From Candidatus Sungiibacteriota bacterium (GTDB taxonomy: Bacteria > Patescibacteriota > Minisyncoccia > Sungbacterales > HO2-52-23): a stretch of 64,000 nucleotides of DNA. The first letter of the stretch is position 1. Each line of letters opens with the position of its first letter. The DNA lies in the NCBI GenBank assembly GCA_016432465.1, contig CP066690.1, positions 317,538-381,537 of the forward strand. Reading direction: 5' to 3'. The notes under the pieces were generated by a model. That model made no database searches. It saw only the letters and a list, made by a program, of their open reading frames with translations, and was not told the origin of the DNA. Of this stretch, positions 1 to 64,000 are shown piece after piece. The translations under genes and the position numbers were made by a program.

Positions 1-12
1 CCTTCTTACTCA
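1..12 (-). CDS. 5' end (ATG + first codons) of a minus-strand gene that continues beyond the window start
   Basis: Reverse complement of bases 1-30 reads ctgggcAAGGAGGagtgATGagtaagaagg: strong RBS followed by ATG at 12..10; only 4 codons visible. Confidence 0.3.
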
Positions 13-207
13 TCACTCCTCCTTGCCCAGCCTTATTTGGCTGGGACTTGTTGAGTTGAGGTTTCTCGTCTTGCTCGCCTTAGCCGCAGAAAACGTTTTG
101 GTGTTTGATTTTATTTATCCTTTAAACACCTCCCTTTTAGATTCAAAGACCATACCTGAATCCAAAATACTACCGATTCAGGCGCTTATCCTAATATATA
201 GTTTAGC

Positions 208-255
208 AAAAAAAAGCGGCCTTGTCAAGAGCCCATGGGCTCGTTGAACAAGGCC
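208..255 (-). terminator. Rho-independent terminator for the 269..835 gene
   Basis: GGCCTTGT...CAAGGCC hairpin with inner GAGCCCATGGGCTC palindrome, followed on the minus strand by a T-run (A8 at 208-215 on the plus strand). Confidence 0.6.
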
Positions 256-268
256 TAATTTATTTTCG

Positions 269-835
269 CTACTGCAAGCTCTCGGGAACCTCGGCCGAAG
301 AAACTACTTTTGAAGAAACAAGTACCCCTTCAGTGATTTCTTCTGCTTCAATTTTCAGAAAAACAGGCATTCTTTGCTCAATCCTTACAAAAACAGGGAC
401 AAACTCTGACGTCTTGCTACAGAAATCCAGGGCAACGTAGGTCGGATTCCCCTTGTCTCCACGCTTCCAACAGGAGAAACCAAAGGGTTTCTCCTCTCCC
501 TCACGCGCCAGCATCATGTCTAACCGGCCACGTTGGGGATCTCGGTTGTCCATTTTTCTCCTGAACACCAGGCGCCGCAAAAGTTTACTTTCCTCGGTGA
601 AACGCGGTACGAAAATGAGTCTTCCACCCACATCCGGTCCTATTTCGTAAGCAGGATGGTAGTAGCGCGCCACCCTATCATCGTGATAATCCATGGGTGG
701 GATTGACGCCGGGACCGAAACTAGGGGATTCGGCTGTGGGACCACGTCTTTGGGAAAGGTTGTTTCCAGCGCTACCTTAAGGTCGGGGCCAAAAATCTCT
801 CCTGGGAACTTAAGCCAGATCAGTTTGGGTGGCAT
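269..835 (-). CDS. hypothetical protein
   Basis: 188-aa ORF immediately downstream of 846..1652 (co-oriented, 10-nt gap); no recognisable motifs. Confidence 0.5.
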   Translation of the reverse strand: MPPKLIWLKFPGEIFGPDLKVALETTFPKDVVPQPNPLVSVPASIPPMDYHDDRVARYYHPAYEIGPDVGGRLIFVPRFTEESKLLRRLVFRRKMDNRDPQRGRLDMMLAREGEEKPFGFSCWKRGDKGNPTYVALDFCSKTSEFVPVFVRIEQRMPVFLKIEAEEITEGVLVSSKVVSSAEVPESLQ

Positions 836-845
836 CGGACGGCCC

Positions 846-1652
846 CTACTTCCTTCGTTCCCGTGTTGCCATCAAATGCAAACCGCGCATGGCCACAACA
901 AGCTGAAGAGAGTTAATGCGGTCAGTGATGTACAGAATAGAACCATTCATAATAGTAACCAACCTGCGCAAAAACTTATCAATCAGATGCGAATACTTTG
1001 CACCTATCTTCTCACACTCCTCCATCAGGATCTGGCAGATAGTCAGTGCCCGACGACTCATAGCCAGAAGTTCATCACATCTATCCGGATTATCTTCCCA
1101 CTTCTCTTGGGCAAGATAGGTCCTAAGACCCTTACTAATCTCGCCCACAGCTTCAACCAAAGCCATAACCCACGATCCGGTCAACTCCTCGCAACCAAAC
1201 GTATCTTGTGGACGCTCCCCCAACTTAATAGCCATAATTGACGCCAAAGAGGGCTTGTAGCTGCCAAAAAAAATGTATCCAGCTGCCTGCTCATAAATCA
1301 ACGCTTCGATCGCCTCTTTAAGTGCCCGAAATCTAATAGCCGAAGAACGACCCAGTCTACGCAATCTAAAAATCCTTGCACAGTTGGTGATCAACCCTTC
1401 ATGGACAGTTTGAACATCATCCCTACCTGCCCCGGAATTACAAAACTGGATAAGTTGCTTTGCCAAAGACCTGATAACATTGTCGAGTTCGTAAGCCAAC
1501 TCTATCTGTTGCTTTTGGCTAGAAAAAACATCCTCGGCACGAACTCCAAAGTAAGCTAAGTCTTCTTGCAAGGCAATTATTATATCTTCAAGGCTGATTT
1601 CTTCACCTTCTAGTTCGGGCGCACCAACACCCTTCATTTGATCCATTGACAT
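846..1652 (-). CDS. hypothetical protein
   Basis: 268-aa ORF; RBS aggaggtaggtaATG on the minus strand upstream of 1652; no recognisable motifs. Confidence 0.55.
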   Translation of the reverse strand: MSMDQMKGVGAPELEGEEISLEDIIIALQEDLAYFGVRAEDVFSSQKQQIELAYELDNVIRSLAKQLIQFCNSGAGRDDVQTVHEGLITNCARIFRLRRLGRSSAIRFRALKEAIEALIYEQAAGYIFFGSYKPSLASIMAIKLGERPQDTFGCEELTGSWVMALVEAVGEISKGLRTYLAQEKWEDNPDRCDELLAMSRRALTICQILMEECEKIGAKYSHLIDKFLRRLVTIMNGSILYITDRINSLQLVVAMRGLHLMATRERRK

Positions 1653-1872
1653 TACCTACCTCCTCTTTCTATAGAGGTTTCGCCTCTATAGTCCACGGTG
1701 GTTGAGCCGCAGTTTCAAAGAACTGCTGAAAAGACGCAAACTAGCCCTTAAAAAGGCGGTGTTTATGGCCTTTCAGCAATACCCTTTTTCTATAATACCA
1801 TAATACGTGAACTTAAGTCAAGTTGACAGTATTGAAGAAAATTAGTATACTTCAAAGTAAGGAGGGTTCCTA

Positions 1873-2910
1873 ATGAACCTTGAAAAGGGTGAACCTAACA
1901 CACCCGATAAAGATAAACCGCCCAATATTACGGCCCAAGCGGTCCTCTACCACCCCACGGCTCCAACTACCATATGGATGATACATGACTTAGGAGATCG
2001 GGAACTTTCATGTAATCCGGAAATTCTTGAATTTTACGGCCACACCCGAAAACCGCCCGGCCTTGCCAATCCCGGCGGCGGACTGGAAAGAGGAGAAACC
2101 GTAATACAGGGAATCCGTCGCGAGATACAAGGAGAAACCGGATTTTTGGATTTTGAAATCGTGCCACTTGATTCCACCCGGCTTGACCTTTTGCGATACA
2201 GACATAAAGGCGGACACCAAGTTTTAATGCTGGAGGCGCATCTACGCTCTCTTCAACAGGGCAAAATACTTGAGCCGGAAGAAACAGATGGCGGCTGGTG
2301 GTTTGACCTTGCTGAGTCTCTGATTAGTCAGCTGATGGAATGTCCGGAAAAATTTAGTAAGGACCTATTCTATTGGTCGCATATTCGCAGATTACTGCTG
2401 GCCGTGAGCCAGCGTGATAGGCAACTTCGTTACGACGGATCTGCTGGGGCCTGTATCGGTCATCTTGTGCATCCTTCGGGGCGATTGGTTTTCCAGGTGG
2501 GCGTAGGTGATACGCGTTTTCCCAAGGCAGGGTTTAGAATTCCGTCGCAAACCAAAAAACCCAAAAAAGATTGGTATGATTTTCTGCGCTGGCTTATAGA
2601 AAATAAAATTGTAGACCCCGACCCTGATGTTGTATACCAATTTTTCACGGAAGATATCATCATGGCCAAAAATGCTGAAGAGTTAATAGAGGGAACTGCC
2701 GCTTCCATAGAACTTAAACTAAAAAGTGTGGAGGAAACAAATCCCGAGAAAGGCACAAAAGAAGAGACTGATGCTGGCGACAACGAAGAAGAGCCTGACA
2801 TCTTGCGGTGGCAGGACGCAATTATAGAGGCTCGGGACTTTGCTAGAACTTGTGCGGAAGAGGACGAGCGGTGGAAAAAATGGGCAGAAGCAAATGCCCG
2901 ATCCGACTAA
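1873..2910 (+). CDS. Nudix-hydrolase-domain protein with long C-terminal extension
   Basis: RBS AAGGAGGG 6 nt upstream of ATG 1873; N-terminal region contains GGLERGETVIQGIRREIQGETGF, which fits the Nudix box GX5EX7REUXEEXGU with one E->G substitution. Confidence 0.55.
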   Translation: MNLEKGEPNTPDKDKPPNITAQAVLYHPTAPTTIWMIHDLGDRELSCNPEILEFYGHTRKPPGLANPGGGLERGETVIQGIRREIQGETGFLDFEIVPLDSTRLDLLRYRHKGGHQVLMLEAHLRSLQQGKILEPEETDGGWWFDLAESLISQLMECPEKFSKDLFYWSHIRRLLLAVSQRDRQLRYDGSAGACIGHLVHPSGRLVFQVGVGDTRFPKAGFRIPSQTKKPKKDWYDFLRWLIENKIVDPDPDVVYQFFTEDIIMAKNAEELIEGTAASIELKLKSVEETNPEKGTKEETDAGDNEEEPDILRWQDAIIEARDFARTCAEEDERWKKWAEANARSD

Positions 2911-2948
2911 CCGACCCCGGGGCCTTTCCTGTGAAGGGCCCCAACGTC

Positions 2949-2985
2949 TTGACCCAAAACCTACGGGCACTATAATGCCCGTAGG
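2949..2985 (+). promoter_or_regulatory. sigma70-like promoter with a 10-bp inverted repeat bracketing the -10 box
   Basis: TTGACC (2949-2954), 16-nt spacer, TATAAT (2971-2976); CCTACGGGCA (2960-2969) and TGCCCGTAGG (2976-2985) are exact reverse complements. Confidence 0.5.
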
Positions 2986-3022
2986 TTGCTCCAAGTCTCA
3001 AAGGAGCAAGGAGGAAAAACGC

Positions 3023-3895
3023 ATGAAACGAACGACCGTTCTGGTTGCGACACTCCTGCTTGTTTTGGTGTTTGGAACTTCTTCGGCCTTGGCCAGCGTA
3101 GACATTGGCGGATCTCCCGGTATCTCTGGTAATCCTGAATTTTGTAATCGTGATCTTTCTACTTATAGCTACGAGGCGTGTCTGGCTTCCCTTGCCACCA
3201 ATATGGGGCATGAACTAAAGGCGCTGAGGAAGCAAGTGGCAAGGGAAAAAGGAAAACTGGCTAGAGCGCAAAGACGGTATAAGGCTGAAGTGACAAAGAA
3301 CCATGAACTTGTCAAAAGCGTGGCTAACCTAGAGGAAATGCTTAATACAGCCAAAGCTAAGCTCGCCACCGCCAAAACTCAACTTGGCAACGAGAAAGTA
3401 ACAAATACTTCGCTGCGCGGAAAACTAGATACGGCCGCCAAAACAAACAGCGGTCTATACAGCGAGAATACACAGTTGAGGATTTTTGCCGGTTTCCTAA
3501 TTTTGGTGGGCTTTGTTGTAGGGGGATTCTTTGCCGTTAAAGGACTCGGAGTGCGAAAGGCCGGCATGGGATCCGGAGAAAAGCCCCAAACCGAGAGACC
3601 AGCGTGGGACCTAAACCCCGCACCCCCTGCTACCGAGACTCATACGAACGTAATTAGATATCAGGGACTGGAAATATCTATTGAAAACAAAACTATAGTA
3701 GTAAGGGGTAGTAACCCGGACGCGGTGTTAAAGGTTGGCTTTGCTTGTCCGGAATGCCCCAAACATGGCCTTACGGCCGTAGGGGCTGGCAAATGGCGTG
3801 AGCATATAGCAAAATCGCACCAGGAACTTCTGGCCACACCTGCGCCGGCACCAACCACGGCACGAACCCTGATAGGAGTTCAGGACACAGCATAA
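3023..3895 (+). CDS. secreted/membrane coiled-coil protein with C-terminal C2H2-like zinc-binding motif
   Basis: RBS AAGGAGCAAGGAGG then ATG 3023; signal peptide MKRTTVLVATLLLVLVFGTSSALA; heptad-rich K/A/E region; one TM (FAGFLILVGFVVGGFFAV); C-terminal CPECPKHG...HIAKSH (C-x2-C-x15-H-x4-H). The longer track ORF 2840.. overlaps the upstream gene, so the internal start is preferred. Confidence 0.55.
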   Translation: MKRTTVLVATLLLVLVFGTSSALASVDIGGSPGISGNPEFCNRDLSTYSYEACLASLATNMGHELKALRKQVAREKGKLARAQRRYKAEVTKNHELVKSVANLEEMLNTAKAKLATAKTQLGNEKVTNTSLRGKLDTAAKTNSGLYSENTQLRIFAGFLILVGFVVGGFFAVKGLGVRKAGMGSGEKPQTERPAWDLNPAPPATETHTNVIRYQGLEISIENKTIVVRGSNPDAVLKVGFACPECPKHGLTAVGAGKWREHIAKSHQELLATPAPAPTTARTLIGVQDTA

Positions 3896-4121
3896 AAAAA
3901 CTTCAATCTACAGTAATCCCTTCGGTCTGCGCGGACGGCTCCTGATAAACTTGGGAGACCGGAAGCAAAGGCGTCCCGACTGGTCGGGGTCTGTGACGCA
4001 GAGAGGCTCCGGCCAACCGGAGAACTCAAAGCAACACAGTTCCTCGCGTCAGCGGGGAAGGGAAAGAAACAGTGGCGCCCCAAGCGCCACTTTATGATTA
4101 CCATTACCTTATATACCAAAA

Positions 4122-5312
4122 TCAGTTTGGAACAGGGGGAGTTTCGTTTTTTTCTTCCTTCAACACCCCAAGAGACATCCTGTGTTCTTGAGGATCAATC
4201 AATAAAATCTTAAACTGGTATTCTTTACCAAGTTCCAGCTCCGATCTCATTTTTATTTCTGTGCCAAACTCGGATATGTGAACTAAACCCTGAATTCCTG
4301 ACTCCAGCTGGGCAAAAGACCCAAAGGGGTTAAATTTGGTTACGCGGGCGCGAACCAAATCTCCTTTTTTATACTTTTCAGCTATTTTCACCCAAGGATC
4401 TTCTTTAAGCTGTTTTAAAGAAAGCGATACTTTATCCCCCTGAATGTCAATAATTTTTGCGCTGACCCTCTCCCCGAGTTTCAAAAACTCGCGCGGGTCT
4501 TCAACCAAAGACCAGTCAATTTCCGATACGTGAATCAGGCCCTCAAGTCCGGCCCCTTCGTCAAACCGCATAAACGCACCGAAGTCAACAACCCCCGTTA
4601 TTTCTCCTTCAACCACGTCTCCGATTTTATACTTAGCCAGGGCCGAACGCGTCCCTTCCAGGTCGCGACCGCGCTCGGTGAAAATTAACTTGTCTTCCGC
4701 CGGACTCAAATCAAGTATTTTTACCGTAAGCTTCTGGCCCACCAACTTTTGCAGTTCCTGAAAGATCCTCTCTTTGTCTCCGCCTTCTACCCGGGGGTAA
4801 TTTTTTGCGGAAAGCTGGGAGGCGGGAAGAAACCCCTTTACGCCGCGGGCCTCAAGTATGAGTCCTCCCTTATTGGCTTCCTGAACAGGCAGTTCTAAAA
4901 CCTCTCCCTGCTCCAGCATTTTTTTAAGATCGCTCCAGTTCTTCTCTGTCCCAGCCTCCTTCAGAGAAAGCTCAACATAGCCGTCTTCATTATCCGGATC
5001 AACTACTTTGACGCTTACTATATCGCCGGGTTTTAAATTTTTTATAATATCCTGCGCCGCATAATACTCGCGTCCGTACACAATGCCGCTACCCTGAAAA
5101 CCAATATCAATAAATAATCTGTTAGTCCGCCTTTCAATCACCGCCCCTTCTATAATATCGCCAGCCTTAAAAAGCCTGCTCCCCCCCACGGTTTTCAAAA
5201 GTAATTCCATGGGGTGTTTGCCGTGTAAAGACGTATCGGCGCTGGTTTTGTTATTATTTCCAGTTATCTCTACCATCTTGGTGAGTATACGGGATAAAAC
5301 TTTACCTAGCAA
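4122..5312 (-). CDS. rpsA: 30S ribosomal protein S1 (four S1 domains)
   Basis: Repeated S1-domain signatures (GDIIEGAVIE..., GDIVSVKVV..., GDVVEGEITGVVDFGAF..., GDLVRARVTKFNPFGSFAQL); exact start uncertain (several in-frame Met). Confidence 0.75.
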   Translation of the reverse strand: MLGKVLSRILTKMVEITGNNNKTSADTSLHGKHPMELLLKTVGGSRLFKAGDIIEGAVIERRTNRLFIDIGFQGSGIVYGREYYAAQDIIKNLKPGDIVSVKVVDPDNEDGYVELSLKEAGTEKNWSDLKKMLEQGEVLELPVQEANKGGLILEARGVKGFLPASQLSAKNYPRVEGGDKERIFQELQKLVGQKLTVKILDLSPAEDKLIFTERGRDLEGTRSALAKYKIGDVVEGEITGVVDFGAFMRFDEGAGLEGLIHVSEIDWSLVEDPREFLKLGERVSAKIIDIQGDKVSLSLKQLKEDPWVKIAEKYKKGDLVRARVTKFNPFGSFAQLESGIQGLVHISEFGTEIKMRSELELGKEYQFKILLIDPQEHRMSLGVLKEEKNETPPVPN

Positions 5313-5354
5313 GAGACGCTTCTCTGGCAGAAAAAATTATGCTACACTTAAAGA

Positions 5355-5999
5355 ATGGTTATCACTTGGCTGGGACACTCGTGTTTTAAAATCCAATCAG
5401 GAGAATTTGTTATTGTTACTGATCCCTTTTCTAAAGACATAGGCCTTACCCCGCCCCGTTTCCGGGCGGATATTGTCCTCTCCACCCACGGACATTATGA
5501 TCACTCCAACACCGAAGCCCTTACGGGGGATCCTTTTATTATCAGCGGACCGGGCGAATACGAAGCAAGGGGTGTATACATCCACGGCTTGACAACATTT
5601 CACGATAAAAATCAAGGTAAGGAGCGCGGCACCAACACGATTTATAAAATTTTGGTTGAGGGCATAAACTTGGTGCACTTGGGCGACTTTGGAGAAAAAG
5701 AGTTAAGAAGCACCACCCTTGAAGAAATTGGCGACGCCGATATCCTCATAGTGCCGGTAGGCGGAAAATACACCATAGACGCGGAGGAAGCGGCCAAGGC
5801 GGTAAAACAAATAGAGCCTAAACTGGTAATACCCATGCATTACAAAATTCCGGGCCTGAAAATTACACTTGAAGGCGTGGACGCTTTTTTAAAAGAGCTG
5901 GGTGCGGGAAAAATAGAAGCGCAGGAAAAGCTGGTAATCAAAAAGAAGGACCTGGGTGAGGGGGAAAAAACCAAAGTAGTTTTAATGAAGCCGGCCTGA
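5355..5999 (+). CDS. MBL-fold metal-dependent hydrolase (UPF0173-like)
   Basis: MVITWLGHSCFKIQ... and HGHYDHS (HxHxDH) metallo-beta-lactamase motif. Confidence 0.75.
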   Translation: MVITWLGHSCFKIQSGEFVIVTDPFSKDIGLTPPRFRADIVLSTHGHYDHSNTEALTGDPFIISGPGEYEARGVYIHGLTTFHDKNQGKERGTNTIYKILVEGINLVHLGDFGEKELRSTTLEEIGDADILIVPVGGKYTIDAEEAAKAVKQIEPKLVIPMHYKIPGLKITLEGVDAFLKELGAGKIEAQEKLVIKKKDLGEGEKTKVVLMKPA

Positions 6000-6045
6000 C
6001 CAAAACCAGCCTCCGGAAAACGCGGGTCTCACAAATCCCTAAAAA

Positions 6046-6429
6046 ATGAAACCGCTTATTAAGTTTTTAGATGCGATACGGCGCCTTCCGGAAGAAGTAA
6101 GACGCGCCCTGGCCATAACCAGCACTGTGGCTGCAGCGCTCATAATTTTTTGGGCGTGGCGCGCAGCCGTAGTATCGCGCCTGGAAAGACCCGAAGAATT
6201 TAGAATGGTTAGGGAAACACCGATTTCTACAGAAAAAAATGTTTCATCAGAACCCGATGTCCTCGCACCCTCTGCCGGACTCGTAGAAACATTTCAGTCT
6301 CTAGAAAAATTTATTGTGCCTAAGCAGGGGACCGACCAGAAAAGCATGGGGTCAAAAAGAAACATTCTTGCTAGTATCAGCAGCGGACTAGAAAAAGCGT
6401 GGAGGTATGTTTATGATCCGCTAAAATAA
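6046..6429 (+). CDS. hypothetical membrane protein
   Basis: 127-aa ORF with one TM (ALAITSTVAAALIIFWAW); stop overlaps the gyrA start (taaATG). Confidence 0.5.
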   Translation: MKPLIKFLDAIRRLPEEVRRALAITSTVAAALIIFWAWRAAVVSRLERPEEFRMVRETPISTEKNVSSEPDVLAPSAGLVETFQSLEKFIVPKQGTDQKSMGSKRNILASISSGLEKAWRYVYDPLK

Positions 6430-9400
6430 ATGAACATAGGCAGAATTCAACAAAGAGAAATAGTGGAGGAGATGCGCGAGTCGTACCTTGACTACGCCAT
6501 GTCGGTCATTGTTGCTCGCGCGCTTCCCGACGTAAGAGACGGCCTGAAACCAGTGCACCGCCGGATTTTGTATTCAATGCATGAACTTGGCCTGACGCAT
6601 TCAGCAAAAACAAGAAAATGCGCAACGATTATCGGAGACGTATTGGGTAAATACCATCCTCATGGCGACGTGGCGGTTTATGATGCGCTGGTGCGCATGG
6701 CGCAAGAATTTTCACTTCGTTATCCCCTCGTTGAGGGGCAGGGAAATTTTGGTTGTTTCACGCAAGATACAAAAGTAAAACTCACCGATGGGCGGGATCT
6801 TTCATTCGGAGAGTTGGCGGAGGAACTCAAGACCGGAAAAAAGAATTATACATACACCGTGAACAGTCTTGGGCTTGTTGGTCTCGCGGAAATAAAACAT
6901 CCGCGTCTTACGAAAAAGAAGGCCCGTGTTATCACCGTTGTTTTAGATAACGGAGAAACAATACGCTGTACGCCCGATCACCGATTTATGATGCGAGATG
7001 GAACATATAAAGAAGCCGGGTCCCTTACGGAACATGACTCGTTGATGCCGCTCTACCAAAAACTATCAACGAAAACAGACAGACTGCAACGGGAAGGATA
7101 CCTATTGGTGTACCAGCCCAAAAAAGACGAATGGGTTCCGGCTCACCACTTGGCTGACAACTATAATCTGACGCGCCATATCTACCAAAAAAATGCCGGC
7201 CGCGTACGGCATCATGTGGACTTTAACAAACTCAACAATAACCCGGACAATGTCAAAAGGCTTGGCTGGGGCGAACATTGGAAAATCCACTATACACATG
7301 CGGCAAAACAACACCAAAAACCGGAATATCGGGAAAAAATCGCGTACGGGCGACGGATGTATTGGGCGGACGAGAAAAACAAAGAACACCACCGAAGCTT
7401 ACTTGCGGAGCGAAATCGCGTTAACTGGCAAAATCCCGAGTACCGAGAACGAATGAAGACATTCCTAAGTCAAGTCAACACCGAATATGTCAAGAAGCAT
7501 CCGGAAAAGAGGAACGAGTTTAGCGAGCGGGCAACACGAACGCTCAAACGCCTGTGGCAAGATCCAGAGTACCGGGCGACGATGCATCAAAAAATCATCA
7601 AAGGGAACAAAAATCATGTCAGCAACAAAACAGGAAAGCTAAAATTTTTAAACATTTGTAAAGAAACACTGAATCGTTTTCAGATACTTGAAGAAAAAGT
7701 ATATGAGCAAGCGCGTAAAGAGGTATATCCATATGGACGGGCGCCTTTATGGAAAACCGGATTGCAAAAATACTTTGCCGGAGATTCAAACCTTGTTCAT
7801 CAGGAATTGTTTAAAAATCACCGAGTTATAAGGATTGAGGACAAAAATGAGTACGAAGACGTTTTTGATCTAACCGTTGACGGAACTCATAATTTTGCGT
7901 TAGCAGCAGGTGTTTTTGTACATAATTCAATTGATGGGGACGCCGCCGCACACTATCGCTATACCGAAGCCCGCATGACCAGAATTGCCGAAGAGCTCCT
8001 GCGCGACATTGAAAAAAATACAGTTGAATTTCGCGACAACTACGATGCCACCCGTAAAGAACCCGTAGTACTTCCTGCGGCTCTTCCCGCTCTCCTGCTT
8101 AACGGAACTCTGGGAATAGCGGTGGGAATGGCAACCAGTATTCCTCCGCATAATCTTGGCGAGGTAACTGCGGCCCTGATCCACTTTAGCGACCACCCCA
8201 AGGCCTCGCTGGAGGATCTAATGGAGTTTATCAAGGGGCCGGACTTCCCCACCGGAGGAATAATTTTTGACGAAAAAGAAATCCGCGCCTCTTACGCATC
8301 GGGCAAGGGGGCCATTTTAAATCGTGGTGTGGCCGAGATTGAAGAGGGCGGCCGCGGAGCGCACCAAATTGTAATCACGGAGATTCCGTATCAGGTAAAC
8401 AAGGCCGAACTAATAGAAACCATGGCCGGTCTCGTGCAGGAAAAGAAAATTGAGGGCATACGAGATATTCGTGACGAATCCGACCGGCAAGGCATGCGCA
8501 TAGTGATTGAACTTAAACAAGATGCGCATCCGCAGAAGGTTTTAAACAATCTTTACCGGCACACTGACCTTGAAAAAACGTTTCACCTAAACATGCTTGC
8601 TTTGGTGGATGGGATTCAGCCGCAGGTACTCTCCATAAAAGAGGTGCTGGAAGAATTTCTGAAGCACCGAAACCAAGTAGTAACCCGCCGCACCAAGTTT
8701 GACCTGACCCGAACCCGCGAGCGCCTGCATATTTTAGAAGGACTGAAAAAGGCGCTGGACCACATTGACCGCGTAATTGAAACTATTAAAAAATCCAGAG
8801 ACCGCGATGAAGCGCGTGAAAATTTAATGAAGAAATTTGCCCTAACGGAGCTGCAGGCCGCCGCAATTCTAGAGATGAAACTGCAGACGCTGGCCGGTCT
8901 TGAACGACAAAAAATAGAGGATGAACTCAAAGAAAAGACGGCACTGGCCAAAAATCTTGAGGCCCTGCTGAAAGATCCTAAGAAAATCACAGATGTTATA
9001 AAAAGGGAATTGCACGAAGTAAGGGAAAAATACGGAGACGAGCGAAAAACTAAAGTCATAAAAACATCCCCCAAAGAACTTTCCGAGGAAGATTTGATTC
9101 CCGCAGAAGAGGTAGTGGTGGTGCTGACTCGCGGCGGTTACATAAAACGGATAAAACCGGAACAATACAAAATGCAGAAGCGCGGCGGTAAGGGGCTTAT
9201 CGGGATGGAGACCAAAGAGGAAGACATGGTGGAACATTTGCTAACCTGCAATACTCACTCCAACCTTCTTTTCTTCACCAGTTCCGGAAAGATTTATCAG
9301 GTTCGGACCTACGAAATTCCGGAAGGAAGTCGTATCTCCAAAGGCAAGGCAATCTTTAACTTTTTGGCGCTTTCCAGCAATGAGCAGATAAACTCCCTTC

Positions 9401-10041
9401 TGGCCACTGCCGGAGCGAAAAAGGGAGAACGCGAGGGTTACATAGTAATGGTGACCAAAGACGGCGTCATCAAAAAGGTTACAGCTTCGGCTTTTGAGAA
9501 CGTCCGCCGCTCAGGACTAATTGCTCTAACCCTAAGGGGCGGCGATCTGCTGCGTTGGGCCAAACTAACGAGCGGCTCTGACGAACTTATACTGGTTACC
9601 AAAAAGGGACAGTCCATAAGATTTGCAGAAAAAGATGTGCGTCCCATGGGACGACAAGCCAGCGGTGTTCGGGCCGTACGTCTGAAAAAAGGTGATGAGG
9701 TGGTGGGTATGGACGTAATCAATAAGGAACAAGTAGCCAACGGTAAATTGCTGGTCATAATGGAGAACGGATTTGGCAAACACACGTTAGTTAAACAATA
9801 CAAAAGGCAACGCAGGGGCGGATCAGGCATAAAAACTGCCAAAATTACTTCCAAAACAGGAAATGTTGTCGGGGCGCGTATCGTGGACAAGGAAGAAACG
9901 GAACTAATCACTATATCCAAAAAAGGTCAGGTTATCCACACTACCCTTGCGGCCATACCCGTGCTCGGCCGCGCCACCCAAGGAGTAAGAATTATGAAAT
10001 TGGAAACAGGAGACGCGGTGGCTTCTATTACTGCGCTGTAA
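6430..10041 (+). CDS. gyrA: DNA gyrase subunit A, interrupted by an in-frame intein
   Basis: N-terminus ...[17 protein letters not shown]...GKYHPHGD...GQGNFG, then C-extein [17 protein letters not shown] (catalytic Tyr region), GyrA box and C-terminal beta-pinwheel repeats; 1203 aa against ~810 aa expected without the insert. Confidence 0.9.
6754..7926 (+). mobile_element. Intein (391 aa) in gyrA carrying an HNH-type homing-endonuclease region and NUMOD-like repeats
   Basis: Starts with Cys right after GNFG (tgt at 6754); block-B TPDH; ends VFVHN (His-Asn) followed by +1 Ser (tca 7927); internal [27 protein letters not shown] (I-HmuI-like HNH) plus three ~30-aa repeats ending NPEYRE(K/R)M / DPEYRATM. 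Confidence 0.8.
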
Positions 10042-10087
10042 TAAACCTCATTGTGCCCCTGCTCGTTGCTATAGTAAAATAAAGACA

Positions 10088-10663
10088 GTGGCTGCAGAAC
10101 AACCATCGGCTCTAAAAAATACCGGTACGACCAGCGGATTTCTTGATCCCGAACATATTGTCCGGTATTTTAACTTGCAAAAAGGAGACCACGTGGCGGA
10201 TTTTGGGGCCGGACACGGATATTTCACTATCCCTCTGGCCCGGACCGTAGGAGGAGACGGTAAGGTTTATGCTCTGGATATTCAGAAATCGGTTTTGGAC
10301 ATAGTGCGCGCCAAGGCTAAAATTGAAAACTTATTAAATATAGAACCGGTATGGGCAAATCTGGACGAGACGGGTGGATCAAAATTAAAGGATAAGTTCA
10401 TTGATTTTGTGCTGATCGCCAGTATTATTTTTCAAGCGGAAAAAAAAGAAAACTTGTTTTTGGAGGCTTACCGGATTCTACGCGATGGCGGGCGATTGGC
10501 GGTGATTGAGTGGGAAGAAACGCCAGTCGGAACATTTGGTCCGCCGTCCGAATTTCGGATAAAAAAGGAGTTAGTAAAACAATGGTCAAAGACGGCGGGG
10601 TTTTCGTTTGAACTGGAATTTGAAACGGGGTCGCACCACTACGGCTTAATGTTCAAAAAGTAG
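10088..10663 (+). CDS. class I SAM-dependent methyltransferase
   Basis: GTG start; motif I VADFGAGHGYFTIPLA. Confidence 0.55.
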   Translation: MAAEQPSALKNTGTTSGFLDPEHIVRYFNLQKGDHVADFGAGHGYFTIPLARTVGGDGKVYALDIQKSVLDIVRAKAKIENLLNIEPVWANLDETGGSKLKDKFIDFVLIASIIFQAEKKENLFLEAYRILRDGGRLAVIEWEETPVGTFGPPSEFRIKKELVKQWSKTAGFSFELEFETGSHHYGLMFKK

Positions 10664-10665
10664 TT

Positions 10666-11943
10666 ATGGCTCGTCCTCTAAATACAGTGCTTGTTGTGGC
10701 CGGACTGGTTGCGGTCATTTTGATTCTGGCTCTGGCGGGAATACTGCCGGGAAGGAAAACCGCCAAGCCCCAGCCCGCTACTTTGGAATTTTGGGGATTG
10801 AAGGACGATGACCTTTTGTGGCGTCCTATTCTGGAAAAATTCAGGAAGGAAAAACCCCACCTTACCGTAAACTATCGGCGTTTTGACGAAATCTCTTACG
10901 AAGAAAACCTTATCAACAAAATGGCCGAGGGCCGCGGTCCGGACATCTTTTTCCTAAAAAACTCATGGGTTGAAAAACATCGCGACAAAATTTTACCCCT
11001 GCCGCAGGAAGTTTTAAAATTTACCGTCAAAGATTTTCAAAAAACTTTTGTAGATGTCGCCTCTCAAGATTTAACCACCAGCGACAATCAAATCCTTGGT
11101 CTGCCCCTTTTTGTGGACACCTTGGCTCTTTTTTATAACAAAGATGTTTTTAACGCCGGGGGCGTGGCCGAAACGCCTAAAACTTGGGGCGAGCTGGAAG
11201 CTGTAGCCAAGAATCTTACCAAAAAAACTGCGGCAGGAGACATCACAAAGTCAGGAGTTGCTCTGGGCGGATCTTCCAACATTGAACACGCGCTTGAGAT
11301 TTTAAGCGCTTTCGTACTGCAGGGGGGTGATAAAATTATAAATCGCGCTAACATGGCGCTGGAACTTGGCGCCCCATCCCGGGAGGCTCTGGATTTTTAT
11401 ACCTCATTTGCCAACGCTAAAAACCCAAACTTTTCCTGGACATTGCGCCAACCTAAGTCTCTGGACGCCTTTTCGCAGGAGCTTACGGCCATGGCCCTTG
11501 GCTTTGCGGATGATCTGCCCAGGGTTAAAGCCAAGAATCCGCATCTTAACTTCGGCGTATCTTTTCTGCCCCAGCGCGCCGATGCCAAAACCTTTGTAAC
11601 TTACGGCAGTTATTTTTTCCCGACCGTATCCCGCCTTTCCAACAATCCGCTTCCTGCTTGGGAGTTTATTCTCTTTGCCGCATCGGCTGATTCTTCAGAA
11701 ATTTATACTAAAAACTCGGGGAAGCCTCCGGCCCGACGCGATCTTCTGGCGAAAAACGCCGCGGCCCTTGAACTGGATATTTTTTATCGTCAGGCCCTTA
11801 CGGCCAAAAGCTGGCCCATTACTGACGAAAAAATAACTCGCCGTCTTTTTGAAGATACGATAGAATCCGTAGTAACCGGGGGAAATACCACAGACACGGC
11901 CTTGAATCGTCTAAGGGAGAAACTTAGTCTTAGTCTGCCATGA
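10666..11943 (+). CDS. ABC transporter extracellular solute-binding protein (family 1, sugar-type)
   Basis: N-terminal membrane anchor, then typical SBP_bac_1-like sequence (WGLKDDDLLWRPILEKF..., LPLFVDTLALFYNKDVF). Confidence 0.6.
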   Translation: MARPLNTVLVVAGLVAVILILALAGILPGRKTAKPQPATLEFWGLKDDDLLWRPILEKFRKEKPHLTVNYRRFDEISYEENLINKMAEGRGPDIFFLKNSWVEKHRDKILPLPQEVLKFTVKDFQKTFVDVASQDLTTSDNQILGLPLFVDTLALFYNKDVFNAGGVAETPKTWGELEAVAKNLTKKTAAGDITKSGVALGGSSNIEHALEILSAFVLQGGDKIINRANMALELGAPSREALDFYTSFANAKNPNFSWTLRQPKSLDAFSQELTAMALGFADDLPRVKAKNPHLNFGVSFLPQRADAKTFVTYGSYFFPTVSRLSNNPLPAWEFILFAASADSSEIYTKNSGKPPARRDLLAKNAAALELDIFYRQALTAKSWPITDEKITRRLFEDTIESVVTGGNTTDTALNRLREKLSLSLP

Positions 11944-12947
11944 AAATTATCCGCTATCGCACGCTTTCTTTTTGGACCGCAACAACTGGTTTGGTTTTAA
12001 TTGCGGCTGTTTTCGCAATACCATTTTTTGTTTCTGCTCAAGGTATAATCCCGCAGTGTCCGGACCGAATTATTGTTGATTCTGCGGGCAAAGAGCTGCA
12101 AAGGATTCCCAACGTCTGTACGGCCTGCGACCTTTTTAACCTTTCTCAAAGTGTACTTAATTTTGTCTGGAGGCTATCTGCGGTAGGGGCTGCCCTGATG
12201 CTTGGTTACGGCGGGTTTTTGATGATTGTGCCGGGAATTGGCGGAGAAAAATCAGCAGCCATGTATGAGAAGGGTAAAAAGGTCCTAACCAACACAGTTA
12301 TTGGCCTTGTGATTATCTTCTTTGCATGGCTGGCCGTAGATACTATAATAAAAGTGTTGGGGGGGAAAATAGCAGCTGGCTTTGGCGAAAATACGGAATA
12401 TCTGGGCGGCGGAGGCTTTGAATTCGGACCATGGAACCGGATTAACTGTTCGCCCCCGGAAACCAGAAAAGTTGTAGCATCGCCCGCAACAAAACCAACA
12501 ACACCTACGCCAGCCCCCATTCCATCCCCCACCACTAGTCCAACCCTAAATCACGCCGAAGCTCTTGGGATTTTTGCTGCTAATCGTATAAAAATTGAAT
12601 CCAAGGGAAACTGTGATGACCGAAACAGCGCCGTCTGTACTTCTCTTGAGGGCCTAAGGAGAACCACCCTCAATCGTGTAGTACTGTTTAAACTGGAATG
12701 TAACTGCGAGGTTACCGTAAGCGGAGGAACAGAGACGGGACACGAAGCAGGACAGTTTAGTCATGCCAGCGGGTATAAGGTTGATATTAAAAGAACAGCA
12801 GCGGTTGACTCCTATATCACCCGTAACTACCGCAACGCAGGAAAACGCAGTGACGGAGCACAAATTTTTGTTGCGCCGGACGGAGCAGAGTTTGCGCGTG
12901 AAAGCAGTCACTGGGACGTAAGGGGGTGGGATGTAACCGTCCGCTAA
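11940..12947 (+). CDS. membrane protein with N-terminal TrbC/VirB2-like pilin domain, Pro/Thr linker and C-terminal Cys-containing domain
   Basis: Signal/TM, then two TM helices in the same arrangement as the small pilin paralogs downstream (LMLGYGGFLMIVPG...VIGLVIIFFAWLAVDTIIKVLGG); PTTPTPAPIPSPTTSPT linker. Confidence 0.55.
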   Translation: MKIIRYRTLSFWTATTGLVLIAAVFAIPFFVSAQGIIPQCPDRIIVDSAGKELQRIPNVCTACDLFNLSQSVLNFVWRLSAVGAALMLGYGGFLMIVPGIGGEKSAAMYEKGKKVLTNTVIGLVIIFFAWLAVDTIIKVLGGKIAAGFGENTEYLGGGGFEFGPWNRINCSPPETRKVVASPATKPTTPTPAPIPSPTTSPTLNHAEALGIFAANRIKIESKGNCDDRNSAVCTSLEGLRRTTLNRVVLFKLECNCEVTVSGGTETGHEAGQFSHASGYKVDIKRTAAVDSYITRNYRNAGKRSDGAQIFVAPDGAEFARESSHWDVRGWDVTVR

Positions 12948-13023
12948 AATTAATTAAGTAAACCTATGGATTACGTTTCAGCCACATTTTTAATCAATTT
13001 AATAGTTTTTTATATCGTCACCA

Positions 13024-13383
13024 ATGAGTTGGTTGAACTTTAGGAGGGTGTTTTTAGGATTTGGGGTCTGGCTAAACTGTGTTATACTTACCTTGGTTCG
13101 CTCAACTGTTGTTTTTGCTCAGACCGAAATTCCCAACCCCATCAAATCGCAAGACTTCGGGGAGCTGGTAAAAACCATTGCCCGGGGAATACAGACTATT
13201 GCCTTGCCCTTGGCCGTTGTGGCCATTGTTTTTGCCGGTTTTCAGATGATTATTTCGTCCGGCAACGAGGCCAAGCTCAAGGAGGCCAAAAAAACACTGA
13301 CTTGGGTTTTGGTGGGAACAGCCATTGTGGTTGGGGCAACGGTTCTGGCTGAAGTTATGGTAAACTTTGCCAAAACATTATAA
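13024..13383 (+). CDS. TrbC/VirB2-like (T4SS-type) pilin family small membrane protein
   Basis: Signal peptide ending ...VVFAQ, then two TM helices separated by a SGNEAKLKEAKK loop. Confidence 0.6.
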   Translation: MSWLNFRRVFLGFGVWLNCVILTLVRSTVVFAQTEIPNPIKSQDFGELVKTIARGIQTIALPLAVVAIVFAGFQMIISSGNEAKLKEAKKTLTWVLVGTAIVVGATVLAEVMVNFAKTL

Positions 13384-13420
13384 AAGGTCGACCTTAGTTA
13401 ATCACCATAGAAAAAATATA

Positions 13421-13774
13421 ATGTCTAAACTATTAAAACTCTATCCTACCTTCGTGGTCGGCGCTTCCCTTCTGCCGTTGGTGGCCGGGGCGCAAACCCC
13501 CCAAACTCTGTCAGACATCATTCAAAAGATTAGCGGCACCCTGCAAACAATTATTGGAGTCCTTTTTGTTCTGGCCACGGTCATATTTCTCTGGGGAGTG
13601 ATAAAATTTGTTGCCAGTGCCGGCGATGAAACTGCACGCAGCAAGGCCAAGGGTATTATGACTTGGGGCATAATTGGGCTGGCAGTAATGGCAGCCACTT
13701 GGGCAGTAGTTAATATACTGGTTAACTACTTCGTTGGCACTGATGCCGGCATACCACGGGGGCCGCGTCAATAA
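13421..13774 (+). CDS. TrbC/VirB2-like pilin family small membrane protein (paralog)
   Basis: MSKLLKLYPTFVVGASLLPLVAGAQT signal, two TM helices, SAGDETARSKAKG loop; ATG 13421 chosen over the track start 13367, which overlaps the upstream gene. Confidence 0.6.
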   Translation: MSKLLKLYPTFVVGASLLPLVAGAQTPQTLSDIIQKISGTLQTIIGVLFVLATVIFLWGVIKFVASAGDETARSKAKGIMTWGIIGLAVMAATWAVVNILVNYFVGTDAGIPRGPRQ

Positions 13775-13797
13775 CCAAAAATGTCAGCAACGAGAGT

Positions 13798-14046
13798 ATG
13801 ACAACCATTGCCGACCTCATTAAAAAAATAGAGATCGGACTTTTGAATCCGCTGATAAGTCTGCTTTTTGTTGTAGCCACGGTTGTTTTTTTCTGGGGCA
13901 TTATTCAGTATGTGATCGGTGGTCATGGAGACCCCAAAAAACTTGACCAAGGTAAACAGGCAATGTTTTGGGGAATTATCGGAATGTTTATCATGCTCTC
14001 GGCTTGGGCCATTGTAAATATTCTTGCGAATTTTTTTAAACTCTGA
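13798..14046 (+). CDS. TrbC/VirB2-like pilin family small membrane protein (paralog)
   Basis: 82 aa, two TM helices with a GGHGDPKKLDQGKQA loop; same architecture as the two upstream genes. Confidence 0.6.
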   Translation: MTTIADLIKKIEIGLLNPLISLLFVVATVVFFWGIIQYVIGGHGDPKKLDQGKQAMFWGIIGMFIMLSAWAIVNILANFFKL

Positions 14047-14143
14047 GAAGTAATTAGGTGATAATCCAACCCCGCCCTTTGGGTTTCTCCCCAAAGGGCG
14101 GGGTTGAAATTTGAGCAATTTTTGACTATGATAAAGTTGTGGG

Positions 14144-14250
14144 CTCGCCCCGTTAGAGATTTAGATTGGATATCCTGGTGCACGTTTAAGAACCGAAGTT
14201 AAAGGTATGACTTCTTTTTAGGGCTCACCCTACATCTCTAACGGGGCGAG
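14144..14250. repeat. MITE-like inverted-repeat element (copy Z) whose right arm abuts or overlaps the tRNA-Leu 5' end
   Basis: CTCGCCCCGTTAGAGAT (14144-14160) and ATCTCTAACGGGGCGAG (14234-14250) are exact reverse complements (17 bp) around a ~73-nt core; the same terminal motif recurs at 39025-39143, 39675-39776 and 34954-34967. Confidence 0.6.
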
Positions 14251-14327
14251 TAGCCGAATTGGTATAGGCGCTAGGCCTAGGACCTAGTGGTCGAAAGGCC
14301 GTGGAGGTTCGAGTCCTCTCTCGCCCA
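14244..14327 (+). tRNA. tRNA-Leu (anticodon UAG), type II with long variable arm
   Basis: Acceptor GGGCGAG/CTCGCCC+A, anticodon stem CTAGG/CCTAG, loop CCTAGGA, variable arm GGTC-GAAA-GGCC, T-arm GGAGG-TTCGAGT-CCTCT; position 33 reads C rather than U, which is unusual. Confidence 0.65.
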
Positions 14328-14367
14328 TTTGCCCGTGTAGTTTAACGGCAAAACAACCCCACCCTTT

Positions 14368-14440
14368 GCCCAAGTAGCTCAGTTGGTAGAGCACGATCAT
14401 GGTAAGATCGGGGTCCGCGGTTCGATTCCGCGCTTGGGCT
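14368..14440 (+). tRNA. tRNA-Thr (anticodon GGU)
   Basis: GCCCAAG-TA-GCTC-AGTTGGTA-GAGC-A-CGATC-ATGGTAA-GATCG-GGGTC-CGCGG-TTCGATT-CCGCG-CTTGGGC-T; all stems perfect. Confidence 0.85.
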
Positions 14441-14527
14441 GAACAAAGAGCGGGGTAAACGAGAGTTCAACTCTCTCCTCGGGCTCTGTTAAACATCGAG
14501 TGTTTAACATTAATTAATCAAATAGCT

Positions 14528-14656
14528 ATGGCCCAACTTAATCTCATACGATTGCAGTGTACTGTCTGCAAACGCATCAAAGCCGACGCGTCGGTCGGCT
14601 CCCCGACTTCACTATCGTATTTAAGATCGTGCGTCGGGGCTACTGGACTTAAATAA
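14528..14656 (+). pseudogene. 5' partial duplicate of rpmG (L33), frame-continued into unrelated sequence
   Basis: MAQLNLIRLQCTVCKR matches the L33 N-terminus MPQLNLIRLQCTTCKR of the intact gene 133 nt downstream (~75% nt identity over the first 48 nt); the second CxxC zinc-ribbon half is absent. Confidence 0.5.
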
Positions 14657-14660
14657 AAAT

Positions 14661-14822
14661 ATGCCGCAACTAAATTTAATAAGGTTACAGTGTACCACTT
14701 GTAAACGCTATAACTACTGGACGCGAAAAAATATCCGCAAAGTTGAGCGGAAACTTCAGTTTAAAAAATACTGCAAATGGGATCGGAAACATACACTACA
14801 TAAAGAAGCCAAGAAGACGTAG
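14661..14822 (+). CDS. rpmG: 50S ribosomal protein L33
   Basis: 53-aa ORF MPQLNLIRLQCTTCKRYNYWTRKNIRKVERKLQFKKYCKWDRKHTLHKEAKKT with CxxC...C L33 zinc-ribbon pattern; below the 60-aa cut-off of the ORF track. Confidence 0.8.
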   Translation: MPQLNLIRLQCTTCKRYNYWTRKNIRKVERKLQFKKYCKWDRKHTLHKEAKKT

Positions 14823-14836
14823 CTGTTCCTGAAAGT

Positions 14837-15001
14837 GGGTGCGTGGCGCAATTGGTGGCGCGTCGGTCTCCAATCCCGCCCTTTCATTGGGGGTGTAAGC
14901 TTAGCGGTAAACTGCGGGTCTCCAAAACCCGACTCCTCCGTTCGAATCGGAGCACCCCCGTTGAAAGGGCGGGACGAGCCCTGGCGCACCCGATACTAAA
15001 A
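14837..15001 (+). other. tRNA-like palindromic shell enclosing tRNA-Trp (5' half of a second tRNA-Trp-like sequence plus complementary 3' acceptor strand)
   Basis: GGGTGCG-TG-GCGC-AATTGGT-GGCGC-G-TCGGT-CTCCAAT (acceptor, perfect D-arm, anticodon stem/loop with CCA) at 14837-14884; far side CGCACCC (14995-15001) is complementary to GGGTGCG; inner 12-bp inverted repeat CCCGCCCTTTCA (14885-14896) / TGAAAGGGCGGG (14972-14983). Confidence 0.5.
14899..14970 (+). tRNA. tRNA-Trp (anticodon CCA)
   Basis: GGGGGTG-TA-AGCT-TAGCGGTAA-ACT-G-CGGGT-CTCCAAA-ACCCG-ACTC-CTCCG-TTCGAAT-CGGAG-CACCCCC-G; acceptor and anticodon stems perfect. Confidence 0.8.
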
Positions 15002-15102
15002 GATAACCGCAACCTGCGCGGTTATTTTGGTTGGGTTGGGCTGGACTTGATAGAAAGCTGTAAGAAAGCTAACCTAAAGTTTTTCCCGGCACACACGCAC
15101 TA

Positions 15103-15131
15103 TTGACACTTAGAAAGAAGTACGTTACAAT
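15103..15131 (+). promoter_or_regulatory. sigma70-like promoter for 15197..16078
   Basis: TTGACA (15103-15108), 17-nt spacer, TACAAT (15126-15131); RBS GAAAGGAGAG upstream of ATG 15197. Confidence 0.55.
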
Positions 15132-15196
15132 AATAGATAGAGCCGGGGCCAAATCTACGCCGGCTTCAGGAAAAAACTAGAAAGGAGAGTATAGGC

Positions 15197-16078
15197 ATGA
15201 GTAAAACAATGGTTGTTGCCCCAATCATTGGAGCACTCGTAAAGAGCGAGGATATTCTTGGAAAAGATAGAGACTGGAACGCTATCAATGGGGACCAAAG
15301 CTATTTTCTGGAACGGTTCTTTGCTGCCAAAAATGAACTTCCCAGATACTCAGATAAAGAGCTTCGTAGCTGGGTAAGCTGGGTAGCGTCGGAGCTGAAC
15401 GAGATCCTCAAGAAGGAAGGGTTTGACATTCAACTCAAAGACTTCGATCCAAGGACTTTCGGCGTCGTATCGATTCTTGATGTTCTAGTGGAGTGGTTAG
15501 CGGAGGGTAGCAAAGATAACCTTCGGGTCGGAGGTGTTAGTTACCCCGCGGTTAGGATGAAGCCCGCTGCTGAAGTTGATGGCACATTCAAAACCGTCTT
15601 TGAAGTTTATAGCTCACCTCGGCACCGGCATCCAATTGTAGTGCTTCATACAAAGTCTGGCGATAAACTTTACATGACAGTCGCTGATGGAGCCATGGAT
15701 GGTTTCCGTCTCACCACCAAGATCGATGAAATCCGCGGGAGCTTACAGCCCGATAGAACACGCTATACCTATCTGAGGTTTCCGATGGTTGATCTCAACC
15801 AAGAGATAGATATTAGTTGGCTAATCGGGATGTGGACTGGCCAAGATTCCATCTCTCAAGCCCTACAACAAACAAAGTTCAAAATGAACCAGTTGGGGGC
15901 AAGAGTAAAGAGTGCCGTAGCGATTGCAGTGACACGAAGTGTTAATCGGGAGGTTGGACTAGATATTGACCAACCCTTCTACCTCTGGATTGAAAGGGAC
16001 GGTGTTACGGTACCCGTAATGTATGCCTACCTCGATCAAGAGGACTGGAAAAACCCGGGCAATCTATCCGAGATGTAG
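15197..16078 (+). CDS. hypothetical protein (ORFan, appears GC-richer than surroundings)
   Basis: 293-aa ORF with strong RBS and its own promoter immediately downstream of tRNA-Trp; no recognisable motifs. Confidence 0.55.
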   Translation: MSKTMVVAPIIGALVKSEDILGKDRDWNAINGDQSYFLERFFAAKNELPRYSDKELRSWVSWVASELNEILKKEGFDIQLKDFDPRTFGVVSILDVLVEWLAEGSKDNLRVGGVSYPAVRMKPAAEVDGTFKTVFEVYSSPRHRHPIVVLHTKSGDKLYMTVADGAMDGFRLTTKIDEIRGSLQPDRTRYTYLRFPMVDLNQEIDISWLIGMWTGQDSISQALQQTKFKMNQLGARVKSAVAIAVTRSVNREVGLDIDQPFYLWIERDGVTVPVMYAYLDQEDWKNPGNLSEM

Positions 16079-16236
16079 GCACCAAGGGGTGTACGTGAGG
16101 AAACTCCGTACGCCCTATTTTTTATACAAAAGTGTTTGAGAAAGGCGAGTTTGACTTTTTTCTGAAATGGTCTAAACTATAGATAGTTTTGGGGAGACAG
16201 CATAGAACTGTTTTCCCGAGTAATCAACAAGGGAAG

Positions 16237-16404
16237 ATGACCATGGGGTGGACTACATCTTTTCTCTGTTATATCTTAGGACACAAATGGTGTGTCTTAC
16301 CTGACGAGCTTAGATACTCTCTTGTCAGTAGAATGTTGTGTCGGCGTTGTGGTGGTTCTAAGGTAACCGCCATACACGCCGCCTTGGGTGACGAAGACCA
16401 TTAG
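16237..16404 (+). CDS. small Cys-containing hypothetical protein
   Basis: ORF MTMGWTTSFLCYILGHKWCVLPDEL...CRRCGGSK (C/H-rich); preceded by AAGGGAAG and driven by repeated promoter module copy 1; start (16237 or 16243) uncertain. Confidence 0.4.
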   Translation: MTMGWTTSFLCYILGHKWCVLPDELRYSLVSRMLCRRCGGSKVTAIHAALGDEDH

Positions 16405-16410
16405 GGGGGC

Positions 16411-16446
16411 GTATGTGGGGTTGCTCTCACACACGCCCCGTTTTTT
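16411..16446 (+). terminator. Rho-independent terminator
   Basis: GGGGCGT...ACGCCCC 7-bp stem followed by GTTTTTTAT. Confidence 0.55.
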
Positions 16447-16540
16447 ATGCAGAAACTCCACTAAAATCTGGGGATGACCGCCAGCCGACTTCAAAGACTG
16501 ACGCGGATAAGAAAAGAGAAACCGAGCGAACATGCTCGGC

Positions 16541-16960
16541 TTAATCATAAAGTTGCCACGGGAGAGCTTCATTTCTGAAGTTAAACCCACGGGCCACTTT
16601 AAAGGCGGTAGTCAAAAATCTTTTTGTGGGCTCATCAAGCTTCTCAAAACTTTCCAACCAAAGTTTTTTCGTCTCCTCTGGTAATGCATACGCGTCAAAA
16701 TGGGGACTAGTGGTTACCACGCTTCCTGTCAAACATAATGCCCTTATAAACTCCGTTAGTTCTTCAGATTTCGGGTACGGTCCGTCCCAGTCAAATCCGA
16801 GATTCCCAAAGAAGTCGGGCTTTCCCGCTACGTGAGGCATATTCTTTAACTTGTAAAACAGCGTATGCCACGGTTCAGGAATGCGAAACGAAAACGGTAC
16901 CCCACCCTGATGCAACAAAAGAACTAAGTATTTTACAAAATCGCCCAGCGTTACTTCCAT
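16541..16960 (-). CDS. hypothetical protein
   Basis: 139-aa ORF; no recognisable motifs. Confidence 0.45.
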   Translation of the reverse strand: MEVTLGDFVKYLVLLLHQGGVPFSFRIPEPWHTLFYKLKNMPHVAGKPDFFGNLGFDWDGPYPKSEELTEFIRALCLTGSVVTTSPHFDAYALPEETKKLWLESFEKLDEPTKRFLTTAFKVARGFNFRNEALPWQLYD

Positions 16961-17452
16961 TCAAGTCTCCCTGCAAAATCTATCTACGAGTATACTAGCT
17001 TACTGCTTTATAAGTAGCAACCCAGTGTATAATGCAACCCAATTTTGGACTCTTGAGGGGAAGTCAAACTTCCCTGAGGCAAATAAATTGGTAATGACTC
17101 GGGCTGAAGCGTCAGCATAAATTGTATCAGTTAAAGTCGTTTTTATGTTTACGGGGTTTTACGAGGTTCAACCTCGTAAATAAGGATTTATCTTAACATT
17201 CATTAGACGATCGTCCATAGAGTGTTAAGATAAGTTTTAGCCGACTAAAAACCCCTCTTTTACTCCTTCTGCCGGTCGTTCCAACAAACGTCGGCTTTAC
17301 ATTTTTAAAGAGTTTACGAGGTTAAACCTCGTAAGATATACGCGCCGTTCTTTTTTATGCAAAAGTATCCGAAAGAGACGAGTTTGACTTTTTTAGTAGA
17401 CTTGTTAAAATTATATTAGTTCTAGCATCAGTTTACTGGAGGGAGGAAGACC
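16961..17452. repeat. ~490-nt noncoding region packed with hairpins and a duplicated promoter module
   Basis: TACGAGGTT-NN-AACCTCGTA hairpin twice (17167-17187, 17304-17322); ATCTTAACA...TGTTAAGAT inverted repeat; CGCC..TTTTTTATGCAAAAGT...TTGACT module shared with 16112-16180. Confidence 0.5.
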
Positions 17453-17650
17453 ATGGAACGAATGACGGTAAAAAAGAAAGTGGGCGAGACCGATAGAGTT
17501 TTGCTTTATGGGACTGACCATAATTACCACCTTATAGCTCGCACAGTGGATGATGTGGAAGTTGGCGACACGGTGGAATATGAGCCGTATGGGGTGAATT
17601 TTGGTTGGTTCAAGCGAGTAATTTATCGTCCCTCGTCAAAAGCGGTGTGA
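17453..17650 (+). CDS. small hypothetical protein
   Basis: 65-aa ORF with RBS GGAGGGAGGAAGACC directly upstream of ATG 17453; downstream of repeated promoter module copy 3 (TTGACT, 16 nt, TAAAAT). Confidence 0.5.
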   Translation: MERMTVKKKVGETDRVLLYGTDHNYHLIARTVDDVEVGDTVEYEPYGVNFGWFKRVIYRPSSKAV

Positions 17651-17728
17651 TAATATCAATCCGCTTTTTCATTTGATAATAGCTAAATTAAATGATAACT
17701 TTGGAACGAAGAACTCTTCATCCCCCAT

Positions 17729-18259
17729 ATGGCTTCTCTCTTTTTTATTTTTATAACTTTGGTGCTTGCCGGGGCGGTTTTATTTTTAATTATTGAGTTT
17801 TACGTGGTAATAATAGGAGAATTTTTTGGGGCCCCATACGTAAAATCTAAAAAAGACAAAATAAAAACAATGCTGGAGCTTGCCCAGATTAAACCCGGAG
17901 AAAAGGTGATTGATCTTGGTTCGGGAGACGGTTCTCTTGTGACTGAAGCCGCGGGGCGCGGCGCAGAAGCAATTGGTGTTGAAATAAACCCCTTTCTTGT
18001 CTGGTACTCAAGATGGCGTATCAAAAAAGCCAATCTTCAGGATAAGACAAAGATTATCCGCGGCGACTTCAGAAACTTTTCTTTGGATCAGGCGAATGTT
18101 GTTTTTCTTTATCTCTGGCCGGAGACAGTAGCAAAACTTAAAGAAAAACTTATCAGAGAACTGCGGCCGGGAGCAAGGGTTATATCCAACGGTTTTCCTC
18201 TTGCCGGCTGGCACCCTCAAGCCGCAGAAAACGGCGTATTTCTCTACCGGCGCCGCTGA
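17729..18259 (+). CDS. class I SAM-dependent methyltransferase with N-terminal TM helix
   Basis: Motif I VIDLGSGDGSLV; acidic motif II; post-I motif IGVEINP. Confidence 0.6.
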   Translation: MASLFFIFITLVLAGAVLFLIIEFYVVIIGEFFGAPYVKSKKDKIKTMLELAQIKPGEKVIDLGSGDGSLVTEAAGRGAEAIGVEINPFLVWYSRWRIKKANLQDKTKIIRGDFRNFSLDQANVVFLYLWPETVAKLKEKLIRELRPGARVISNGFPLAGWHPQAAENGVFLYRRR

Positions 18260-18305
18260 ATTGCCTTTATTTTATAAATGCCTATACTGGAAACTGGCAG
18301 AAAAC

Positions 18306-19829
18306 ATGGACGGAGATGAAATTCTAAAAATAAACGGGGAGATATTTCAAGTGGCCGAAGGAGGACAGAGGCCAACCAGCGCAATTACTAAAGAATATCT
18401 TGCCCAAAAAGGGCTTCCTGCTGATATTGCACTGACTTTCGAGGACGTGACCATTTTAGATTTTAAGTCTGACGTCCCTTCCCGCAGCGCTATTACCGAC
18501 ACCAAATCGCGTCTGGCCCGCGATATTTTTTTGCAAACACCTATTGTCTCGGCCAACATGGATACCATTACCGAATCACAGATGGCTATAGCTCTCGCGC
18601 GACTGGGAGGACTGGGATTCATACATCAATTTCTTCCCATAGAGCGAAGGGTGGAAGAAATAAAAAAAGTGAAACGCGCTGACAGCGGAGTCATTGAAAA
18701 CCCGTTTAACATTTCGCCCGAAGCAACCGTGGCCGAGGCAAAAAACTCAATGGAGAATTTTCAGATTTCCGGCCTCCTAGTTATTGACCCCGTAAGTGCC
18801 AAACTGGTGGGCATCATCACCTCCCGCGATGTCCGGTTTGAGACGATGCTTGAAAAACGAGTGGCGGAGGTTATGACCAACTCTCCGCTCATTACCGCCC
18901 CGCCCGGAACCACACTTGAACAAGCACGTGTAATCTTAAAGAAAAATAAAATTGAAAAACTGCCCCTGGTGGATAATGAGGAACGCGTAGTGGGCTTAAT
19001 TACGGCCAAAGACCTTCTAAAAATTGAGCAATACCCCAAGGCCCTCCGCGATCCAAAGGGCCGCCTTAGGGTGGGAGCAACCATAGGGGTCAGCGGAAAA
19101 TTTATAGAAGAGGCCGACCAGCTTCTCCGCGCCGGGGCAGACATTATCCTTATAGATACGGCTCGCGGATTTTCAACGAAACTTGAAGAAGCAATTAAAA
19201 ACTTAAAAAATTCTTTAGGAGAAAAAGTAATAATTGCCGCCGGCAATGTTGATACACCCGAGGGAGCGTTACTTTTAATAGAAGCCGGCGCCGATGCCGT
19301 GAAAATTGGAATTGGCGGAGGCGCGGTTTGTAAAACCCGTGAGGGCCCGGGAGTGGGAGTGCCGCAAATCAGCGCGATTGCCGAGTGTACGGCCGTTGCC
19401 CTTAAACACCGTGTCCCCATAATTGCGGATGGAGGAATTAGAGGCGGGGCTGATTTTTGCAAAGCATTAGCGGCCGGAGCTTCCACCGTAATGATGGGCT
19501 GGATGTTTGCCGGATGCGAGGAAACGCCCGGAGAACCTTTTTATGAGGACGGAGAGCAATGGAAGATTTATCGCGGATCGGCCTCGCTTGAATTTCAACT
19601 ATCGCGATCGGACCGCGACGAAGGAGAAAGAGTCCGCACGCCAGAGGGAGTGCCGAGACGCGTCCGCTACAAAGGGGAAGCCGCTGATGTGATACACGAA
19701 CTTATGAGCTACCTCCGCTCTTCTATGAGTTATGTAGGCACCTGGACACTGGAGGAGTACAGAAAAAAAACAAGGTTTAGGAGACAGACCATTTCCGGAT
19801 ACGAGGAGGGAAAACCGGCAAGACCATAA
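18306..19829 (+). CDS. guaB: inosine-5'-monophosphate dehydrogenase
   Basis: LTFEDVTILDF, tandem CBS region, active-site loop GIGGGAVCKTREGPGVGVPQISAI; ATG 18306 chosen because the longer track ORF overlaps the upstream gene. Confidence 0.85.
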   Translation: MDGDEILKINGEIFQVAEGGQRPTSAITKEYLAQKGLPADIALTFEDVTILDFKSDVPSRSAITDTKSRLARDIFLQTPIVSANMDTITESQMAIALARLGGLGFIHQFLPIERRVEEIKKVKRADSGVIENPFNISPEATVAEAKNSMENFQISGLLVIDPVSAKLVGIITSRDVRFETMLEKRVAEVMTNSPLITAPPGTTLEQARVILKKNKIEKLPLVDNEERVVGLITAKDLLKIEQYPKALRDPKGRLRVGATIGVSGKFIEEADQLLRAGADIILIDTARGFSTKLEEAIKNLKNSLGEKVIIAAGNVDTPEGALLLIEAGADAVKIGIGGGAVCKTREGPGVGVPQISAIAECTAVALKHRVPIIADGGIRGGADFCKALAAGASTVMMGWMFAGCEETPGEPFYEDGEQWKIYRGSASLEFQLSRSDRDEGERVRTPEGVPRRVRYKGEAADVIHELMSYLRSSMSYVGTWTLEEYRKKTRFRRQTISGYEEGKPARP

Positions 19830-19903
19830 TTGTACCTCCGATCCCTTTACAAATTATTTGAAACCTACATAATGGTCCGTAGGCCCTTGAAAGGAGAATC
19901 AGT

Positions 19904-22468
19904 ATGTCTGCACGTATAGGTGCTGAAGAGCTAAAAGAAGCCATTACTAAACTCAAGACCCAACCACGTTATTTAAGAGCTCCTTCCGGAAAAAAGGTTC
20001 TTAAAAAAGCAGTTAAGTCCGGACTTGATTGGAAAAAACTAGAAGAACTTTTTGGCAGATCACAATCAGCCATAGAAAAAGCGCTTAGTTATCATGGGGT
20101 TGCCAAGCCCCGTAATAAAACTTCTGATTATAGCGAAGAACAGCTAAAGATTGCAAAAGAAAAATATACTGCATCGTTTTTGGTTGAATCTAAACAGGGG
20201 TCGGCAGAACTTAGCCAACAAATGGTTCAAGCATTAAATGCCCAACGCCTACAGGAAGGTAAAAAAACAGTAAGTCTAAACGCGCTGCGCTGCGCCATAC
20301 ACGATCTTAAGCCCGATTGGAAATGGGGCTGGCCCGCAGCCAAAACAACCGCAACTAGTCCGCGGACTAAGCGGGAAGAAAAACCGCCAGAATTTCTCCA
20401 ACGACGCTGGCCCGAACCGGAAACAATAGAAGTACCACGTGACAAATGGGAACGTCCCGGAGCACGGGTTGCCTATCTTTCTTACAGCGCTTATAGAAAT
20501 AGCGGCTGGCGTCAAGGACTACCGCAGCTAGCCGTAGAAATCGCAGCAAACTACGGCTGTCACTTTCCGGTATTTGCCGGCGGACTGCTTGATAAGGAGT
20601 GGGTTCAAAAAGAGGTTAAAAGGCTGACCGCCAATTTTGGCAGAAGATACGCTGGTGAGATCACGGAGCATGTTAAAGACGAAATCGTTCGGGCGCTATT
20701 GTCCACTCTCCCTAAGTCCAAAAAACCAGACGGAAGCCTAGCGCGCTGGTATTTAATGGCCAGCATCCCTTACGACGGCCCGGAACAGCAGGCAGAGGCA
20801 ATTTTAAGAAGACTGCAGGAGCTGCGCGAAGACGTGAGACAATATAAAACCGGTGGCGAAAGAATAGAGATTAAACAACCAGACGGAAGACCAAGTATTT
20901 GGCATGGTGTGGTGCTTCCCAAAAAAAGACGTCTTTCCTCAAAATATATGAGCGCCAAACCAGAACGGGATATTGAGGACGTTGAAGATCAAACCTCAAG
21001 AGGTTATCCGGATCTTTGGGTGCATGGCACTTCGGCAACGGCCATCTTCAAACCCAGCGGTGAACGCGCGGTGCCCTATATAACTCTTCCGGCTATACAT
21101 AAACTAGAGGCCGAAAAAAAACAAATCGCGGAAAATCAGGTTGGTCTTGCCATTGTTGAGGAAATGCCGGACGGCGACCGTTTAATTCACTGGTGGAGTT
21201 TACGTGACCTCATTGCCCGTGAACGGGGATTTATTACCGGTATAAAAGAGGGCGCAACCGATCTTCACAAAAAAATCGTTGCCATTATAAAACGGGAAGG
21301 GGCACGCCACCCCGGCCGTTTGGCAGATGAACTTGGAATTGACCGGCAAACCCTAAATCAGGAAATTCAATTTCTGGTAGAACCGAAACGCTCCGGCCGC
21401 CTTACTTGGCCGGGACTACAGTATGACGAACACTCTCAACGATATGATTTCCACGGAGACTGGACTCAGGAGATGCTTCGCTATGCCCTACCCAGAGACG
21501 GCGAGGGCTGGCATGAAGATTCTTTTCTATTTTTTGGATGCTTGCATGCAGGATACACCACTACTGACTATGACTTTGTAGTAAAGAACTTCCCTGAAAT
21601 TATTCTTAAATATGGCATTAAGGTTCTGGCGGGGGTTGGTGACTTTATAGCGGGACTCCATCATAGCTTCATGCATAAAGGCGAAATTTTCCAGTTGAAC
21701 AATACCGAGCAGGAACAGTTTGCCGGAGAGATCGTGGCAACCGTAATCTATAAAGTCTTTACGGCCAGATTTGAGGAAGCACTGAAATTATTTGAGGGAC
21801 GAACCCCCACCACGGAAGAAATAACTTCTTTGGTTGATAAATCGCTTCTTCTCTTCCTGATTAAGAAAGGGAACCACGACACGTGGCAGGAATATGACGG
21901 CAATACTGCCCTACAGAAATTCTACGATACGTTAACCGCACTTCTTCCTTACCATCTTCGGGTCTATCTTGCAGGAAAGGGTTTTACTACTATTGATCCT
22001 ACGGCTATTGTCAGAAAAAAAACGGTTCTTGTGCCCGAACACAGGCCCGTCTACACCCTTCCCTCCGGAATAAATGTTGGTTTAACCCACCCCCACATGG
22101 CCCGCGCTGATACCACCTCTTTAAGAGCAGAAAAGGCGCTTAAGTTTTTCGCCCAAAGATACGGATGTCAGGTTGTAGGTGTAGCCAACTTCCACGTTGC
22201 AGTTTGCGCCCATAAATGGTGGCCTAAAAACGGACAGTGTGTTGTCATGCAAACGGGAACCGAGGTCATCCTTACAGACTTTGAGTATAACAAGCTGAAG
22301 GGTCTTGACTTCGGACCGCTACTCCTTAAAACACTTTCTTATAAAGGAAGAATTTACAGAACAACAATGGCGGCCTTTAATAAGCCGCTGCTTACTGAAG
22401 AGGAAATTCCGCCAAAATGGACGGACGTGACGAAACTCAAGAAGAGACTGGGACTTCTGGGATATTAG
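19904..22468 (+). CDS. large multidomain protein: N-terminal unknown region, central winged-HTH-like segment, C-terminal calcineurin-like metallophosphoesterase domain
   Basis: RBS GAAAGGAGAATC then ATG 19904; C-terminal third carries ordered phosphoesterase motifs FFGCLHAG (variant of GDxHG), GVGDFIAGLHH (GDxxD), KGNHD (GNHE), GLTHPH (GH/xH); HTH-like KKIVAIIKREGARHPGRLADELGIDRQTLNQEIQFLV. Confidence 0.55.
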   Translation: MSARIGAEELKEAITKLKTQPRYLRAPSGKKVLKKAVKSGLDWKKLEELFGRSQSAIEKALSYHGVAKPRNKTSDYSEEQLKIAKEKYTASFLVESKQGSAELSQQMVQALNAQRLQEGKKTVSLNALRCAIHDLKPDWKWGWPAAKTTATSPRTKREEKPPEFLQRRWPEPETIEVPRDKWERPGARVAYLSYSAYRNSGWRQGLPQLAVEIAANYGCHFPVFAGGLLDKEWVQKEVKRLTANFGRRYAGEITEHVKDEIVRALLSTLPKSKKPDGSLARWYLMASIPYDGPEQQAEAILRRLQELREDVRQYKTGGERIEIKQPDGRPSIWHGVVLPKKRRLSSKYMSAKPERDIEDVEDQTSRGYPDLWVHGTSATAIFKPSGERAVPYITLPAIHKLEAEKKQIAENQVGLAIVEEMPDGDRLIHWWSLRDLIARERGFITGIKEGATDLHKKIVAIIKREGARHPGRLADELGIDRQTLNQEIQFLVEPKRSGRLTWPGLQYDEHSQRYDFHGDWTQEMLRYALPRDGEGWHEDSFLFFGCLHAGYTTTDYDFVVKNFPEIILKYGIKVLAGVGDFIAGLHHSFMHKGEIFQLNNTEQEQFAGEIVATVIYKVFTARFEEALKLFEGRTPTTEEITSLVDKSLLLFLIKKGNHDTWQEYDGNTALQKFYDTLTALLPYHLRVYLAGKGFTTIDPTAIVRKKTVLVPEHRPVYTLPSGINVGLTHPHMARADTTSLRAEKALKFFAQRYGCQVVGVANFHVAVCAHKWWPKNGQCVVMQTGTEVILTDFEYNKLKGLDFGPLLLKTLSYKGRIYRTTMAAFNKPLLTEEEIPPKWTDVTKLKKRLGLLGY

Positions 22469-22575
22469 TTCAAAACAAAAACCCCCTCGGGGGTTTTTCC
22501 ATTTGGATTTGATAAAAACAGCAACTTATGCCTATAGTAGACCTAGACTTTTGAAATCATGAAAGGTGGTTGTTT

Positions 22576-24999
22576 ATGGCTCGTAAAAATAAGGGCCCCG
22601 GACGAGGCGGTGGCGCGCCTCCGCAAAACATTCTTCCCTGTATCTGGGCGTACGCACCCGTCTACTTTCCCGGTGCCGACCTCAAAATTTCAGTCAAGAA
22701 AAATCAGGAACTTATAGAAAGACTAACGGAATCGCCGTATATCATTGTTGCCAACGTAAGAGAAGAAGCGCAGGAAGACGCAGACGAAAATTTCCTACAG
22801 GTAAGTATTCTAGCAAAAGTGCTGCGGTTTAGCGAACAAAACAGCGCACTTATAATAGACCTTCGACTAAAAAAAAGAATAGCAATCGTGGGCTGGCCAA
22901 CAGCTAACATACTAAGACTGGCAGAGTGGGAAGACGTGTACGAAGAAAAACCAACGGAAGAGAATATGCAAAACCCGGAAGTTACCGCCAAAATCCTGAA
23001 ATTAATTGAGGCGCCAGCCCGCATACGTGAACTACCCCCAAGAATGCCAAGCGATTGGTTCAGTAAAGGAAGCCTGAACTCAACCATAGATCTCCTGGCC
23101 TATCTTCTTAACCTGCGGCGCTCCTCGCGTGTAATCACGAGGCTCCACGAAATTCTGGAGGAACTTAACATTATAAAAAGACTAGATCTCCTCGTCAAAC
23201 TTCTAGACGACATGGCTGCGCTGCCAGACAACTTCAAACCAGACCACCCGGCGGCCCAAACCAAGACGCCGGATACACCAAGCGGCGCTAGTGAGAACAG
23301 CCCGCAAAAAAGATACGAACAAATCAAGGATAAATTGCCGGAAGAGGCACGGAAAGAGATTGAAAAAGAGTTAGCCAGACTACGCCGGGGTATGCATCCA
23401 TCCGAAGCTTCCATGACCATGGACCACTTGGATCTTTTACTATGGCTACCTTGGGAAGTTTATACCGAAGATACAAAAGACCTGCGCGAAGTAAAAAAAA
23501 GTCTGGACGAAGACCACTGGGGCTTAGAAGATGTTAAAGAAAGAATACTGGAATTTCTGGCCGTAAGGCAGCTTAATCCTTCCGCCAAATCACCAATTCT
23601 TTGTTTTGTCGGACCGCCGGGTGTTGGAAAAACATCACTGGGACAGTCAATTGCGCACGCCCTCGGAAGAAAATTTGCGAGTCTCGCTTTAGGCGGCATG
23701 AGAGACGAGGCCGAAATCAGAGGACACGGCGGCACTTATATAAACGCTAAACCCGGCAAAATCATTGAAGAACTTTTAAGATGCGGCAGTGCCAACCCGG
23801 TATTTATGCTGGACGAAATTGATAAGGTTGGGCAGGACTGGCGAGGGGACCCGGCCGCGGCACTGCTGGAAGCACTAGACCCGGAACAGAACCACAGATT
23901 TTACGATCGGTATCTTAATGTTCGTTTTAATCTGTCACGGGTTCTGTTTATTACTACGGCCAATATCGTGGATACCATAGTTCCGGCATTGATAGACCGA
24001 ATGGAAATTATTGAACTCCCGGGCTATACGCCGCTGGAAAAACTAAAAATTGCGCAGCAACATTTGATAAAAAGAAGGAGAAAAGAAAACGGGTTCCCGG
24101 TAAAACTGGAGGATGGCAGTTTTGTGGATTTAAATTTCTCGGACGGAGCAGTATTAAAACTTATTCACCAGTATACCCAGGAGGCTGGGGTAAGAAATCT
24201 GGAACGGGAAATTGATGAACCATTCCGCAAAATAGCCAAAGAGATACTGATGGGCGAAATCCCATCCCAACATACAGTAGATATTACCAAACAAAATCTC
24301 CATATTTACTGCGGGAATCCGCCATTAGTAGAGCGTCAAGTGCCAGATACGCTGCCGCCGGGTGTGGTACCGATTCTAGCCGTATCTGATGCGGGTGGCC
24401 ACGTGTTTGAGGCAGAGGTAGAAAAAGGGTTTCACGCTGGCGGAAGAAAGATCACTATTACCGGTGTACGGGAATCGTTGGAATCAAAGGAGTCTGTAAA
24501 TAAAATAGAAGAGTCGTTAAAAATTGCGTTTGATGCCTTAACGATGTGCGGAAGAATACTCTTTGAACGTACGAGAGAACTTGAACAAGACGGCCCGCTC
24601 TTTGTCAGAGGTAACATAACTAACGGCGGAATACCCAAAGACGGCCCTTCAGCCGGCGTATCGCTTTGGTTAGCAACTTACGGCGCCCTTACCGGACAAT
24701 CGGTCAAACCAACCAAAGATACTCCCCTGCTGGCCGCCACCGGAGAAATCACGCTAAATCTAAATATGGTTCGCGTTATTGGCGGCATCCGTGACAAAAT
24801 TTTGGCGGCGCACCGATACGGCATTAAAAAACTTATCATCCCCAAAGATAACGAACCCGAACTTGAGGACGTTCCCAGAGAAATACTGGATGAGGTGGAA
24901 ATAATCCCGGTACAATCAATGCTGGAAGCGCTGGCCGTTGCTTACCCCGACGACCAACGCATAAAAAAATATATTGAAAAAGCACAGCAAGGCTCGTAA
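22576..24999 (+). CDS. lon: ATP-dependent Lon protease
   Basis: Walker A GPPGVGKTS, AAA+ region, S16 catalytic motif PKDGPSAGVS; RBS GAAAGGTGG before ATG 22576 (track start 22570 is a TTG). Confidence 0.9.
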   Translation: MARKNKGPGRGGGAPPQNILPCIWAYAPVYFPGADLKISVKKNQELIERLTESPYIIVANVREEAQEDADENFLQVSILAKVLRFSEQNSALIIDLRLKKRIAIVGWPTANILRLAEWEDVYEEKPTEENMQNPEVTAKILKLIEAPARIRELPPRMPSDWFSKGSLNSTIDLLAYLLNLRRSSRVITRLHEILEELNIIKRLDLLVKLLDDMAALPDNFKPDHPAAQTKTPDTPSGASENSPQKRYEQIKDKLPEEARKEIEKELARLRRGMHPSEASMTMDHLDLLLWLPWEVYTEDTKDLREVKKSLDEDHWGLEDVKERILEFLAVRQLNPSAKSPILCFVGPPGVGKTSLGQSIAHALGRKFASLALGGMRDEAEIRGHGGTYINAKPGKIIEELLRCGSANPVFMLDEIDKVGQDWRGDPAAALLEALDPEQNHRFYDRYLNVRFNLSRVLFITTANIVDTIVPALIDRMEIIELPGYTPLEKLKIAQQHLIKRRRKENGFPVKLEDGSFVDLNFSDGAVLKLIHQYTQEAGVRNLEREIDEPFRKIAKEILMGEIPSQHTVDITKQNLHIYCGNPPLVERQVPDTLPPGVVPILAVSDAGGHVFEAEVEKGFHAGGRKITITGVRESLESKESVNKIEESLKIAFDALTMCGRILFERTRELEQDGPLFVRGNITNGGIPKDGPSAGVSLWLATYGALTGQSVKPTKDTPLLAATGEITLNLNMVRVIGGIRDKILAAHRYGIKKLIIPKDNEPELEDVPREILDEVEIIPVQSMLEALAVAYPDDQRIKKYIEKAQQGS

Positions 25000-25031
25000 C
25001 GAGCCTTGTTTTTTGTTAAGATAACAAAATC

Positions 25032-26690
25032 ATGACGTTCAAAAACCGTAAAGAAGCGGGGGAAAAATTAGCAGAAGCGCTCTTAGGCTTCAAAAACGCC
25101 AAGAATACACTTGTCCTTGCGCTGCCGCGTGGAGGAGTTGTGGTTGGGTACGAAATTTCGCAGGCTCTCAATTTACCGCTTGATATTGTGGTACCGCGCA
25201 AAATTGGTGCGCCCTCTGACCCGGAGTATGCCATTGGCGCAATTACTGAAAGCGGAGAAGGAATTTTTAATACCCGGGAACTAGCCGGCATTGACCAAGA
25301 CTGGTTTAAAAAAGAAGTTGAAAAAGAGAAAAAAGAGGCGGAGCGCAGACTCAAGCTTTATCGCGGCAATCGTCCTTACTCCCAGCTTTTAGGAAAAATA
25401 GTAATTATCGTTGATGACGGAGTAGCGACGGGATACACCATGCGTGCGGCCCTTAAATCAGTACGCGGCCAAAAACCACAAAAAATAATTGTCGCAGTGC
25501 CGCATGGAGCCAAAGATTCACTGGAACAATTGCGTAAAGAAGCCGACGAGGTAATTTCTCTGATTGAGCCGGAGTGGTACGGAGCAGTTGGAATGTTTTA
25601 CGAAGAATTTCCTCAAACTACTGACAAGGAAGTAATTCAACTTTTAGGCGGAGTCGGGCGCAAAGAAACGCTCACAATCAAACATGACGAAAAAAGGAGT
25701 ATAAAATTTAGAGTATTTATCTTAATACTTATTGCGGCCGCGGGTTTAATTATAAATGAAGTCTACTTACCTCACACCAAATTTCTCAATGCCCAAACAG
25801 TAGAAATAGCGCCCGGTCTTGGCCCACGTAAAATTGCGGAGCTTCTTAAACAAAACGGCGTCATAAGATCAAGGTGGACTTTTATACTCTATACAGCACT
25901 AACCGGTCGGGCCTCTGACCTTAAACCCGGAAATTACGTATTCTTTAATTCTGCCGCAATCCCATCTGTTGTCCGTGACCTTGTACGCGGCGGAACTAAC
26001 GAGATCGCGCTTACTATTCCAGAGGGATGGAGCACTAAAGATATTGCCCGTTATCTGGAAAGTCGGGGGCTTGGAACCTACCACGATCTCCTAAAACTTA
26101 TATCTGTCCAGCCTCCGGGGTTGGACAAATTTGACTTTCTTAAAGATAAACCAAAAAACGCCGGACTTGAGGGGTATCTTTTTCCTGACACCTATAGAGT
26201 TTTTAAAAACGCAGTGCCGGAAGACATTGTGGTAAAAATGCTTGAAAATTTTGATAAAAAGCTGGGGCCGGAGCTACGTCAAGAAATTTCCCGCCAAGGA
26301 AAAACTACTTTTGAAATTATAACTACGGCCTCGCTCATTGAAAAAGAAGTGGTCTCGGACGAAGATCGCGCGCTAGTTTCGGGGATTCTTTGGAAACGGC
26401 TTGAAACTGGAGTTGGACTTCAGGTGGATGCAACCATAAATTATATCACCGGTAAAAAAACTACAAAAATTTCACGGGAGGAAACCCAAATTGACTCACT
26501 ATATAACACCTATAAATACCGCGGCCTTCCTCCGGGGCCAATTGCCAACCCCGGCCTTTCCGCTATCCGCGCGGCTATTTATCCCCAAGAGTCGCCGTAT
26601 CTTTATTATCTTTCCACACCCAACGGACAAACCATATTTTCAACAACGCTAGAAGAACACAATCTTGCTAAGGCAAAATATCTAAAATGA
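25032..26690 (+). CDS. possible fusion: N-terminal phosphoribosyltransferase domain + C-terminal MltG/YceG endolytic transglycosylase
   Basis: PRTase motif KIVIIVDDGVATGYTMRAA (res ~120-140); then TM RVFILILIAAAGLII and MltG-like region (PEGWSTKDIARYLE..., GLPPGPIANPGLSAIRAAIYP); a single continuous frame with no stop between domains. Confidence 0.6.
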   Translation: MTFKNRKEAGEKLAEALLGFKNAKNTLVLALPRGGVVVGYEISQALNLPLDIVVPRKIGAPSDPEYAIGAITESGEGIFNTRELAGIDQDWFKKEVEKEKKEAERRLKLYRGNRPYSQLLGKIVIIVDDGVATGYTMRAALKSVRGQKPQKIIVAVPHGAKDSLEQLRKEADEVISLIEPEWYGAVGMFYEEFPQTTDKEVIQLLGGVGRKETLTIKHDEKRSIKFRVFILILIAAAGLIINEVYLPHTKFLNAQTVEIAPGLGPRKIAELLKQNGVIRSRWTFILYTALTGRASDLKPGNYVFFNSAAIPSVVRDLVRGGTNEIALTIPEGWSTKDIARYLESRGLGTYHDLLKLISVQPPGLDKFDFLKDKPKNAGLEGYLFPDTYRVFKNAVPEDIVVKMLENFDKKLGPELRQEISRQGKTTFEIITTASLIEKEVVSDEDRALVSGILWKRLETGVGLQVDATINYITGKKTTKISREETQIDSLYNTYKYRGLPPGPIANPGLSAIRAAIYPQESPYLYYLSTPNGQTIFSTTLEEHNLAKAKYLK

Positions 26691-26740
26691 AGCTCTCTGT
26701 GTCAAAAACGCGGAGTATCTTGATTAGTACAAAAAAATTA

Positions 26741-26779
26741 GAGGGTGGGTCATACTGACCTACCCTCTAGTTCAATTTC
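26741..26779. terminator. bidirectional terminator hairpin
   Basis: AGAGGGTGGGTCATACTGACCTACCCTCT between convergent genes. Confidence 0.5.
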
Positions 26780-26828
26780 CTTCAGAAAACTATCAATCCA
26801 ATCGGCCTTTTCTTCGGGCCGAGCAAAT

Positions 26829-27047
26829 TTATCGGGCATTCTTTATAGCGTCGCAAAGGACCGCCCTGCCGACCCTCAGTGTATAATACGCCAAACACGC
26901 GTTGAAAACAAAAACACCACTATTACAAAATGCGGCTGATTCGTCCCGCATTACTAACACGGTTTCTCCGGCCTTAAACTCTTTTCCGCAAGTTGAACAC
27001 TTGGTAAGGGTTGGTTTCTCCCAAGGCGGATATCTTTCCTCCACCAC
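26829..27047 (-). CDS. small hypothetical protein (possible zinc ribbon)
   Basis: GTG start; CSTCGKEF...FCNSG...ACLAYY Cys pattern; weak evidence. Confidence 0.35.
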   Translation of the reverse strand: MVEERYPPWEKPTLTKCSTCGKEFKAGETVLVMRDESAAFCNSGVFVFNACLAYYTLRVGRAVLCDAIKNAR

Positions 27048-27080
27048 CCCTTTCTCCCTTCTCCCTAAGTAGGACTACGT

Positions 27081-27209
27081 AAATGAAGCTCCACGGGCAA
27101 GCCCGTGGTATCCACGGTTACACTTATCAAGCCTGCGGGCTTGCCCGTGAAGCGAAATCCCGCACCGAAGACCACCATTCATCCACGGGCAAGCCCGTGG
27201 TCTTCTGGT
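27081..27209. repeat. GC-rich palindromic repeat cluster (three copies of CCACGGGCAAGCCCGTGG-like hairpin, two orientations)
   Basis: 27084-27101, 27128-27142 (inverted: CGGGCTTGCCCGTG) and 27175-27192, plus flanking inverted repeat GCACCGAAGACC / GGTCTTCTGGTGC. Confidence 0.55.
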
Positions 27210-27239
27210 GCGTGGATAAAACAAGGCGGCTAGTATGCT

Positions 27240-27491
27240 CTATTCAACAGTTATGAATGTAACTTCTTGCGCCCTGATAATTTCTGTTCCGGTTGAATCA
27301 ACGACCTCCACCTCCGCCCATTTAATGAAGGTGGATGGAGACCTCCACTGATTAATCGCGCAACCTGTGATCCTAGCGAATTTCCTAATCGCATCGGACG
27401 CAGTAAAAACATGTCTTGAACTTAGGATAACAATTATTGGTGTCTCTGTGTCGTGGGCCTTACCCGCTTTATAGATTACAAAACCTTTCAT
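27240..27491 (-). CDS. hypothetical protein
   Basis: 83-aa ORF; no recognisable motifs. Confidence 0.45.
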   Translation of the reverse strand: MKGFVIYKAGKAHDTETPIIVILSSRHVFTASDAIRKFARITGCAINQWRSPSTFIKWAEVEVVDSTGTEIIRAQEVTFITVE

Positions 27492-27539
27492 CGCCTACCC
27501 CCCCTTCTGTCTACCTCAAACTTACCACATTATCAAAAT

Positions 27540-27588
27540 CTTGTCAATATTGACAAACAGTTGACAGAATCCTTACACTGTGCTACTA
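27540..27588 (+). promoter_or_regulatory. promoter region of the nfeD-flotillin operon containing a perfect 16-bp palindrome
   Basis: TTGTCAATATTGACAA (27540-27555) is its own reverse complement; second TTGACA (27560-27565) + 17 nt + TACTAA (27583-27588). Confidence 0.55.
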
Positions 27589-27629
27589 ATCTCAATTGGT
27601 TAGGCACCTTGATATCAAAGGAGCAGCTA

Positions 27630-28360
27630 TGTGGTTTATCGTAAAAGAATGGCTTACCTATACTTTTGGCAACCTTTTTGGATTTATGGAGTATCTGGAC
27701 AAGGTTTTTGTCTTTTGGACGTTTCTTGCAATTGCTATAGCCAGCGGAGGTCTTCTGCTAGCGACGTTTATTATTGGCGAGGTTAGCGAGCTTTTGGGTG
27801 ATATTTTTGGGGGAGCCGGAGATACTGACCACGACCTTGGCCACGGGGCTGACACTGACGTCGGTGCAGACCACGATGTTGATCATGACTTTGGACATCT
27901 GGACTCTGACATGGCCGGACTCTCCAGTCCTTCTTTTCTCTCTTTCAGAATACTGCTTGCCTTTTTTGCCGGCTTTGGAGTAACTGGTGCCATTGCTACC
28001 CACTACAAAGAGGCAGTAATCGTCAGCAGTCTTTACGGACTTGCGGTTGGAACAGTATTGATGATCCTGATGTATTTATTTGTGGCTCTTCTTGCCTCGC
28101 AACAAGCCTCATTCAACGTCAGCGAAAAAGACTTTATTGGAAAAGAGGGATACGTAACTGTAGAAGTACCCATAGGAGGCCTCGGACAAGTCCTGCTTGA
28201 TACTGGTGCTGGTTCTATTACCAAGCTTTGCCGGGCCATAAACGACGAACTAATTCCGGAAAGAAGCGTTGTTAAGATAGAAAGGACGTTGGGAGGAGTT
28301 GTATTAGTAAGCAGAGTCAAAACCGACCCCGTTGGCCAAGAGAAACGTCCCACCCCTTAA
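27630..28360 (+). CDS. NfeD-family membrane protein (stomatin/flotillin partner) with His/Asp-rich loop
   Basis: RBS AAGGAG then ATG 27630; TM helices, acidic/His stretch (DTDHDLGHGADTDVGADHDVDHDFGH), C-terminal OB-fold-like tail; sits immediately upstream of an SPFH gene. Confidence 0.6.
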
Positions 28361-28420
28361 GGGGTGGGACCGCAACGGGCCCCTCGCCAAAAAAGGCGAG
28401 ACCAGCAAAAGGAGGCTTGA

Positions 28421-30019
28421 ATGTTTGGATCGTTTCTGATACCGCTTCTCATTGTATTTGGGGCCTTCTCTTTCTTTGCCGGCCTTGCACTCTGGGCAAA
28501 GAGATTTTACAAGATCCCTCCTGACAAGGTAGCCATCATTACCGGTAGAAAAAGGCGGCTGGGAGAAGGCAAAGACGCCAAAGTAGTTGGTTACCGACTC
28601 GTACGCGGTGGCGCAACCTTTGTCTGGCCTGTTCGCGAAACCATTATGTATTTGCCGCTTAATCTTATTACCATTATGGTTGATGTCTCGAAAGCTTTTA
28701 ACAAAGATCTCGTACCGGTTTCTGTAGATGCGGTGGCTAACGTTAAGATCAAAGGCGAAGACACTGCCATTGCTAACGCGGTGGAATGTTTTTTGACCAA
28801 ACCTAACGAAGTTGAAAGCACGGTAAAACAGACACTGGAAGGACATCTCCGTTCAATTATAGGTACTCTTACTATTGAGGAGCTAAACTCTGACCGGAAA
28901 GCATTTTCTCAACGAGTTACTGAAGAGGCGGTGGTGGACCTTGAAAAAATGGGGATTGGTATAAACAGCATTGTTATCAAGAAAATTTCTGATGACCAAG
29001 GTTACCTGGAATCCCTCGGTAGAAAACGTACAGCTGAAGTAAAACGCGATGCCGACATTGGCGTTGCGGAGGCAGAGGCGGACGCTAAGAAAAAGACTAC
29101 AGATGCAGCTCGCGCTGCAGCAGAAATTGCTGCCGAAAACGAACGCCAGATTGCCGAGGCGCAAAAGAAGCTGGAAGTGCAAAGAGCAACCTATCAAGCG
29201 GAGATCAACAAAGAAAGGGCCACCGCAGAACAGGCTGGCCCCAGAGCCAAAGCCGAGGCAGAAAAAAGTGTCTTTGTCGCAATGGAAAATGCCAAAGCAG
29301 CTCAAGCTGGAGCTGCTGCAGACTACGAAAAACAGGAAGCGGGGCGCCGCGAACAGGCGCTTGTGGCTACGATTATAAAACAGGCTGATGCCGAGCGACA
29401 AGCAACAATTCTTGAGGCCGAAGGCAAAGCTGTCGCCAAAGTAAAAACCGCAGATGCGGAGAAACAGGCAGCAGAACTGGAAGCAGAAGGTAAAGCAGCC
29501 CTAGTCAAGCGTGCAGGTGAAGCTGAGGCTGAAGCTAACAGGGCCAAACTTCTGGCTGAAGCTGATGGTACAAAGGCCAAACTTCTGGCTGAAGCTGAAG
29601 GTATAAAGGCCAAACTTCTGGCTGAAGCCGAAGGTAAAGAGAAGTTGGCCGAGGCCCTAAAGAAACTGGATGAAGCCGGCCGGATGCTGTTTATCATGGA
29701 AAAATCGCCGGAAGTAATCACTGCGGTTGGAGAAGCTGGCGGTCAAGTAGCGCGCGGTATTTTTGAACCGCTGGGTGCATCGCTAGGGGCCATTGACAGC
29801 ATCAACGTATACGACTCTGGGGGTGGAAACGGCAGTGGTAAAACTGCAGTGGAAAGAATGACCAGTATTATCCCGGGTATAGTTTTTGACTTTCTGGCCA
29901 AAGCCAAGGCCAACGGCCTGCCCGAACTTGCCAGTCTGGTTACTAATGCTCTTCAGAGTATGAACGTCAGGGTGGAAAAAGATACAGAAGAGCCCCGGCC
30001 AGTTGAGGGTCAACAGTAA
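28421..30019 (+). CDS. flotillin-like SPFH/band-7 protein (FloT/YqiK-like)
   Basis: N-terminal TM, SPFH domain, long Ala/Glu/Lys coiled coil with tandem KAKLLAEAEG repeats. Confidence 0.8.
   Translation: MFGSFLIPLLIVFGAFSFFAGLALWAKRFYKIPPDKVAIITGRKRRLGEGKDAKVVGYRLVRGGATFVWPVRETIMYLPLNLITIMVDVSKAFNKDLVPVSVDAVANVKIKGEDTAIANAVECFLTKPNEVESTVKQTLEGHLRSIIGTLTIEELNSDRKAFSQRVTEEAVVDLEKMGIGINSIVIKKISDDQGYLESLGRKRTAEVKRDADIGVAEAEADAKKKTTDAARAAAEIAAENERQIAEAQKKLEVQRATYQAEINKERATAEQAGPRAKAEAEKSVFVAMENAKAAQAGAAADYEKQEAGRREQALVATIIKQADAERQATILEAEGKAVAKVKTADAEKQAAELEAEGKAALVKRAGEAEAEANRAKLLAEADGTKAKLLAEAEGIKAKLLAEAEGKEKLAEALKKLDEAGRMLFIMEKSPEVITAVGEAGGQVARGIFEPLGASLGAIDSINVYDSGGGNGSGKTAVERMTSIIPGIVFDFLAKAKANGLPELASLVTNALQSMNVRVEKDTEEPRPVEGQQ
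29543..29653 (+). repeat. 3 tandem copies of a 39-nt repeat inside the flotillin coiled-coil region
   Basis: gccaaacttctggctgaagctgatggtacaaag / ...gaaggtataaag / ...gccgaaggtaaagag, encoding AKLLAEA(D/E)G(T/I/K)K. Confidence 0.7.
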
Positions 30020-30020
30020 A

Positions 30021-30539
30021 ATGACAGAACCCGCTATACAGGAAAGGCACCAAGATCCGTCAAACAAAAAGGCACAAAGATACTACCCCCTAAACGACAG
30101 TGCAAAGATTGATGCCGTAGTTGTTCACTGCTCTGATCCGCGTTTTCAGGAAGCATTTAGACGCTTTATAAAAGAGGAACTTAAAATGGAGCATCCTGCA
30201 CCACTTGTTGTCCCGGGCAGTATAAGCTCTGTGGGACTTGAACTTGCTATGCCCAAACACTTGAAAACCCTTAAAGATCAGGTTGCATTTATGCTAAAGC
30301 ACGGAGAACGGCCGCGCCTTGTACTTATAAACCACGAAGATTGTCGCGCCTATGCAGCCTTCCATGGAAAACTGATGCATCTTCTGCTAAATAGACAGCT
30401 TGCTGACCTTAGAAAAGCTGCACAGATCTTTCAAAAGATTGTTCCTACTCTAAGCAACTTACCGATTTCGGTGTATATGGCCAGACTGGACGATAAAAAG
30501 CCGCCCGAGGAGCGGGTATACTTTGAAAAAATAGTCTAA
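30021..30539 (+). CDS. hypothetical protein (third gene of nfeD-flotillin operon)
   Basis: ORF overlapping the flotillin stop; start taken at MTEPAIQ; no recognisable motifs. Confidence 0.45.
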   Translation: MTEPAIQERHQDPSNKKAQRYYPLNDSAKIDAVVVHCSDPRFQEAFRRFIKEELKMEHPAPLVVPGSISSVGLELAMPKHLKTLKDQVAFMLKHGERPRLVLINHEDCRAYAAFHGKLMHLLLNRQLADLRKAAQIFQKIVPTLSNLPISVYMARLDDKKPPEERVYFEKIV

Positions 30540-30573
30540 ATAAAAAGAATGGGTCGTTTGACCCATTTTGTTT

Positions 30574-31059
30574 TTAGCTAAGTACTGGAAGCAGGACAAG
30601 TCCAAAGAACAGCGATAGAATACCAAAAAACATTTTTGACGAGTTTACCTCGTAAATGCCGTCCGGCCCTGTCTCAACGGAAAGATACAATAGCCGCGAT
30701 CCCAAAATTTGAAAAACATAGGCAAGTGCAATAACCAACAAACCGAATAGGGCAAACCAGGAACCAATCAACAAACCAGCAACACCTCCCAGGGGACCAG
30801 CAAGAAGCGTGCCAACTCCGGCCGAACCAGAAAGGACTACTAAACTCACTATGAAAGTAAGCAGGGCAGCAACTATTAAGTACCAGTGGTACAAAAAGTT
30901 AGCGGCCGACTTGAGAACTTTAAGGGGTGGTGTACTTTTCAGCACCATCACAAGCGAATAAAGAAAAGCTACGCCCAGTCCAAACATGGCTGACCCCCCA
31001 CGGATGAACCAGATAGGAGCTTTGTCTAAGCTAGCCCTATCTGGAGGTGCCACAACCAC
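30574..31059 (-). CDS. hypothetical integral membrane protein (4-5 TM)
   Basis: 161-aa hydrophobic ORF; a TTGTCAATGTTGACAG palindrome lies in its upstream region. Confidence 0.5.
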   Translation of the reverse strand: MVVAPPDRASLDKAPIWFIRGGSAMFGLGVAFLYSLVMVLKSTPPLKVLKSAANFLYHWYLIVAALLTFIVSLVVLSGSAGVGTLLAGPLGGVAGLLIGSWFALFGLLVIALAYVFQILGSRLLYLSVETGPDGIYEVNSSKMFFGILSLFFGLVLLPVLS

Positions 31060-31080
31060 CTTACAATATCAAGTGCTTTT

Positions 31081-31096
31081 TTGTCAATGTTGACAG
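31081..31096. promoter_or_regulatory. second copy of the TTGTCAAT-N-TTGACA palindrome, in the divergent region between 30574..31059(-) and rplJ
   Basis: TTGTCAATGTTGACAG, 14/16 identical to the perfect palindrome at 27540-27555. Confidence 0.5.
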
Positions 31097-31257
31097 GTTT
31101 TCTCACTTGACTAATTATTGTTTTCCTTTGTATACTTATCTTATCGTTCCAAAGACCGCCGGCAGGCAACAAAATGCCGCAAGTTTCCGGCAGAGGAGCG
31201 CTAAATAAATTTAGATAATTTAGCTTTGGTCTTTGGGCGGATATACGCCTATTTTTT

Positions 31258-31803
31258 ATGTTAACCAAGAGCCAGAAGCAAAAAATAGTTGAAGATCTTA
31301 CCGACAAATTTAAGCGAACCAAAATCGCGATTTTTAGCGACTTTCGGGGCATTTCTGTTGCCAAATCCCAGAATCTGCGGCGCCTATTGAAAAAAATAGA
31401 AGCAGAGTATAGGGTGGCCAAAAAGACACTGCTTGACCGAGTGCTGGAGAAACTTGGCTTGAACTTAAAAACAAAAAGTATGGAAGGGGAAATCAGTGTT
31501 ACTTTTGGCTACGGGGACGAGATAAATTCGGCCAAAACTCTGTTTAAGTTCGGCAAAGAGAATGAAACCTTTAAAATTTTGGGGGGAATTTTGGGTGAGC
31601 GAATCTTAAACGCGCAAGAGGTTATTGCGCTGGCTAAACTGCCGCCGCGCGAAGTTCTATTATCCAAACTTGTTAGTGTTCTTTCTTCTCCTATACAAGG
31701 ACTGGTTACGGTTCTTGGGGAAAATATAAGAAACTTGGTCGTCATTATTAATAAAATAAAGGAGGTAGAGGCAAGAAAGACGCAAATGGCTACGCAAAAA
31801 TAA
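31258..31803 (+). CDS. rplJ: 50S ribosomal protein L10
   Basis: MLTKSQKQKIVEDLTDKFKRTKIAIFSDFRGISVAKSQNLRR... typical L10 N-terminus. Confidence 0.85.
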   Translation: MLTKSQKQKIVEDLTDKFKRTKIAIFSDFRGISVAKSQNLRRLLKKIEAEYRVAKKTLLDRVLEKLGLNLKTKSMEGEISVTFGYGDEINSAKTLFKFGKENETFKILGGILGERILNAQEVIALAKLPPREVLLSKLVSVLSSPIQGLVTVLGENIRNLVVIINKIKEVEARKTQMATQK

Positions 31804-31861
31804 ACGCAATTGCGTTTAAGGTTGCGTGATCAGTTGCATTTACGATTGCTTCTAACACATT

Positions 31862-32239
31862 ATGGATAAAGAAAAATTTATAGAAACCATAGAAAAAATG
31901 TCAGTAATTGAGCTCTCAGAGCTCGTCAAGGCCCTTGAGGAAAAATTTGGCGTGTCTGCCGCCATGCCCATGGCCGTTGCAGCTGTTTCGGCCGGAGACG
32001 CGGAAGAAGGTGAGAAAAAAGAGGAAAAAACCTCTTTTGCGGTTGAACTTACCGGCGCCGGAGGGCAGAAAATACAGGTTATTAAGGCGCTCCGGGAAGT
32101 AACAACTCTTGGCCTTAAAGAGGCCAAAGACCTTGTGGAGGCCGCTCCAAAAGTGGTAAAAGAGGGTGTGGCCAAAGAAGAAGCCGAAGAGATCAAAAAG
32201 AAACTGGAAGAGGCCGGGGCAACGGTAACTATAAAATAG
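31862..32239 (+). CDS. rplL: 50S ribosomal protein L7/L12
   Basis: [31 protein letters not shown]..., Ala-rich hinge, conserved C-terminal domain [37 protein letters not shown]. Confidence 0.9.
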
Positions 32240-32246
32240 GAGACTT

Positions 32247-32888
32247 ATGGAACAGGTATTAGAAAAACTCTTTGAGTCGGTGCCAAGAGTCCGACTGCTT
32301 CGGCTTTTTATGCGAAATCCAGAGGCGGAGTTTACTTTTCCTGATATTGTAAAAAGAAGCCAACTACGCAGCCGTGCTCTCCGCGTAGAACTTAAAAAAC
32401 TTCTAAAAATCGGGCTTATTAAAAAGAAAAGGGCCATCCTCCGTTATGAAATTGTTAGGAAGTCACGATCTCGGAAAAAGCCACCCAAAATAATCATAAA
32501 AACCAAACGAACGCAGGTATTTTTAACTAATCAGGATTTCCCGTTTCTAAAAGAGCTTCAAGATTTAATCATAAGGGCCACTGCGGCTTCGCGTAAAAAA
32601 TTAATCAGACAAATAAAGGGGCTCGGCAAAATTAAACTTGCTGTATTGTCTGGAATATTTATAAATAGCGACAACTCCAGAACCGACCTACTTATTGTTG
32701 GAGATGGCATTAAAAAGTCGCTGATGGAGAAGTTTCTAGAGCAAGTAGAGTCAGAGCTTGGCAGATCGCTGCAATACACAGTTATGGACACGGCCGAGTT
32801 TAAATACCGGCTTGATATGTATGACCGATTCCTGCGGGATATTCTTGAATATCCGCACGATAAATTGATAAATAAGTTGCACGTGTAA
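32247..32888 (+). CDS. hypothetical protein (basic N-terminal region, possible wHTH)
   Basis: 213-aa ORF directly after rplL; Lys/Arg-rich centre; no confident domain call. Confidence 0.45.
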   Translation: MEQVLEKLFESVPRVRLLRLFMRNPEAEFTFPDIVKRSQLRSRALRVELKKLLKIGLIKKKRAILRYEIVRKSRSRKKPPKIIIKTKRTQVFLTNQDFPFLKELQDLIIRATAASRKKLIRQIKGLGKIKLAVLSGIFINSDNSRTDLLIVGDGIKKSLMEKFLEQVESELGRSLQYTVMDTAEFKYRLDMYDRFLRDILEYPHDKLINKLHV

Positions 32889-32892
32889 TTTC

Positions 32893-32929
32893 AAAATCGT
32901 CCCGGCCGGCCGGGACGATTTTGAAATTG
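32893..32929 (+). terminator. Rho-independent terminator
   Basis: AAAATCGTCCCGGCC/GGCCGGGACGATTTT perfect 15-bp stem. Confidence 0.7.
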
Positions 32930-32983
32930 CTTTTTAAAAATATCGGGCTAAAATATAGTCAGTGTGAAAACCGAATTCACACT

Positions 32984-33055
32984 GGGCGACTAGCTCAGTG
33001 GTAGAGCGTTCCGTTCACATCGGAAAGATCACAGGTTCGATCCCTGTGTCGCCCA
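32984..33055 (+). tRNA. tRNA-Val (anticodon CAC)
   Basis: GGGCGAC-TA-GCTC-AGTGGTA-GAGC-G-TTCCG-TTCACAT-CGGAA-AGATC-ACAGG-TTCGATC-CCTGT-GTCGCCC-A. Confidence 0.85.
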
Positions 33056-33211
33056 CACTTTAGAAAAACGCAAATTATCAAGGTCCGCCTCGCTTCGCTC
33101 GGCGATTTTATCGTAAGGTTCTGCCCACACAAAACGGAACTGGCGGTCGTGCGGTAAAAGAAAATTTTTCTATTATCAAAAACAGTTGAAATGGCCGACT
33201 TTTTGTTGCTA

Positions 33212-33240
33212 TTGACATAATATATAAAATTTGCTATAAT
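33212..33240 (+). promoter_or_regulatory. consensus sigma70 promoter for 33363..33956
   Basis: TTGACA (33212-33217), 17 nt, TATAAT (33235-33240). Confidence 0.65.
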
Positions 33241-33278
33241 ATAAACAGTGGGATTGCTCTTTGTTGTTGTCAATTTTT

Positions 33279-33331
33279 CCTTACAACACATTAATGCGGA
33301 AAATATATTTATGTGTTAATGTGTTGTAAGG
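33279..33331 (+). promoter_or_regulatory. perfect 16-bp inverted repeat in the 5' leader (operator or RNA hairpin)
   Basis: CCTTACAACACATTAA (33279-33294), 21-nt AT-rich loop, TTAATGTGTTGTAAGG (33316-33331). Confidence 0.55.
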
Positions 33332-33362
33332 AAATAAAAAAAACTTACGAAAGGAGGACACA

Positions 33363-33956
33363 ATGGGTGAGCATTACATGGCGGATGGTTTCTACCAAGG
33401 ACGAATCACTTCCATCAAACGGGCGGAGAGTAGGAACGTTTACGAGGACGAACATCGAAAGCAACTCGTTGTTTCAGTAGACGGCGTGCCCTTTCTGGTT
33501 CACAAGAGGGACGTTTGCCGCCCACTGAGACGTGGTGCGCTCGTGGTGTTCACGGCCAACGGCGGCTGGATCTCGTACGACCCATACAAGTTCGATCAGA
33601 AGTGGCATTACCGCATCGAGTGGCTGGCGGAGGAGGCCAAGAAAAGGAACGTGAAAGGTTCCCGGCATGGTTTCAAGGTGTGTGTCTTTGACCAGCTTCA
33701 AGTTCCTGTGCCGCACACCGATGTCTGGAAGAAAGGTCCATTCATGTCCGAGAAATTGAAGCCCGACACGGTTTTCCGTCCAGCTCTCAAGTTCCCCACG
33801 GACATGAATCGGCGTGACCAGAAATTCTTCCAGGGAACCATGCGCGCTATCGCAGCTGGCGTCCCCATCAACCCCCTTCCCGAAAGCGCCTACCGAGAGA
33901 GGTGTCCGCACTATCCGTTTTCGCCGTTCAAGGCGATTTGCGGAGATTGTGCATAG
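33363..33956 (+). CDS. hypothetical protein (appears GC-richer than surroundings; tRNA-Val-adjacent cassette gene A)
   Basis: RBS GAAAGGAGGACACA then ATG 33363; 197 aa; C-terminal CPHYPFSPFKAICGDC. Confidence 0.55.
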   Translation: MGEHYMADGFYQGRITSIKRAESRNVYEDEHRKQLVVSVDGVPFLVHKRDVCRPLRRGALVVFTANGGWISYDPYKFDQKWHYRIEWLAEEAKKRNVKGSRHGFKVCVFDQLQVPVPHTDVWKKGPFMSEKLKPDTVFRPALKFPTDMNRRDQKFFQGTMRAIAAGVPINPLPESAYRERCPHYPFSPFKAICGDCA

Positions 33957-34205
33957 CACCAACGACGGGTGGTCGAGCAAGACTCGATCACCCGTTTTCA
34001 ATTATACGAATTTGCCGCCAAAGATAAAATCTGATAGATTTTACTCGTGAGCAAGGCTCACGAAAAAACTTTAAATTGTCAAAAATCAGTCTGTCGCCGC
34101 CGAATTTTTTGCCCCCTCATTTTGCGGCTTTGCCGCAAAATGCGTTCGGACTATTTCCAGAATACTCCAGTGTGAATTCGAAATAGATAAACCCCAGGAA
34201 GAGCG

Positions 34206-34252
34206 CTTGATTCACATTCAAGGGGTCGTAGGTTCGACACCTGCATCGCGCA
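34206..34252 (+). other. tRNA-Val-like 3' half fragment (anticodon arm with CAC, T-arm, 3' acceptor strand; no acceptor 5' strand or D-arm)
   Basis: CTTGA-TTCACAT-TCAAG-GGGTC-GTAGG-TTCGACA-CCTGC-ATCGCGC-A; same architecture as the second half of tRNA-Val at 32984 but with different stem sequences. Confidence 0.5.
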
Positions 34253-34339
34253 GTAGTGGATTCTTAGTGCCAGCGCCGCGCTAAAAATATTTAGATTTCA
34301 GAAATTTTGTTGGTTCTAACCACAAATCCCCTCCCCCCA

Positions 34340-34368
34340 TTGACATCAGCGCCTAAAAAGAGTAATAT
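34340..34368 (+). promoter_or_regulatory. sigma70-like promoter for 34420..34878
   Basis: TTGACA (34340-34345), 17 nt, TAATAT (34363-34368). Confidence 0.55.
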
Positions 34369-34419
34369 GAAAATAGGAATGGGGCAAAGGCCTACAGTTA
34401 GGGCTCAGAGGAGGCACAG

Positions 34420-34878
34420 ATGCGTATTTTGAAAACAAGGTTCCGAGTACAAGACATTCAGAGGCTAAAAGAACGTGGAATTGTTCATAACTGCCACCTT
34501 CGTGGCACACCTTTTGACGAGGCGTGGAATGCCGCATACAACGACATGGTGGATATCAACGTCTGGTTTCCAAAGGACAAAGTGCCCGTGTGGATGAATG
34601 TGCGTGTTGACATGCAAGATGGGGTGCCGTGGCTCGTTAATGTGGTTTTCAAAATACCCGCGGCTATTCGGGACATTGAAGGACTTGCCAATGAATTGGC
34701 AGGCCAATTTAGTCTCAGCAAATACAGGGTTTCAATCAGCGCATATCACGCCAATCCTGATCTACAAAGTTTTGGTTCTTTCGGACGAGTTCTCCAAATT
34801 AACTCAAGTAACGAAAACCCCAAGAAACTTCTCTCGTTTTTGAGAGCGTTGGAAAAAAAACTACAGGCCGTTTCGTAG
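34420..34878 (+). CDS. hypothetical protein (cassette gene B)
   Basis: 152-aa ORF; no recognisable motifs. Confidence 0.5.
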   Translation: MRILKTRFRVQDIQRLKERGIVHNCHLRGTPFDEAWNAAYNDMVDINVWFPKDKVPVWMNVRVDMQDGVPWLVNVVFKIPAAIRDIEGLANELAGQFSLSKYRVSISAYHANPDLQSFGSFGRVLQINSSNENPKKLLSFLRALEKKLQAVS

Positions 34879-34953
34879 CACATCTAGTTGCCGCGCAAGC
34901 GGCCTTTTTTATTTAAAATCGAGGTTCGTCGTCTATAAAAGTGCATAAGAAGT

Positions 34954-35005
34954 CTAACGGGGCGAGCATTGCAAGGGTCACAGGTTCAAATCCTGTACTG
35001 CCCAT
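34954..35005 (+). other. chimeric tRNA fragment: tRNA-Leu 5' leader/acceptor motif fused to a tRNA-Val-like T-arm and 3' acceptor
   Basis: TCTAACGGGGCGAG (identical to 14237-14250 upstream of tRNA-Leu) + CATTGCAAG-GGTC-ACAGG-TTCAAAT-CCTGT-ACTGCCC-A; T-stem ACAGG/CCTGT matches the tRNA-Val T-stem. Confidence 0.45.
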
Positions 35006-35010
35006 TTTAA

Positions 35011-35037
35011 AACGGCAATCAAGACGATTGCCGTTTA
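35011..35037. terminator. bidirectional terminator
   Basis: AAACGGCAATC-aagac-GATTGCCGTTT, 11-bp stem with A/T runs on both sides. Confidence 0.6.
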
Positions 35038-35405
35038 CTTAAAATTAAGTCTGTTTTCATGTTGCCCCGCGGATTTATATCTATACGCACATAAAGAGAT
35101 TGGGGATCAAGTTCCTGCCAAAGAGTCTCAAAAATCTCGTCAGCTAGTTTCTCGTAACCAATGTATCTGTCCCGAAAACTATTAAACCAAAGTTTTAACG
35201 ACCTTAATTCCAAAAATCTTATTTTGGGAACATATCTGATGGTAATTCTCGCAAAATCGGGATACCCCTGTTCCTGACACTTCCAAGTAAGCTCTGGGAA
35301 GCATACACGGATCACTGGTGTATTTTGTACCTTTAATTTAAAGGATCTCGGCCTGGCTTCACTAATTTCTTTATCTCCGCGCAATTCTGACATCTTTAGG
35401 CCCAC
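35019..35405 (-). CDS. queF: NADPH-dependent 7-cyano-7-deazaguanine reductase (type I QueF-like)
   Basis: QueF motif ELRSLKLWFNSFRD (E-S/L-K-S/A-hy-K-hy-Y/F/W) and WKCQEQGYPDF resembling the QueF catalytic-Cys segment (CPxTGQPDF). Confidence 0.6.
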   Translation of the reverse strand: MGLKMSELRGDKEISEARPRSFKLKVQNTPVIRVCFPELTWKCQEQGYPDFARITIRYVPKIRFLELRSLKLWFNSFRDRYIGYEKLADEIFETLWQELDPQSLYVRIDINPRGNMKTDLILSKRQSS

Positions 35406-35456
35406 CGAAGGTGCTATGGGTTTATTGAAGTATAAAACATCGTTATTGTCTAGTTT

Positions 35457-36095
35457 TTAACAGCCACCTTCTAGAAAGTATGGCCTTAATCTATCTCTAG
35501 TGCTTGACCAAAGCGTAAAATCAATACCCATATCCATTGTTTTCCAGTTTGCCCTTTCCGGTCTCCCTACTAATTTTGCCAAAACCAAACGCAGATATTG
35601 GCGCGGGATTTTTTCCGGATCGCTTACCGGAAACACAAACATTTTACCAAGACGGTCAGTACAAAAAATGTAATATCGGTGAGATTCTCGTACCTTACGC
35701 AGATCATTAAGAGAAGCGGTTTCCTTACCTTCACCCAAACTTTTCGCAACATAAGACAAAACGTCAACATGTGTAGGTACCACATGCAAATGAGCGTGCT
35801 TGATGGTTTGTCCAACATCACCATGCTCAAAAAAGACCGGCCGTCTGCCTAAAACCACATACTCATACATATATTCTTCTTTCATCGCATCTAAAAGTCG
35901 TCTCAACCAATTGGAAACTGCTATCATCTCCTCATCACTTAAATCACCGAGACAGATCTTATGCGTTTTAGGAATAATAAGTGTATAGCCATCCTCAATT
36001 TGGCCAACCGACGCAATAATATATAAGTAATCATTTTCAAAGATCAATCGTTCTACAAAAGAATTTCTGTCGCAAAACACGCACTGGTTTTCCAC
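35457..36095 (-). CDS. HIT-family (histidine triad) hydrolase-like protein
   Basis: N-terminal CVFC, histidine triad HAHLHVVP; GTG start. Confidence 0.55.
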   Translation of the reverse strand: MENQCVFCDRNSFVERLIFENDYLYIIASVGQIEDGYTLIIPKTHKICLGDLSDEEMIAVSNWLRRLLDAMKEEYMYEYVVLGRRPVFFEHGDVGQTIKHAHLHVVPTHVDVLSYVAKSLGEGKETASLNDLRKVRESHRYYIFCTDRLGKMFVFPVSDPEKIPRQYLRLVLAKLVGRPERANWKTMDMGIDFTLWSSTRDRLRPYFLEGGC

Positions 36096-36216
36096 TTCAA
36101 GTCCCTATTTCGCCGTAACTTAGCTTATGATAGACTGATAGTTACATAAGTCAATGTTTAAAAATAATAAATTATATAATTGTCCAATAAACTGTCCATT
36201 ACCTGTTAAAGACATA

Positions 36217-36654
36217 ATGGACAAACTGTTAATTTCTATCGGACAGTTTCATGTTTTACAAAACATGCCTTCTGTAAAACGCCAATTTGGAGATATCGGA
36301 GAAAAAGAAGCGATTTGTTATTTAAAGAATAGTGGGTATCAAATACTAGATACAAACTATAGGGTCAAGAATCTGGGAGAATTAGATATCATTGGAGAAA
36401 AAAATAATAAGCTATTCTTTTTTGAGGTTAAAACAAGAGACGTGAAACATGAGAGTAACTTCCCCCACTGGACGAGTATAACCCCAAAAAAGAAAAGAAA
36501 TCTTAAGCGAATCTGTAACCTATACTTGGTAGACAAACAGTTTCCATCTAACAAAGAATGGCAGGTGGACGCAATTTTTGTTAAAGTTGATTTTAATACT
36601 AAGAATAGCTTTATAGAACATCTTGAAAATATACTCTGTGAAGAATATTATTAA
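36217..36654 (+). CDS. YraN/UPF0102-family endonuclease-like protein
   Basis: GEKEAICYLKNSGYQILDTNYRV...GELDIIGEKNNKLFFFEVKTR matches the UPF0102 core; region looks AT-rich. Confidence 0.5.
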   Translation: MDKLLISIGQFHVLQNMPSVKRQFGDIGEKEAICYLKNSGYQILDTNYRVKNLGELDIIGEKNNKLFFFEVKTRDVKHESNFPHWTSITPKKKRNLKRICNLYLVDKQFPSNKEWQVDAIFVKVDFNTKNSFIEHLENILCEEYY

Positions 36655-36778
36655 CTATGAAACTACGTGAAACGTAAAACGTGGAACACTGTATCATAGT
36701 ATAACTGTAGTACCGGTCTGCATAGCCAAGCGAGGTCTTAGCGGGCGCGACGAGTCCTTTTTATCTACCTAAATTTAA

Positions 36779-36852
36779 CGGGGTGTAGTATACCGGTAGT
36801 ACGCCTGCTTTGGGAGCAGGTAGACCGAGTTCGATTCTCGGCACCCCGACCA
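36779..36852 (+). tRNA. tRNA-Pro (anticodon UGG), CCA encoded
   Basis: CGGGGTG-TA-GTA...-CCTGC-TTTGGGA-GCAGG-TAGAC-CGAG-TTCGATT-CTCG-GCACCCCG-A-CCA. Confidence 0.75.
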
Positions 36853-36855
36853 TTC

Positions 36856-36894
36856 AAAACAAACCCGCCCTGATTATCGTGGCGGGTTTGTTTT
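36856..36894. terminator. bidirectional terminator
   Basis: AAACAAACCCGCC...GGCGGGTTTGTTTT. Confidence 0.65.
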
Positions 36895-36906
36895 AATGCA
36901 AAAATT

Positions 36907-37608
36907 TTAAACAAACACTAACCTTCGAAATTCTTCTGCATAACGCATGCCATATCTTTTTCCGATTTCTTCAGCGCGTTTAGTGAGAAACTCCCTAAAC
37001 TCTTCTCTGGTATGCGGGGCATGCGGCGCAAACTGGCTTTTGTGCATGAAAAGTGCCTTTAACTTATCTTCAAAAAAATCAGAAACATCTTCTGCGTAAT
37101 TCGGCTCCAAAGAACTTGATAAATAAAGTTCTCTTGTACTATGCGGTTCCACGCCATCTTCAAGTTGTTCGTGATAAAAATGCCAATTACCTGCTGGGAG
37201 AATACTGTTTATAACAACCCAGCCAATAGCCCTGTGGTCGCTATGGTTAATATAATTCTGCATAAAAACACTGGTTGGGTCCGGAGCAATAATCAAATCT
37301 GGCTTATATATGCGAATAAGTTTTACGACAATTTCCCTTGTTTTACGGTTGTCCTCAAGCTCACCATCCAAGTAATCAAGGTGCACCACCTCTTTAATGC
37401 CAATAAACTCAGCCGCATCTTTAGTCTCTTTTTTCCTTGTGGCGGCTACTTCCTTTAAATCTGCTTTGGGATCCTGCGAACCCTTTTCTCCTTTTGTCAT
37501 AATGACCAAAATCACCCTACTTCCCTCCTTTGCGTATTTAATCATTGTGCCGCCGCAACTTATTTCCGGATCGTCGGGGTGGGCATAAATTGCCAAAATT
37601 GTTTTCAT
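36907..37608 (-). CDS. PIG-L/LmbE-family N-acetylglucosaminyl deacetylase
   Basis: AHPDDPE motif near the N-terminus and conserved HxDH region (NHSDHRA). Confidence 0.7.
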   Translation of the reverse strand: MKTILAIYAHPDDPEISCGGTMIKYAKEGSRVILVIMTKGEKGSQDPKADLKEVAATRKKETKDAAEFIGIKEVVHLDYLDGELEDNRKTREIVVKLIRIYKPDLIIAPDPTSVFMQNYINHSDHRAIGWVVINSILPAGNWHFYHEQLEDGVEPHSTRELYLSSSLEPNYAEDVSDFFEDKLKALFMHKSQFAPHAPHTREEFREFLTKRAEEIGKRYGMRYAEEFRRLVFV

Positions 37609-37751
37609 GGATCTTTAAATTATAAAATAAAATAATTAAAATATAAATAGTTCTACGAAACTTGACATTGAACTAAAACGGTGCTAAAATAGTATAGAGT
37701 GGTGCACCGCCCGTCTTGGGCGGTATTTGAAAAACAAAAGGAGGGAACCCC

Positions 37752-38315
37752 ATGAAATTCATTCTTGCGGCGCTTGCTGTTGCGACGGTCATAGCACTGT
37801 CGTCGCAAACAACTGCTCCACCAGAAAAAGAAGCCGGGGATCCCTCAAAACGCAGTCAAGCCGTAAAGGGCGACTGTTGCGGGACTCTCGGACCCTTATC
37901 AGAATCAGTAGTCATTTTTGTAAGGGTTGGAAAAAGCGAGGTAATTCCCATTAAAAGCTATATGCAGTTGTGGTCAATTTATGCTTGGCACAGGATTGAG
38001 AGTGTACCTCGTATCTTAACCGCAAGCTGGTATGGCCCCAGATTTCACAGAAAAAAGACGTGTCATGGCGAACGGTTTAATATGTACAATCTGACGGCTG
38101 CCCACAAAGAACTTCCGGCAGGAACAATGTTAACGCTTAGGAATCCAAAAAATGGGAAAAAGACTTCAGTTAGAATTACCGACTGTGGTCCTTATATTGA
38201 GGGAAGAGAGCTAGACCTTTCTTTTCGTGCAGCTCGTGAGCTTGGATTTGTGAAAACCGGAGTTACGGAACTGATAGTTGAAGAAGTTTCTTTTCCCGCA
38301 CCAAAGAAAAAGTAG
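37752..38315 (+). CDS. RlpA-like double-psi beta-barrel lipoprotein/secreted protein
   Basis: Signal peptide; ASWYGPRFHRKKTCHGERFN...AAHKELPAGTMLTLRNPKNGKKTSVRITDCGPY matches the RlpA/DPBB core. Confidence 0.6.
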   Translation: MKFILAALAVATVIALSSQTTAPPEKEAGDPSKRSQAVKGDCCGTLGPLSESVVIFVRVGKSEVIPIKSYMQLWSIYAWHRIESVPRILTASWYGPRFHRKKTCHGERFNMYNLTAAHKELPAGTMLTLRNPKNGKKTSVRITDCGPYIEGRELDLSFRAARELGFVKTGVTELIVEEVSFPAPKKK

Positions 38316-38379
38316 GGCCTCAAAACGGGGCCCTAAAAAATTTGAAAAGTAATACTTATGTATTATAATTCTATAATCT

Positions 38380-38450
38380 GCGGGTGTAGCACAATGGTAG
38401 TGCGCTTGCCTTCCAAGCAAGATACGTGGGTTCGATTCCCGTCACCCGCT
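38380..38450 (+). tRNA. tRNA-Gly (anticodon UCC)
   Basis: GCGGGTG-TA-GCAC-AATGGTA-GTGC-G-CTTGC-CTTCCAA-GCAAG-ATAC-GTGGG-TTCGATT-CCCGT-CACCCGC-T; promoter TTGAAA...TATAAT upstream. Confidence 0.8.
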
Positions 38451-38553
38451 TCAAAAAAATAACCCCTTAGATATTGGGTTATTTTTTATACTGGTGAGGG
38501 GAAATAGAACCGCATAAACAAAAAAGCAAAACTTAATTTGCTTCTAAAAATGT

Positions 38554-38583
38554 TGCAGGGGGCTTCTGTGGTGGAAGCCCCCT
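38554..38583 (-). terminator. terminator for 38604..38861
   Basis: AGGGGGCTTC-tgtggtg-GAAGCCCCCT, 10-bp GC-rich stem. Confidence 0.55.
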
Positions 38584-38603
38584 ACTTCTTGGATCGCGTG
38601 GCG

Positions 38604-38861
38604 TTAGTAACCGAGATGGTCCGTCATTGTCCGAAGGACCGTGTCAGGGTCTGTGTCAGGCAAATAGAAACCTACCGCCTGCGGAGCACCATTGAGAACA
38701 TCTTCGGAGGGTTCTCCTAAGAGCTCCCGTAAGTCTTCTGCCTCTAGTCGGGGAGCCCACACCATGCAATACCCAAAGTGGTCCACGATGACAGGACCTT
38801 CTCCAGCCGCAAGCGAAGCCACGATTATACTGCTACTAACTTCATCGGTCACGATCTTCAT
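38604..38861 (-). CDS. hypothetical protein (appears GC-richer than surroundings)
   Basis: RBS AAAGGAGGAGTCAG then ATG at 38861 (MKIVTDEVSSS...); 85 aa. Confidence 0.5.
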   Translation of the reverse strand: MKIVTDEVSSSIIVASLAAGEGPVIVDHFGYCMVWAPRLEAEDLRELLGEPSEDVLNGAPQAVGFYLPDTDPDTVLRTMTDHLGY

Positions 38862-39024
38862 CTGACTCCTCCTTTCAGTTGTGGGCCCGTGGGCCTGGAA
38901 CATTACTAATCATAACATTTAGACCATTAAAAGTCAAGTTTTTTGAGTTAAGCCAATAAATCACGCGAAATTTGGAATAGCGAATAATCCGGGCCCTATA
39001 CTCCAACAGGTTCTAACATCATTC

Positions 39025-39143
39025 ATCCCGTTAGAAATAGGACGCGGACGGAGTTCTTTACATTTTACTTGTCATTTTTGGGCGAAAGTTACCCTGGAAA
39101 CAAAAGCCGTGTTTGGATACGCGTCCGCGATTTCTAACGGGAT
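39025..39143. repeat. MITE-like inverted-repeat element (copy X)
   Basis: ATCCCGTTAGAAATAGGACGCGGACG ... CGTCCGCGATTTCTAACGGGAT, imperfect ~22-bp terminal inverted repeats. Confidence 0.55.
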
Positions 39144-39429
39144 TCACTAACCCGCTTGTAACCGAAAATAAACCCTCCTACCTACTAACCACAGGGGCAC
39201 GAATAAAAATAACAAGAGTATTGCTGTAAATTCTCCTTGCTATCATCTCAAACTTTTCTGGTTAGTAAGTGGGGGGTAAACAGAAAGAATATGGAAAGTG
39301 AGAAATACCCATAGATACGAGGTTTTTGTTACGAACAGTGAAAAATTGTAACCGCCCGCCTTGACACATAATGAGTAATATGCAACTAATTTATTTAGTT
39401 CCCCATACCACTACATAAGGAGTAAACCA

Positions 39430-39621
39430 ATGGTAGAGATTCATAGACATCCGGTATGGCCGTATAGAGTTGTTTATGGTGAAAAACTTCGTGCAGGTGA
39501 CACCATTCAGTCTGACGATGTATACGATTCAACCTCGGGAAATTGGGAAAAGGCCCCATGTCCAGGTGTCATCTTACAAGAAGGTTGTAACACTTATTGG
39601 GTACGTCCATCACCTACTTAA
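39430..39621 (+). CDS. small hypothetical protein
   Basis: RBS TAAGGAGTAAACCA then ATG 39430; 63 aa; followed by a hairpin + T-run terminator (39636-39670). Confidence 0.5.
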   Translation: MVEIHRHPVWPYRVVYGEKLRAGDTIQSDDVYDSTSGNWEKAPCPGVILQEGCNTYWVRPSPT

Positions 39622-39674
39622 CAAGGTGGTGTGATTCTTCATCTATCCGTCAAGTGATCTTGGCGGTCTTTTTT

Positions 39675-39776
39675 ATCCCGTTAGAGATTTAGGTAATACC
39701 GAAATAATTAATACTCGCACTCCGCCGTCCTTATCGATGTCATAGAGAGCATTGCGTTCCGCATCTCTAACGGGAT
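39675..39776. repeat. MITE-like inverted-repeat element (copy Y)
   Basis: ATCCCGTTAGAGAT ... ATCTCTAACGGGAT, perfect 14-bp terminal inverted repeats around a ~74-nt core. Confidence 0.55.
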
Positions 39777-39869
39777 TTATTCAAAACTAGGCCTATACCC
39801 GCCCCTTGACATTACTTTATGACCGAACTATTATTGTAATATAAATTATTACAGTAACTGAAAACTATT

Positions 39870-40085
39870 ATGCGAAACATAATTAACCTTTCGTTGCCGC
39901 AGAAGATGACAGAAGTTGTAGAGGAAAATGTTAAAAAGGGCCATTTTTCCAGCAAAAGCGAATTTTTCCGCATGCTCCTTCGTCTCTGGATGGAAGGGAA
40001 ACTTGCGGAAGAACTTGAGGAAAGCCGTAAGGAACTGCGCGGAGGCAAAGGCAAACTACTGAAATCGTTTAAAAACTTCCGATAA
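39870..40085 (+). CDS. type II antitoxin, ribbon-helix-helix (CopG/ParD-like)
   Basis: 71 aa, RHH-like N-terminus (ISLPQKMTEVVEENVKKGHFSSKSEFFRMLLRLW); 9-nt gap to a RelE/ParE-like toxin gene; an inverted repeat TTGTAATA-taaat-TATTACAG sits upstream. Confidence 0.6.
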   Translation: MRNIINLSLPQKMTEVVEENVKKGHFSSKSEFFRMLLRLWMEGKLAEELEESRKELRGGKGKLLKSFKNFR

Positions 40086-40094
40086 GACGACCGT

Positions 40095-40352
40095 ATGCGG
40101 ATTTATTATTCCTCAAAATTTGAACGCGAATATAGAAAACTACCGAAGGAAATCAAGATAGTAGCCGAAGAAAAAGGCGTTATTTTCAGGAAAAATCCGT
40201 TTGACCCCCGGCTTGATACGCATAAATTACACGGTCGCCTGAAAGAGTACTGGGCTTTTTCTATTGTAGACAAATACCGGATTATTTTTGAGTTTGCAGA
40301 AAAAGACATAATCTGGTTTCATTCCGTTGGCGACCATTCAATTTATCAGTAG
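40095..40352 (+). CDS. type II toxin, RelE/ParE family
   Basis: 85 aa; MRIYYSSKFEREYRKLPKEIK...LHGRLKEYWAFSIVDKYRIIFEF...IIWFHSVGDHSIY matches the RelE/ParE fold signature. Confidence 0.6.
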   Translation: MRIYYSSKFEREYRKLPKEIKIVAEEKGVIFRKNPFDPRLDTHKLHGRLKEYWAFSIVDKYRIIFEFAEKDIIWFHSVGDHSIYQ

Positions 40353-40393
40353 AGAGAAAACCGAAAGTAAATAGAAAATGAAAACCGCGTTGA

Positions 40394-40882
40394 TTAACGC
40401 GGCAAGCTTTCTTGTAATTTTCTCCTCACAAAATACACAAATTGTTTGATGCCCCAGCCAACTCGCAGATATTTCCCGCGTCTATCAAATATCTCAAACC
40501 TTATTGCATCACCATTCTTTTTTATTGCTTTCAGAAAGGCATCTCTGTATCTACCAACATTTAACCAAACCAGCACAAGGTCGTATTTTGAAAATTTCCA
40601 CATTCCTTTTACCACTGCATCAGTTAATTCTTCTTGGGTTATTTTTGAATCGTTGGGATAAATATCGTAGCCCTTAACTACTTCCATTTCGCTCTCGCGA
40701 ACTATCGCATCATGTCCCAGTTCTACCGCGATACAATCCATCGCGGCGTATTCAAAGTCGGCAAGATGCGGGAGTGAAGCAAGAGACTTCTTTACCATTT
40801 TCCAGTTTTGTCCCAAATTATAGTTTCCGTGAAATGCACCAGGGTTGCACGGCAAAAGAATACACACTTTTTGACGCGACAT
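40394..40882 (-). CDS. hypothetical protein
   Basis: 162-aa ORF; convergent terminator hairpin CCGCGTT-gat-TAACGCGG at 40367-40387. Confidence 0.45.
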   Translation of the reverse strand: MSRQKVCILLPCNPGAFHGNYNLGQNWKMVKKSLASLPHLADFEYAAMDCIAVELGHDAIVRESEMEVVKGYDIYPNDSKITQEELTDAVVKGMWKFSKYDLVLVWLNVGRYRDAFLKAIKKNGDAIRFEIFDRRGKYLRVGWGIKQFVYFVRRKLQESLPR

Positions 40883-41094
40883 TCTTTGTCTTCCTATTTA
40901 GTAAAGGTTCTAAAAGAATCTGTATCATAAAAAAATAGGCGCGGCAAATGCTTGTTTCATGCCCTCAAAACAGGTTCTCCGCCTTCGTCGAGTCTGACTC
41001 GACTTCGGCGGACAAGTAACATCATACACTAACATGCTAGTCAGTAGAAAGTTCTCCGAAAGAAAATGGAAAATGGGCGATTACTCGCCCAATC

Positions 41095-41709
41095 TTATGC
41101 CCCGCGAGGAGAAAGCATACCGTGTTTTCCGCACTCCAAACAATCAAATGTGATTTTAACAGGTGAGCGGCGTAAATTTGTAGCGAATGCACTCTTTTTG
41201 CAATGAGAACAACGCACAGACACAACACCAACCTCTTCTAACGCCTCGGCAACAATTCGCAGAGGAACATTGTAAGTTCTGACAGCACCGTGCGGTGGTT
41301 TGAACGGCACTGGTTCTACAAACCGCTTCAAATTCTTGAACTCATACCGATAGTCGGCGGCACCGGTACCGATGTAGTCGCCGTTGCCAAATTCTCTATC
41401 AATCTGGTCTCGCTCATCTTCGGTAAGTTCTCGTACGGGCAGAAGTTCTCCAACGCCAACCAATACCATTCTTGGTGTGGTGTGCACTTCATCTTCAAGC
41501 CCGTGTGCCCCAACCACATCCCAAGCAGTGCTGGTTGAAGTATAAAGCAGCGTCAGGCCGGTATGCTTCCATCGCCAAGTTCTTGTTTTGGCAGAGAGTT
41601 TTCCGTTAAGGAGCAACTCGTTGTAAGGAAAATGGTTAGGAAGTGCAGGAATGGTCTTTTGGGCCATTGGATGCTCCTTAAGATAGTGTTCCGAGGTCAT
41701 TCGTATCAT
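41095..41709 (-). CDS. hypothetical protein with C-terminal zinc-ribbon-like Cys pairs (appears GC-richer than surroundings)
   Basis: 204 aa; CSHC...17 aa...CLEC at the C-terminus. Confidence 0.5.
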   Translation of the reverse strand: MIRMTSEHYLKEHPMAQKTIPALPNHFPYNELLLNGKLSAKTRTWRWKHTGLTLLYTSTSTAWDVVGAHGLEDEVHTTPRMVLVGVGELLPVRELTEDERDQIDREFGNGDYIGTGAADYRYEFKNLKRFVEPVPFKPPHGAVRTYNVPLRIVAEALEEVGVVSVRCSHCKKSAFATNLRRSPVKITFDCLECGKHGMLSPRGA

Positions 41710-41903
41710 ACTCCTGTTGGAATGGCAAGTAGGTGGTTGTTTCTGATAAAACAGGTCCCGCCTCGCTCACTTTGTGAGCGGGCGAGGCTCGCCTCGTCCC
41801 AGCTTTGCTGGGCGGGCGGCCCGCTTTTCAACAGGGGATTGCAAAAGTAGCATGGAAGTGCTACTTTTGTTTTTGGGACATTCAAAAAAAGAAAGGGGAT
41901 AAA

Positions 41904-42278
41904 ATGGACATTAGCCAAACCATATTGTTGGAGATGGGTATGAAGACTCTTCAACGGTCAATCCCAGAAGATGAACGCTGCCCAAGTTGTAAGGGGCGGG
42001 GTCAACTTCGTGTTGGTTGCGCATTATCACACGCGATATATAACACTTGTTATGTTTGCTTTGGAGGGGGCAGAGCAAAAGCATATCTAATCGGTGAAAG
42101 GTACAATGCAAAAGAAAAAGTAAAGCGGATAGAGTTATGTCCATCATGTAAACAGCACGCCAATTCTCTAAATATAAATAGGAATAAAAAACTAAACTCA
42201 AATGACTACCATTGCAAAAAAGGACACGGTTGGAGATTGAACAGAAACACAATGGTGATTGAAGAAATACCTGCATAA
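41904..42278 (+). CDS. small Cys-rich zinc-finger-like protein
   Basis: RBS GAAAGGGGATAAA then ATG 41904; CPSC...CxxC..CYVC...CPSC pattern. Confidence 0.45.
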   Translation: MDISQTILLEMGMKTLQRSIPEDERCPSCKGRGQLRVGCALSHAIYNTCYVCFGGGRAKAYLIGERYNAKEKVKRIELCPSCKQHANSLNINRNKKLNSNDYHCKKGHGWRLNRNTMVIEEIPA

Positions 42279-42430
42279 AGTATTAACTGCCTGGTCAACC
42301 AGGCTTTTAACTTATCCAAAACTCGGCATAAAATAGTTTTTAAGCAAACAAAGACAACCCCGTAGGGTTGTTTTGTTTTTGGGAGTTTTTTGCCAGATAC
42401 CTCCTCTCTTGTGTGATTAATGGTTAACTG

Positions 42431-42751
42431 CTAGAAGTTCTCGAAGACCGTGCCGACGGGATTGAGGACAAAAGCATCGCCCTCTCCTCCAACCACTACA
42501 GCCCAGGCCCTTCCTCTGTCAAACTCATCACCCTTCTTCTCGTCAAGGAGTGAGAATTCAACATAGGAGTTTCCGCCGTCCTCTTCGCAGAGGAAACAGG
42601 AGCGGTCAAGCTGCCCGAGGAGTGTATTCCGGGTATCCTCCTCGTCTACACGATCTCCTCGTACTTTTACGTCCACGTGACCGTGCGGAATATTTCCGTC
42701 CGGCCATCCGTGGCAGTACAACTCTGCCCTGATGAGTATCATCGTGCTCAC
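42431..42751 (-). CDS. hypothetical protein (appears GC-richer than surroundings)
   Basis: RBS AAAGGAGGTGAGCACG then ATG at 42751; 106 aa. Confidence 0.5.
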   Translation of the reverse strand: MSTMILIRAELYCHGWPDGNIPHGHVDVKVRGDRVDEEDTRNTLLGQLDRSCFLCEEDGGNSYVEFSLLDEKKGDEFDRGRAWAVVVGGEGDAFVLNPVGTVFENF

Positions 42752-42877
42752 CTCCTTTCTTAGTATTATTATATCATTTTTAATAAGTTATGTCAAATAA
42801 AACTGAGCACCAAACTCATTTCTTTGAAATGAGTGGGTCGCTCCAAGATTAATTCGTTTCAAACTGCGATAGTAAAA

Positions 42878-43150
42878 TCACTTCACCGCAGCTTTTAATG
42901 CCTTTCCCGCTCTGAATTTCGGGGTTACCGTCTCGGCAATCTGGATTTTCTGGCCAGTGCGAGGGTTCACGCCTGCTCGCGCAGTCCTTTTCTTCACGAA
43001 AAATAGCCCAAATCCGGAGACCAAAACCTCTTCGCCCTTTCCAAGGGCCTGCATAATAGTATCAAAAACCGTATCTACTGCATCTTCGGCTGTTTTTTTA
43101 CTGCCGCTTATTTTAGCGTGGACTGCGTCTACCAAACCCATTTTATTCAT
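42878..43150 (-). CDS. HU family DNA-binding protein
   Basis: 90 aa; MNKMGLVDAVHAKISGSKKTAEDAVDTVFDTI...GFGLFFVKKRTARAGVNPRTGQKIQI with typical HU arm. Confidence 0.85.
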   Translation of the reverse strand: MNKMGLVDAVHAKISGSKKTAEDAVDTVFDTIMQALGKGEEVLVSGFGLFFVKKRTARAGVNPRTGQKIQIAETVTPKFRAGKALKAAVK

Positions 43151-43215
43151 AAATTTTATAAAAAGTTAGACCATGACCTTTGTTTTAATTATAACAAAAA
43201 CTGACCTATCTATAA

Positions 43216-43338
43216 ACCCCCCCCACTTTCCCAGCGGGTATTGGACCCCGCGGGAAGGACTTCTACGGCGCCCATTCATCCCCGCAGCAATGGAAGTCTG
43301 ACTTCCTAAACTGCAGGGTATTCTGGGAAGGTGGGGGG
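43216..43338. ncRNA. candidate structured RNA/regulatory element bounded by complementary C8 and G6 tracts
   Basis: CCCCCCCCACTTTCCCAG (5') pairs with CTGGGAAGGTGGGGGG (3'); internal hairpins GGAAG-TCTGA-CTTCC and GCAG..CTGC; sits in the divergent region between HU and 43399 gene. Confidence 0.35.
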
Positions 43339-43398
43339 ATAAATTTTTTCTCTGTGGATATCTTTTACCAACGACCAGTGTTATAATAATTGTGTATA

Positions 43399-43683
43399 AT
43401 GCCCGAAAATAAGGCGCCAAACTATATTATTATAGCGATTGTGGTCATTACTATCGCTGTTTTGGGTTTTCTGGTATGGCGCTCAAAACAAACCGCTAAA
43501 AAAGCCGGACCCGAAGAGCAAAAACCATCAATGCAGCAAGTACTGGAAAATCTTACTGCCCCAAACACTGTACCAGCCATACCGGATAGGGGAGTCTTAC
43601 AATCTATTTCTGCTCCCAAAAAATCTACTCCCGCCAAAATTGATCCAAAAATTATTAATTCATTAACAGCACCCGCTAAGTAG
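43399..43683 (+). CDS. small membrane-anchored hypothetical protein
   Basis: N-terminal TM (YIIIAIVVITIAVLGFLVW), then Pro/Lys-rich tail. Confidence 0.45.
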   Translation: MPENKAPNYIIIAIVVITIAVLGFLVWRSKQTAKKAGPEEQKPSMQQVLENLTAPNTVPAIPDRGVLQSISAPKKSTPAKIDPKIINSLTAPAK

Positions 43684-43757
43684 CTAATAGCGGATGGCCA
43701 ATGGCCAATAGTGGATATATTTGCCATCAGCTGTCTGTCATTAGCTTAATAAAGACC

Positions 43758-44411
43758 ATGTCTCATTTCAAACACCCATCCACTATTGTCGCCTTTATTT
43801 TGGGGGCACTAATTTTTACAGCGCCGTTGGTGTTTTCCTTTACCGAACCAGGCTCGTCTCCACCCGGCGGAAATGTGCCGGCGCCGTTAAACATAGGCCC
43901 AACAGGCCAGTCCAAGACTGGTGGGCTTATATTAAATACCGGAGGCGCAGCCAACGGCCTTATTATTGATCAAGGAAACGTCGGAATCGGAACTTCCGGT
44001 CCCGGCTACAAACTTCATGTAAAAGGGGGGAACTTTAACGTAGAAAATGGGAAAGTCTTTCAGGGGGGCTCCGAACTTTTACCAGCCGGAGCAGTGCTTT
44101 ATTTTAACCTAACCTCCTGTCCCGGCGGATGGTCTGAACTCACGGCTGCTCGCGGTAGATATATTGTCGGACTTCAACAGGGTGGTTCTCTGGGGACAAC
44201 CGTAGGAACAGCTCTTTCCAACCAAGAAAACCGCGCCACAGGAAAGCATAATCACCAATTAGGGGGCCTTTGGGTAAATCAGGGCAATGGAAACAATCCG
44301 GCAGGCACTGCCAATCCAGAACGATGGGCCCCTTATGAAACTGGTTATGCGGGGGACGTGGATGGAACAAATGCTCCGTATATTCAACTTTTGGCCTGTC
44401 AGAAAAATTAG
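43758..44411 (+). CDS. phage-tail-collar-domain-like secreted/membrane-anchored protein
   Basis: N-terminal TM; C-terminal region LPAGAVLYFNLTSCPGGWSELTAARGRYIVGLQQGG...HNHQ resembles the phage tail collar / MdpB-like domain; start uncertain (43701 or 43758). Confidence 0.45.
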   Translation: MSHFKHPSTIVAFILGALIFTAPLVFSFTEPGSSPPGGNVPAPLNIGPTGQSKTGGLILNTGGAANGLIIDQGNVGIGTSGPGYKLHVKGGNFNVENGKVFQGGSELLPAGAVLYFNLTSCPGGWSELTAARGRYIVGLQQGGSLGTTVGTALSNQENRATGKHNHQLGGLWVNQGNGNNPAGTANPERWAPYETGYAGDVDGTNAPYIQLLACQKN

Positions 44412-44452
44412 CTCGCAGTTGCGGTTCCCTAGGCTATTTCAATACAGCACAA

Positions 44453-45322
44453 ATGAAACTACGATTTCACCAACGTATATTTCTTATCGGAATCTTCCTG
44501 ACCTTAGGAGTAGCTGGTATTTTAATTGTCAAAAATTCTGCCGCCAGCGCCAGCGTCTCCGACAACCTATCCGGTTGGGCTTGGAGTGAAAACATCGGCT
44601 GGATTAGTTTTAATTGCTCCAACTCGGGCTCCTGCGGCTCTTCCAATTACGGAGTAAACGTAAAAAATAACGGAGACCTTGAAGGATATGCTTGGTCTGA
44701 AAATATCGGCTGGATAAGTTTTGAGAAGAATGATGTCAAAAACTGCCCCTCTACTCCGTGTAATCCAAAATTCAATAAGGGTCCGGTAACAGTGGAAGGC
44801 TGGGCCAAGGCTCTGGCTGCCGACAACAACGGCTGGGACGGGTGGATTCACCTGAGGGGTTCTAATTATGGAGTTACGGCTAGCGGCTGCAGCTGGGACG
44901 GATATGCGTGGGGCTCTGATGTTTTGGGCTGGATTCATTTCAAAGGAGCAAACTACGGGGTTACGGGTTCGGGAGACGCCTGCGCAGTTGTCTGCAATGA
45001 CACAGTTGATAACGACGGTGATGGTTTTATAGACTATCCTGCTGACGTAGGTTGCTCTTCAACTACTGATATGGATGAGAGAAATCAGTGCACTGATGGT
45101 TTAGACAATGATGCTGATGGAAAAATTGATTTCCCGGCTGATTCCGGATGTACCAGTGCTCAAGATAACGATGAGCTGGACGTAACTCAATGTTCTGACG
45201 GCATTGATAATGACGCTGATGGCAAAATAGACTATCCCAACGATATTGGCTGCGCAACAGTCTCGGACAACGACGAGACAGACCCTCCGGAGCCATTTTT
45301 CAAAGAGGTTCCTCCTGAATAG
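44453..45322 (+). CDS. secreted Cys-rich repeat protein (GWxWSENIGWISF repeats + four CxDGxDNDxDGxIDxPxDxGC repeats)
   Basis: Signal anchor; two WSENIGWISF repeats; four tandem 22-24-aa Asp-rich Cys-bounded repeats (calcium-binding-like); C-terminus PEPFFKEVPPE. Confidence 0.6.
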   Translation: MKLRFHQRIFLIGIFLTLGVAGILIVKNSAASASVSDNLSGWAWSENIGWISFNCSNSGSCGSSNYGVNVKNNGDLEGYAWSENIGWISFEKNDVKNCPSTPCNPKFNKGPVTVEGWAKALAADNNGWDGWIHLRGSNYGVTASGCSWDGYAWGSDVLGWIHFKGANYGVTGSGDACAVVCNDTVDNDGDGFIDYPADVGCSSTTDMDERNQCTDGLDNDADGKIDFPADSGCTSAQDNDELDVTQCSDGIDNDADGKIDYPNDIGCATVSDNDETDPPEPFFKEVPPE

Positions 45323-45458
45323 ACAAAAAGGAAAGAGTAGACAAAATAAGCCATTCCACGGCAATATAATGCCGTGGAATTGCTTTTTGTGTAAAATGGG
45401 TGTATAATATAGATATAAAGACGGAGGCAAAGAAACCCTAAAACGGAGGAAAGAAAAA

Positions 45459-45974
45459 ATGAAGATAGCCGTACTTTTGGGGTTGCTTATTTTCGGAGCC
45501 TTTCAAGAGACACCCGTACCTTTTGTCAACGCCGGCCTTGAGCTCAAGGCCGCGCTCCCAACACACCCCACCATCAGTAATGTCGCCGCATGGCAGAGCG
45601 GCGAAGACATCAACGTCCGATTTGAGTATGCCGACCTCGCCGGCGGGATGGGCCAAGCCGAGTTTTGGGTACAGTGTTTCCAGGTCTGGCAACAAAAAGG
45701 CCTGGAGACACAAACGGTCTGGCCGCTCCTTAGGTTTGTCCTGCCCCAAGATCCACGCCACGACGCTGAACCCAACGGGACGTTTGCGGCCTCCATTCCT
45801 CTCTACTACATCACCCCCAGAGGCGGGTGGACAGGAGAGAGGTTGCGCTGCCGATTCTTCATCTACGGCGCGCGACAGGAGGTCGCTACAAGCGCCAACA
45901 GCAGTCAAACCGTCAGGAACTCCAGCAATATTCTGGAGATAGAACTGACGCCAACGCGGCAGCGTGAGGCATGA
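45459..45974 (+). CDS. secreted hypothetical protein (appears GC-richer than surroundings)
   Basis: RBS GGAGGAAAG then ATG 45459; signal peptide MKIAVLLGLLIFGAFQ; the overlapping minus-strand ORF 45438..45977 is judged spurious. Confidence 0.5.
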   Translation: MKIAVLLGLLIFGAFQETPVPFVNAGLELKAALPTHPTISNVAAWQSGEDINVRFEYADLAGGMGQAEFWVQCFQVWQQKGLETQTVWPLLRFVLPQDPRHDAEPNGTFAASIPLYYITPRGGWTGERLRCRFFIYGARQEVATSANSSQTVRNSSNILEIELTPTRQREA

Positions 45975-46123
45975 CACGTCCTAGATAGACCGAACAGTAG
46001 TTCAGAGCAGGGTAACCACCCCCTGCTCGTTCCTTTTTGTTAGAGACCATGTTTGTAGACTTAGTAGTCTACAACAAAACCACACTGGGCAAAGATTAAA
46101 AGCCGTGGTTTAATGAAAGCATC

Positions 46124-47617
46124 ATGACTTTTGTAAATAAAAAGACGTTACTGGTTCTACTAATTTTAGTGGTGTTGGTAGTATTCATCTATCCGCATCC
46201 GGCTGACGCTTTTTTCCATAAAAGTTTCTTCAAGTTTTTAAAAAAATTGCTTCCAATAATCATTATTGTTGCGGCGGCTGTTGTAGGCGGCATGGCGGTA
46301 TCGGGTATTATCCTTGTTAAGGCTATTGGCACGACAAGTCTTTTGATCGTAGGGACAGCAGTAGCCGTAACCTCGGTGCTGGGTTTGGACTGCGTTCTGC
46401 CCAATGTTGGTACTGACCCCAACTTTGTATGTAAGGGCACCACCGCCGCGCAAAGTTTTCTCGGTGGAGACAGAATTCTTGGATGCGATCCCTCGGCTGG
46501 GAGTACGCTTGGGGTAGATGTCAAAGCAAAAAGTGAAGATGGTCCAGTTGCGCTCACGGAACCGGCATTCTATAACGTGGCCTGGTGCATTAACGGAGTA
46601 AAAGCAGGGTCTATTCAGGATGAAGAAGGTACGGGAAAACAATATGTTGCCTTTGACAATGAAGGTAACAACGCAGTGCTCAGTGAGTGCGGTTGGGGCG
46701 GAAATAGATTTAGCGGAAGAGTGACGTCTTTTTCAGATTTTAATCAGGAACTGGGTGATTCCATAGATAAAGGCGGCGGTAAAAGAGAATACCAGGGAAT
46801 GAAAGTTGGAACATATACCTACACTGTCAACTGCACCCAACCCAAAACCGAAAGCGTGGACCTTGGCGAGGGTCGCATACGAGAATACGTGGTTGGCATT
46901 GAATCTTCTTCAGATACGGTTGTGGTAATAGTAAATCCAAAACAGACTGGCGGAGGCAGTACCGGAGGAGGACAGACAGGCGGCGGACAAACCGGAGGCG
47001 GACAAACTGGGGGTGGGCAACAACAGCAACAACAGCAGCAACAGCAGCAGCAAACACAACCTCAAGCCGGAACCCAATGCAATCCTCCTCGTTGGAATGA
47101 TATAAGAGTGGATGCGTGTCTGGACGAGGAAGGTGGTAAGGCAAACTGTGACAAAAAACAAGAGGCAGCCAATGGATGGTGCAGTATTGCTTGTGGGGGA
47201 GGAGAGGCATTGGGTTTTAACACTTTCTGGGACGATACTGGCCCCGGTACAAAATACGTACCCACTGGCAGAGTATGCCCAACCTGTAATTTCTACTTCA
47301 CCAGTGTTTCTTGCGGCAGACGCGAAGCGACCAAACCGCCACCGCCAGCCCCTGCGGCCATTATGAATTTCCTTGCTGCGCCAAAATCTATTAACCCCGG
47401 AGAATCCACAACTTTGTCTTGGTCTTCAATAAATGCGACTTCCTGCAATATAGATCAAGGAATCGGCCCTGTTGATACCAGAGGTTCTCGCTCTGTAAAC
47501 CCAACCAAAAGTACCACCTATACTCTGACCTGCTCCGGAGAAGGGGGCTCGCATTCTGCCAGCGTTACGGTTGATGTTTCCAAAATACCATTTCAAAAAG
47601 AAGTAGTGCCGGAATGA
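46124..47617 (+). CDS. large Cys-rich surface protein, paralog 1 (N-terminal TMs, Cys-rich domain, GGGQT/poly-Q linker, Cys-rich module, Ig-like C-terminal domain)
   Basis: Two N-terminal TM helices; (TGGGQ)x4 + Q12 low-complexity linker; C-terminal ~190 aa nearly identical to 50253..51674; ends KIPFQKEVVPE. Confidence 0.65.
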   Translation: MTFVNKKTLLVLLILVVLVVFIYPHPADAFFHKSFFKFLKKLLPIIIIVAAAVVGGMAVSGIILVKAIGTTSLLIVGTAVAVTSVLGLDCVLPNVGTDPNFVCKGTTAAQSFLGGDRILGCDPSAGSTLGVDVKAKSEDGPVALTEPAFYNVAWCINGVKAGSIQDEEGTGKQYVAFDNEGNNAVLSECGWGGNRFSGRVTSFSDFNQELGDSIDKGGGKREYQGMKVGTYTYTVNCTQPKTESVDLGEGRIREYVVGIESSSDTVVVIVNPKQTGGGSTGGGQTGGGQTGGGQTGGGQQQQQQQQQQQQTQPQAGTQCNPPRWNDIRVDACLDEEGGKANCDKKQEAANGWCSIACGGGEALGFNTFWDDTGPGTKYVPTGRVCPTCNFYFTSVSCGRREATKPPPPAPAAIMNFLAAPKSINPGESTTLSWSSINATSCNIDQGIGPVDTRGSRSVNPTKSTTYTLTCSGEGGSHSASVTVDVSKIPFQKEVVPE

Positions 47618-47639
47618 AGCTCCGACCAGCAAGCTGGTC

Positions 47640-47716
47640 GGTATTTGGCGAAGGAGAAGTTAAGTTCTAAAAAGTCCCGACCAGTCGGGGCTTTTTAGAA
47701 CTTAACTTCTCCTATC
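47640..47716. terminator. bidirectional terminator (long palindrome)
   Basis: GGAGAAGTTAAGTTCTAAAAAG-TCCCGACCAGTCGGGGC-TTTTTAGAACTTAACTTCTCC, >20-bp outer stem. Confidence 0.65.
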
Positions 47717-49182
47717 AAAACATTAAATTGATTGGCAAAACCAATACTTTCTATGCTGCCATCGGGTGTAAAAATACCCGCAATATCGCGCCTTCCGCTC
47801 ACAATAATCGGGACCCGCAGCCATACTGCCTCAATTCTGCGAAGATTATTTGTTAATGCCAGATAATTTTCTATTCCCAGCGGCACCCAAAGATTGCTTG
47901 AAGTATTTATAATAATATTTGCGCCGCCCCGAACCGCGCGCCGAAGCCGGGTGGGGTCATGAATCTCAAGACAAATAGGAGAGGCAATTTTGAGATTATC
48001 AAACAAAACCGTACCGCCCTTGCCAAAGGAAAATGAGTACTCGGGGTGAAACACGACGTTGTCGCCGTAGCGCGCCGCATTGGCTTGAGACCCCTTCAGA
48101 AACCAACCAAAATAAAACGGTCGCCATGTCCCAAATGGCCAGTACTCGCCGCCTATGGCCAGACTCCGTTTGTGATAAACCGCCTCCAGCTCGCCAGAAG
48201 GAGAAAAAAAGAGGTTTGAGTTATACTTCTTTCCCTGTTCAATTGTGGTTAGATTGGCAACCACGCGCGTCCCTGCCGAGCGCGCCAGCGCGCGATAGGA
48301 CTGGATCAAGCCTCCGTTATTTGTGATATTAAACTTTTGCAATGCTTCCTTATCAACGTCGTTGGTAACATTCACGTCAACAAGCGCCTCCGGCAGCGCC
48401 ACCAAGTCAACTTGACGCGCTGAAAGTTTTTCTTTAAGCGGCGCGAGAAACGCCTCAATGCGCGCGAGAAACTCTGCCTGCTTTTCCGGCGTGATCTCTA
48501 TGTTCCGTAACCCGTCAAATTCAGTGCCCAAGGGGTTTGTAGAAATAGCGGCAATACGAAAACTTCGGGGTAGAACTTCGTAGGCCTTGAGGCGGCTTGC
48601 AAGGGTCGCCGAAGAAATCTGCCATCCCAGCAGCAAAAAACCCACTGCCAGTAAAATAGGAATTAGGGGGCGTGAATGCCGCCGGTAGTAACCGAGGAAA
48701 ATCAACCAATTCACAAGTATCACAAAAAAACCCATACCCAAAAACCCTCCCCACCGCGCCAGACCCAAAAACGGACCTTGGCCCAAAATCGCCCCGGAAT
48801 TTATGGCAAATGAAGGGAAAAACCCACTTGCGGAAGCAAGATAGTCAAAAACGGCCCAAAATAGGGGCAAAGAAAAAATCGCCGCGCGTTCTCCCAAAAA
48901 ACGCCGCGCAACAAAAAATGCCACGGGAAAACCAAGAAATACAATGATGGGTATGCCAAAAACAACCGGGTCAAAAATAAAATAAACCGCACCCAAAGCA
49001 AAAAGGAACCGGTATATCAATGTCCCAAAAATCAGACGCCACAGCCGCCCCTCTTTTAAATAAAAAACAAAAAGTGGCACGGCAAACAAAAACCCCAACC
49101 ACCAGAAATTATACGGCGGCAGAGAAAAAATCTGCAGCGCCGCCGATACTACCACTAAAATAATCCACAGGCGTGCTTTCAT
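47695..49182 (-). CDS. lnt: apolipoprotein N-acyltransferase
   Basis: N-terminal polytopic membrane region followed by a C-N hydrolase domain (..EYWPFG.., ..ASPICLEIHDP.. with catalytic Cys context). Confidence 0.65.
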   Translation of the reverse strand: MKARLWIILVVVSAALQIFSLPPYNFWWLGFLFAVPLFVFYLKEGRLWRLIFGTLIYRFLFALGAVYFIFDPVVFGIPIIVFLGFPVAFFVARRFLGERAAIFSLPLFWAVFDYLASASGFFPSFAINSGAILGQGPFLGLARWGGFLGMGFFVILVNWLIFLGYYRRHSRPLIPILLAVGFLLLGWQISSATLASRLKAYEVLPRSFRIAAISTNPLGTEFDGLRNIEITPEKQAEFLARIEAFLAPLKEKLSARQVDLVALPEALVDVNVTNDVDKEALQKFNITNNGGLIQSYRALARSAGTRVVANLTTIEQGKKYNSNLFFSPSGELEAVYHKRSLAIGGEYWPFGTWRPFYFGWFLKGSQANAARYGDNVVFHPEYSFSFGKGGTVLFDNLKIASPICLEIHDPTRLRRAVRGGANIIINTSSNLWVPLGIENYLALTNNLRRIEAVWLRVPIIVSGRRDIAGIFTPDGSIESIGFANQFNVLIGEVKF

Positions 49183-49211
49183 CTTTTCTTTTAGTATACT
49201 ACGATTAAAAA

Positions 49212-49661
49212 ATGGAACCGACTCCTCCTATAATAAAAATCATATTTAAGATTTTGGCGCTTGCTATACTCATAGTCGCTGCGCTTTCTTTTATCGGCCT
49301 ATGGCTTCAGGTATTTTCCGCCAGAGCCGACTTTTGGTATATAATCCGTGCCGCAACTTTAGTTCTTCTTAACCTTGTGGGGTTTTACGGATTTTGGAAT
49401 ATGCGGACTTGGCTTGTGTCCATCCTTCTCCTAAACCTTATCAACATGGCGGTAAGCCAAGCCCTTGGCCTCGGCTCCTTCTCAACAGTAACTCTTTTGG
49501 TGGTGGTAGGCATTTTTGTCTTGGTGGCGCTGCTCCGCAGACACCTTAGCGGAAGGTACGAAGAGCCCCTGCCGCTTATTCTTTTTATCGGAGGCGCTCT
49601 CTTGAGCCATATCGCGGCTCGCTTTATAACCTCTGGTGCTGTTGACTTTTTCGTGAAATAG
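49212..49661 (+). CDS. hypothetical integral membrane protein
   Basis: 149-aa ORF with 4 predicted TM helices. Confidence 0.5.
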   Translation: MEPTPPIIKIIFKILALAILIVAALSFIGLWLQVFSARADFWYIIRAATLVLLNLVGFYGFWNMRTWLVSILLLNLINMAVSQALGLGSFSTVTLLVVVGIFVLVALLRRHLSGRYEEPLPLILFIGGALLSHIAARFITSGAVDFFVK

Positions 49662-49720
49662 GGGTATAATTAGAGTATAGTAAACCCCAAAAAGCCAGAA
49701 AACCAGAAAAGGAGGCAGAA

Positions 49721-50206
49721 ATGAAAAACAGGGGGTTCGCTCTTTTCACACTAGTTGCGGTGGCCCTCGTTTTTGGGGGCTGCGCAGTCGTCAATACCAG
49801 CGTAAGACCGAGTGCCCCGTTCCTCAACATCGACGGCTTCAATGCCGTCGAAATCAAGGGCAAGATCACGGACAAACAACGGGTCGAGGAGCTGAAGAAG
49901 TTCCTCGACGCCAAGATTGGGGGACTGGGCGAAGGGTCTGCTTCCCTCCTCATAGATTTCACCGTCTATGATGAGGGGGACGACCTCACACGCAGGATGC
50001 TTGGCTTTGGGGCGGGGAAGGTCCGCTTCGGAGCACAGGTGTCGATTCTGAAGAACGGACAGGCCGTATTTACGTGGCCTGTCTGGATAGATTCCAGCAT
50101 CACCGCTCACATCACGGTGGGCGGAATGCTGGAGAGGTTCGCCGAGAAGGTTGCGGCGGACCTTGCATCCATTCTTCGTAAGACCCCCCAGCCCTCAACG
50201 GGTTAG
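49721..50206 (+). CDS. putative lipoprotein (appears GC-richer than surroundings)
   Basis: TATAAT at 49667; RBS AAAGGAGGCAG; signal + lipobox-like LVFGGC. Confidence 0.5.
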   Translation: MKNRGFALFTLVAVALVFGGCAVVNTSVRPSAPFLNIDGFNAVEIKGKITDKQRVEELKKFLDAKIGGLGEGSASLLIDFTVYDEGDDLTRRMLGFGAGKVRFGAQVSILKNGQAVFTWPVWIDSSITAHITVGGMLERFAEKVAADLASILRKTPQPSTG

Positions 50207-50252
50207 GGGGTTTTATATTGTTTTAGTACTAAGAAAACATTATTATAAATTT

Positions 50253-51674
50253 GTGGACCAGAGACTTCGCACAAACACAAAGGATAACAAAGTAGCATGG
50301 AGACTACTGATCGTTTTTTTACTTATATCTTTATTACTGCCGTCCGCAACCTATGCGGCCATACTCCCATTTCCAATTATAATCGCCCTCATTGCGGCCA
50401 CCGGAATTGCCGTGACGATTGACTACGCCACCTGCGTCGTAAATGTCGTCTGGGGCGGATGCGGCAACGGCGGTAAGAGTTTTGAAGGAGAACGGGGGAT
50501 TGGTTGTGATCCTCGTTCCGATACGCTCGGCGTTGACGTGAAAGCTAATAATTCCGATGCGCCGGAACCTTTTAATGAACCGGCATTTTATAACATTAAC
50601 TTTTGTATAAAGGGCCCGTGGGCGGAATACACGGAAGGCGGGCAGAGTTTTAACACCAATAGAATGCAGTGCGGATGGAGCGGCAATAGATTTGGCAGCG
50701 AAGAGACCAGAAACTCCGGCAGCTTTCGGGAGTGGGGGGAATGGGGCGGTCCCGGAGGCTCAATTCCTCAAGGCATGAAAGCGGGAACCTATACTTATAC
50801 CCTTTCCTGCACAGGAGCATCCAAAGATCTTGAAGGAGGAGGACCAGAGCAGTCAGCTTCGGACACGGTGGTGGTCAATGTAACCGCAAAAACTACATGC
50901 GTTGCCGATACCTGGAGTTGTGGAGACTGGAGCTCTTGTTCAAACGGCAACCAAACCCGTTCGTGTAATAAAACCTTTGATTGTTCGTCAACAGACACTC
51001 CTTCGCCGCCAACTAGTCAGTCCTGTACAATCAGCAGTGAAACTGATGGGGGTAAAAAGGACGATGGAAGTAAAAAAGATGATGGAAGTAAAAAGGACGA
51101 CGGACAACAGCAACAACAACAGCAGCAAACACAACCCCAAGCCGGAACCCAGTGTAATCCTCCTCGTTGGAATGATATAAGAGTGGATGCGTGTCTGGAC
51201 GAGGAAGGTGGTAAAGCAAACTGCGATAAAAAACAAGAGGCAGCCAATGGGTGGTGCAGTATTGCTTGTGGGGGAGGAGAGGCATTGGGTTTTAACACTT
51301 TCTGGGATACTAGTGGTCCCGGTACTAAATACGTTCCTACGGGCAGAGTATGCCCAACTTGTAGTTTCTACTTCACCAGTGTTTCTTGCGGCAGACGCCG
51401 ACCACCTCCGGCAGCCATTATGAGCTTTATTGCCTCACCCCGCTCCATCAATCCCGGAGAGTCAACCACTCTTTCTTGGTCCTCATTAAACGCCACCTCT
51501 TGTAACCTTAATCAGGGCATTGGTTCGGTTTCCACCAGCGGTTCTCGCTCTGTAAACCCAACCAAAAGTACCACCTATACTCTGACCTGCTCCGGAGAAG
51601 GGGGCTCGCATTCTGCCAGCGTTACGGTTGATGTTTCCAAAATACCATTTCAAAAAGAAGTAGTGCCGGAATGA
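50253..51674 (+). CDS. large Cys-rich surface protein, paralog 2
   Basis: Same architecture as 46124..47617; (DGGKKD/DGSKKD)x3 + Q8 linker; C-terminal module near-identical at nucleotide level; the track ORF begins at ATG 50151 overlapping the upstream gene, an in-frame GTG at 50253 is an alternative start; start unresolved. Confidence 0.55.
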   Translation: MDQRLRTNTKDNKVAWRLLIVFLLISLLLPSATYAAILPFPIIIALIAATGIAVTIDYATCVVNVVWGGCGNGGKSFEGERGIGCDPRSDTLGVDVKANNSDAPEPFNEPAFYNINFCIKGPWAEYTEGGQSFNTNRMQCGWSGNRFGSEETRNSGSFREWGEWGGPGGSIPQGMKAGTYTYTLSCTGASKDLEGGGPEQSASDTVVVNVTAKTTCVADTWSCGDWSSCSNGNQTRSCNKTFDCSSTDTPSPPTSQSCTISSETDGGKKDDGSKKDDGSKKDDGQQQQQQQQTQPQAGTQCNPPRWNDIRVDACLDEEGGKANCDKKQEAANGWCSIACGGGEALGFNTFWDTSGPGTKYVPTGRVCPTCSFYFTSVSCGRRRPPPAAIMSFIASPRSINPGESTTLSWSSLNATSCNLNQGIGSVSTSGSRSVNPTKSTTYTLTCSGEGGSHSASVTVDVSKIPFQKEVVPE

Positions 51675-51699
51675 ATTCTAAAAAGTCCCGACTGGTCGG

Positions 51700-51990
51700 G
51701 ACTTTTTAGATTACCTTAAGAAAACTAAATTTTCTTCTAAGAGTGTGAACGGAGAGCGCGGTCGAAGCTATTTGGGTTTCCAGACAGTGGGAGGCGAAGT
51801 TTGCTTGGCCCGCCGAAGGCGGAAACTTCGCCGACCCTTAGTGAGGTCGCCGTCCCTAGGCGGCGAAGCCGCCGGTGGCTAGGCTCTTAAAGCCGCCATC
51901 CCGGCTAATGCCTAGGGAGATGCCGGCCTGAAGGGCCTAGGCACTGGACGACCGAATCGTGTCTGGAACCTAAATAGCTGAGGGAACCGC
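51700..51990. ncRNA. GC-rich, highly structured noncoding region (candidate ncRNA, family not identified)
   Basis: ~290 nt between convergent genes with many nested palindromes (GGCGGC-GAA-GCCGCC, CCTAGG...CTAGG, GCCGGCC..GGGCC) and no plausible ORF. Confidence 0.3.
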
Positions 51991-51994
51991 GCGA

Positions 51995-53533
51995 TTATCT
52001 TGCATACTCCACCACCCTTGTTTCCCTGATCACGTGCACCTTAATCTCTCCCGGATACTTTAGCTCGCCCTCAACCTGCTGGGCAATTTTTCGCGCCAGC
52101 TCCCGCGCCTCAAGGTCGTTTATTTTATCCGGGGTGACGAAAATGCGTATTTCCCGTCCGGCAGAAATCGCATAAGCCTTCTCTACTCCTTCAAACGAAG
52201 TCGCAATACGCTCCAAGTCCTCAAGGCGTTTTAAGTAATTTTCAATGGTATCACGCCGCGCTCCGGGGCGAGAAGCAGAAACAGCATCCACGGTCTGCAC
52301 AATAATTGATTCCAAGGTTTCGTACGGATATTCCTCGTGATGTGACTGCATGGCTTGAACCACTCGGTTATCAACTCCGAATTTTTGCAAAATTCTTCGG
52401 CCAATCTCAACGTGGGTTCCCGTAACCTCATGGTCAACCGCCTTGCCGATATCATGAAGTAATGCTCCTTTTTTGGCTATGGCCACGTCCCCGCCAACTT
52501 CCTCTGCCAGCATTCCTGCCAAATGCGTCATTTCAATGGAGTGCTGCAGTACGTTTTGACCGTAGCTGGTGCGAAATTTAAGCCTACCCAGAAGCGTGAT
52601 AAGCCTGGGGTCAAGATCAAAAATTCCAACCTCGTAAGAGGCTTGATCTCCGGCATCTTTAATTTGTTTTTCAATGTTCTCGCGTGCTTTGTCAGCCGCC
52701 TCTTCAATGCGCGCCGGCTGAATTCTCCCGTCCTGAATCAGTATTTCAAGAGCGGTTTTGGCAATCTGGCGCCTGACCGGATCAAAAGCGGATATTACAA
52801 TGGAGCCGGGCGTATCATCCACAATAATTTCCACCCCTGCGGCGCGCTCCAGAGCCTTAATATTGCGCCCTTCACGTCCAATAATTTTACCCTTCAGGTC
52901 GTCCGAGGGAATAACAACGGTGGTGGTAGTAACTTCCGAGGTGGTGGCTGTGGCCAGTCTTTGAATCAGCGCCGCCAAAATATTTTTTGCTCTTTTTTCC
53001 AAATCCTCTATGCCCATCTGTTCCAGTTTCTTTATTCTCATCATAAGGTCTTCAGCATGTTCTTTTTCAATTCGCTTCATTAGTTCTCCGATCGCCTGAT
53101 CTTTGGAAAGACCCGATACGCGCTCCAATTCCTTAAGAATCTCTTCGCGACGCGCCTCAACCTCGGCTTTGATTTCTTTTACTTTAGCCACGCGCTCCTC
53201 AAAATCTTTTTCTTTTTTTTCAAATTCCTGCACCCGCCTGTCCACCATGGCTTCTCGTTCCATCAACCGCTCCTCCAGTCTCCGAACCTGCGCGAGTCTT
53301 TCTTTTTCCTCGCTCTTTGCCTCCTCCAAAACCTTGGCTGCTTTTTCTTTGGCCTCCAACAATATTTCTTTGGACTCGGCCCTGGAATCATCAATTAGTT
53401 TTTTGAGTTTTCCCTCAATCGTTGACTTTCGCTGTTGGGCAATGAGCTGACGTATAAAATAGCCCAGAGCGATTCCAAGACCAAGCGCCAAAACTCCTAA
53501 TACGATAAATGTAGACATAAATTTACGGAGCAA
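51995..53533 (-). CDS. rny: ribonuclease Y
   Basis: N-terminal TM, long coiled coil, KH domain, HD domain (LLHDIGKAVDHEV...). Confidence 0.85.
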   Translation of the reverse strand: MLRKFMSTFIVLGVLALGLGIALGYFIRQLIAQQRKSTIEGKLKKLIDDSRAESKEILLEAKEKAAKVLEEAKSEEKERLAQVRRLEERLMEREAMVDRRVQEFEKKEKDFEERVAKVKEIKAEVEARREEILKELERVSGLSKDQAIGELMKRIEKEHAEDLMMRIKKLEQMGIEDLEKRAKNILAALIQRLATATTSEVTTTTVVIPSDDLKGKIIGREGRNIKALERAAGVEIIVDDTPGSIVISAFDPVRRQIAKTALEILIQDGRIQPARIEEAADKARENIEKQIKDAGDQASYEVGIFDLDPRLITLLGRLKFRTSYGQNVLQHSIEMTHLAGMLAEEVGGDVAIAKKGALLHDIGKAVDHEVTGTHVEIGRRILQKFGVDNRVVQAMQSHHEEYPYETLESIIVQTVDAVSASRPGARRDTIENYLKRLEDLERIATSFEGVEKAYAISAGREIRIFVTPDKINDLEARELARKIAQQVEGELKYPGEIKVHVIRETRVVEYAR

Positions 53534-53828
53534 GACTCATAAATACAAATAGCCCCCTTCGGGCCGCGGGGTAATGCGGATGAGGTTAAACCAAATTTAC
53601 CGATCCAGTTTTATCGGTGCCCTTAAAAACTTATAGTTCCTAAGAGAAATTAATAACACGTTAAACTATGAAGTGGTCAAAAACGGAAAGCTCACCGCAC
53701 ATTACCACCAGCCGACTATTTATAATTCTGTGCCTCTTTCCTAGTTTCCAATGATTTCAACTTTTGTAACTCCAGTATAGCAAACCAGGTTTCTGGTGTC
53801 AAATATTAACTGTGTTAAAATAGGAAAC

Positions 53829-55400
53829 ATGGCCAAACCCAAACCCCTGCTTTTAATAATTCTTGACGGCTTCGGCATCTCTTTGGAAAAAGAAGGTAAC
53901 CCTGTTTATGAAGCCAAAAAACCAACGCTGGATGAAATTGAGCGCAATTTTCCTTTTACCACGCTTCAGGCGTCCGGCGTGGCTGTTGGACTTCCGTGGG
54001 GAGAAGCGGGCAACTCGGAAGTGGGACATTTAACCATGGGCGCGGGACGCGTGATTTATCATCATCTGCCAAGAATTATAAACGCCATATCTGACGGTTC
54101 TTTTTTTAAAAATCCGGCGTTTATCGGGGCGGCGGAGCACGTCAGGAAAAATAAATCGCGGCTCCATATCGCGGGACTGGTATCTTCCGGCTCGGTGCAT
54201 AGCTACATTGACCATCTCTACGCGCTTTTGGACTTCACAAAAAAAGAGAAACTTGAGGAAGTACATCTTCATATTTTTACCGACGGCAAAGATGCCCCGC
54301 CGCAAGAAGGAGTAAAATTTATTGAACTGCTTGAAGAAAGAATAAAAAAAGAATGGCCCCAGACGCATCTAGCAACTGTCGTGGGAAGATTTTACGCCAT
54401 GGATCGCGACGAGAAATGGGAACGCATCCAGACATCGTACGGACTACTGACTGGTGGTAAGGGTGAAAAAATAACTTCAATTCCTGAATACATCAGAACC
54501 CAGTATAAAAAAGATTTAACTGACGAATTTATCGGGGCGGCAGTTGCGGACGGGAACGGAATCATAAAAGATGGCGACGCCTTGATTTTTTTCAACTTCC
54601 GTGAAGACTCTATGAGAGAACTTGCTCACGCCTTTGCGGATGAAGATTTTGATAAATTTCCGAGAAAGAAAAGTAAGAACTTATTCCTCGTGACCATGAC
54701 CGAATATCAAAAAGACCTCAAGGCCCATGCCGCTTTTGAGCCGCTGGATATTGGGTGGCCGCTGGCGCGGATTTTAGGTGAGGCCGGACTCCGGCACCTG
54801 CATATTGCCGAGACCGAAAAATACGCGCATGTGACTTATTTCTTAAACGGCGGCACGGAAAAACTTTTTCCGGGAGAGGAACGAATTTTGATTCCCTCCA
54901 TTACCGCCGCCCACTTTGACGAGGTACCCGAGATGCGAGCCAAAGAAATTACAGCCAAAATCTTGGAATATTTTGATACTTACGACGTGATCATTGCTAA
55001 TTTTGCCAACGCCGATTTAGTAGGACACTCCGGTAACTTTCAGGCAGCCATACGGGCCGTGGAGATTCTGGACGGGGCGCTACAGCAAATTATGAACGCG
55101 GTTTTAGCTTCGGACGGGGCCGCGCTGATTACCGGAGACCACGGAAATATTGAACTAAAAAGAAATGTCATCACGGGCGAGAAGTTAACGGAGCACTCTC
55201 TCAATGCCGTTCCCTTGTATCTTATTGGCAGAAAATTCCGCCTGACAAAACAACGCAGTGAGTCCGAAAGAGAAAAACAAAAAACCGAAGCGGGCGGCAT
55301 GTTAACTGATATTGCGCCCACAATTCTTGAGCTTTTGGGACTAAAAAAACCCGCCGAGATGACGGGCAAGGACCTGCTAAAAACACTACTTGGTCAATGA
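53829..55400 (+). CDS. gpmI: 2,3-bisphosphoglycerate-independent phosphoglycerate mutase
   Basis: MAKPKPLLLIILDGFG... and conserved iPGM blocks (GNSEVGHLTMGAGRV, ...ADLVGHSGN...). Confidence 0.85.
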   Translation: MAKPKPLLLIILDGFGISLEKEGNPVYEAKKPTLDEIERNFPFTTLQASGVAVGLPWGEAGNSEVGHLTMGAGRVIYHHLPRIINAISDGSFFKNPAFIGAAEHVRKNKSRLHIAGLVSSGSVHSYIDHLYALLDFTKKEKLEEVHLHIFTDGKDAPPQEGVKFIELLEERIKKEWPQTHLATVVGRFYAMDRDEKWERIQTSYGLLTGGKGEKITSIPEYIRTQYKKDLTDEFIGAAVADGNGIIKDGDALIFFNFREDSMRELAHAFADEDFDKFPRKKSKNLFLVTMTEYQKDLKAHAAFEPLDIGWPLARILGEAGLRHLHIAETEKYAHVTYFLNGGTEKLFPGEERILIPSITAAHFDEVPEMRAKEITAKILEYFDTYDVIIANFANADLVGHSGNFQAAIRAVEILDGALQQIMNAVLASDGAALITGDHGNIELKRNVITGEKLTEHSLNAVPLYLIGRKFRLTKQRSESEREKQKTEAGGMLTDIAPTILELLGLKKPAEMTGKDLLKTLLGQ

Positions 55401-55730
55401 CGGATGTATATACAAATCCCACAAGGCAAAATAAGGAGTTCCCTGCGTGTACCAGTGGCTCCAAAGATCTACCGCCACAAGACCAACCCCGATGAAAAAT
55501 GCCACCCTCGCTACGGTTAATATGACCTTCGTTGCGCCGAATCTCCAAAGAACTAAGCTTATCAAAAGAGATAAAAACCCCCAAAACATTTTATGAAGAT
55601 GGTATCCCGAAACAACAATCCAGTATTTATCCGGCGTATCCAGAAAGAATAGAAAAATCTGACGCGGTAGATCAAAGTATACCAATATCAAAAACGCCAA
55701 GGCAAGGAACACTGAGGAAAGACCCAACAC
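55386..55730 (-). CDS. hypothetical membrane protein
   Basis: 114-aa ORF with 3 TM helices; overlaps the gpmI stop by 15 nt. Confidence 0.45.
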   Translation of the reverse strand: MLGLSSVFLALAFLILVYFDLPRQIFLFFLDTPDKYWIVVSGYHLHKMFWGFLSLLISLVLWRFGATKVILTVARVAFFIGVGLVAVDLWSHWYTQGTPYFALWDLYIHPSLTK

Positions 55731-55802
55731 GGAAGCCCCCAGTCCCTAAGTTCTAATTTCACAATAGCATAATCCGACTAGAAAATCAAATCATATTATC
55801 TT

Positions 55803-55834
55803 AACATCACCTATGCGATCGCATAGGTGATGTT
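55803..55834. promoter_or_regulatory. 32-bp perfect palindrome
   Basis: AACATCACCTATGCGATCGCATAGGTGATGTT is exactly self-complementary. Confidence 0.6.
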
Positions 55835-55862
55835 ACGATAAAGTTGATGCCCAAACCAAAAC

Positions 55863-55935
55863 TATTTGCTGCTGTTTATCTTCCTCTTAATGATCTCGTC
55901 AATAATACCGTACTTCTTCGCTTCTTCGGCGTCCA
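55863..55935 (-). pseudogene. orphan duplicate of the clpP 3' end (last ~24 codons)
   Basis: Minus-strand translation [24 protein letters not shown] against genuine ClpP C-terminus [23 protein letters not shown]; ~80% nt identity to 56069-56141. Confidence 0.5.
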
Positions 55936-56051
55936 CCCCGCACTAAAATTTTGACTGCCGCGATCTTGAATAAAAAGCCCATTTTCATTTTTAACAGCTG
56001 TCACGTTGATCTCGCCAGCTTAGTCGGGGCGGCATAACTATAGTCAAAATT
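55936..56051. repeat. small inverted-repeat element between the clpP 3' duplicate and the true clpP end
   Basis: CCCCGCACTAAAATTTTGACT (55937-55957) vs reverse complement of AGTCAAAATTTAGTGACGGGG (56031-56051): 20/22 match. Confidence 0.5.
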
Positions 56052-56068
56052 TAGTGACGGGGCAAGTA

Positions 56069-56686
56069 TTACTTGCTGTTTGTTTTCCTTTTAATTATTT
56101 CATCTATAATGCCATACTTCTTCGCTTCTTCGGCGTCCATGTAAAAATCGCGGTCTGTGTCTTTTTCAACTTGCGTGAGCAGTTTTCCGGTATGTTTTGA
56201 TAAAATATGGCTTAAGCGCTCCTTGAGGCGCAGAACATGTTTGGCTGAAATTTCAATTTCGGTTGCCTGACCCTCAATGCCTCCGGCCATTACTTGATGT
56301 ATTAAAACTTCGGAGTTGGGGAGCGCAAAACGTTTACCCTTGGCTCCCGATGCTAAAAGTAAAGCCGCGCCCGAAGCCGCCATCCCAATACAAATAGTGG
56401 AAACATCCGGCTTAACGTACTGCATCGTGTCATAAACCGCCAAGGTCGCGGGCACCGAGCCGCCGGGGGAATTAATATAAAGCTTGATGTCCTTTTTCTC
56501 GTCCTCTGACTCCAAAAATAAAAGCTGGGCAATAATGGAATTAGCAATCGGATCCACAATCGGCCCGCCCAGAAAAATAATACGCTCTTTGAGAAGCCGC
56601 GAATAAATATCATAAGCCCGCTCGCCAAATTGCGACTTTTCAATGACGGTGGGAATTAAATATTGTGCAAAAATTTCGTCGTCCAT
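56069..56686 (-). CDS. clpP: ATP-dependent Clp protease proteolytic subunit
   Basis: Full-length ClpP with catalytic GMAAS and conserved blocks (YINSPGG, HQVMAGG). Confidence 0.9.
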
Positions 56687-56688
56687 AT

Positions 56689-58020
56689 TTACATTTTCTC
56701 CAAAAACTCAAAAACTTTTTGGTTCTTTAATATGCCTTTAGTATATTCCTTTAATTCTTCGGCGTCAATGTGCTTTTTGGCGTCCTCAACAGATTTGTAT
56801 TGGCTTAAAAGCTGATTAGCGCGTGTCTCAATTTCTTCTGCCGTCGGCTCTATTTTTTCTACTTTTGCGATTTCGCGCAGGACCAGCGCAATCCTCACCC
56901 TTTTTTCTGCCTCATCTCGCCAATCTTTTTGGAGCTCTTCCACGCCTTTTTTTATATGAAGCAAATAGTCTTCCCACTTCATACCCATCTGCTCTACGCC
57001 GGATTTTAATTCTGTAAACATTTTGTCAAGCTCGCCCTCAATTAATACGTCCGGGACTTCTATTTTTGTCTCCTCTGCAATTTTTTCAATAGTGAGCGCG
57101 CGCAGTCTCTGGATCTCTTTCTCTTCTTTTTCTTTACCAATTCCTTCACGGATACTCTTCTTTAGAGCCTCAACCGATGGAAAATCGCCAAGATTTTTGA
57201 CAGATTCATCAGTCAGTTCCGGCAACTTACGTTCCTGCACCAGTTTCATGGTGACTATAAAATCAAACGCTTTTCCGGCCATTGACTTTTCGTGCCAATT
57301 TTCCGGCGCAACAAGGGTAAATGACTTCTCGTCTCCGACTTTCATGCCAATAAGATTATCCTCAAATCCCGGCAGAAATTTTCCTTGACCAATAACCAAT
57401 GGGTGATTTTTGGACTCGCTTAAGATGGGGCTATTGTCTTTTACTTCTCCGCCGGAGGCGGATCCGCCTCGGGCGGAAAAGTCAATCTCGACCGTATCGC
57501 CGGATTGCGCCGGACGATCAACCGTAATCAGGGGCGCGCGCGATTCCCGGAGCCACTCCAATGTTTTCTCAACTTCTTCGTCGGTTATGGAAACCGCCTT
57601 TTTTTCTTTTTGTACTCTTCGGGCAATGACTTTATAATCAGACAGTTTTACTTCGGGCATTACTGCTAACCTGATTTTAAATTCTAAGTCGTTTCCGGGC
57701 ACAAGTTTGATTATAGTAATTTCCGGTCTTCCTATCGGAGGGCGACTTGGAGAAACCTCACCGCTGTCCAGCATTTTCTGCATCAGCTCCGGATAGGTTT
57801 TGCGTACGGCCAAGTCCGCCGCCCGCTCGTAAATCGCATTCTCCCCGAATTTTTGTTTAACAATTTCATACGGAGCTTTACCCCTGCGAAAACCCTCAAT
57901 TTCTGTTTCCTCCGAAATTAAAGTTGCCGCGCGCGCAAGATGCGGCTCAAATTCCCGAAAAGGAATACTTACATCTATCTCCGCTTGTGATTTTAGCGAC
58001 TTTGTGAAATTATAGTCCAT
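56689..58020 (-). CDS. tig: trigger factor
   Basis: N-terminal ribosome-binding domain, FKBP-type PPIase centre, C-terminal arm; sits immediately upstream of clpP as in the canonical tig-clpP arrangement. Confidence 0.85.
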
Positions 58021-58037
58021 AGTTCAATCCTTGAGGC

Positions 58038-58697
58038 TTGATTATGAGAAAGTATACTTGGCCTGTTTTTGTCGGATTTATCACCCTCCTGATGCTCCTG
58101 CTGCCTATTAAATTGGTCGGGGTGATAGTGACCTATTTCGACGACCTTTGGAACGTAACCGTCTGGCAACCTTTTCTGGGAAGAAGTTTACCGCTCGCGG
58201 GATTGATAGCATCTGTCGTTATCTTTTATCTCGTTGGTAAGTTAGCGGAAACGAAGTGGGGCATCTGGGTTAACGAAAACATCTTGCAGCATATTCCTAT
58301 TCTGGGGGGTTTTCTGTCCTCGTTTAACCCTAATACTAAAAAGGTTCTGGAAGAGACAAATGGATTTATAATCGCTCGTTACTTAAGCGAGTGGCGTCCG
58401 GCCAAATTAATGTCTGTCCTCAAAAAAAAGGATGGTTATTTTGGGGTGGTAATGTTCTTTACCTTCCCGCCCACGCCCCAGTTTATTCCCGATGACTCGC
58501 CAATTTATGTTTTGGAAAACCCCGAAGGAAAATATGACGTTATTCCCAACCGCGTCGCATTTAAACTGGAGGTATCGGCCGGCACTGCAGTTCCAGAGAA
58601 TTGCATAGAAGGAGCAGTACTGACTACTATGGGCGAATTCATTCGCGCCCGCAACCTGATAAGAAAACCTAATCCTACTAGTAACAACGGCTCTTAA
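58038..58697 (+). CDS. hypothetical membrane protein (DUF502-like)
   Basis: Two N-terminal TM helices followed by a soluble domain; family assignment tentative. Confidence 0.4.
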   Translation: MIMRKYTWPVFVGFITLLMLLLPIKLVGVIVTYFDDLWNVTVWQPFLGRSLPLAGLIASVVIFYLVGKLAETKWGIWVNENILQHIPILGGFLSSFNPNTKKVLEETNGFIIARYLSEWRPAKLMSVLKKKDGYFGVVMFFTFPPTPQFIPDDSPIYVLENPEGKYDVIPNRVAFKLEVSAGTAVPENCIEGAVLTTMGEFIRARNLIRKPNPTSNNGS

Positions 58698-58748
58698 GAG
58701 CCGTTTTGCTATACATAGATGTTAACCGTTGATCGCGTTTAGGTAGCC

Positions 58749-60839
58749 TTACAATAACCGAGCTATAAGCAAAGCAACAATGTTTACTATTTTTATCATG
58801 GGATTAATGGCGGGTCCTGCTGTATCTTTATATGGGTCTCCCACCGTATCTCCGGTGACTGCGGCTTGATGCGCCGGAGATTTTTTGCCGCCGTAGTTTC
58901 CTTCTTCAATATATTTTTTGGCATTGTCCCAAGCAGCTCCGCCTGAAGTCATGGAAATCGCCACAAAAAGTCCGGTCACAATAGAACCCACCAGTAGTCC
59001 GCCAAGCGCCTGCGGCGCGTTTGACCCAAGTACTACCACAAGTAAAATCGGCACAGCCACCGGAATCAGCGCCGGTATAATCATCTGACGAATCGCAGCC
59101 TTGGTCACAATATCCACTGCTTTATCATACTGTGGCTGGCCCGTGCCTGTTCCCGACGCCCCATTTTTATCTTTTAATAAGGAAGTCGGGATCCCGACAT
59201 CCGACGTAGCGTCGGATCGTCGGGACATAATTCCTTCTTTGTCCTTTTGAATGCTCTCCCAAAGCCCCGGTATCTCTTTAAACTGCCTTCGCACCTCCTC
59301 CACCACGCCCTGCGCCGCTTTCCCAACGGCCCGCATGGCAATGGAACTAAAAAGATAAGGCATCATACCGCCGATAAAAAGACCCACAATAACATAGGGG
59401 TCGGAAAGGTTGAAAAATACCGCCTTCCCAAAATTTTTCAGCTCTTCAACAAAAGACGCAAAAAGAACCAAGGCCGCGAGTCCGGCTGATGCAATAGCAT
59501 ATCCTTTGGTAATGGCTTTGGTGGTATTTCCCACCGCATCTAAAGGATCAGTGACCTTGCGTACTTCTTCGGGCAACCCCGCCATCTCAGCAATACCTCC
59601 GGCATTATCAGTAATCGGGCCAAAAGAATCTATAGCCACGATAATTCCGGCTTGAGCCAGCATGGTCATCGCGGCCAAAGCCACACCGTAAAGTCCCGCA
59701 AAAAGAAAAGCAAAAAGCATGCCGGCAGAAATTACCAGAATCGGAAACGCGGTTGCTTCCAGAGAATAGGCAAGGCCAATAATTATATTGGTGCCATGCC
59801 CGGTGAGTGAAGCGCGGGCAATTGCCTTTACCGGACGGAATTTTTTAGAAGTGTAATACTCGGTTGCAACCACCATCAAAGCAGTAACGCCAATACCGGC
59901 CAGAGCCGCCATAAAATAAGGATTTACGAGCGACCGATCAAGTGTAATAGCAAAAGCGGGCCACAAAAGTATGACGGCCATAAGGGAAGAGCCGATAAGT
60001 CCGCGGTAAAGCCCTCCCATAATTGAGCCGCCTTCTTTAACCCGCACTAAAAAACTGCCTAAAATTGAGGCCGCGATCGCAACACCTCCAATAATAAGGG
60101 GTAAAAGCACAATACTTTGATTTCCCGGGAAAAGCAGCGAGCCCAAAAGCATAGCCGCAATCGCGGTTACGGCATAAGTTTCAAAAAGGTCCGCGGCCAT
60201 TCCCGCACAATCTCCCACGTTGTCTCCCACGTTATCTGCAATTACGGCCGGATTTCTGGGGTCGTCTTCCGGAATCCCTGCCTCAATTTTACCTACTAAG
60301 TCCGCTCCCACGTCCGCGCCTTTGGTATAAATTCCTCCGCCAAGACGCGCAAAAATAGAAATCAAAGAACCCCCAAAAGCAAGACCCACGAGCGAAGAAA
60401 TATTTTGTGTAATAGCGTAAAAAAGACTTACGGATAAAAGTCCAAGGCCCACCACTAAAAATCCAGTTACTGAACCTCCCAAGAAAGCAACCCGAAACGC
60501 CTTGGACAGGCCGGATTTGGCAGCTTCTGTGGTGCGAACATTAGTATCTACCGCAGTCATCATACCCAGATACCCGGCCAGTGTTGAGGAAACAGCGCCA
60601 ACCAAAAATCCCATTGCGGTTTCTCCTCCAAAAACTTGCCAAATAATTATGGCCAAAACCAAAGCCACAAACCCAACCGTAGTATTTTGGCGCTTGAGAT
60701 AGGCCCTAGAACCAGCTTTTATGGCTTGCCAAATTTCAATTTGTTTTCCTGTTCCAGTCGGATATTTTTTTATTAAATAAATCAGCACCAAAGCAAAGGC
60801 GATGGAAACCAAAGAAGTTATTATTGGAAATAAAATCAT
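58749..60839 (-). CDS. hppA: membrane-bound proton/sodium-translocating pyrophosphatase
   Basis: ~16 TM helices; signature [18 protein letters not shown] and [10 protein letters not shown]. Confidence 0.85.
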
Positions 60840-60900
60840 AAACTATTTCGTCACAAAGCCTATACTGCCGACCGTCAATAAAACCCGGTGGGTAGTATAT

Positions 60901-62022
60901 TTATTCTCTGCGAACTAACTCTTCTTGATACTCTGAGTTGAAAAGTTCTATAAAGGACGAAGAATTTAAAGACTGGAGAAGGCCCAACCTTTGTAAACTA
61001 GAAATTAAATCTTGCAGGGATCCGCGGGCCATTGAAAGGTCCCCTTTGTAAAACCATTCTTTGCTGTGAATAACCCCGAAACGTCTGTAGTCTTCAATCT
61101 TATCCCTTACCGACGCGACCGAATCGAGGTCAACAATACGACAATCAAGGGTTATGTTATGACTGGTTAAGTATCCGTTGTGGAGCCCAAGGTTCCTGAT
61201 TTTAGCAACTTGCTGGCCCAGTGTCTTAACAAACCACTCGGTATACTCTTCCCAAGAAAATTTTTGAGGATCTTTCCCTAACTCCTGAGCAACTAAGGCC
61301 TTGGCATCGTCAAGGGCCATTCTCTCACGATCTTGACCACCACTCGCAAGATAATCTATACGCTCCGTTGTTCCAAAAGCCCGTACTTCGATAACCGGAT
61401 TCATTCCTTCTGGAATAATTTTAAGTCTTTTTGCTTCAAATACAGAAATTTTTTGTCCGTTTTCATCAACGATTTCCTCAAGGGATGCAATGGCAACTAT
61501 GCGATACGTTCTGATGCCTGAACGTAAAAAGTCTTCCGCATAATCCCAGTCACGAATTGCATGGGGATAATTAACCAAACCCAAGGCTTCATGCGGACCT
61601 TGTTCTATCACGCGTGCAACCTCCGCAGAGCCAGTATCAAAAGAGAGGTTAAAAACCCCTATCCCTTTAATACCTAAGTCACGATAACGTCTTCCTTGCT
61701 GATCCTCAAATACCACTGATCCGATAAGTCCGCTTCTGCCTCTGCCCGGTACCTCTTTATACCCCCTTTCCGGCATTACCGACACGTGATGTATTTTTTC
61801 TTCAGGGCTTTGGCTGGGCGTGGGTGTAAAAAAGTAAGCAAAAGGCAACGGTTTACCCTGTTCAATTTTGAAAGGAAGTGTTCCCTCAAACGCGGGATTT
61901 AGACTTATTACTTTATTCTTTACTTCAATGGCAGGCAACCTTAATTCCTTTCTTTTCTCAAGAAATTCTCCTCCGGTGCCGGTAATGGGTTTTTCAAGTT
62001 TTGGTTGTTCGGATCTCTCCAT
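60901..62022 (-). CDS. hypothetical protein, possibly kinase-like
   Basis: 373 aa; segment GLHNGYLTSHNITLDCRIVDLDSV loosely resembles a protein-kinase-like catalytic loop (H-x-D/N...N...D); weak. Confidence 0.4.
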   Translation of the reverse strand: MERSEQPKLEKPITGTGGEFLEKRKELRLPAIEVKNKVISLNPAFEGTLPFKIEQGKPLPFAYFFTPTPSQSPEEKIHHVSVMPERGYKEVPGRGRSGLIGSVVFEDQQGRRYRDLGIKGIGVFNLSFDTGSAEVARVIEQGPHEALGLVNYPHAIRDWDYAEDFLRSGIRTYRIVAIASLEEIVDENGQKISVFEAKRLKIIPEGMNPVIEVRAFGTTERIDYLASGGQDRERMALDDAKALVAQELGKDPQKFSWEEYTEWFVKTLGQQVAKIRNLGLHNGYLTSHNITLDCRIVDLDSVASVRDKIEDYRRFGVIHSKEWFYKGDLSMARGSLQDLISSLQRLGLLQSLNSSSFIELFNSEYQEELVRRE

Positions 62023-62041
62023 TTCAATAATGTTTCGTGCT

Positions 62042-63475
62042 TTAGGCAGCCCTTTTTTCTTCGGTTATTTCTTTCTTTGTTGTTTTCTTTGTTGTTTTCT
62101 TTTTCTTTTGTGTTTCAACCTTGCCATCCGTAGTCTTGGGTTCTTTTTTCTTTTCCTCTGATTTCGTCTCGCCCATTACCTCGGCCAGCGCTTCGCGGAC
62201 CCCTTCTGTAGAAACTGCCGGGGTTTTTTCTTCTTCGGGCGCCTCTTCAACTTGAGACTCTTCCGGTTTTTTGCTGGATCTTACATCAATTTTCCATCCG
62301 GTAAGTTTAGCCGCAAGACGCACGTTTTGTCCGCCCTTGCCAATAGCAAGAGAGAGCTGTTCGTCCGGCACAACCGCCCGCGCTTCTTTTCTTTTCTCGT
62401 TTATTTCAACATCAAGGACTTTGGCCGGAGACAAAGAGTGGGTGATAAACTCTGCCGGATCCTCGGACCATTCAATAACATCAATCTTCTCTCCCCCCAA
62501 CTCGTTTATAACCGTAGTAACCCGCACACCCCTTTGCCCCACCAGAGAACCCACAGGATCAATGCCCTCTTCATGAGATAGTACCGCAACCTTGGAGCGT
62601 GACCCCGGTTCGCGCGCCACGGATTTAATCTCCACGGTGCCCGATGCAATTTCCGGGACCTCAATCTCAAAAAGTTTTTTCAAAAGACGCGGGTGGGAAC
62701 GCGACAAAAACACCCCCGGCCCCTTAGGGTTTTTCTCAACTAAAGTAATCAGAACTTTAATACGATCTCCCACCCGGTAGCGTTCATAGGGAACCTGCTC
62801 CTCGGGTATTAAAATACCCACAGTTCTTCCAATATCTACAAAGATATTCCGCCCCTCAATCCGCTGGATCAATCCGCTTACAAGCTCCCCTTCTTTGGAT
62901 TTAAATTCATCAAAAACGGCCTCGCGTTCGGCTTCACGGATACGCTGTACAATCACCTGCTTGGCGGTTTGGGCCGCAATTCGTCCGTATTCCTCGTGAT
63001 ACTCAAGAGGAAACTCAAGTTCGTCTCCGGGTTTTATATCCTTTTTAATCTTGCGGGCCTCTTCAATCATCATGTGTTTTTCCTCATTAAAGCGTATCTT
63101 TTTAGGCTCTGTGTCTTCTGCTATTTCCGTCCCTTCCTTTTCCGCTTCAACCATTTCCTCTCTTTTCCGCTCCTCCTGGTCTCCAGCCTTGCCCTCCGCG
63201 GCTTCAACCAGCTTTCGGGCCCGCTCTTCCTCTTCAGCCTGAATCTCCTCTTCGGATTTAATCATAGTCTCATCCATCACAATCTTTATTTGCTTCATTT
63301 CTACCTTTCCGGTATCCGGGTCCATTTTGGCGCGAACAATTTGACCCCTCTGGCCATAGTCGCGCTTATAAGCCGCAGCCAAAGCCAGCTCTATGGTTTC
63401 AAGAATTTTTTCCTTGGGTATTCCTTTTTCATCGGCAATCTGCTGTATTGCCTGCGCAAATGATTTTAAGTCCAA
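62042..63475 (-). CDS. nusA: transcription termination/antitermination factor NusA (with acidic insertion and basic C-terminal tail)
   Basis: N-terminal NusA domain, S1 domain (GELVSGLIQRIEGRNIFVDIG), two KH domains (GIDPVGSLVGQRGVRV..., LAIGKGGQNVRLAAKLTGWKIDV). Confidence 0.85.
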   Translation of the reverse strand: MDLKSFAQAIQQIADEKGIPKEKILETIELALAAAYKRDYGQRGQIVRAKMDPDTGKVEMKQIKIVMDETMIKSEEEIQAEEEERARKLVEAAEGKAGDQEERKREEMVEAEKEGTEIAEDTEPKKIRFNEEKHMMIEEARKIKKDIKPGDELEFPLEYHEEYGRIAAQTAKQVIVQRIREAEREAVFDEFKSKEGELVSGLIQRIEGRNIFVDIGRTVGILIPEEQVPYERYRVGDRIKVLITLVEKNPKGPGVFLSRSHPRLLKKLFEIEVPEIASGTVEIKSVAREPGSRSKVAVLSHEEGIDPVGSLVGQRGVRVTTVINELGGEKIDVIEWSEDPAEFITHSLSPAKVLDVEINEKRKEARAVVPDEQLSLAIGKGGQNVRLAAKLTGWKIDVRSSKKPEESQVEEAPEEEKTPAVSTEGVREALAEVMGETKSEEKKKEPKTTDGKVETQKKKKTTKKTTKKEITEEKRAA

Positions 63476-63661
63476 ACTTGTGGCTTGTAACTTACAGCTT
63501 GTAGCTTTAAGAGATTTTCTCCTAACGCCTACAAGCTAATTCCTACAAGCTAGTAAAATGGGCCCGTTTCCACGGACCACCATCCAACATCTATCCATAA
63601 ATCTAGTATACCTCCCAGTAAAACCAATGTCAATAAGAAAAAGCCGGTTGCCCGGCTTTGT

Positions 63662-64000
63662 TCATCTATTTCCAAAAGGAACCAGTTTGTAGTCGGCGCG
63701 GCTTCTTAACCATTCTTCAATGTCCTGTCTATCCCTACGGAGCCATTTGATTTTTGATCTGATGGATTCAAGAACTTGACGCTTGGTCCTGTCCAGCCCC
63801 ATCCGACGTTCTTTCCGGAAAAAGGCCGCAACGTCCCTTAGCTCTTCCTCCGAAGAAAACCCAGCGGCAAACTCCACCATCATAGAAAGAAGTCCTAAAC
63901 CGGATCCTTCATAACGCCCCAGAAGTTTTTTCCAATTTCTTTTGACGAAGTCCCAAGCCGCACTTCTACCTACCGAGTGGGAGCCGATACCGGCAATAAG
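63662..64000 (-). CDS. C-terminal part of an M1-family aminopeptidase-like protein (gene continues beyond the window end)
   Basis: The minus-strand frame stays open through base 64000; ...AWDFVKRNWKKLLGRYEGSGLGLLS...FSSEEELRDVAAFF...IRSKIKWLRRD resembles the C-terminal (ERAP1_C-like) domain of PepN-type aminopeptidases. Confidence 0.4.
   Translation of the reverse strand, partial: LIAGIGSHSVGRSAAWDFVKRNWKKLLGRYEGSGLGLLSMMVEFAAGFSSEEELRDVAAFFRKERRMGLDRTKRQVLESIRSKIKWLRRDRQDIEEWLRSRADYKLVPFGNR

Follow-up and report, generated by a model that had tools for sequence, protein, structure and literature searches.

The analysed window, a stretch of 64,000 nucleotides from the genome of a Candidatus Sungiibacteriota bacterium, carries a gyrA gene with an intein inserted in frame (Table 1). 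The gene encodes a GyrA precursor of 1203 aa followed by a stop codon, and Pfam identified six DNA_gyraseA_C blades in the translated frame. The insertion lies within a core segment of GyrA that is strictly conserved and divides it in two. Without the 391 inserted residues the protein has 812 aa and was aligned to the GyrA of B. subtilis (4ddq) with an E-value of 2.7e-177. This alignment was free of gaps across the junction, NFGSIDGD facing NFGSVDGD in 4ddq, and the same was observed with 6fqm, thus taking out precursor residues 109-499 restored a contiguous GyrA alignment, as the initial annotation had anticipated. The intein-free junction of the spliced gene reads GGNCARGGNAAYTTYGGN↓TCNATHGAYGGNGAY, the arrow here and below marking the splice junction; in the numbering of E. 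coli GyrA we take this to be G110↓S111 and the catalytic residue to be Y122. In a genome annotation the gene should be named intein-containing gyrA, with a predicted mature protein of 812 aa. The G+C content of the intein, 44.1 %, was lower than that of the whole window (46.2 %), and the extein had the highest value (48.8 %). The low value could indicate a foreign origin or merely a composition rich in Lys and Asn.

Table 1. Features of the gyrA locus. Positions refer to the window; residues are those of the GyrA precursor or of the intein as indicated.
Feature	Positions	Strand	Residues and motifs	Evidence
gyrA precursor ORF	6430..10041	+		Pfam DNA_topoisoIV 4.3e-156, DNA_gyraseA_C 2.5e-61
N-extein	6430..6753	+	GyrA residues 1-108, ends GQGNFG	
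Intein, 391 aa	6754..7926	+	precursor residues 109-499, Cys1 to His390-Asn391	PF14890, TIGR01445, TIGR01443, AlphaFold, Foldseek
N-terminal splicing (Hint) lobe	6754..7050	+	intein residues 1-99, block A Cys1 and block B TPDH	
Predicted HNH (His-Me finger) nuclease domain	7096..7314	+	intein residues ~115-187	
Five alpha-helices on the W-x-(D/N)-P-E-Y-R unit	7315..7617	+	intein residues 188-288	model and unit HMM
C-terminal four-helix bundle of the endonuclease region	7630..7812	+	intein residues 293-353	
C-terminal splicing lobe	7819..7926	+	intein residues 356-391, blocks F and G	TIGR01443; DnaE/DnaB intein alignment
C-extein	7927..10041	+	Ser+1 first (SIDGD...)	

Several other features of the window were recorded. 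An ORF of 127 aa (6046-6429, + strand), called as a gene without a recorded Pfam match, ends with a stop codon that abuts the gyrA ATG, and the two may be co-transcribed. Two adjacent small ORFs of 71 aa and 85 aa (39870-40352, + strand) resembled by eye a ribbon-helix-helix antitoxin and a toxin of the RelE/ParE type. The tRNA genes comprise a cluster of three at 14244-14960 (+ strand) and three more at 32984, 36779 and 38380. Neither an ORF of ≥100 aa nor an Rfam match at the gathering score was present in the ~1.4 kb just downstream of a tRNA (38450-39870). Two long ORFs, one of 854 aa (19904-22468, + strand) and one of 507 aa (50151-51674, + strand), were not affiliated to any Pfam family at E ≤ 1e-5.

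The inserted element starts with Cys1 (TGT at 6754) immediately after GNFG and ends with VFVHN (AAT at 7924-7926), followed by Ser+1. The block-B motif TPDH was located at intein residues 73-76 (6970-6981). The Pfam model Intein_splicing (PF14890) matched with an E-value of 8e-22 and the NCBIfam models for both intein ends were matched as well (intein_Nterm TIGR01445, 1e-10; intein_Cterm TIGR01443, 3e-6), a signal far beyond chance. A sequence search of the PDB with the intein retrieved the DnaE, NrdJ-1 and DnaB inteins. The AlphaFold model, based on 31 aligned sequences, had a mean pLDDT of 89, and Foldseek matched it to the solved Hint domains of the DnaE, NrdJ-1 and DnaB inteins at E-values of ~1e-6. 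Within an alignment of 31 relatives, reaching down to 36 % identity, the residues T73, H76, D372, H379, N380, H390 and N391 were invariant, and Cys1 and Ser+1 were conserved in at least 90 %. By its sequence, the element is a class-1 intein, with a predicted Hint domain that holds all residues for the four-step splicing. The initial annotation had placed an intein of 391 aa between GNFG and SIDGD, with a TPDH block B and a terminal HN before Ser+1; the HMM matches and the gap-free extein alignment bear this out, with exact coordinates and the motifs at the residues given. That the insertion is a permanent additional domain of GyrA, never spliced out, has a negligible probability, since every splicing residue is present and invariant, the Hint fold was predicted with high confidence and the insertion splits a strictly conserved part of the host protein.

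The central 256 aa (intein residues ~100-355) form the endonuclease region. A LAGLIDADG endonuclease, also discounted in the initial annotation, was rejected, the domain HMM having no match in the window protein. Pfam HNH was likewise unmatched in the window protein at E ≤ 1, and HNH_3 (PF13392) at E ≤ 0.1. HNH_3 was matched by 15 of the 31 relatives, with a best E-value of 4.5e-5, and the PHROG family 7545, 'HNH endonuclease', matched over residues 64-192 with 5.3e-7. Because Foldseek with the whole intein had returned Hint domains only, the endonuclease region was modelled separately. The resulting model had a pLDDT of 92.8 and presented two strands and a helix around the HNH core motif (H153-H179, 7210-7290); the modelled HNH domain has a beta-beta-alpha-metal fold. 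Compared with viral models by Foldseek, the best match was a Hint-domain protein of the Bacillus phage SP-15 (4.9e-7), followed by many HNH homing endonucleases of phages. The residues H154, N162, N166, H175 and H179 were invariant in the 31 relatives, while H153 was conserved in at least 90 %. A sequence profile of the HNH region retrieved chance-level matches only from the PDB and did not retrieve I-HmuI, therefore the relation to this enzyme is one of fold and Pfam family, not of close homology. The link to I-HmuI is based on the modelled fold and on the HNH_3 matches of the relatives. Taking sequence and fold together, the middle of the intein is a predicted HNH nuclease of the I-HmuI / HNH_3 kind. 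The I-HmuI-type assignment in the initial annotation thus gained support from the PHROG family, the HNH_3 matches in relatives, the fold and the invariant residues. Of the profiles named there for a scan, Intein_splicing was matched, HNH_3 and NUMOD1/3/4 were not matched in the window protein.

Behind the HNH domain, the AlphaFold model showed five helices at intein residues 190-205, 207-226, 228-248, 251-268 and 271-283. A short loop of low confidence separates them from the four C-terminal helices, and this bundle is probably helix-turn-helix-like. The motif PEYR is present in three copies, at residues 190, 228 and 271 of the intein (codons 7321-7332, 7435-7446 and 7564-7575), each as the opening of a helix, namely the first, the third and the fifth, with a spacing of 38 and 43 aa. 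Across the family the repeat unit has a length of ~19-21 aa and the consensus WQDPEYREKMSEKLSEYNK. An HMM of the unit, built from the other family members with the window protein left out, was significant for two units in the window protein (225-243 and 268-286); the third unit, from residue 188 and without the leading Trp, was weak. Relatives with inteins of 183 to 523 aa had 0 to 7 detectable units. Three repeats of ~30 aa resembling NUMOD modules had been proposed for this part. The repeats are real, their spacing is 38 and 43 aa and not ~30 aa, and membership in the NUMOD families has to be rejected: the Pfam models of NUMOD1/3/4 found no match in the window protein at E ≤ 1, nor in the 31 relatives at E ≤ 0.1. 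The term 'NUMOD-like' is therefore an analogy at most, and the repeats are a separate helical unit, W-x-(D/N)-P-E-Y-R. The W-x-D-P-x-Y-R helices may act as a modular DNA-reading array, the length of which would set the target recognition. If this is true, the array represents a new kind of nuclease-associated DNA-binding repeat.

A protein search with the intein yielded 735 matches. The best matches, with 47-65 % identity, were fragments of GyrA that share the junction of the window intein, GQGN(F/W/M)G↓CFT...FVHN↓S(I/V/L)DGD, and their sources were named as Patescibacteria, Woesearchaeota, Nanoarchaeota, Euryarchaeota, Omnitrophica and Deltaproteobacteria; some of them already had the label 'intein-containing DNA gyrase subunit A'. 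Many metagenome proteins carried a GNFG↓S intein, some of them named as DPANN archaea, and the exact window protein was present on a Logan metagenome contig. A genome scan, performed with one genome per species, revealed 23 loci with 57-67 % identity, all intact, free of stop codons and with the same junction. Nearly all originated from bins with names of Patescibacteria-type lineages, namely Yanofsky-, Nealson-, Wolfe-, Sungii- or Magasanikiibacteria, Paceibacterota or 'Saccharibacteria', and three of the 23 bins were labelled Gammaproteobacteria. At the same site, size variants were observed: inteins of 183-305 aa with a shortened or deleted endonuclease and expanded ones of 449-523 aa. Searched alone, the endonuclease region matched 497 clusters formed at 50 % identity; eight of them, taken as a sample, included GyrA, GyrB, an AAA protein and a T4-like portal protein. 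The window intein is real, well preserved and a member of a family already common in the gyrase genes of uncultured bacteria and archaea. The HNH intein lineage is large, little described and common to GyrA and GyrB. Beyond gyrases, the same HNH module was seen in inteins hosted by a T4-like portal protein, by an AAA-domain protein (P0147 and P0140) and by the Hint-domain protein of Bacillus phage SP-15 (BFVD A0A127AYL6).

For four close pairs among the loci, dN/dS ratios were calculated; in three of these pairs dS was close to saturated. Values of 0.04-0.12 were obtained for the endonuclease region and comparable ones for the extein and the splicing lobes; by segment, the HNH domain had 0.02-0.15, the repeats 0.06-0.13 and the C-terminal helices 0.01-0.09. 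The endonuclease region is under strong purifying selection in these pairs, and a function different from homing could also account for this. Between close relatives, intein and host for the most part diverge together (L001/L003, L020/L023 and L010/L014). Over 210 pairs, intein and extein identity showed a Pearson coefficient of 0.49 and a Spearman coefficient of 0.08, the correlation being carried by the few closest pairs. One pair, L002/L005, was discordant, with 86 % amino acid identity and a dS of 0.5-0.7 for the intein versus 74 % and a dS of 1.2 for the extein. Inheritance therefore looks mixed; the Spearman coefficient and the discordant pair disfavour a purely vertical mode. Together with the size variants at GNFG↓S, the sequence comparisons fit a homing element that would be inherited vertically over short times and would move between lineages over longer ones.

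The same data have to be weighed for a second explanation, a splicing intein with a relic endonuclease that no longer cuts and is retained since an imprecise loss destroys an essential gene. Co-divergence with the host in the three close pairs, the degenerate and mini versions at the same GyrA site and the missing HNH_3 match of the window protein itself agree with a relic. A relic would drift, however, and the segments of the endonuclease region had dN/dS values of 0.01-0.15 in the four pairs, as low as the extein, with the catalytic and metal-binding residues invariant in the 31 relatives. We consider a relic improbable.

The insertion site lies close to the active site of the gyrase. The catalytic Tyr, assigned by aligning the protein with the RYTEARM motif in solved structures of GyrA, is encoded by 7960-7962, 12 residues downstream of the GNFG↓S junction. 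Counting confirmed the statement in the initial annotation that the insertion is about 12 residues upstream of the site at the catalytic Tyr, which is occupied by a different intein in one relative (P0133). In addition to the HNH intein at GNFG↓S, P0133 has a LAGLIDADG intein, AAMRY↓CITGD...NHN↓TECRM, directly after the catalytic Tyr and 13 residues after its HNH intein. The Tyr site occupied there is that of the mycobacterial GyrA inteins. Another relative, P0131, combines the HNH intein with a LAGLIDADG intein at VVGE↓C...HN↓CLGHYHPHSD; for the second inteins of both proteins, matches to the LAGLIDADG HMM were obtained. With the extra inteins of P0133 and P0131 counted, the ~45 residues around the catalytic Tyr of GyrA therefore accommodate at least three intein sites. 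A literature search on 'GyrA-b', Patescibacteria inteins and the active-site tyrosine site found nothing specific, and GNFG↓S may be a gyrA insertion site undescribed in the intein literature.

A site in the core of the DNA gate, with the catalytic Tyr 12 residues away, also invites the thought of a conditional switch on gyrase maturation that was recruited by the host, for instance responding to redox state or stress via Cys1, with the endonuclease kept for DNA binding. The unspliced precursor should be inactive, and strong selection acts over the whole element. In favour of such a switch is also the sensor role that has been proposed for inteins clustering in replication proteins (Novikova et al., PMC4760082). 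However, the sequence bore no sign of conditional splicing, and a mobile element agrees with the patchy occurrence of the intein, with its mini and expanded variants and with the discordant similarity of intein and extein. The switch appears very improbable, more so than a relic endonuclease.

We favour, with a probability of roughly 85 %, a bifunctional class-1 intein in gyrA that would act in protein splicing and as homing endonuclease. The former function is predicted on the grounds of homology and conserved residues, the latter from the fold, the conservation and the selection. The 1203-aa precursor would be translated, and the Hint domain, assembled from intein residues 1-99 and 356-391, would excise the 391-aa element. 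Splicing would begin with an N-S acyl shift at Cys1, aided by Thr73 and His76 of block B, followed by the attack of the Ser+1 hydroxyl. Cyclisation of Asn391, aided by His390, and an O-N shift would complete the reaction, rejoining GNFG to SIDGD and yielding an active GyrA of 812 aa. The homing endonuclease would consist of three parts, the HNH nuclease, the five W-x-(D/N)-P-E-Y-R helices and the helix-turn-helix-like bundle. His154 would serve as the general base, His175 and His179 (and His153) as metal ligands, and the helical parts would most likely hold the enzyme on the intein-free gyrA around codons 105-115. The single HNH site would nick or cut the intein-free allele, and repair from the intein-bearing copy would spread the element. 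By analogy to I-HmuI, a nick rather than a double-strand break is expected from a lone HNH site. A homing cycle would give rise to mini and expanded variants like those observed at GNFG↓S.

The current understanding of inteins is unchanged by the GNFG↓S intein; its interest lies mainly in the site, the relationship across the gyrase subunits and the uncharacterised helical repeat. As the HNH lineage is common to both gyrase subunits and to uncultured bacteria and archaea, it is usable as a marker of gene flow. With its compact size, well-conserved lobes, Gly-1 and Ser+1, the intein could therefore supply new splicing tools, like Ssp GyrB.

Among known systems, the HNH inteins at the Toprim site of GyrB (Ssp GyrB type) are of the same lineage, with 31-39 % identity over 100 % of the query and E-values of 1e-74 to 1e-50. 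GyrB and window inteins have in common the ends CF(S/T)xDT...G(V/I)FVHN, the HNH motif HHxDFNKxNNNPxN...EH...H, the W-x-D-P-x-Y-R helices, Gly at -1 and Ser at +1. The mini-intein sequence that we take to be Ssp GyrB was 57 % and 62 % identical to the splicing lobes of the window intein, and 75 % identical to one of the GyrB matches (P0056). The Toprim site EGDSAGG↓C...HN↓SAKQGR is the one at which the well-used Ssp GyrB intein is inserted. This intein splices in E. coli (PMC3620165), and the nuclease of a 'Gyrase subunit B intein' was placed in His-Me finger group 22, under HNH_3, by Jablonska et al. 2017 (PMC5714182). The insertion sites differ, GQGNFG↓SIDGD in the GyrA of the window versus EGDSAGG↓SAKQGR in GyrB, and the GyrB inteins are larger, ~432-435 aa with a longer helical region against 391 aa. 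With GyrA as host, the window intein does not belong to the GyrB allele and represents its sister allele in a different gene. The GNFG↓S allele could have originated from a GyrB Toprim-site HNH intein through a move to gyrA, with a subsequent spread among Patescibacteria and DPANN archaea. The combined proposal, that GNFG↓S is an undescribed site, that its intein derives from the GyrB Toprim-site HNH intein and that the W-x-D-P-x-Y-R helices are a modular DNA-reading array, is speculative, and we regard it as rather unlikely to hold in all its parts.

The mycobacterial GyrA inteins (Mxe GyrA, GyrA-a) share the host protein with the window intein, and both are inserted in the catalytic DNA-gate segment. 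The mycobacterial inteins sit directly after the catalytic Tyr (RY↓T), start with CITGD, are followed by Thr+1 and possess a LAGLIDADG endonuclease or none. The window intein differs from GyrA-a in being of the HNH type and 12 residues upstream of the Tyr; with the junction GNFG↓S rather than RY↓T, it is not a member of the GyrA-a allele. I-HmuI (PDB 1u3e), an HNH_3 enzyme encoded in an intron of phage SPO1, is free-standing, whereas the HNH domain of the window is part of an intein. The DNA-binding modules of I-HmuI are of NUMOD types, which were unmatched in the window protein. The last metal ligand of the window HNH domain is a His, in I-HmuI it is said to be an Asn. With NUMOD3 and NUMOD1 the window family shares short, repeated, helix-forming units of variable copy number beside a homing nuclease, but its consensus WQDPEYREKMSEKLSEYNK is a different motif.

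Follow-up and report, generated by a model that had tools for sequence, protein, structure and literature searches.

Correia and NEMIS elements are short dispersed repeats of about 100-150 bp that carry inverted repeats and no ORF, lie at mostly intergenic positions near gene 5′ ends, and form long hairpins if transcribed. They have 26-bp consensus repeats, duplicate the dinucleotide TA and are confined to one genus, Neisseria. In the REPIN/RAYT and IS200/IS605-PATE systems, short palindromic non-autonomous repeats depend on a small nuclease-type gene that carries the same repeats. The enzymes of these systems are HUH (Y1) transposases, which recognize single-strand hairpins and leave no duplication, and the autonomous units span at least 700 bp. 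The piggyBac and IS1380 elements have short perfect repeats with CCC...GGG termini, duplicate 4 bp (4-5 bp) of a T..A-type target and encode a DDE/DDD transposase of 400-600 aa. Free-standing GIY-YIG homing endonuclease genes such as the phage T4 seg genes and I-TevI are selfish units whose sole product is a GIY-YIG nuclease of 200-250 aa with DNA-binding modules; they lie between host genes or at their edges, are co-expressed with them, and spread by recombinational repair into a single cognate allele, with neither terminal repeats nor duplications. Finally, the UPF0213/YhbQ/YazA/Slx1 nucleases consist of a single URI/GIY-YIG domain and are encoded by single-copy host genes with no flanking repeats. 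Slx1, YhbQ and YazA belong to one family (PMC7017083), and no link of these proteins to mobility was reported in the open-access literature that we searched.

The window analyzed here is a stretch of 64 kb in which the initial annotation described three inverted-repeat elements and a solo arm with a common terminal motif, all of which were present. With up to one mismatch, exactly six matches to CCCGTTAGARAT were found in the window, against a chance expectation of 0.67, and none of 100 shuffled sequences reached six. The six CCCGTTAGARAT/ATYTCTAACGGG matches formed three inward-facing pairs, at 14149-14160/14234-14245, 39027-39038/39130-39141, and 39677-39688/39763-39774, and neither further copies nor variant arms were detected in the 64 kb. 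The interiors of the three elements were unrelated to one another, in line with the non-conserved core first described. On either strand, each element formed a single long hairpin when folded (z-scores from -3.95 to -5.87).

Element 1 (14148-14246, 99 nt) reads C-CCCGTTAGAGAT ... ATCTCTAACGGG-G. Its perfect inverted repeat reaches 17 bp (14144-14160/14234-14250), since the 4-mers on its two sides (CTCG/CGAG) form an inverted and not a direct repeat; it has no direct duplication. Element 2, on the minus strand (39026-39142, 117 nt), reads T-CCCGTTAGAAAT ... ATTTCTAACGGG-A and lies between two copies of TTCA at 39022-39025 (TGAA on the minus strand) and 39143-39146. Its perfect repeat of 14 bp resumes beyond a 4-nt bulge with ACGCGGAC/GTCCGCGT, and its sub-terminal clamp AGGACGCGGAC/GTCCGCG is common to a widespread CPR subfamily. 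Element 3 (39676-39775, 100 nt) reads T-CCCGTTAGAGAT ... ATCTCTAACGGG-A, also has a perfect repeat of 14 bp and is flanked by TTTA at 39672-39675 and 39776-39779. It sits in the T-tract 3′ of a terminator-like hairpin (39647-39666) and upstream of a promoter-like site (39806-39834) of an RHH/YafQ-like gene pair. Elements 2 and 3 occupy neutral intergenic positions. Small ORFs lie between these two elements, and the tRNA-Trp of the window is bracketed by repeats with different arms.

The family was not local to this genome. Identical arms, 65-95 nt apart, occurred in more than 120 species-level genomes from several phyla; since all copies were gathered by requiring exact arms, the conservation of the arms relative to the interiors is partly a matter of ascertainment. 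Among the 80 genomes listed, about 56 belonged to Patescibacteria/CPR and 18 to Omnitrophota, Planctomycetota, Deltaproteobacteria and others. The short copies measured 89 to about 128 nt, had no ORF and shared the boundaries Y-CCCGTTAGANAT...ATNTCTAACGGG-R, i.e., Y-CCCG...CGGG-R. Across 142 copies the terminal pair was T..A in 68, C..G in 68 and another combination in 6, and it was a complementary Y..R pair in 136. An exact 4-bp direct repeat flanked 83 of the 142 copies, whereas 12.4 ± 3.1 were expected and the maximum in 5000 permutations was 25. The target was R|TGAA or R|TAAA: in the logo of the 83 duplications, R preceded the duplicated bases in 75, followed by T in 76, G or A in 74, A in 66 and A in 69, and no other position outside the duplication was conserved. 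The comparison with Correia/NEMIS elements made at the outset holds for size, repeats, lack of an ORF, dispersal, hairpins and proximity to gene 5′ ends, but the family is a different one: the CCCGTTAGARAT arms are unrelated, the duplication is 4 bp (TGAA/TAAA) and not TA, and the hosts are CPR and other phyla rather than a single genus.

To examine mobility, relatives were compared at orthologous sites. Filled and empty sites were found at L001/L135, where the empty site holds a single TCCA, and at L133/L148 and L179/L175. At locus L002 a short copy interrupts a GIY-YIG gene, and more than 70 other loci have an intact version of this gene. The presence of both filled and empty orthologous sites indicates that the elements are mobile. 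With small size, no ORF, inverted repeats, 4-bp duplications and presence/absence at orthologous sites, the original designation as a MITE-like non-autonomous family was borne out; the motif extends far beyond the window loci, and sites lacking the element exist. For the three window copies themselves, polymorphism was judged on near-identical population assemblies, i.e., contigs with identical neighbor proteins; the identity of these public contigs to the window was 99.97-100%, and every one of them carried the elements.

These observations also bear on the reading of the elements as ancestral, immobile hairpins of the host, such as 5′-UTR structures, RNase III or RNase P stems, or terminators. 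The folds are very stable, the copies lie where genes and tRNAs begin, their arms are the same in different phyla, and a whole tRNA is bracketed at two loci, as is the tRNA-Trp of the window with its different arms. However, the position of the elements is not conserved among orthologous genes, orthologous sites can be empty, direct repeats flank the copies much more often than chance predicts, and the same ends bracket a protein gene, as described below. The elements also matched no Rfam family: with Rfam 15, searches of the window and 8 loci at the gathering score and of the solo arm at E up to 1 returned only tRNAs, which were the sole matches at the gathering score, and two chance-level matches. 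The host-hairpin explanation is thus largely refuted, and we regard it as highly improbable.

Site-specific recombination sites were also considered, either attC-like boundaries of integron cassettes or Xer/dif-like 12-6-12 sites. GTTAGA/TCTAAC resembles the integron core sites GTTRRRY/RYYYAAC, tandem junctions of the form ...CTAACGGG-ATTCAT-CCCGTTAG... at L008 and L061 look like 12-6-12 sites, and small ORFs separate elements 2 and 3. But the core motifs are reversed relative to attC (GTTAGA 5′, TCTAAC 3′), neither an integrase nor arrays were found at the loci surveyed, and a Xer/dif- or lox-like site was rejected since beyond 6 nt outside the arm there was no conservation and no outer arm. 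Moreover, the elements are single and scattered among housekeeping genes, and the survey of neighbor genes at 120 loci showed no enrichment of an integrase, recombinase or transposase. We find this explanation scarcely credible.

The same survey did reveal a small cluster of three GIY-YIG ORFs. The arms of the short copies also bracket a unit of 273-283 nt (mode 276) with one ORF of 84-86 aa encoding a GIY-YIG protein, for example at 3889-4164 of L061 and 3877-4159 of L002. When loci were retrieved by protein similarity alone, both arms were present in 63 of 80 metagenome loci. The ORF matched PF01541 with E-values from 3e-14 to 5e-17 as a single domain, and no obvious DNA-binding module is appended to the 84-86 aa protein. 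Its closest solved relatives were UPF0213 BH0048 (1ZG2, 6.5e-9) and then 1YWL (1.5e-4), with Slx1 matching weakly; searches of plasmid and phage proteins gave only distant UPF0213 homologues. The protein was under selection, with a median dN/dS of 0.137 and the Y.Y..YTG..R..HN..E motifs kept. The initial statement that no transposase lies nearby was accurate for the window, which contains neither a transposase nor a GIY-YIG ORF; it does not describe the family, in which the same ends elsewhere enclose the 276-nt nuclease unit.

The ORF and the repeats are closely integrated. Among 71 units, the modal length was 276 nt and the ATG lay 17 nt from the end; the duplication held the stop codon in 34 units and the arm did so in 22, the duplication was exact in 33, and a host ORF stood at the edge in 40. 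The right arm codes for the C-terminus of the nuclease, so that the basic C-terminal tail KRYLKNRLKRFLSLTG is repeat-encoded, and the stop is either a TAA within the repeat or a TGA/TAA of the duplication that overlaps the host start as RTGA. In a sister repeat type, CCCGTACGA, the proteins were mutual nearest neighbors in 7 of 7 cases, and at L167 the MITEs that adjoin a unit of this sister type have the same repeat type as the unit. Short copies and units have 16-29 nt in common at either end; the two forms co-occur, and their polarity relative to the asymmetric duplication is the same. For MITEs bearing the ORF-3′-end signature CCT, the polarity agreed with that of the duplication in 17 of 20. 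The right end of window element 2, ...GCGTCCTATTTCTAACGGG on the minus strand, likewise looks like the 3′ end of a GIY-YIG ORF. The insertion sites of units and MITEs comprised many different genes at more than 100 sites.

Each short copy could instead be an immobile wreck, left in situ when a full-length unit lost its ORF. Short copies do retain just the unit ends, and degenerate or truncated GIY-YIG units exist (L002, and the ends of L154, L156 and L201). However, the MITE interiors bear no trace of the ORF, and copies with related interiors occur at different genes within one genome (two copies in L089, L038/L046, and L063/L079). Furthermore, a Deltaproteobacteria subfamily with a conserved two-hairpin interior occupies different loci in at least 11 genomes, and one short copy is itself inserted into the GIY-YIG gene mentioned above. 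Such an origin by in situ decay is very unlikely. The elements of the window are probably MITE-type, gene-less members of a mobile family, whose full form of about 276-283 nt has 12-14 bp repeats around a gene for an 84-86 aa GIY-YIG protein of the UPF0213/YhbQ/Slx1 clade.

What moves this family was weighed against a conventional source, in which the short copies are ordinary MITEs of a DDE insertion sequence related to IS1380 or piggyBac (CC... ends, 4-5 bp duplications) and the GIY-YIG gene is cargo or a hitch-hiker. DDE transposition is typically recognized by terminal inverted repeats combined with a duplication of fixed length. The piggyBac ends CCCTAGAAAG with their TTAA duplication, as well as the ends and duplications of IS1380, resemble CCCGTTAGAAAT with TNNA, and to our knowledge GIY-YIG enzymes are hydrolytic nucleases and not strand-transferases, strand transfer being no known activity of this class. 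Yet no DDE transposase of the 400-600 aa type was found: there was none within 8 kb of 120 MITE loci or within 3 kb of 80 GIY-YIG loci (about 1.1 Mb of flanks, 200 loci), and arms paired at distances of 0.4-3 kb never enclosed a long ORF. The target is the asymmetric TGAA, unlike TTAA, and symmetric repeats served by a DDE dimer would not be expected to show a fixed polarity on such a target. In addition, 63 of the 80 homologues retrieved independently have the ORF fused to the repeat, with a coding C-terminus, a stop in the duplication and a uniform length of 276 nt, and protein clade and repeat type go together. Judged on these features and on the flanks of the 200 loci, a DDE source is unlikely.

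We prefer a scheme in which the GIY-YIG protein itself recognizes the repeats and would make staggered cuts at the element ends and the target and in this way mobilize, in trans, the short copies as well as the full-length ones. Should nucleases of this clade favor branched or hairpin DNA, this would fit an element whose ends can pair. We tentatively suggest, at somewhat less than even confidence, that the full-length units form a new class of autonomous prokaryotic transposon. It would be the smallest known (about 280 bp), with an Slx1/UPF0213-like GIY-YIG nuclease of about 85 aa as its sole protein in place of a DDE, HUH, serine or tyrosine enzyme. Its insertion, which would duplicate 4 bp at R|TGAA, would typically fall on position +2 of genes, often leaderless ones, or on the 5′ end of a tRNA, with the element's own end regenerating the host start or tRNA end and its stop overlapping the host start, and the hairpins of the window would be its trans-mobilized MITEs.

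Compared with the described systems, the units resemble GIY-YIG homing genes in being selfish, in having a GIY-YIG nuclease as the sole gene, and in lying at the edges of host genes or between them, in a position for co-expression. They differ in the small size of the protein, the repeats and 4-bp duplications, the use of more than 100 insertion sites and the existence of ORF-less derivatives; and in 2.9 million viral contigs there were no matches, at MITE-sized and full-length spacings alike. The resemblance to REPIN/RAYT and IS200/IS605-PATE lies in short palindromic repeats that would depend on a small nuclease gene with the same ends and in a size at the lower limit of mobile DNA, although the full-length unit here is about 280 bp and leaves a duplication. 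In contrast to Correia/NEMIS, the cognate is a 276-nt GIY-YIG unit and not a DDE insertion sequence, and start codons are rebuilt. The UPF0213/YhbQ/YazA/Slx1 nucleases are the best sequence relatives of the protein, whose gene is here enclosed by repeats. The 4-bp duplication of a T..A-type target, the CCC...GGG termini and the short perfect repeats are shared with piggyBac/IS1380. No description of repeat-bounded GIY-YIG units was found in the open-access literature searched, including a 2006 phylogenomic survey of GIY-YIG proteins (PMC1564403), and the element of about 280 bases is apparently undescribed.

If the GIY-YIG protein is the mobilizing enzyme, another nuclease class would join the short list of those that move prokaryotic DNA transposons, and the autonomous element would be several-fold smaller than the smallest insertion sequences. 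A minimal transposition machinery, an 85-residue protein and 14-bp ends, would then be directly testable. Whatever moves it, the family is frequent among CPR/Patescibacteria and among the Omnitrophota, Planctomycetota and Deltaproteobacteria that co-occur with them.

Start codons of host genes were very frequent insertion points. Of 309 arms, 82 led into at least 80 open codons in frame 0, and 17 did so in each of the other frames. The start of a host gene lay exactly at the element edge in 59 copies, where the terminal A or G of the element and the TG of the duplication form ATG or GTG; G-ended elements yield GTG, while the left copy of the duplication retains ATG. About half of the genes with an insertion at the start codon look leaderless. 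An in-frame N-terminal extension by the element was rejected, as lengths showed no 3-periodicity and only some 93-nt Deltaproteobacteria copies are in frame by chance. An origin of the interiors from degenerate tRNAs, in the manner of SINEs, was also rejected: at a relaxed threshold ARAGORN gave 5 of 143 versus 1 in shuffled sequences, with real tRNAs only at L041 and L119.

Host genes would survive such insertions since the hairpin brings or restores a start. In the ORF-bearing form, termination-reinitiation at RTGA is possible, and for leaderless mRNAs and tRNAs the 5′ hairpin might be removed by RNase III or RNase P. The fixed polarity and the preference for start codons could reflect selection instead of mechanism. 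The rebuilding of the host start and the coupling of stop to start make a neat case of a parasite limiting its harm, and a family seated on start codons bears on the 5′-end biology of leaderless genes.

At tRNA genes, some insertions occur at the 5′ end, where the terminal GGG rebuilds the tRNA 5′ end. The end ...CGGG-R would in this way restore the GGG start of a tRNA hit by insertion, and this arrangement recurs at a tRNA-Leu in L009 and a tRNA-Pro in L090, the latter with the direct repeat CGTG. Rebuilding by the element end would explain element 1 of the window, which lies between a promoter-like site and tRNA-Leu. The tRNA-Leu(TAG) (14244-14327, plus strand) starts inside the right arm, as the initial annotation had noted, with its first three G supplied by the GG of the arm and the terminal G, and nt 4-7 (CGAG) fall at the duplication position. 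The tRNA mimicry that was proposed from this overlap is best read as a by-product of insertion. The promoter-like site TTGAAA-17-TATGAT (14104-14132, plus strand), assigned by consensus match only, stops 8 nt short of GGGCTCG (14141-14147). We infer that GGGCTCG is a displaced, altered copy of the tRNA-Leu 5′ end, and the arrangement is consistent with an insertion of element 1 a few nucleotides 3′ of the original transcription start.

The solo right end AAGTCTAACGGG-G-CGAG (34950-34966, plus strand) has no partner arm and shares 14 identical bases with the right end of element 1. Directly after it, at 34967-35006, follow a T-arm-like ACAGG-TTCAAAT-CCTGT and an acceptor 3′ strand ACTGCCC-A, and then a terminator hairpin. 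No tRNA was called at this arm, and Rfam at E up to 1 gave nothing significant. Our reading of the arm and the tRNA remnant is that an element inserted at the 5′ end of a tRNA and later decayed.

The family also touches on annotation, as some ORF predictions extend into an element and gene calling is affected. Assembly may be affected as well, and the left edge of window element 2 lies near the start point of several public contigs.

The arm CCCGTTAGARAT, the 12-nt terminal inverted repeat, was matched exactly six times in the window at no more than one mismatch, compared with 0.67 matches expected by chance, and none of 100 shuffles reached six. The motif scan gave three inward-facing arm pairs, at 14149/14234 (element 1), 39027/39130 (element 2) and 39677/39763 (element 3), and a seventh, unpaired arm, AAGTCTAACGGG followed by GCGAG, was located at 34950-34966. 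The interiors of the three elements were not related to each other, and each element folded into a single long hairpin from either strand (-31 to -51 kcal/mol, z -3.95 to -5.87). The tRNA-Leu starts at 14244, within the right arm of element 1, and the 17-bp stem of this element takes in tRNA nucleotides 1-7. The scan, the folds, the solo arm and the tRNA-Leu overlap therefore confirmed the coordinates and the description of the elements in the initial annotation. The solo arm, which adjoins a truncated tRNA, looks like an insertion that has decayed. Neither a GIY-YIG ORF nor a recognisable transposase was found in the window, in line with the earlier remark that no transposase is nearby.

Element 1 lies between tRNA-Leu and a promoter-like site (TTGAAA-17-TATGAT, 14104-14132; consensus match only), which ends 8 nt before GGGCTCG, by its sequence the putative displaced copy of the tRNA-Leu 5' end. 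Element 2 is located upstream of the promoter-like site for the minus-strand gene at 38604-38903, and element 3 has a terminator-like hairpin on one side and, on the other, the promoter-like site of an RHH/YafQ-like pair; both positions look neutral. This putative toxin-antitoxin pair (39870-40352, directly 3' of element 3) consists of a 71-aa RHH_1 and an 85-aa YafQ_toxin protein, both weak matches, with a strong promoter-like site, TTGACA-17-TATTAT, at 39806-39834. Several independent public assemblies of the same population (L121, L125, L126 and L127) begin a contig at 39020-39021, approximately the left edge of element 2, whose hairpin repeat may break short-read assemblies.

The family is not local to the Sungiibacteriota window. 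When one genome per species was scanned for two arms 65-95 nt apart, arm pairs were present at at least 120 loci. Among the 80 matches listed, about 56 were Patescibacteria/CPR (Saccharibacteria, Parcubacteria groups, Kazan and others), and 18 were by label Omnitrophota, Planctomycetota, Deltaproteobacteria/Syntrophaceae, Nitrospirae, Elusimicrobia, Stahlbacteria or Gammaproteobacteria. The interiors varied from locus to locus, a contrast with the arms that is partly a collection effect since exact arms were required, yet subfamilies were recognisable: a CPR subfamily, element 2 included, that shares the sub-terminal clamp AGGACGCGGAC/GTCCGCG; one with a covarying hairpin, AGG-nnnnn-loop-nnnnn-CCGT, beside one arm; and a Deltaproteobacteria subfamily with two conserved GC hairpins. 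No Rfam family matched the short elements.

The pair of bases just outside the 12-nt arms was T..A in 68 copies, C..G in 68 and different in 6. As this pair is nearly always complementary, the element is Y-CCCG...CGGG-R, where Y is a pyrimidine and R a purine. Directly outside the terminal pair, the 4 bases on the left were identical to the 4 on the right in 83 of 142 copies, compared with 1 of 142 in a 5-nt frame, and permuting the right flanks among elements gave only 12.4 ± 3.1 matches (maximum 25 in 5000 trials). The commonest duplications were TGAA (37), TAAA (17), TGGA (7), TGAG (5) and TTGA (5); TTAA and TATA never occurred among the exact 4-bp repeats. Cases such as ATGAG-T...A-TGAG and ACTGA-T...A-CTGA show that the inverted repeat does not simply extend into these 4 bp, which are a true duplication. 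In the reconstructed target a purine preceded the duplication at 75 of 83 sites, and no other base outside it was conserved. In the window, element 2 is flanked by TTCA/TTCA and element 3 by TTTA/TTTA. The 4-mers flanking element 1 are inverted (CTCG/CGAG), not direct, and the same inverted 4-mers occur in L009, a comparison locus. The GCGAG flank recurs on one side of several other copies as well as at the solo arm. At L041 (1367-1475) and L119 (3580-3685), a complete tRNA gene (tRNA-Val and tRNA-Ala, respectively) lies on the opposite strand between CCCGTTAGA-type arms, with no flanking duplication and with GCGAG or a near variant (GCAAG in L041) on one side.

The element was not common to homologous genes of different loci. 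Empty-site queries, composed of left flank, duplication and right flank, were searched against all fetched DNA. L001 has TCCA-[element]-TCCA at a gene start, and the same gene in L135 has a single ATCCAT and no element. An element on a start codon in L133 was lacking at the orthologous site in L148, an 85-nt element of L179 was missing in L175 with flanks 89% identical, and a gene left whole in more than 70 other loci is split by a short element in L002. Comparison with relatives, which the initial annotation had proposed, thus yielded empty orthologous sites and supports mobility. All three window copies were present in near-identical assemblies from the same set of runs, the only assemblies compared.

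A search for wider arm pairs revealed a full-length form. At L061 (3889-4164), 276 nt were bounded by the arms and the interior was one 84-aa ORF; an arm pair at L002 (3877-4159) enclosed a truncated copy of such an ORF. The product is a GIY-YIG domain protein (PF01541, E ~1e-15). Relatives were then fetched from metagenome contigs by protein similarity alone, with an alignment of three such proteins as the query, giving at least 600 candidate stretches, at least 552 of which encoded a relative. Of the best 80, 63 carried both arms at no more than one mismatch, and about 8 more carried the sister repeat CCCGTACGAAAT/ATTTCGTACGGG. In 71 complete units the core was 273-283 nt long (mode 276), a distance of 17 nt separated the ATG from the left arm's first C, and the protein had 84-86 aa. 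The terminal pair was T..A in 45 and C..G in 24, and 33 had an exact 4-bp repeat, mostly TGAA/TGGA, with the ORF strand nearly always its purine-rich one. The right arm forms part of the coding sequence (...AAG CGY TTC CTA TCT CTA ACG GGR). The duplication supplied the stop codon (TGA/TAA) in 34 units, where it overlaps the host start as RTGA; in 22 the stop was a TAA within the right arm. A host ORF began at the terminal base in 40.

Purifying selection acts on the GIY-YIG ORF (median dN/dS 0.137 over 708 pairs), and the residues Y.Y, YTG, R, HN and E were conserved at 90% or more. One contig (L170) carried two full-length units, and proteins with CCCGTACGA-type repeats were mutual nearest neighbours. 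Among solved relatives, the UPF0213 proteins BH0048 and EF2693 are the closest, followed by Slx1; Slx1, YhbQ and YazA have been treated as one family of structure-selective nucleases (PMC7017083). The sister family with CCCGTACGAAAT/ATTTCGTACGGG arms, and also CCCGTATGA variants (L152, L160, L163, L164, L167, L174, L177, L184 and L207), has a GIY-YIG protein clade of its own as well as short elements that match.

Short elements matched the 3' end of the ORF (...GCGCTTCCTATCTCTAACGGG) over 16-22 nt or its 5' end over 16-29 nt, and had nothing in common with the ORF interior; in one subfamily the hairpin is built on the last codons of the ORF. They occurred on 8 of 80 GIY-centred loci, about one per 20 kb, and those beside a CCCGTACGA-type unit in L167 have CCCGTACGA- and CCCGTATGA-type arms. 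Of 20 short elements with the CCT signature, 17 were oriented like the ORF units with respect to the asymmetric duplication. By our own reading of the listed loci, all 11 cases of the clamp subfamily pointed in the direction of the host gene, and in the Deltaproteobacteria subfamily the orientation agreed with that of its TAAA repeat in all 9.

Insertions were frequent at gene starts. Of 309 arms, 82 were followed directly after ...CGGG by a frame with 80 or more open codons, compared with 17 for each other frame, and in 59 elements an ATG/GTG gene start fell exactly at the last element base. The start codon is composite, formed by the terminal A or G of the element and the TG of the duplication, so that G-ended elements give GTG and the original ATG stays in the displaced left copy. 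Upstream genes often stop within a few bases of the left edge, with TAATGAA or ATGA overlaps. Among 69 start-codon insertions, a -10-like TAnnnT ended 5-9 nt before the displaced ATG in 36 (5-14 in shifted controls), and a Shine-Dalgarno-like motif was present in only 9; about half of the struck genes therefore look leaderless from their upstream sequence. The regions upstream of displaced start codons in the comparison loci (L001-L207) suggest that leaderless genes are common in these genomes, most of them CPR. tRNA 5' ends were also struck: in L090 an element with the repeat CGTG follows the GGGCGTG of tRNA-Pro, whose 5' end is now the element's GGGG; the element's GGG forms the tRNA-Leu 5' end in L009 and in the window.

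Taken together, the short and long forms show a unit bounded by repeats, whose duplication is fixed at 4 bp and whose target is short and asymmetric; it is polymorphic for presence or absence and has ORF-less derivatives, and at full length it carries a single conserved nuclease gene fused to the repeat. We inferred that the GIY-YIG protein would make the cuts and mobilise the short copies in trans; an enzyme recognising branched or hairpin DNA would suit an element with pairing ends. One speculative scheme would account for the fixed polarity as well as for the duplication and the target specificity: R^TGAA is cut with a stagger, both in the target and at the ends of the element, and the compatible 4-nt ends are then joined. 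No conserved base followed the duplication, which gives no support for a symmetric site in this scheme. The design of the element suggests harm reduction for the host. Transcription of the full-length form would be driven by the host promoter, and the overlap of its stop with the host start (RTGA) would permit termination-reinitiation. A short copy at a leaderless gene or tRNA would form a 5'-terminal hairpin, removable by RNase III or RNase P with no need for ligation.

In every generic feature tested, the window elements agreed with MITEs, so the MITE-like reading in the initial annotation holds; they are not Correia/NEMIS elements, to which they had been likened. The full-length unit differs from free-standing GIY-YIG homing endonuclease genes in its size, its repeats and duplications, and its many target sites. 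To our knowledge, its enzyme class is unlike that of every insertion-sequence family. No copies were found in 2.9 million viral contigs, and no description of repeat-bounded GIY-YIG units was found in the open-access literature, including the 2006 survey of the GIY-YIG superfamily (PMC1564403). On these grounds the finding is rated as belonging with MITEs and insertion sequences; that the parent of the window elements is a genuinely new class of nuclease-driven transposon has, in our estimate, slightly less than an even chance.

Further observations concern the surroundings of element 1 and small GIY-YIG genes at tRNA loci elsewhere. Four small T4SS_pilin/TrbC-family genes stand in a row upstream of it (11940-14046), and such rows are typical of CPR genomes. 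Directly 3' of the pilin gene, CCCGCCCTTTGG (14069-14106 region) forms a terminator-like 13-bp hairpin, and a variant, CCCCACCCTTT, lies 5' of tRNA-Thr (14357); the motif was essentially absent from the 200 fetched loci. Small GIY-YIG ORFs of another subfamily, lacking inverted repeats, occur at L001 (4385-4705) and L006 (2217-2543), each between a duplicated tRNA 5' part and an intact tRNA, and the pseudo-5'-halves of L006 contain an inserted GC hairpin. This arrangement looks like a second route of small GIY-YIG genes into tRNA loci. The tRNA-Leu, tRNA-Thr and tRNA-Trp cluster 3' of element 1 has odd spacers. A perfect 13-bp inverted repeat, T-CCCGCCCTTTCA / TGAAAGGGCGGG-A (14874-14886 / 14962-14974), encloses tRNA-Trp (14888-14961); the ends of this repeat again have the Y-CCCG...CGGG-R form with an arm sequence different from the element arms. 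This 101-nt unit sits in the apparent anticodon loop of a second tRNA-Trp(CCA), with its 5' half at 14838-14873, its T-arm lost and a 3' remnant ending ...CGCACCCGA. Within this region (14838-14993), the 101-nt unit may be a tRNA-carrying relative of the element family.

Follow-up and report, generated by a model that had tools for sequence, protein, structure and literature searches.

The window, by which we mean the whole 64,000-nt stretch of DNA analysed here, carries an intact tRNA-Trp gene nested within the separated remains of an older one. The 5′ part of the outer gene, at 14837–14873 on the forward strand, comprises tRNA positions 1–37: the acceptor 5′ strand GGGTGCG (14837–14843), U8 and G9, a D arm at 14846–14861 with the stem GCGC/GCGC and the 8-nt loop AATTGGTG, then G26, and the anticodon stem TCGGT (14863–14867) leading into the loop CTCCAA(T), in which CCA is in register and is followed by A37. 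The tRNA hallmarks present are U8, A14, G18G19, the 4-bp D stem, U33, the anticodon and a purine at 37. A tRNA-Trp-like 5′ half with CCA had been recognized here in a preliminary description, and the sequence bears this out. Scanned alone as a 3′-truncated tRNA, the outer part scores 20.0 bits over model positions 1–41, more than the 14.2 bits obtained under the same conditions for the inner tRNA-Trp's own 5′ half. Neither ARAGORN nor Rfam calls the outer part as a gene.

On the far side of the insert, the outer acceptor 3′ strand CGCACCC and a discriminator G lie at 14985–14992 (forward strand). The reported complementarity of CGCACCC to the outer acceptor is exact (14985–14991 against 14837–14843, 7/7), and the two strands are paired in both the minimum-free-energy and centroid folds; the discriminator is the same base as in the inner tRNA and in the tRNA-Trp of relatives. 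The 10 nt that separate the insert from this strand, CGAGCCCTGG (14975–14984, forward strand), include a CGA that agrees with the end of ACCGA, the 3′ strand expected for the anticodon stem, and intact tRNA-Trp genes that share the GCGTCGGTCTCCAA arm continue AACCGA-AGG.... Positions 38–40 and the T arm are missing, and excision of the insert in silico leaves a shell that ARAGORN does not call as a tRNA. The outer tRNA-Trp gene is a dead pseudogene. An outer-type gene without the insert (the empty site) would read GGGTGCGTGGCGCAATTGGTGGCGCGTCGGTCTCCAAAACCGA...CGCACCCG. When an intact donor of the outer type was sought, tryptophan tRNA genes in IMG/VR proved commonly to have the anticodon arm GCGTCGGTCTCCAAAACCGA, and none shared the outer D arm and acceptor. 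A spurious 87-aa ORF across the shell, translated and searched against a protein collection for identical shells, returned nothing.

The insert is a cassette of 101 nt without an ORF (14874–14974), with the layout TCCCGCCCTTTCATT-tRNA-GTTGAAAGGGCGGGA; its junctions, at 14873/14874 and 14974/14975, read CTCCAATCCCGCCCTTTCA and TGAAAGGGCGGGACGAG. Within it lies an intact, presumably functional tRNA-Trp(CCA) gene on the forward strand, identified by Rfam at 14889–14960 (48.2 bits against a gathering score of 29) and by ARAGORN at 14888–14961. A canonical tRNA-Trp had been described previously at 14899–14970; with a score above the Rfam threshold, an ARAGORN call and the anticodon CCA in register, its identity stands, and its coordinates were ten bases off. 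The discriminator is a G at 14960 and the CCA end is not encoded. The inverted repeat noted around this gene is likewise real, as a perfect pair of 13 nt and not 12 bp: the left arm, TCCCGCCCTTTCA, forms the left end of the cassette (14874–14886, forward strand) and the right arm, TGAAAGGGCGGGA, its right end (14962–14974, forward strand), so that terminal inverted repeats complementary at 13/13 positions are present. Together with the inner acceptor stem, on which it stacks, the repeat makes up a 22-nt helix with 91% complementarity. The region 14825–15005 folds at −84.8 kcal/mol (z = −4.84), and none of 200 shuffled sequences was equally stable. By our rough arithmetic, the odds of a specific 7-mer within ~40 nt are ~0.002, and those of a 13-nt perfect inverted repeat at these offsets ~1e-7; coincidence as the source of the acceptor complement and the inverted repeat is excluded.

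An Rfam search of the whole window, together with a permissive scan of the region (E ≤ 10), recovered at this locus the inner tRNA alone, with no intron, ribozyme or sRNA family. There is no nuclease or transposase inside the cassette, and none was found in the window; the same is true in the window of GIY-YIG ORFs. Neither the 64-kb window nor 84 fetched loci yielded a further copy of the cassette or its arms, so that its mobility is a matter of deduction. Target-site duplications of fixed length are not consistently seen. The flanks here are CAA on the left and CGA on the right, and among comparable nests elsewhere L018 has none, L112 has a possible duplication of 5 bp, and L006 lost 3 nt instead.

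The Trp nest closes a unit of tRNA-Leu, tRNA-Thr, rpmG and tRNA-Trp that ends in a terminator-like hairpin (15003–15025). By eye, this hairpin is homologous to one directly 3′ of the plain tRNA-Trp gene of the related locus L016 (ATACTAAAAGATAACCGC...GCGGTTATTTT compared with AGTCCAAAGATAGCCGCC...GCGGTTATTTTT). Because the terminator of the plain gene stands here after the outer 3′ end, it is the outer gene that holds the ancestral position. Upstream, a second nested tRNA occupies 14331–14485 (forward strand), identified from its sequence and by alignment to the tRNA-Thr of L009. It consists of an outer tRNA-Thr 5′ part (14331–14354), the left arm CCCCACCCTTT (14357–14367), an intact inner tRNA-Thr(GGT) (14368–14440), the right arm AAAGAGCGGGG (14445–14455), and the outer variable loop, T arm and acceptor (14457–14485), all on the forward strand. 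As counted in the alignment, the outer gene matches the L009 gene at 21/24 positions in its 5′ part and 27/29 in its 3′ part. The cassette exactly replaces the outer anticodon arm, and its repeat has decayed to 9/11 pairs.

Between the two nests, intact rpmG (14661–14822) is directly preceded by an rpmG 5′ fragment, rpmG* (14528–14656, forward strand). The preliminary description had noted this duplicate, which is real: 14 of its first 16 codons encode the same residue as rpmG. It is interrupted by a 58-nt double-hairpin element, termed E (14582–14639), and the same layout of rpmG* and E is present in L016. An origin of the pair by microhomology-driven tandem duplication (AAAAATAT(G)CCGCAA) was considered and set aside; L016 has the fragment and E, but not the microhomology. 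The rpmG*/rpmG pair arises from the same kind of process as the tRNA nesting.

Comparison with 18 related Patescibacteria rpmG loci (L33 identity 58–89%) reveals a plain tRNA-Trp gene after rpmG in 15, and in the other three (L019, L023 and L053) no tRNA-Trp within 330 nt of rpmG. The tRNA-Trp shell is present in none of the 18, including loci with the same inner tRNA type, and it is therefore not a conserved leader and trailer. A leader–trailer helix conserved at orthologous loci with covariation, which the preliminary description had set against an insertion, is thus not seen. The inner tRNA-Trp has the same sequence type as the tRNA-Trp of L005, L007, L014 and L016 (47.9–49.7 bits). The inner tRNA is of the common type for the clade and the outer tRNA of an unusual one, the opposite of what would be expected had a foreign gene simply invaded a native gene.

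Nested architecture recurs at other tRNA genes. In L006 the D loop of a tRNA-Thr is split by CCCTCCCACCTTT, an intact tRNA-Thr and AAAGGTGGGAGGG. In L005 the left half of that arrangement persists, the right arm and the 3′ part of the outer gene are gone, and the inner tRNA is intact (69.0 bits), which indicates that pairing of the repeat is dispensable, as expected of element ends. Further nests were found in L018 (tRNA-Thr(TGT)), L091 (Val), L112 (Gly), L134 (Ile), L136 (Thr), L160 (Lys and Val) and L280 (Thr), and in L281 a tRNA-Trp is nested at the same rpmG locus, with a related left end, CCCCGCCTGCC. The nests in groundwater contigs are sometimes two or three deep, and multi-level nesting at the same tRNA position in L091 and L112 shows that invasion was repeated. 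The inner tRNA-Thr of L280 is of the same type as the outer tRNA-Thr copy in the window, a succession of one type by another. Among the Spirochaete loci sampled there was one weak nested candidate, which is probably spurious.

The state of the outer genes varies. In L006, L018 and L112 the outer parts complement each other exactly at one break point, at 36/37 in L018, and once the insert is deleted in silico ARAGORN accepts each joined outer gene as a valid tRNA of the same isoacceptor. Graded decay is seen in the outer copies of the window and of L005. The insertion points vary by tRNA (D loop, 25/26, 35–38, 40). The inserts mostly end in (T)CCC...GGG(A), a consensus curated by eye; on the left, the nested inserts of related loci likewise begin (T)CCC. 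In a survey of 342 tRNAs, inverted repeats of at least 10 nt abutting a tRNA occurred almost exclusively at nested tRNAs, and the ordinary tRNAs of the same genomes lack such flanks. In the window Thr nest, L160 Val and L280 Thr, the cassette swaps out exactly the anticodon arm and leaves the outer tRNA otherwise intact. Exact replacement of this kind is not predicted by simple insertion followed by random decay, and it counts against that model; such precision may reflect a hairpin-for-hairpin swap or selection acting on the RNA structure.

Some related loci contain modules in which an ORF encoding a GIY-YIG nuclease (PF01541, E = 1e-13) lies in the order fragment, nuclease, intact tRNA, fragment. 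These ORFs are of 86–87 aa (for example, in L159 and L147), and element E, with its two hairpins, is found at the junctions. GIY-YIG ORFs also adjoin the tRNA-Trp genes of L013 and L281, and element E is widespread in related loci. The encoded proteins are candidate site-specific nucleases.

The reading that we favour, with a probability of about 0.68, is that the anticodon loop of the resident tRNA-Trp gene received a cassette flanked by inverted repeats, that the complete tRNA-Trp in this cassette took over the function, and that the resident copy has been decaying since. The preliminary description had suggested insertion of such a copy into, or replacement of, the anticodon-loop region at a recombination hotspot, and the comparative data support this. 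The interrupting DNA would be a small non-autonomous cassette, a complete tRNA-Trp(CCA) with a 13-nt terminal inverted repeat on each side, which would have entered the resident gene between positions 37 and 38 of the anticodon loop. Insertion would be tolerated because the cassette makes good the loss of the gene with a working copy of it; the genome is assumed most likely to have one tRNA-Trp gene, the analysis having covered this 64-kb window. The resident copy would then have become a pseudogene and later lost positions 38–40 and the T arm. We infer that the event ran in this direction, cassette into resident gene, and that the Trp cassette belongs to the family with (T)CCC...GGG(A) ends.

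The nest is probably co-transcribed with tRNA-Leu, tRNA-Thr and rpmG, from a promoter-like site near 14104 to the hairpin at 15003–15025, and the inner tRNA would be excised by the ordinary tRNA-processing enzymes, the outer pieces being presumably inert. By lengthening the inner acceptor stem to a clamp of ~22 bp, the repeat would prevent mispairing with the tRNA-like outer 5′ half, and the clamp may also provide a site for double-strand cleavage. Probably either a nuclease cut the tRNA gene and the break was repaired with a donor that carried the cassette as template, or the cassette transposed in trans.

Such a clamp could instead be the reason for the structure, with the outer sequence and the inverted repeat forming a selected RNA structure, either a leader–trailer helix of the rRNA-operon kind or a natural tRNA scaffold, on which the inner pre-tRNA is offered to RNase III, RNase P and RNase Z. 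The very stable fold and the coaxial stacking of the clamp on the inner acceptor stem are consistent with this, as are repeat arms that vary between cassettes while keeping their complementarity. In the window Thr nest, L160 Val and L280 Thr, moreover, the repeat helix sits exactly at the outer anticodon-arm site, with the outer acceptor, D and T arms intact, and so resembles an engineered tRNA scaffold. We nevertheless regard this explanation as unlikely, and the large processing scaffold that the preliminary description offered as an alternative origin is unsupported. The outer tRNA-Trp has no T arm, so an L-shaped scaffold is impossible, and the shell is missing from all 18 related rpmG loci compared, even where the inner tRNA type is the same. 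L005 keeps its tRNA despite the loss of the right arm and the outer 3′ part, the repeat of the window Thr nest is decayed, the insert sites differ among tRNAs, and ordinary tRNAs in the same genomes do without such flanks. The inverted repeat could still act secondarily as an RNA clamp. Less probable again is a scar left by integrase-mediated integration of an island or prophage at tRNA-Trp and its subsequent loss. Integrating elements are known to leave tRNA fragments beside intact tRNA genes (PMC3293823, PMC9897764), L066 has a typical 18-nt 3′-end duplicate, in the viral contig L197 an intact tRNA-Trp is joined to a 5′ fragment of another, and in comparison with L004 the window has ~2.7 kb of extra genes between tRNA-Trp and a 176-aa methyltransferase. 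Integration would, however, duplicate one side of the tRNA, with the copies a whole element apart, whereas here both sides flank a complete tRNA within 165 nt, and in L006, L018 and L112 the two outer parts fit together exactly at one break point. A repeat of any part of the shell was sought across 14200–18000 and not found where the extra 2.7 kb ends, a Pfam search of the seven ORFs flanking the locus revealed no integrase domain, and the 13-nt inverted repeat would be left unexplained.

The window is probably from a metagenome-assembled genome, and three duplicated features (Thr, rpmG and Trp) lie within 700 bp of one another, as might be expected if strain variants of one locus had been stitched together during assembly or amplification; the L281 contig also has a large inverted duplication, which may be a fold-back artefact. 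An artefact of this kind is very improbable for the nesting as a whole, given that the same architecture occurs across unrelated projects and assemblers: L006 (GenBank), L280 (Logan), L281 (JGI), and also L018 and L160. Contigs of three differently numbered metagenome datasets (L091, L102 and L126) are identical in sequence around the E copy 5′ of the L091 nest, and the tRNA-Val flanks of L102 and L126 give the same score as that of L091. The repeat arms are non-tRNA sequence, which mixing of strains could not create, and inner and outer copies are distinct at numerous positions, each with an internally consistent acceptor stem. That the outer gene still functions, as an intron-containing or split tRNA-Trp in which the inner tRNA is the intron and the halves are re-ligated or used as two pieces, is the least credible of these proposals and can practically be discounted. 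Group I introns do occur in the anticodon loops of Patescibacteria tRNA genes (PMC13011429). ARAGORN in intron mode also calls the L010 tRNA-Thr with a 165-nt intron, and, the insert aside, L006, L018 and L112 have complete outer genes. The outer Trp gene, by contrast, lacks positions 38–40 and the entire T arm; no group I intron or ribozyme family was matched, and 101 nt is too short for one (~200 nt or more being needed). The outer copies show the graded decay described above. A bulge-helix-bulge has two 3-nt bulges with a 4-bp helix between them at the exon–intron junctions, where it is recognized by a splicing endonuclease. This geometry is seen in neither the sequence nor the fold; the predicted structure has a helix of 13 bp whose bulges are CAA on one side and 1 nt on the other.

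Among known systems, homing GIY-YIG elements are one close parallel to cassette replacement. In the mitochondria of chytrid fungi (Allomyces atp6), free-standing GIY-YIG elements occur with a duplicated piece of the target gene and with double-hairpin elements. In such systems, gene conversion after a cut copies the element together with a functional replacement of the target and leaves a pseudogene fragment. The outcome is alike here: a functional target copy and displaced fragments are present at the Trp locus, although an endonuclease gene in or beside the cassette is absent. In related loci a GIY-YIG ORF is set between a fragment of a tRNA gene and an intact one, and E lies at the junctions; the rpmG*/rpmG pair of the window follows the same logic as GIY-YIG gene-restoring elements. 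The Trp cassette differs in lacking both a nuclease gene and E, its ends being a simple inverted repeat, in its bacterial host and tRNA target, and in carrying the whole gene rather than the cut-distal part. A further comparison is phage T4 SegB, which lies in the tRNA gene cluster (PMC2330249).

Integrative elements that target tRNA genes, such as phages, ICEs and pNOB8-type plasmids (PMC3293823, PMC9897764), similarly interrupt a tRNA gene, supply replacement tRNA sequence and leave a displaced fragment beside the intact gene. They carry a partial tRNA, however, whereas the Trp cassette carries a complete one in a 101-nt ORF-less unit bounded by inverted repeats, and their copies lie at opposite ends of a large element, whereas both resident halves flank the cassette here. 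Nor are there an integrase gene (seven flanking ORFs) or direct att repeats (14200–18000). MITEs and REPIN-like elements resemble the cassette in being short and ORF-less, with terminal inverted repeats that form a long hairpin and conserved outermost bases, here (T)CCC...GGG(A); three ATCCCGTTAGA...TCTAACGGGAT elements are also present in the window. The cassette differs from MITEs in the lack of a consistent target-site duplication and of identical copies in the window and the 84 loci, in an interior that is a functional tRNA gene, and in insertion sites that are tRNA genes of the same isoacceptor.

Group I introns of Patescibacteria are inserted in tRNA anticodon loops, from 35/36 to 37/38, and some have homing endonucleases (PMC13011429; bioRxiv 10.1101/2025.07.03.662931). 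They share with the Trp cassette the phylum, the tRNA targets and the insertion neighbourhood in the anticodon loop, but the cassette has no ribozyme, is of 101 nt, and keeps function through a spare gene, not by splicing. The disrupted tRNA genes of archaea and algae may be split, permuted or multi-intron, and are processed at bulge-helix-bulge motifs. They too have halves separated by an insert whose flanks pair next to the break; the Trp locus, in contrast, is bacterial and without a bulge-helix-bulge, its outer gene is incomplete, and its insert is a complete tRNA of the same identity. The leader–trailer stems of rRNA operons, which are RNase III substrates, are long helices formed from the flanks of a stable RNA, as is the Trp repeat helix, but the latter is unconserved at orthologous loci, and such repeats are found almost only at nested tRNAs. 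A search of the literature for nested tRNA genes, for GIY-YIG–tRNA cassettes in Patescibacteria and for the E and terminal repeat sequences found no description.

The single-copy tRNA genes of tiny genomes are usually seen as immovable housekeeping loci. The nests suggest that small selfish cassettes, each supplying its own substitute gene, overwrite the tRNA genes of Patescibacteria time and again. If so, it would be explained why tRNA sequence types are patchily distributed among close relatives, why genomes of the phylum contain tRNA fragments and have 'missing' or miscalled tRNAs, and how an essential gene can be a safe target for a mobile element that is not spliced out. The same process would provide natural examples of a tRNA within a tRNA scaffold, and candidate GIY-YIG nucleases with tRNA-gene targets. 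More tentatively, and at somewhat less than even odds, Patescibacteria may harbour a new class of miniature, self-compensating tRNA cassettes bounded by inverted repeats, which would target a gene for the same isoacceptor by insertion or hairpin swap and replace it. Repeated invasions would then generate Russian-doll tRNAs and a rapid horizontal turnover of tRNA alleles, with the old tRNA sometimes serving as a natural scaffold, and the GIY-YIG nucleases and double-hairpin element would be the autonomous partners. In annotation, tRNA-like halves beside tRNA genes in such genomes should be treated as relics and not as genes.

Two features ascribed to the ORF downstream of the Trp nest in the preliminary description do not hold. 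It is not GC-richer than its surroundings (0.466 for 15001–16000 against 0.483 for 14001–15000), and it is no ORFan, having 285 homologues, some with serpin Pfam hits, at a best identity of 65%. The homologues of this serpin-related family showed no linkage to rpmG or tRNA-Trp, and no closer relatives of the locus were gained from them. In intron mode, ARAGORN reported a tRNA-Ile at 37977–38248 of the window, a false positive within a coding region. In the same mode the intervening sequence was of 165 nt in the tRNA-Thr of L010 and of 217 nt in L012, where the tRNA was named His; group I introns in the tRNA-Thr genes of L010 and L012 were not confirmed by Rfam at the gathering threshold.

In the window, which derives from a Patescibacteria (Parcubacteria/Sungbacteria-like) genome, a single tRNA-Trp(CCA) gene is called by ARAGORN and Rfam at 14889–14960 (48.2 bits), 10 bases lower than in the preliminary description. 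This gene lies within the remains of an older tRNA-Trp gene, the 5' part of which comprises an acceptor strand GGGTGCG (14837–14843), U8 and G9 (14844–14845), a D arm GCGC-AATTGGTG-GCGC (14846–14861), G26 (14862), TCGGT (14863–14867) and CTCCAA (14868–14873), with the CCA anticodon in register and A37 at the end. There follow the left arm of an inverted repeat, TCCCGCCCTTTCA (14874–14886), TT (14887–14888), the inner tRNA-Trp, T (14961) and the right arm, TGAAAGGGCGGGA (14962–14974). The sequence CGAGCCCTGG (14975–14984) then leads to the outer acceptor 3' strand CGCACCC (14985–14991), a discriminator G (14992) and a terminator-like hairpin (15003–15025). The arms (13 nt) are perfectly complementary, and together with the inner acceptor stem they form a 22-nt helix with 91% complementarity; the fold of the whole region has an energy of −84.8 kcal/mol (z = −4.84). 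Scanned alone, the outer 5' part scores 20.0 bits across tRNA model positions 1–41, compared with 14.2 bits for the inner 5' half. The sequence, tRNA calls, arm complementarity and truncated-model scores thus confirm the earlier proposal of an intact tRNA-Trp inside an inverted repeat inside a tRNA-Trp-like shell.

The outer copy is a dead gene: between the right arm and the outer acceptor strand lie just 10 nt, which leaves no T arm. Where intact tRNA-Trp genes share the GCGTCGGTCTCCAA arm, they read on AACCGA-AGG-T arm, and the CGA at 14975–14977 fits the last part of the anticodon-stem 3' strand in these genes; positions 38–40 and the T arm are lost. Deletion of the cassette in silico does not yield a tRNA call. 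Taken singly, the locus is a pseudogene shell, and its interest lies in the process that it reveals.

The neighbourhood (gyrA, a methyltransferase, T4SS-type pilins, tRNA-Leu, tRNA-Thr, rpmG and tRNA-Trp) is syntenic with the related locus L001, and the nearest L33 (rpmG product) proteins, from Candidatus Sungiibacteriota and Parcubacteria MAGs, are 89% identical. The gyrA ORF (6430–10041) encodes 1203 aa, compared with 810 aa in L001; its additional segment, which opens with Cys behind GNFG and closes with HN ahead of SIDGD, bears an intein signature, as judged from sequence, and probably includes a homing-endonuclease domain. Comparison of 18 Patescibacteria rpmG loci, fetched through L33 (58–89% identity), reveals a plain tRNA-Trp 3' of rpmG in 15; in L019, L023 and L053 none was found within 330 nt. 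The shell was seen in none of the 18. The shell is therefore not a conserved leader/trailer, which the preliminary description named as a refutation of insertion. The inner tRNA-Trp type is also found in several of these loci (L005, L007, L014 and L016). In L016, a terminator hairpin stands directly 3' of a plain tRNA-Trp, and the homologous hairpin in the window follows the outer 3' end, indicating that the outer gene occupies the ancestral position and that the inner gene is the newcomer. Across L001–L018, the rpmG-linked tRNA-Trp falls into several very different sequence types, distributed patchily and out of step with L33 identity; L005 and L006 differ in type, yet both show 89% L33 identity. 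Such a pattern would fit alleles being replaced often.

A second nest is present in the window at 14331–14485, where tRNA-Thr(GGT) (14368–14440) lies between arms CCCCACCCTTT (14357–14367) and AAAGAGCGGGG (14445–14455) in the remains of another tRNA-Thr. By hand count, the outer 5' part (14331–14354) matches positions 1–24 of the type in related locus L009 at 21/24 sites, and the variable loop, T arm and acceptor (14457–14485) at 27/29. Here, and in the fetched contigs L160 (tRNA-Val) and L280 (tRNA-Thr), the insert takes the exact place of the anticodon arm and the outer tRNA is otherwise intact, a pattern suggestive of one hairpin having been exchanged for another, or of selection on RNA structure. 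The inner tRNA-Thr type of L280 is the outer type of the window, revealing a succession of replacements.

The architecture recurs in related loci. In L006 (Parcubacteria GW2011_GWA2_45_30), the D loop of a tRNA-Thr(GGT) gene is interrupted, in the order GCCGATGTAGCTCAG, cttgCCCTCCCACCTTT, intact tRNA-Thr, ttAAAGGTGGGAGGGtgaa and CAGAGC...CATCGGCT; L005 retains the left half of this arrangement, showing that arm pairing is dispensable. More nested same-isoacceptor pairs emerged when 342 tRNAs of the fetched loci were surveyed and followed up. The insert in tRNA-Thr(TGT) of L018 is at exactly 36/37, and L136 has a D-loop insert in tRNA-Thr. In L160, tRNA-Lys and tRNA-Val(GAC) are both nested (Val arms CCCAGCCCTTT and AAAGGGCTGGG), as is tRNA-Ile in L134, with a two-hairpin element (element E) in the outer D loop. 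Nesting extends to three generations for tRNA-Val in L091 and to three or four for tRNA-Gly in L112, where both visible left junctions break after the same TTCCCAAGC. Across the window and the related loci, outer copies show graded decay. In L281, at the same rpmG locus, a tRNA-Trp 5' fragment (...GGTCTCC) leads through CCGCCTGCCTTATCATCAA to an intact tRNA-Trp. When the inserts of L006, L018 and L112 are removed in silico, the outer halves form ARAGORN-valid tRNAs of the same isoacceptor; in these three nests, a complete gene received an insertion at a single site. The same scan of Spirochaete loci, as an informal control, gave one weak, probably spurious, candidate only.

Other disrupted tRNA genes were observed. 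In L005 (1980–2290), L006-type tRNA-Leu remains, broken by ~190 nt in the variable/T region, lie 3' of an intact tRNA-Leu and are another overwritten tRNA in that cluster. In a viral contig, L197 (IMG/VR UViG_3300044858_003666; 4120–4240), a tRNA-Trp 5' fragment, GTTTAGCGCAGTGGTAGCGCGTCGGTCTCCAAAATCCA, which has GCGCGTCGGTCTCCAA in common with the window shell, abuts a different, intact tRNA-Trp flanked on both sides by CCAAAATC.

The nested inserts nearly always begin with (T)CCC and close with GGG(A), a consensus curated by eye; left ends include TCCCGCCC, CCCCACCC, CCCTCCCACC, CCCAGCCC, CCCCGCACC, CTCCACACC, TCCCGAT and CCCGTTGC. In the fetched loci, tRNA-abutting inverted repeats of at least 10 nt occur almost only at nested tRNAs. 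No consistent target-site duplication was found across the inserts.

Element E (GCCGAC-GCTTCG-GTCGGC-T-CCCCGAC-tip-GTCGGGG) was found as an exact 25-mer in 112 metagenome stretches, most from groundwater. Its typical site is a D loop within a tRNA fragment that neighbours an intact copy, with a preferred context ...CTACCAA^CTGAGCTA (contigs L085–L196), and also occurs within protein-coding regions. The sequence around E 5' of the L091 nest is identical in L102 and L126, from two other, differently numbered datasets, with the same flank scores. The full module consists of tRNA 5' fragment, E, GIY-YIG ORF, intact tRNA, E and tRNA 3' part (L147, 634–1330; L159, 3719–4432, reverse-complement strand); the ORFs encode 86–87 aa and match PF01541 (E-value about 1e-13). 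A GIY-YIG ORF also lies 3' of tRNA-Trp in L013, and a truncated one in L281. The start of L281 (1–125) is present again at 545–670 as a large inverted duplication, which may be an assembly fold-back and calls for caution over sequence 3' of its tRNA-Trp.

In the window, E (58 nt, 14582–14639) breaks an rpmG 5' fragment (14528–14656) just 5' of intact rpmG. The fragment encodes the same residue in 14 of the first 16 codons at 73% DNA identity, and the differences are thus mostly synonymous. L016 (2374–2820) contains the same fragment with E, full rpmG and then a 3' rpmG fragment whose protein is identical to the C-terminus of the window rpmG. By the same logic as for the tRNAs, with fragments on both sides, rpmG is nested too.

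These comparisons point to a model in which a 101-nt non-autonomous cassette (14874–14974) with tRNA-Trp as its cargo would have entered the resident tRNA-Trp gene at 37/38, been tolerated because it brought a working copy, and left the resident gene to decay. The best candidate agent would be a nuclease cut in the tRNA gene, mended with a cassette-bearing donor as template; the alternative would be transposition in trans. In the RNA, the arms probably form a clamp that holds the inner tRNA clear of the outer half competing with it.

That the shell is a functional processing scaffold is unlikely, given its lack of conservation at related loci, the missing outer T arm and the absence of one arm in L005. 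Integrase att scars are a somewhat poorer explanation, as their geometry would be one-sided, and neither a distal repeat nor, in the scanned flanking ORFs, an integrase was found. An assembly artefact is improbable, the same architecture recurring in independent assemblies. A functional outer tRNA, intron-containing or split, is scarcely credible: the outer gene is incomplete, and both a ribozyme and a bulge-helix-bulge motif are absent.

Homing-endonuclease elements can carry a replacement piece of their own target, and double-hairpin elements occur in fungal mitochondria. Integrating elements leave tRNA fragments (PMC3293823, PMC9897764), group I introns occur in Patescibacteria tRNAs (PMC13011429), and T4 SegB (PMC2330249) is a further close parallel. 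Unlike these four phenomena, the window locus carries a complete same-isoacceptor tRNA on an ORF-less, inverted-repeat-bounded unit of ~100 nt, nested in a resident gene, and the nesting is recurrent and multi-layered. A description of nested same-isoacceptor tRNA cassettes was not found in the literature searched. In the related loci L010 (2209–2459) and L012 (2123–2411), the tRNA-Thr(GGT) anticodon loop holds an intervening sequence of 165 and 217 nt, respectively, in which AAGATACAGTCTAA is similar to a group I core; Rfam Intron_gpI scores below the gathering threshold, and ARAGORN intron mode names the L012 gene tRNA-His.

The window also contains three elements of ~100–120 nt (14144–14250, 39025–39143 and 39675–39776) and a solo end near 34953; the three share conserved inverted repeat ends (ATCCCGTTAGARAT...ATYTCTAACGGGAT) around unrelated interiors. 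The 9-mer CCCGTTAGA occurs seven times, where 0.56 occurrences would be expected. Ends identical to these are present in many groundwater contigs (L104, L112, L142, L161, L166 and L167), and one copy of the element adjoins a tRNA-Leu 5' end. In addition, a 44-nt direct repeat (84% identical; 16118–16161 and 17351–17394; TTTTTTATRCAAAAGT...GAGTTTGACTTTTTT) lies in a gene-poor stretch from a serpin-like ORF to a methyltransferase, where it could act as a recurring promoter or regulatory region.
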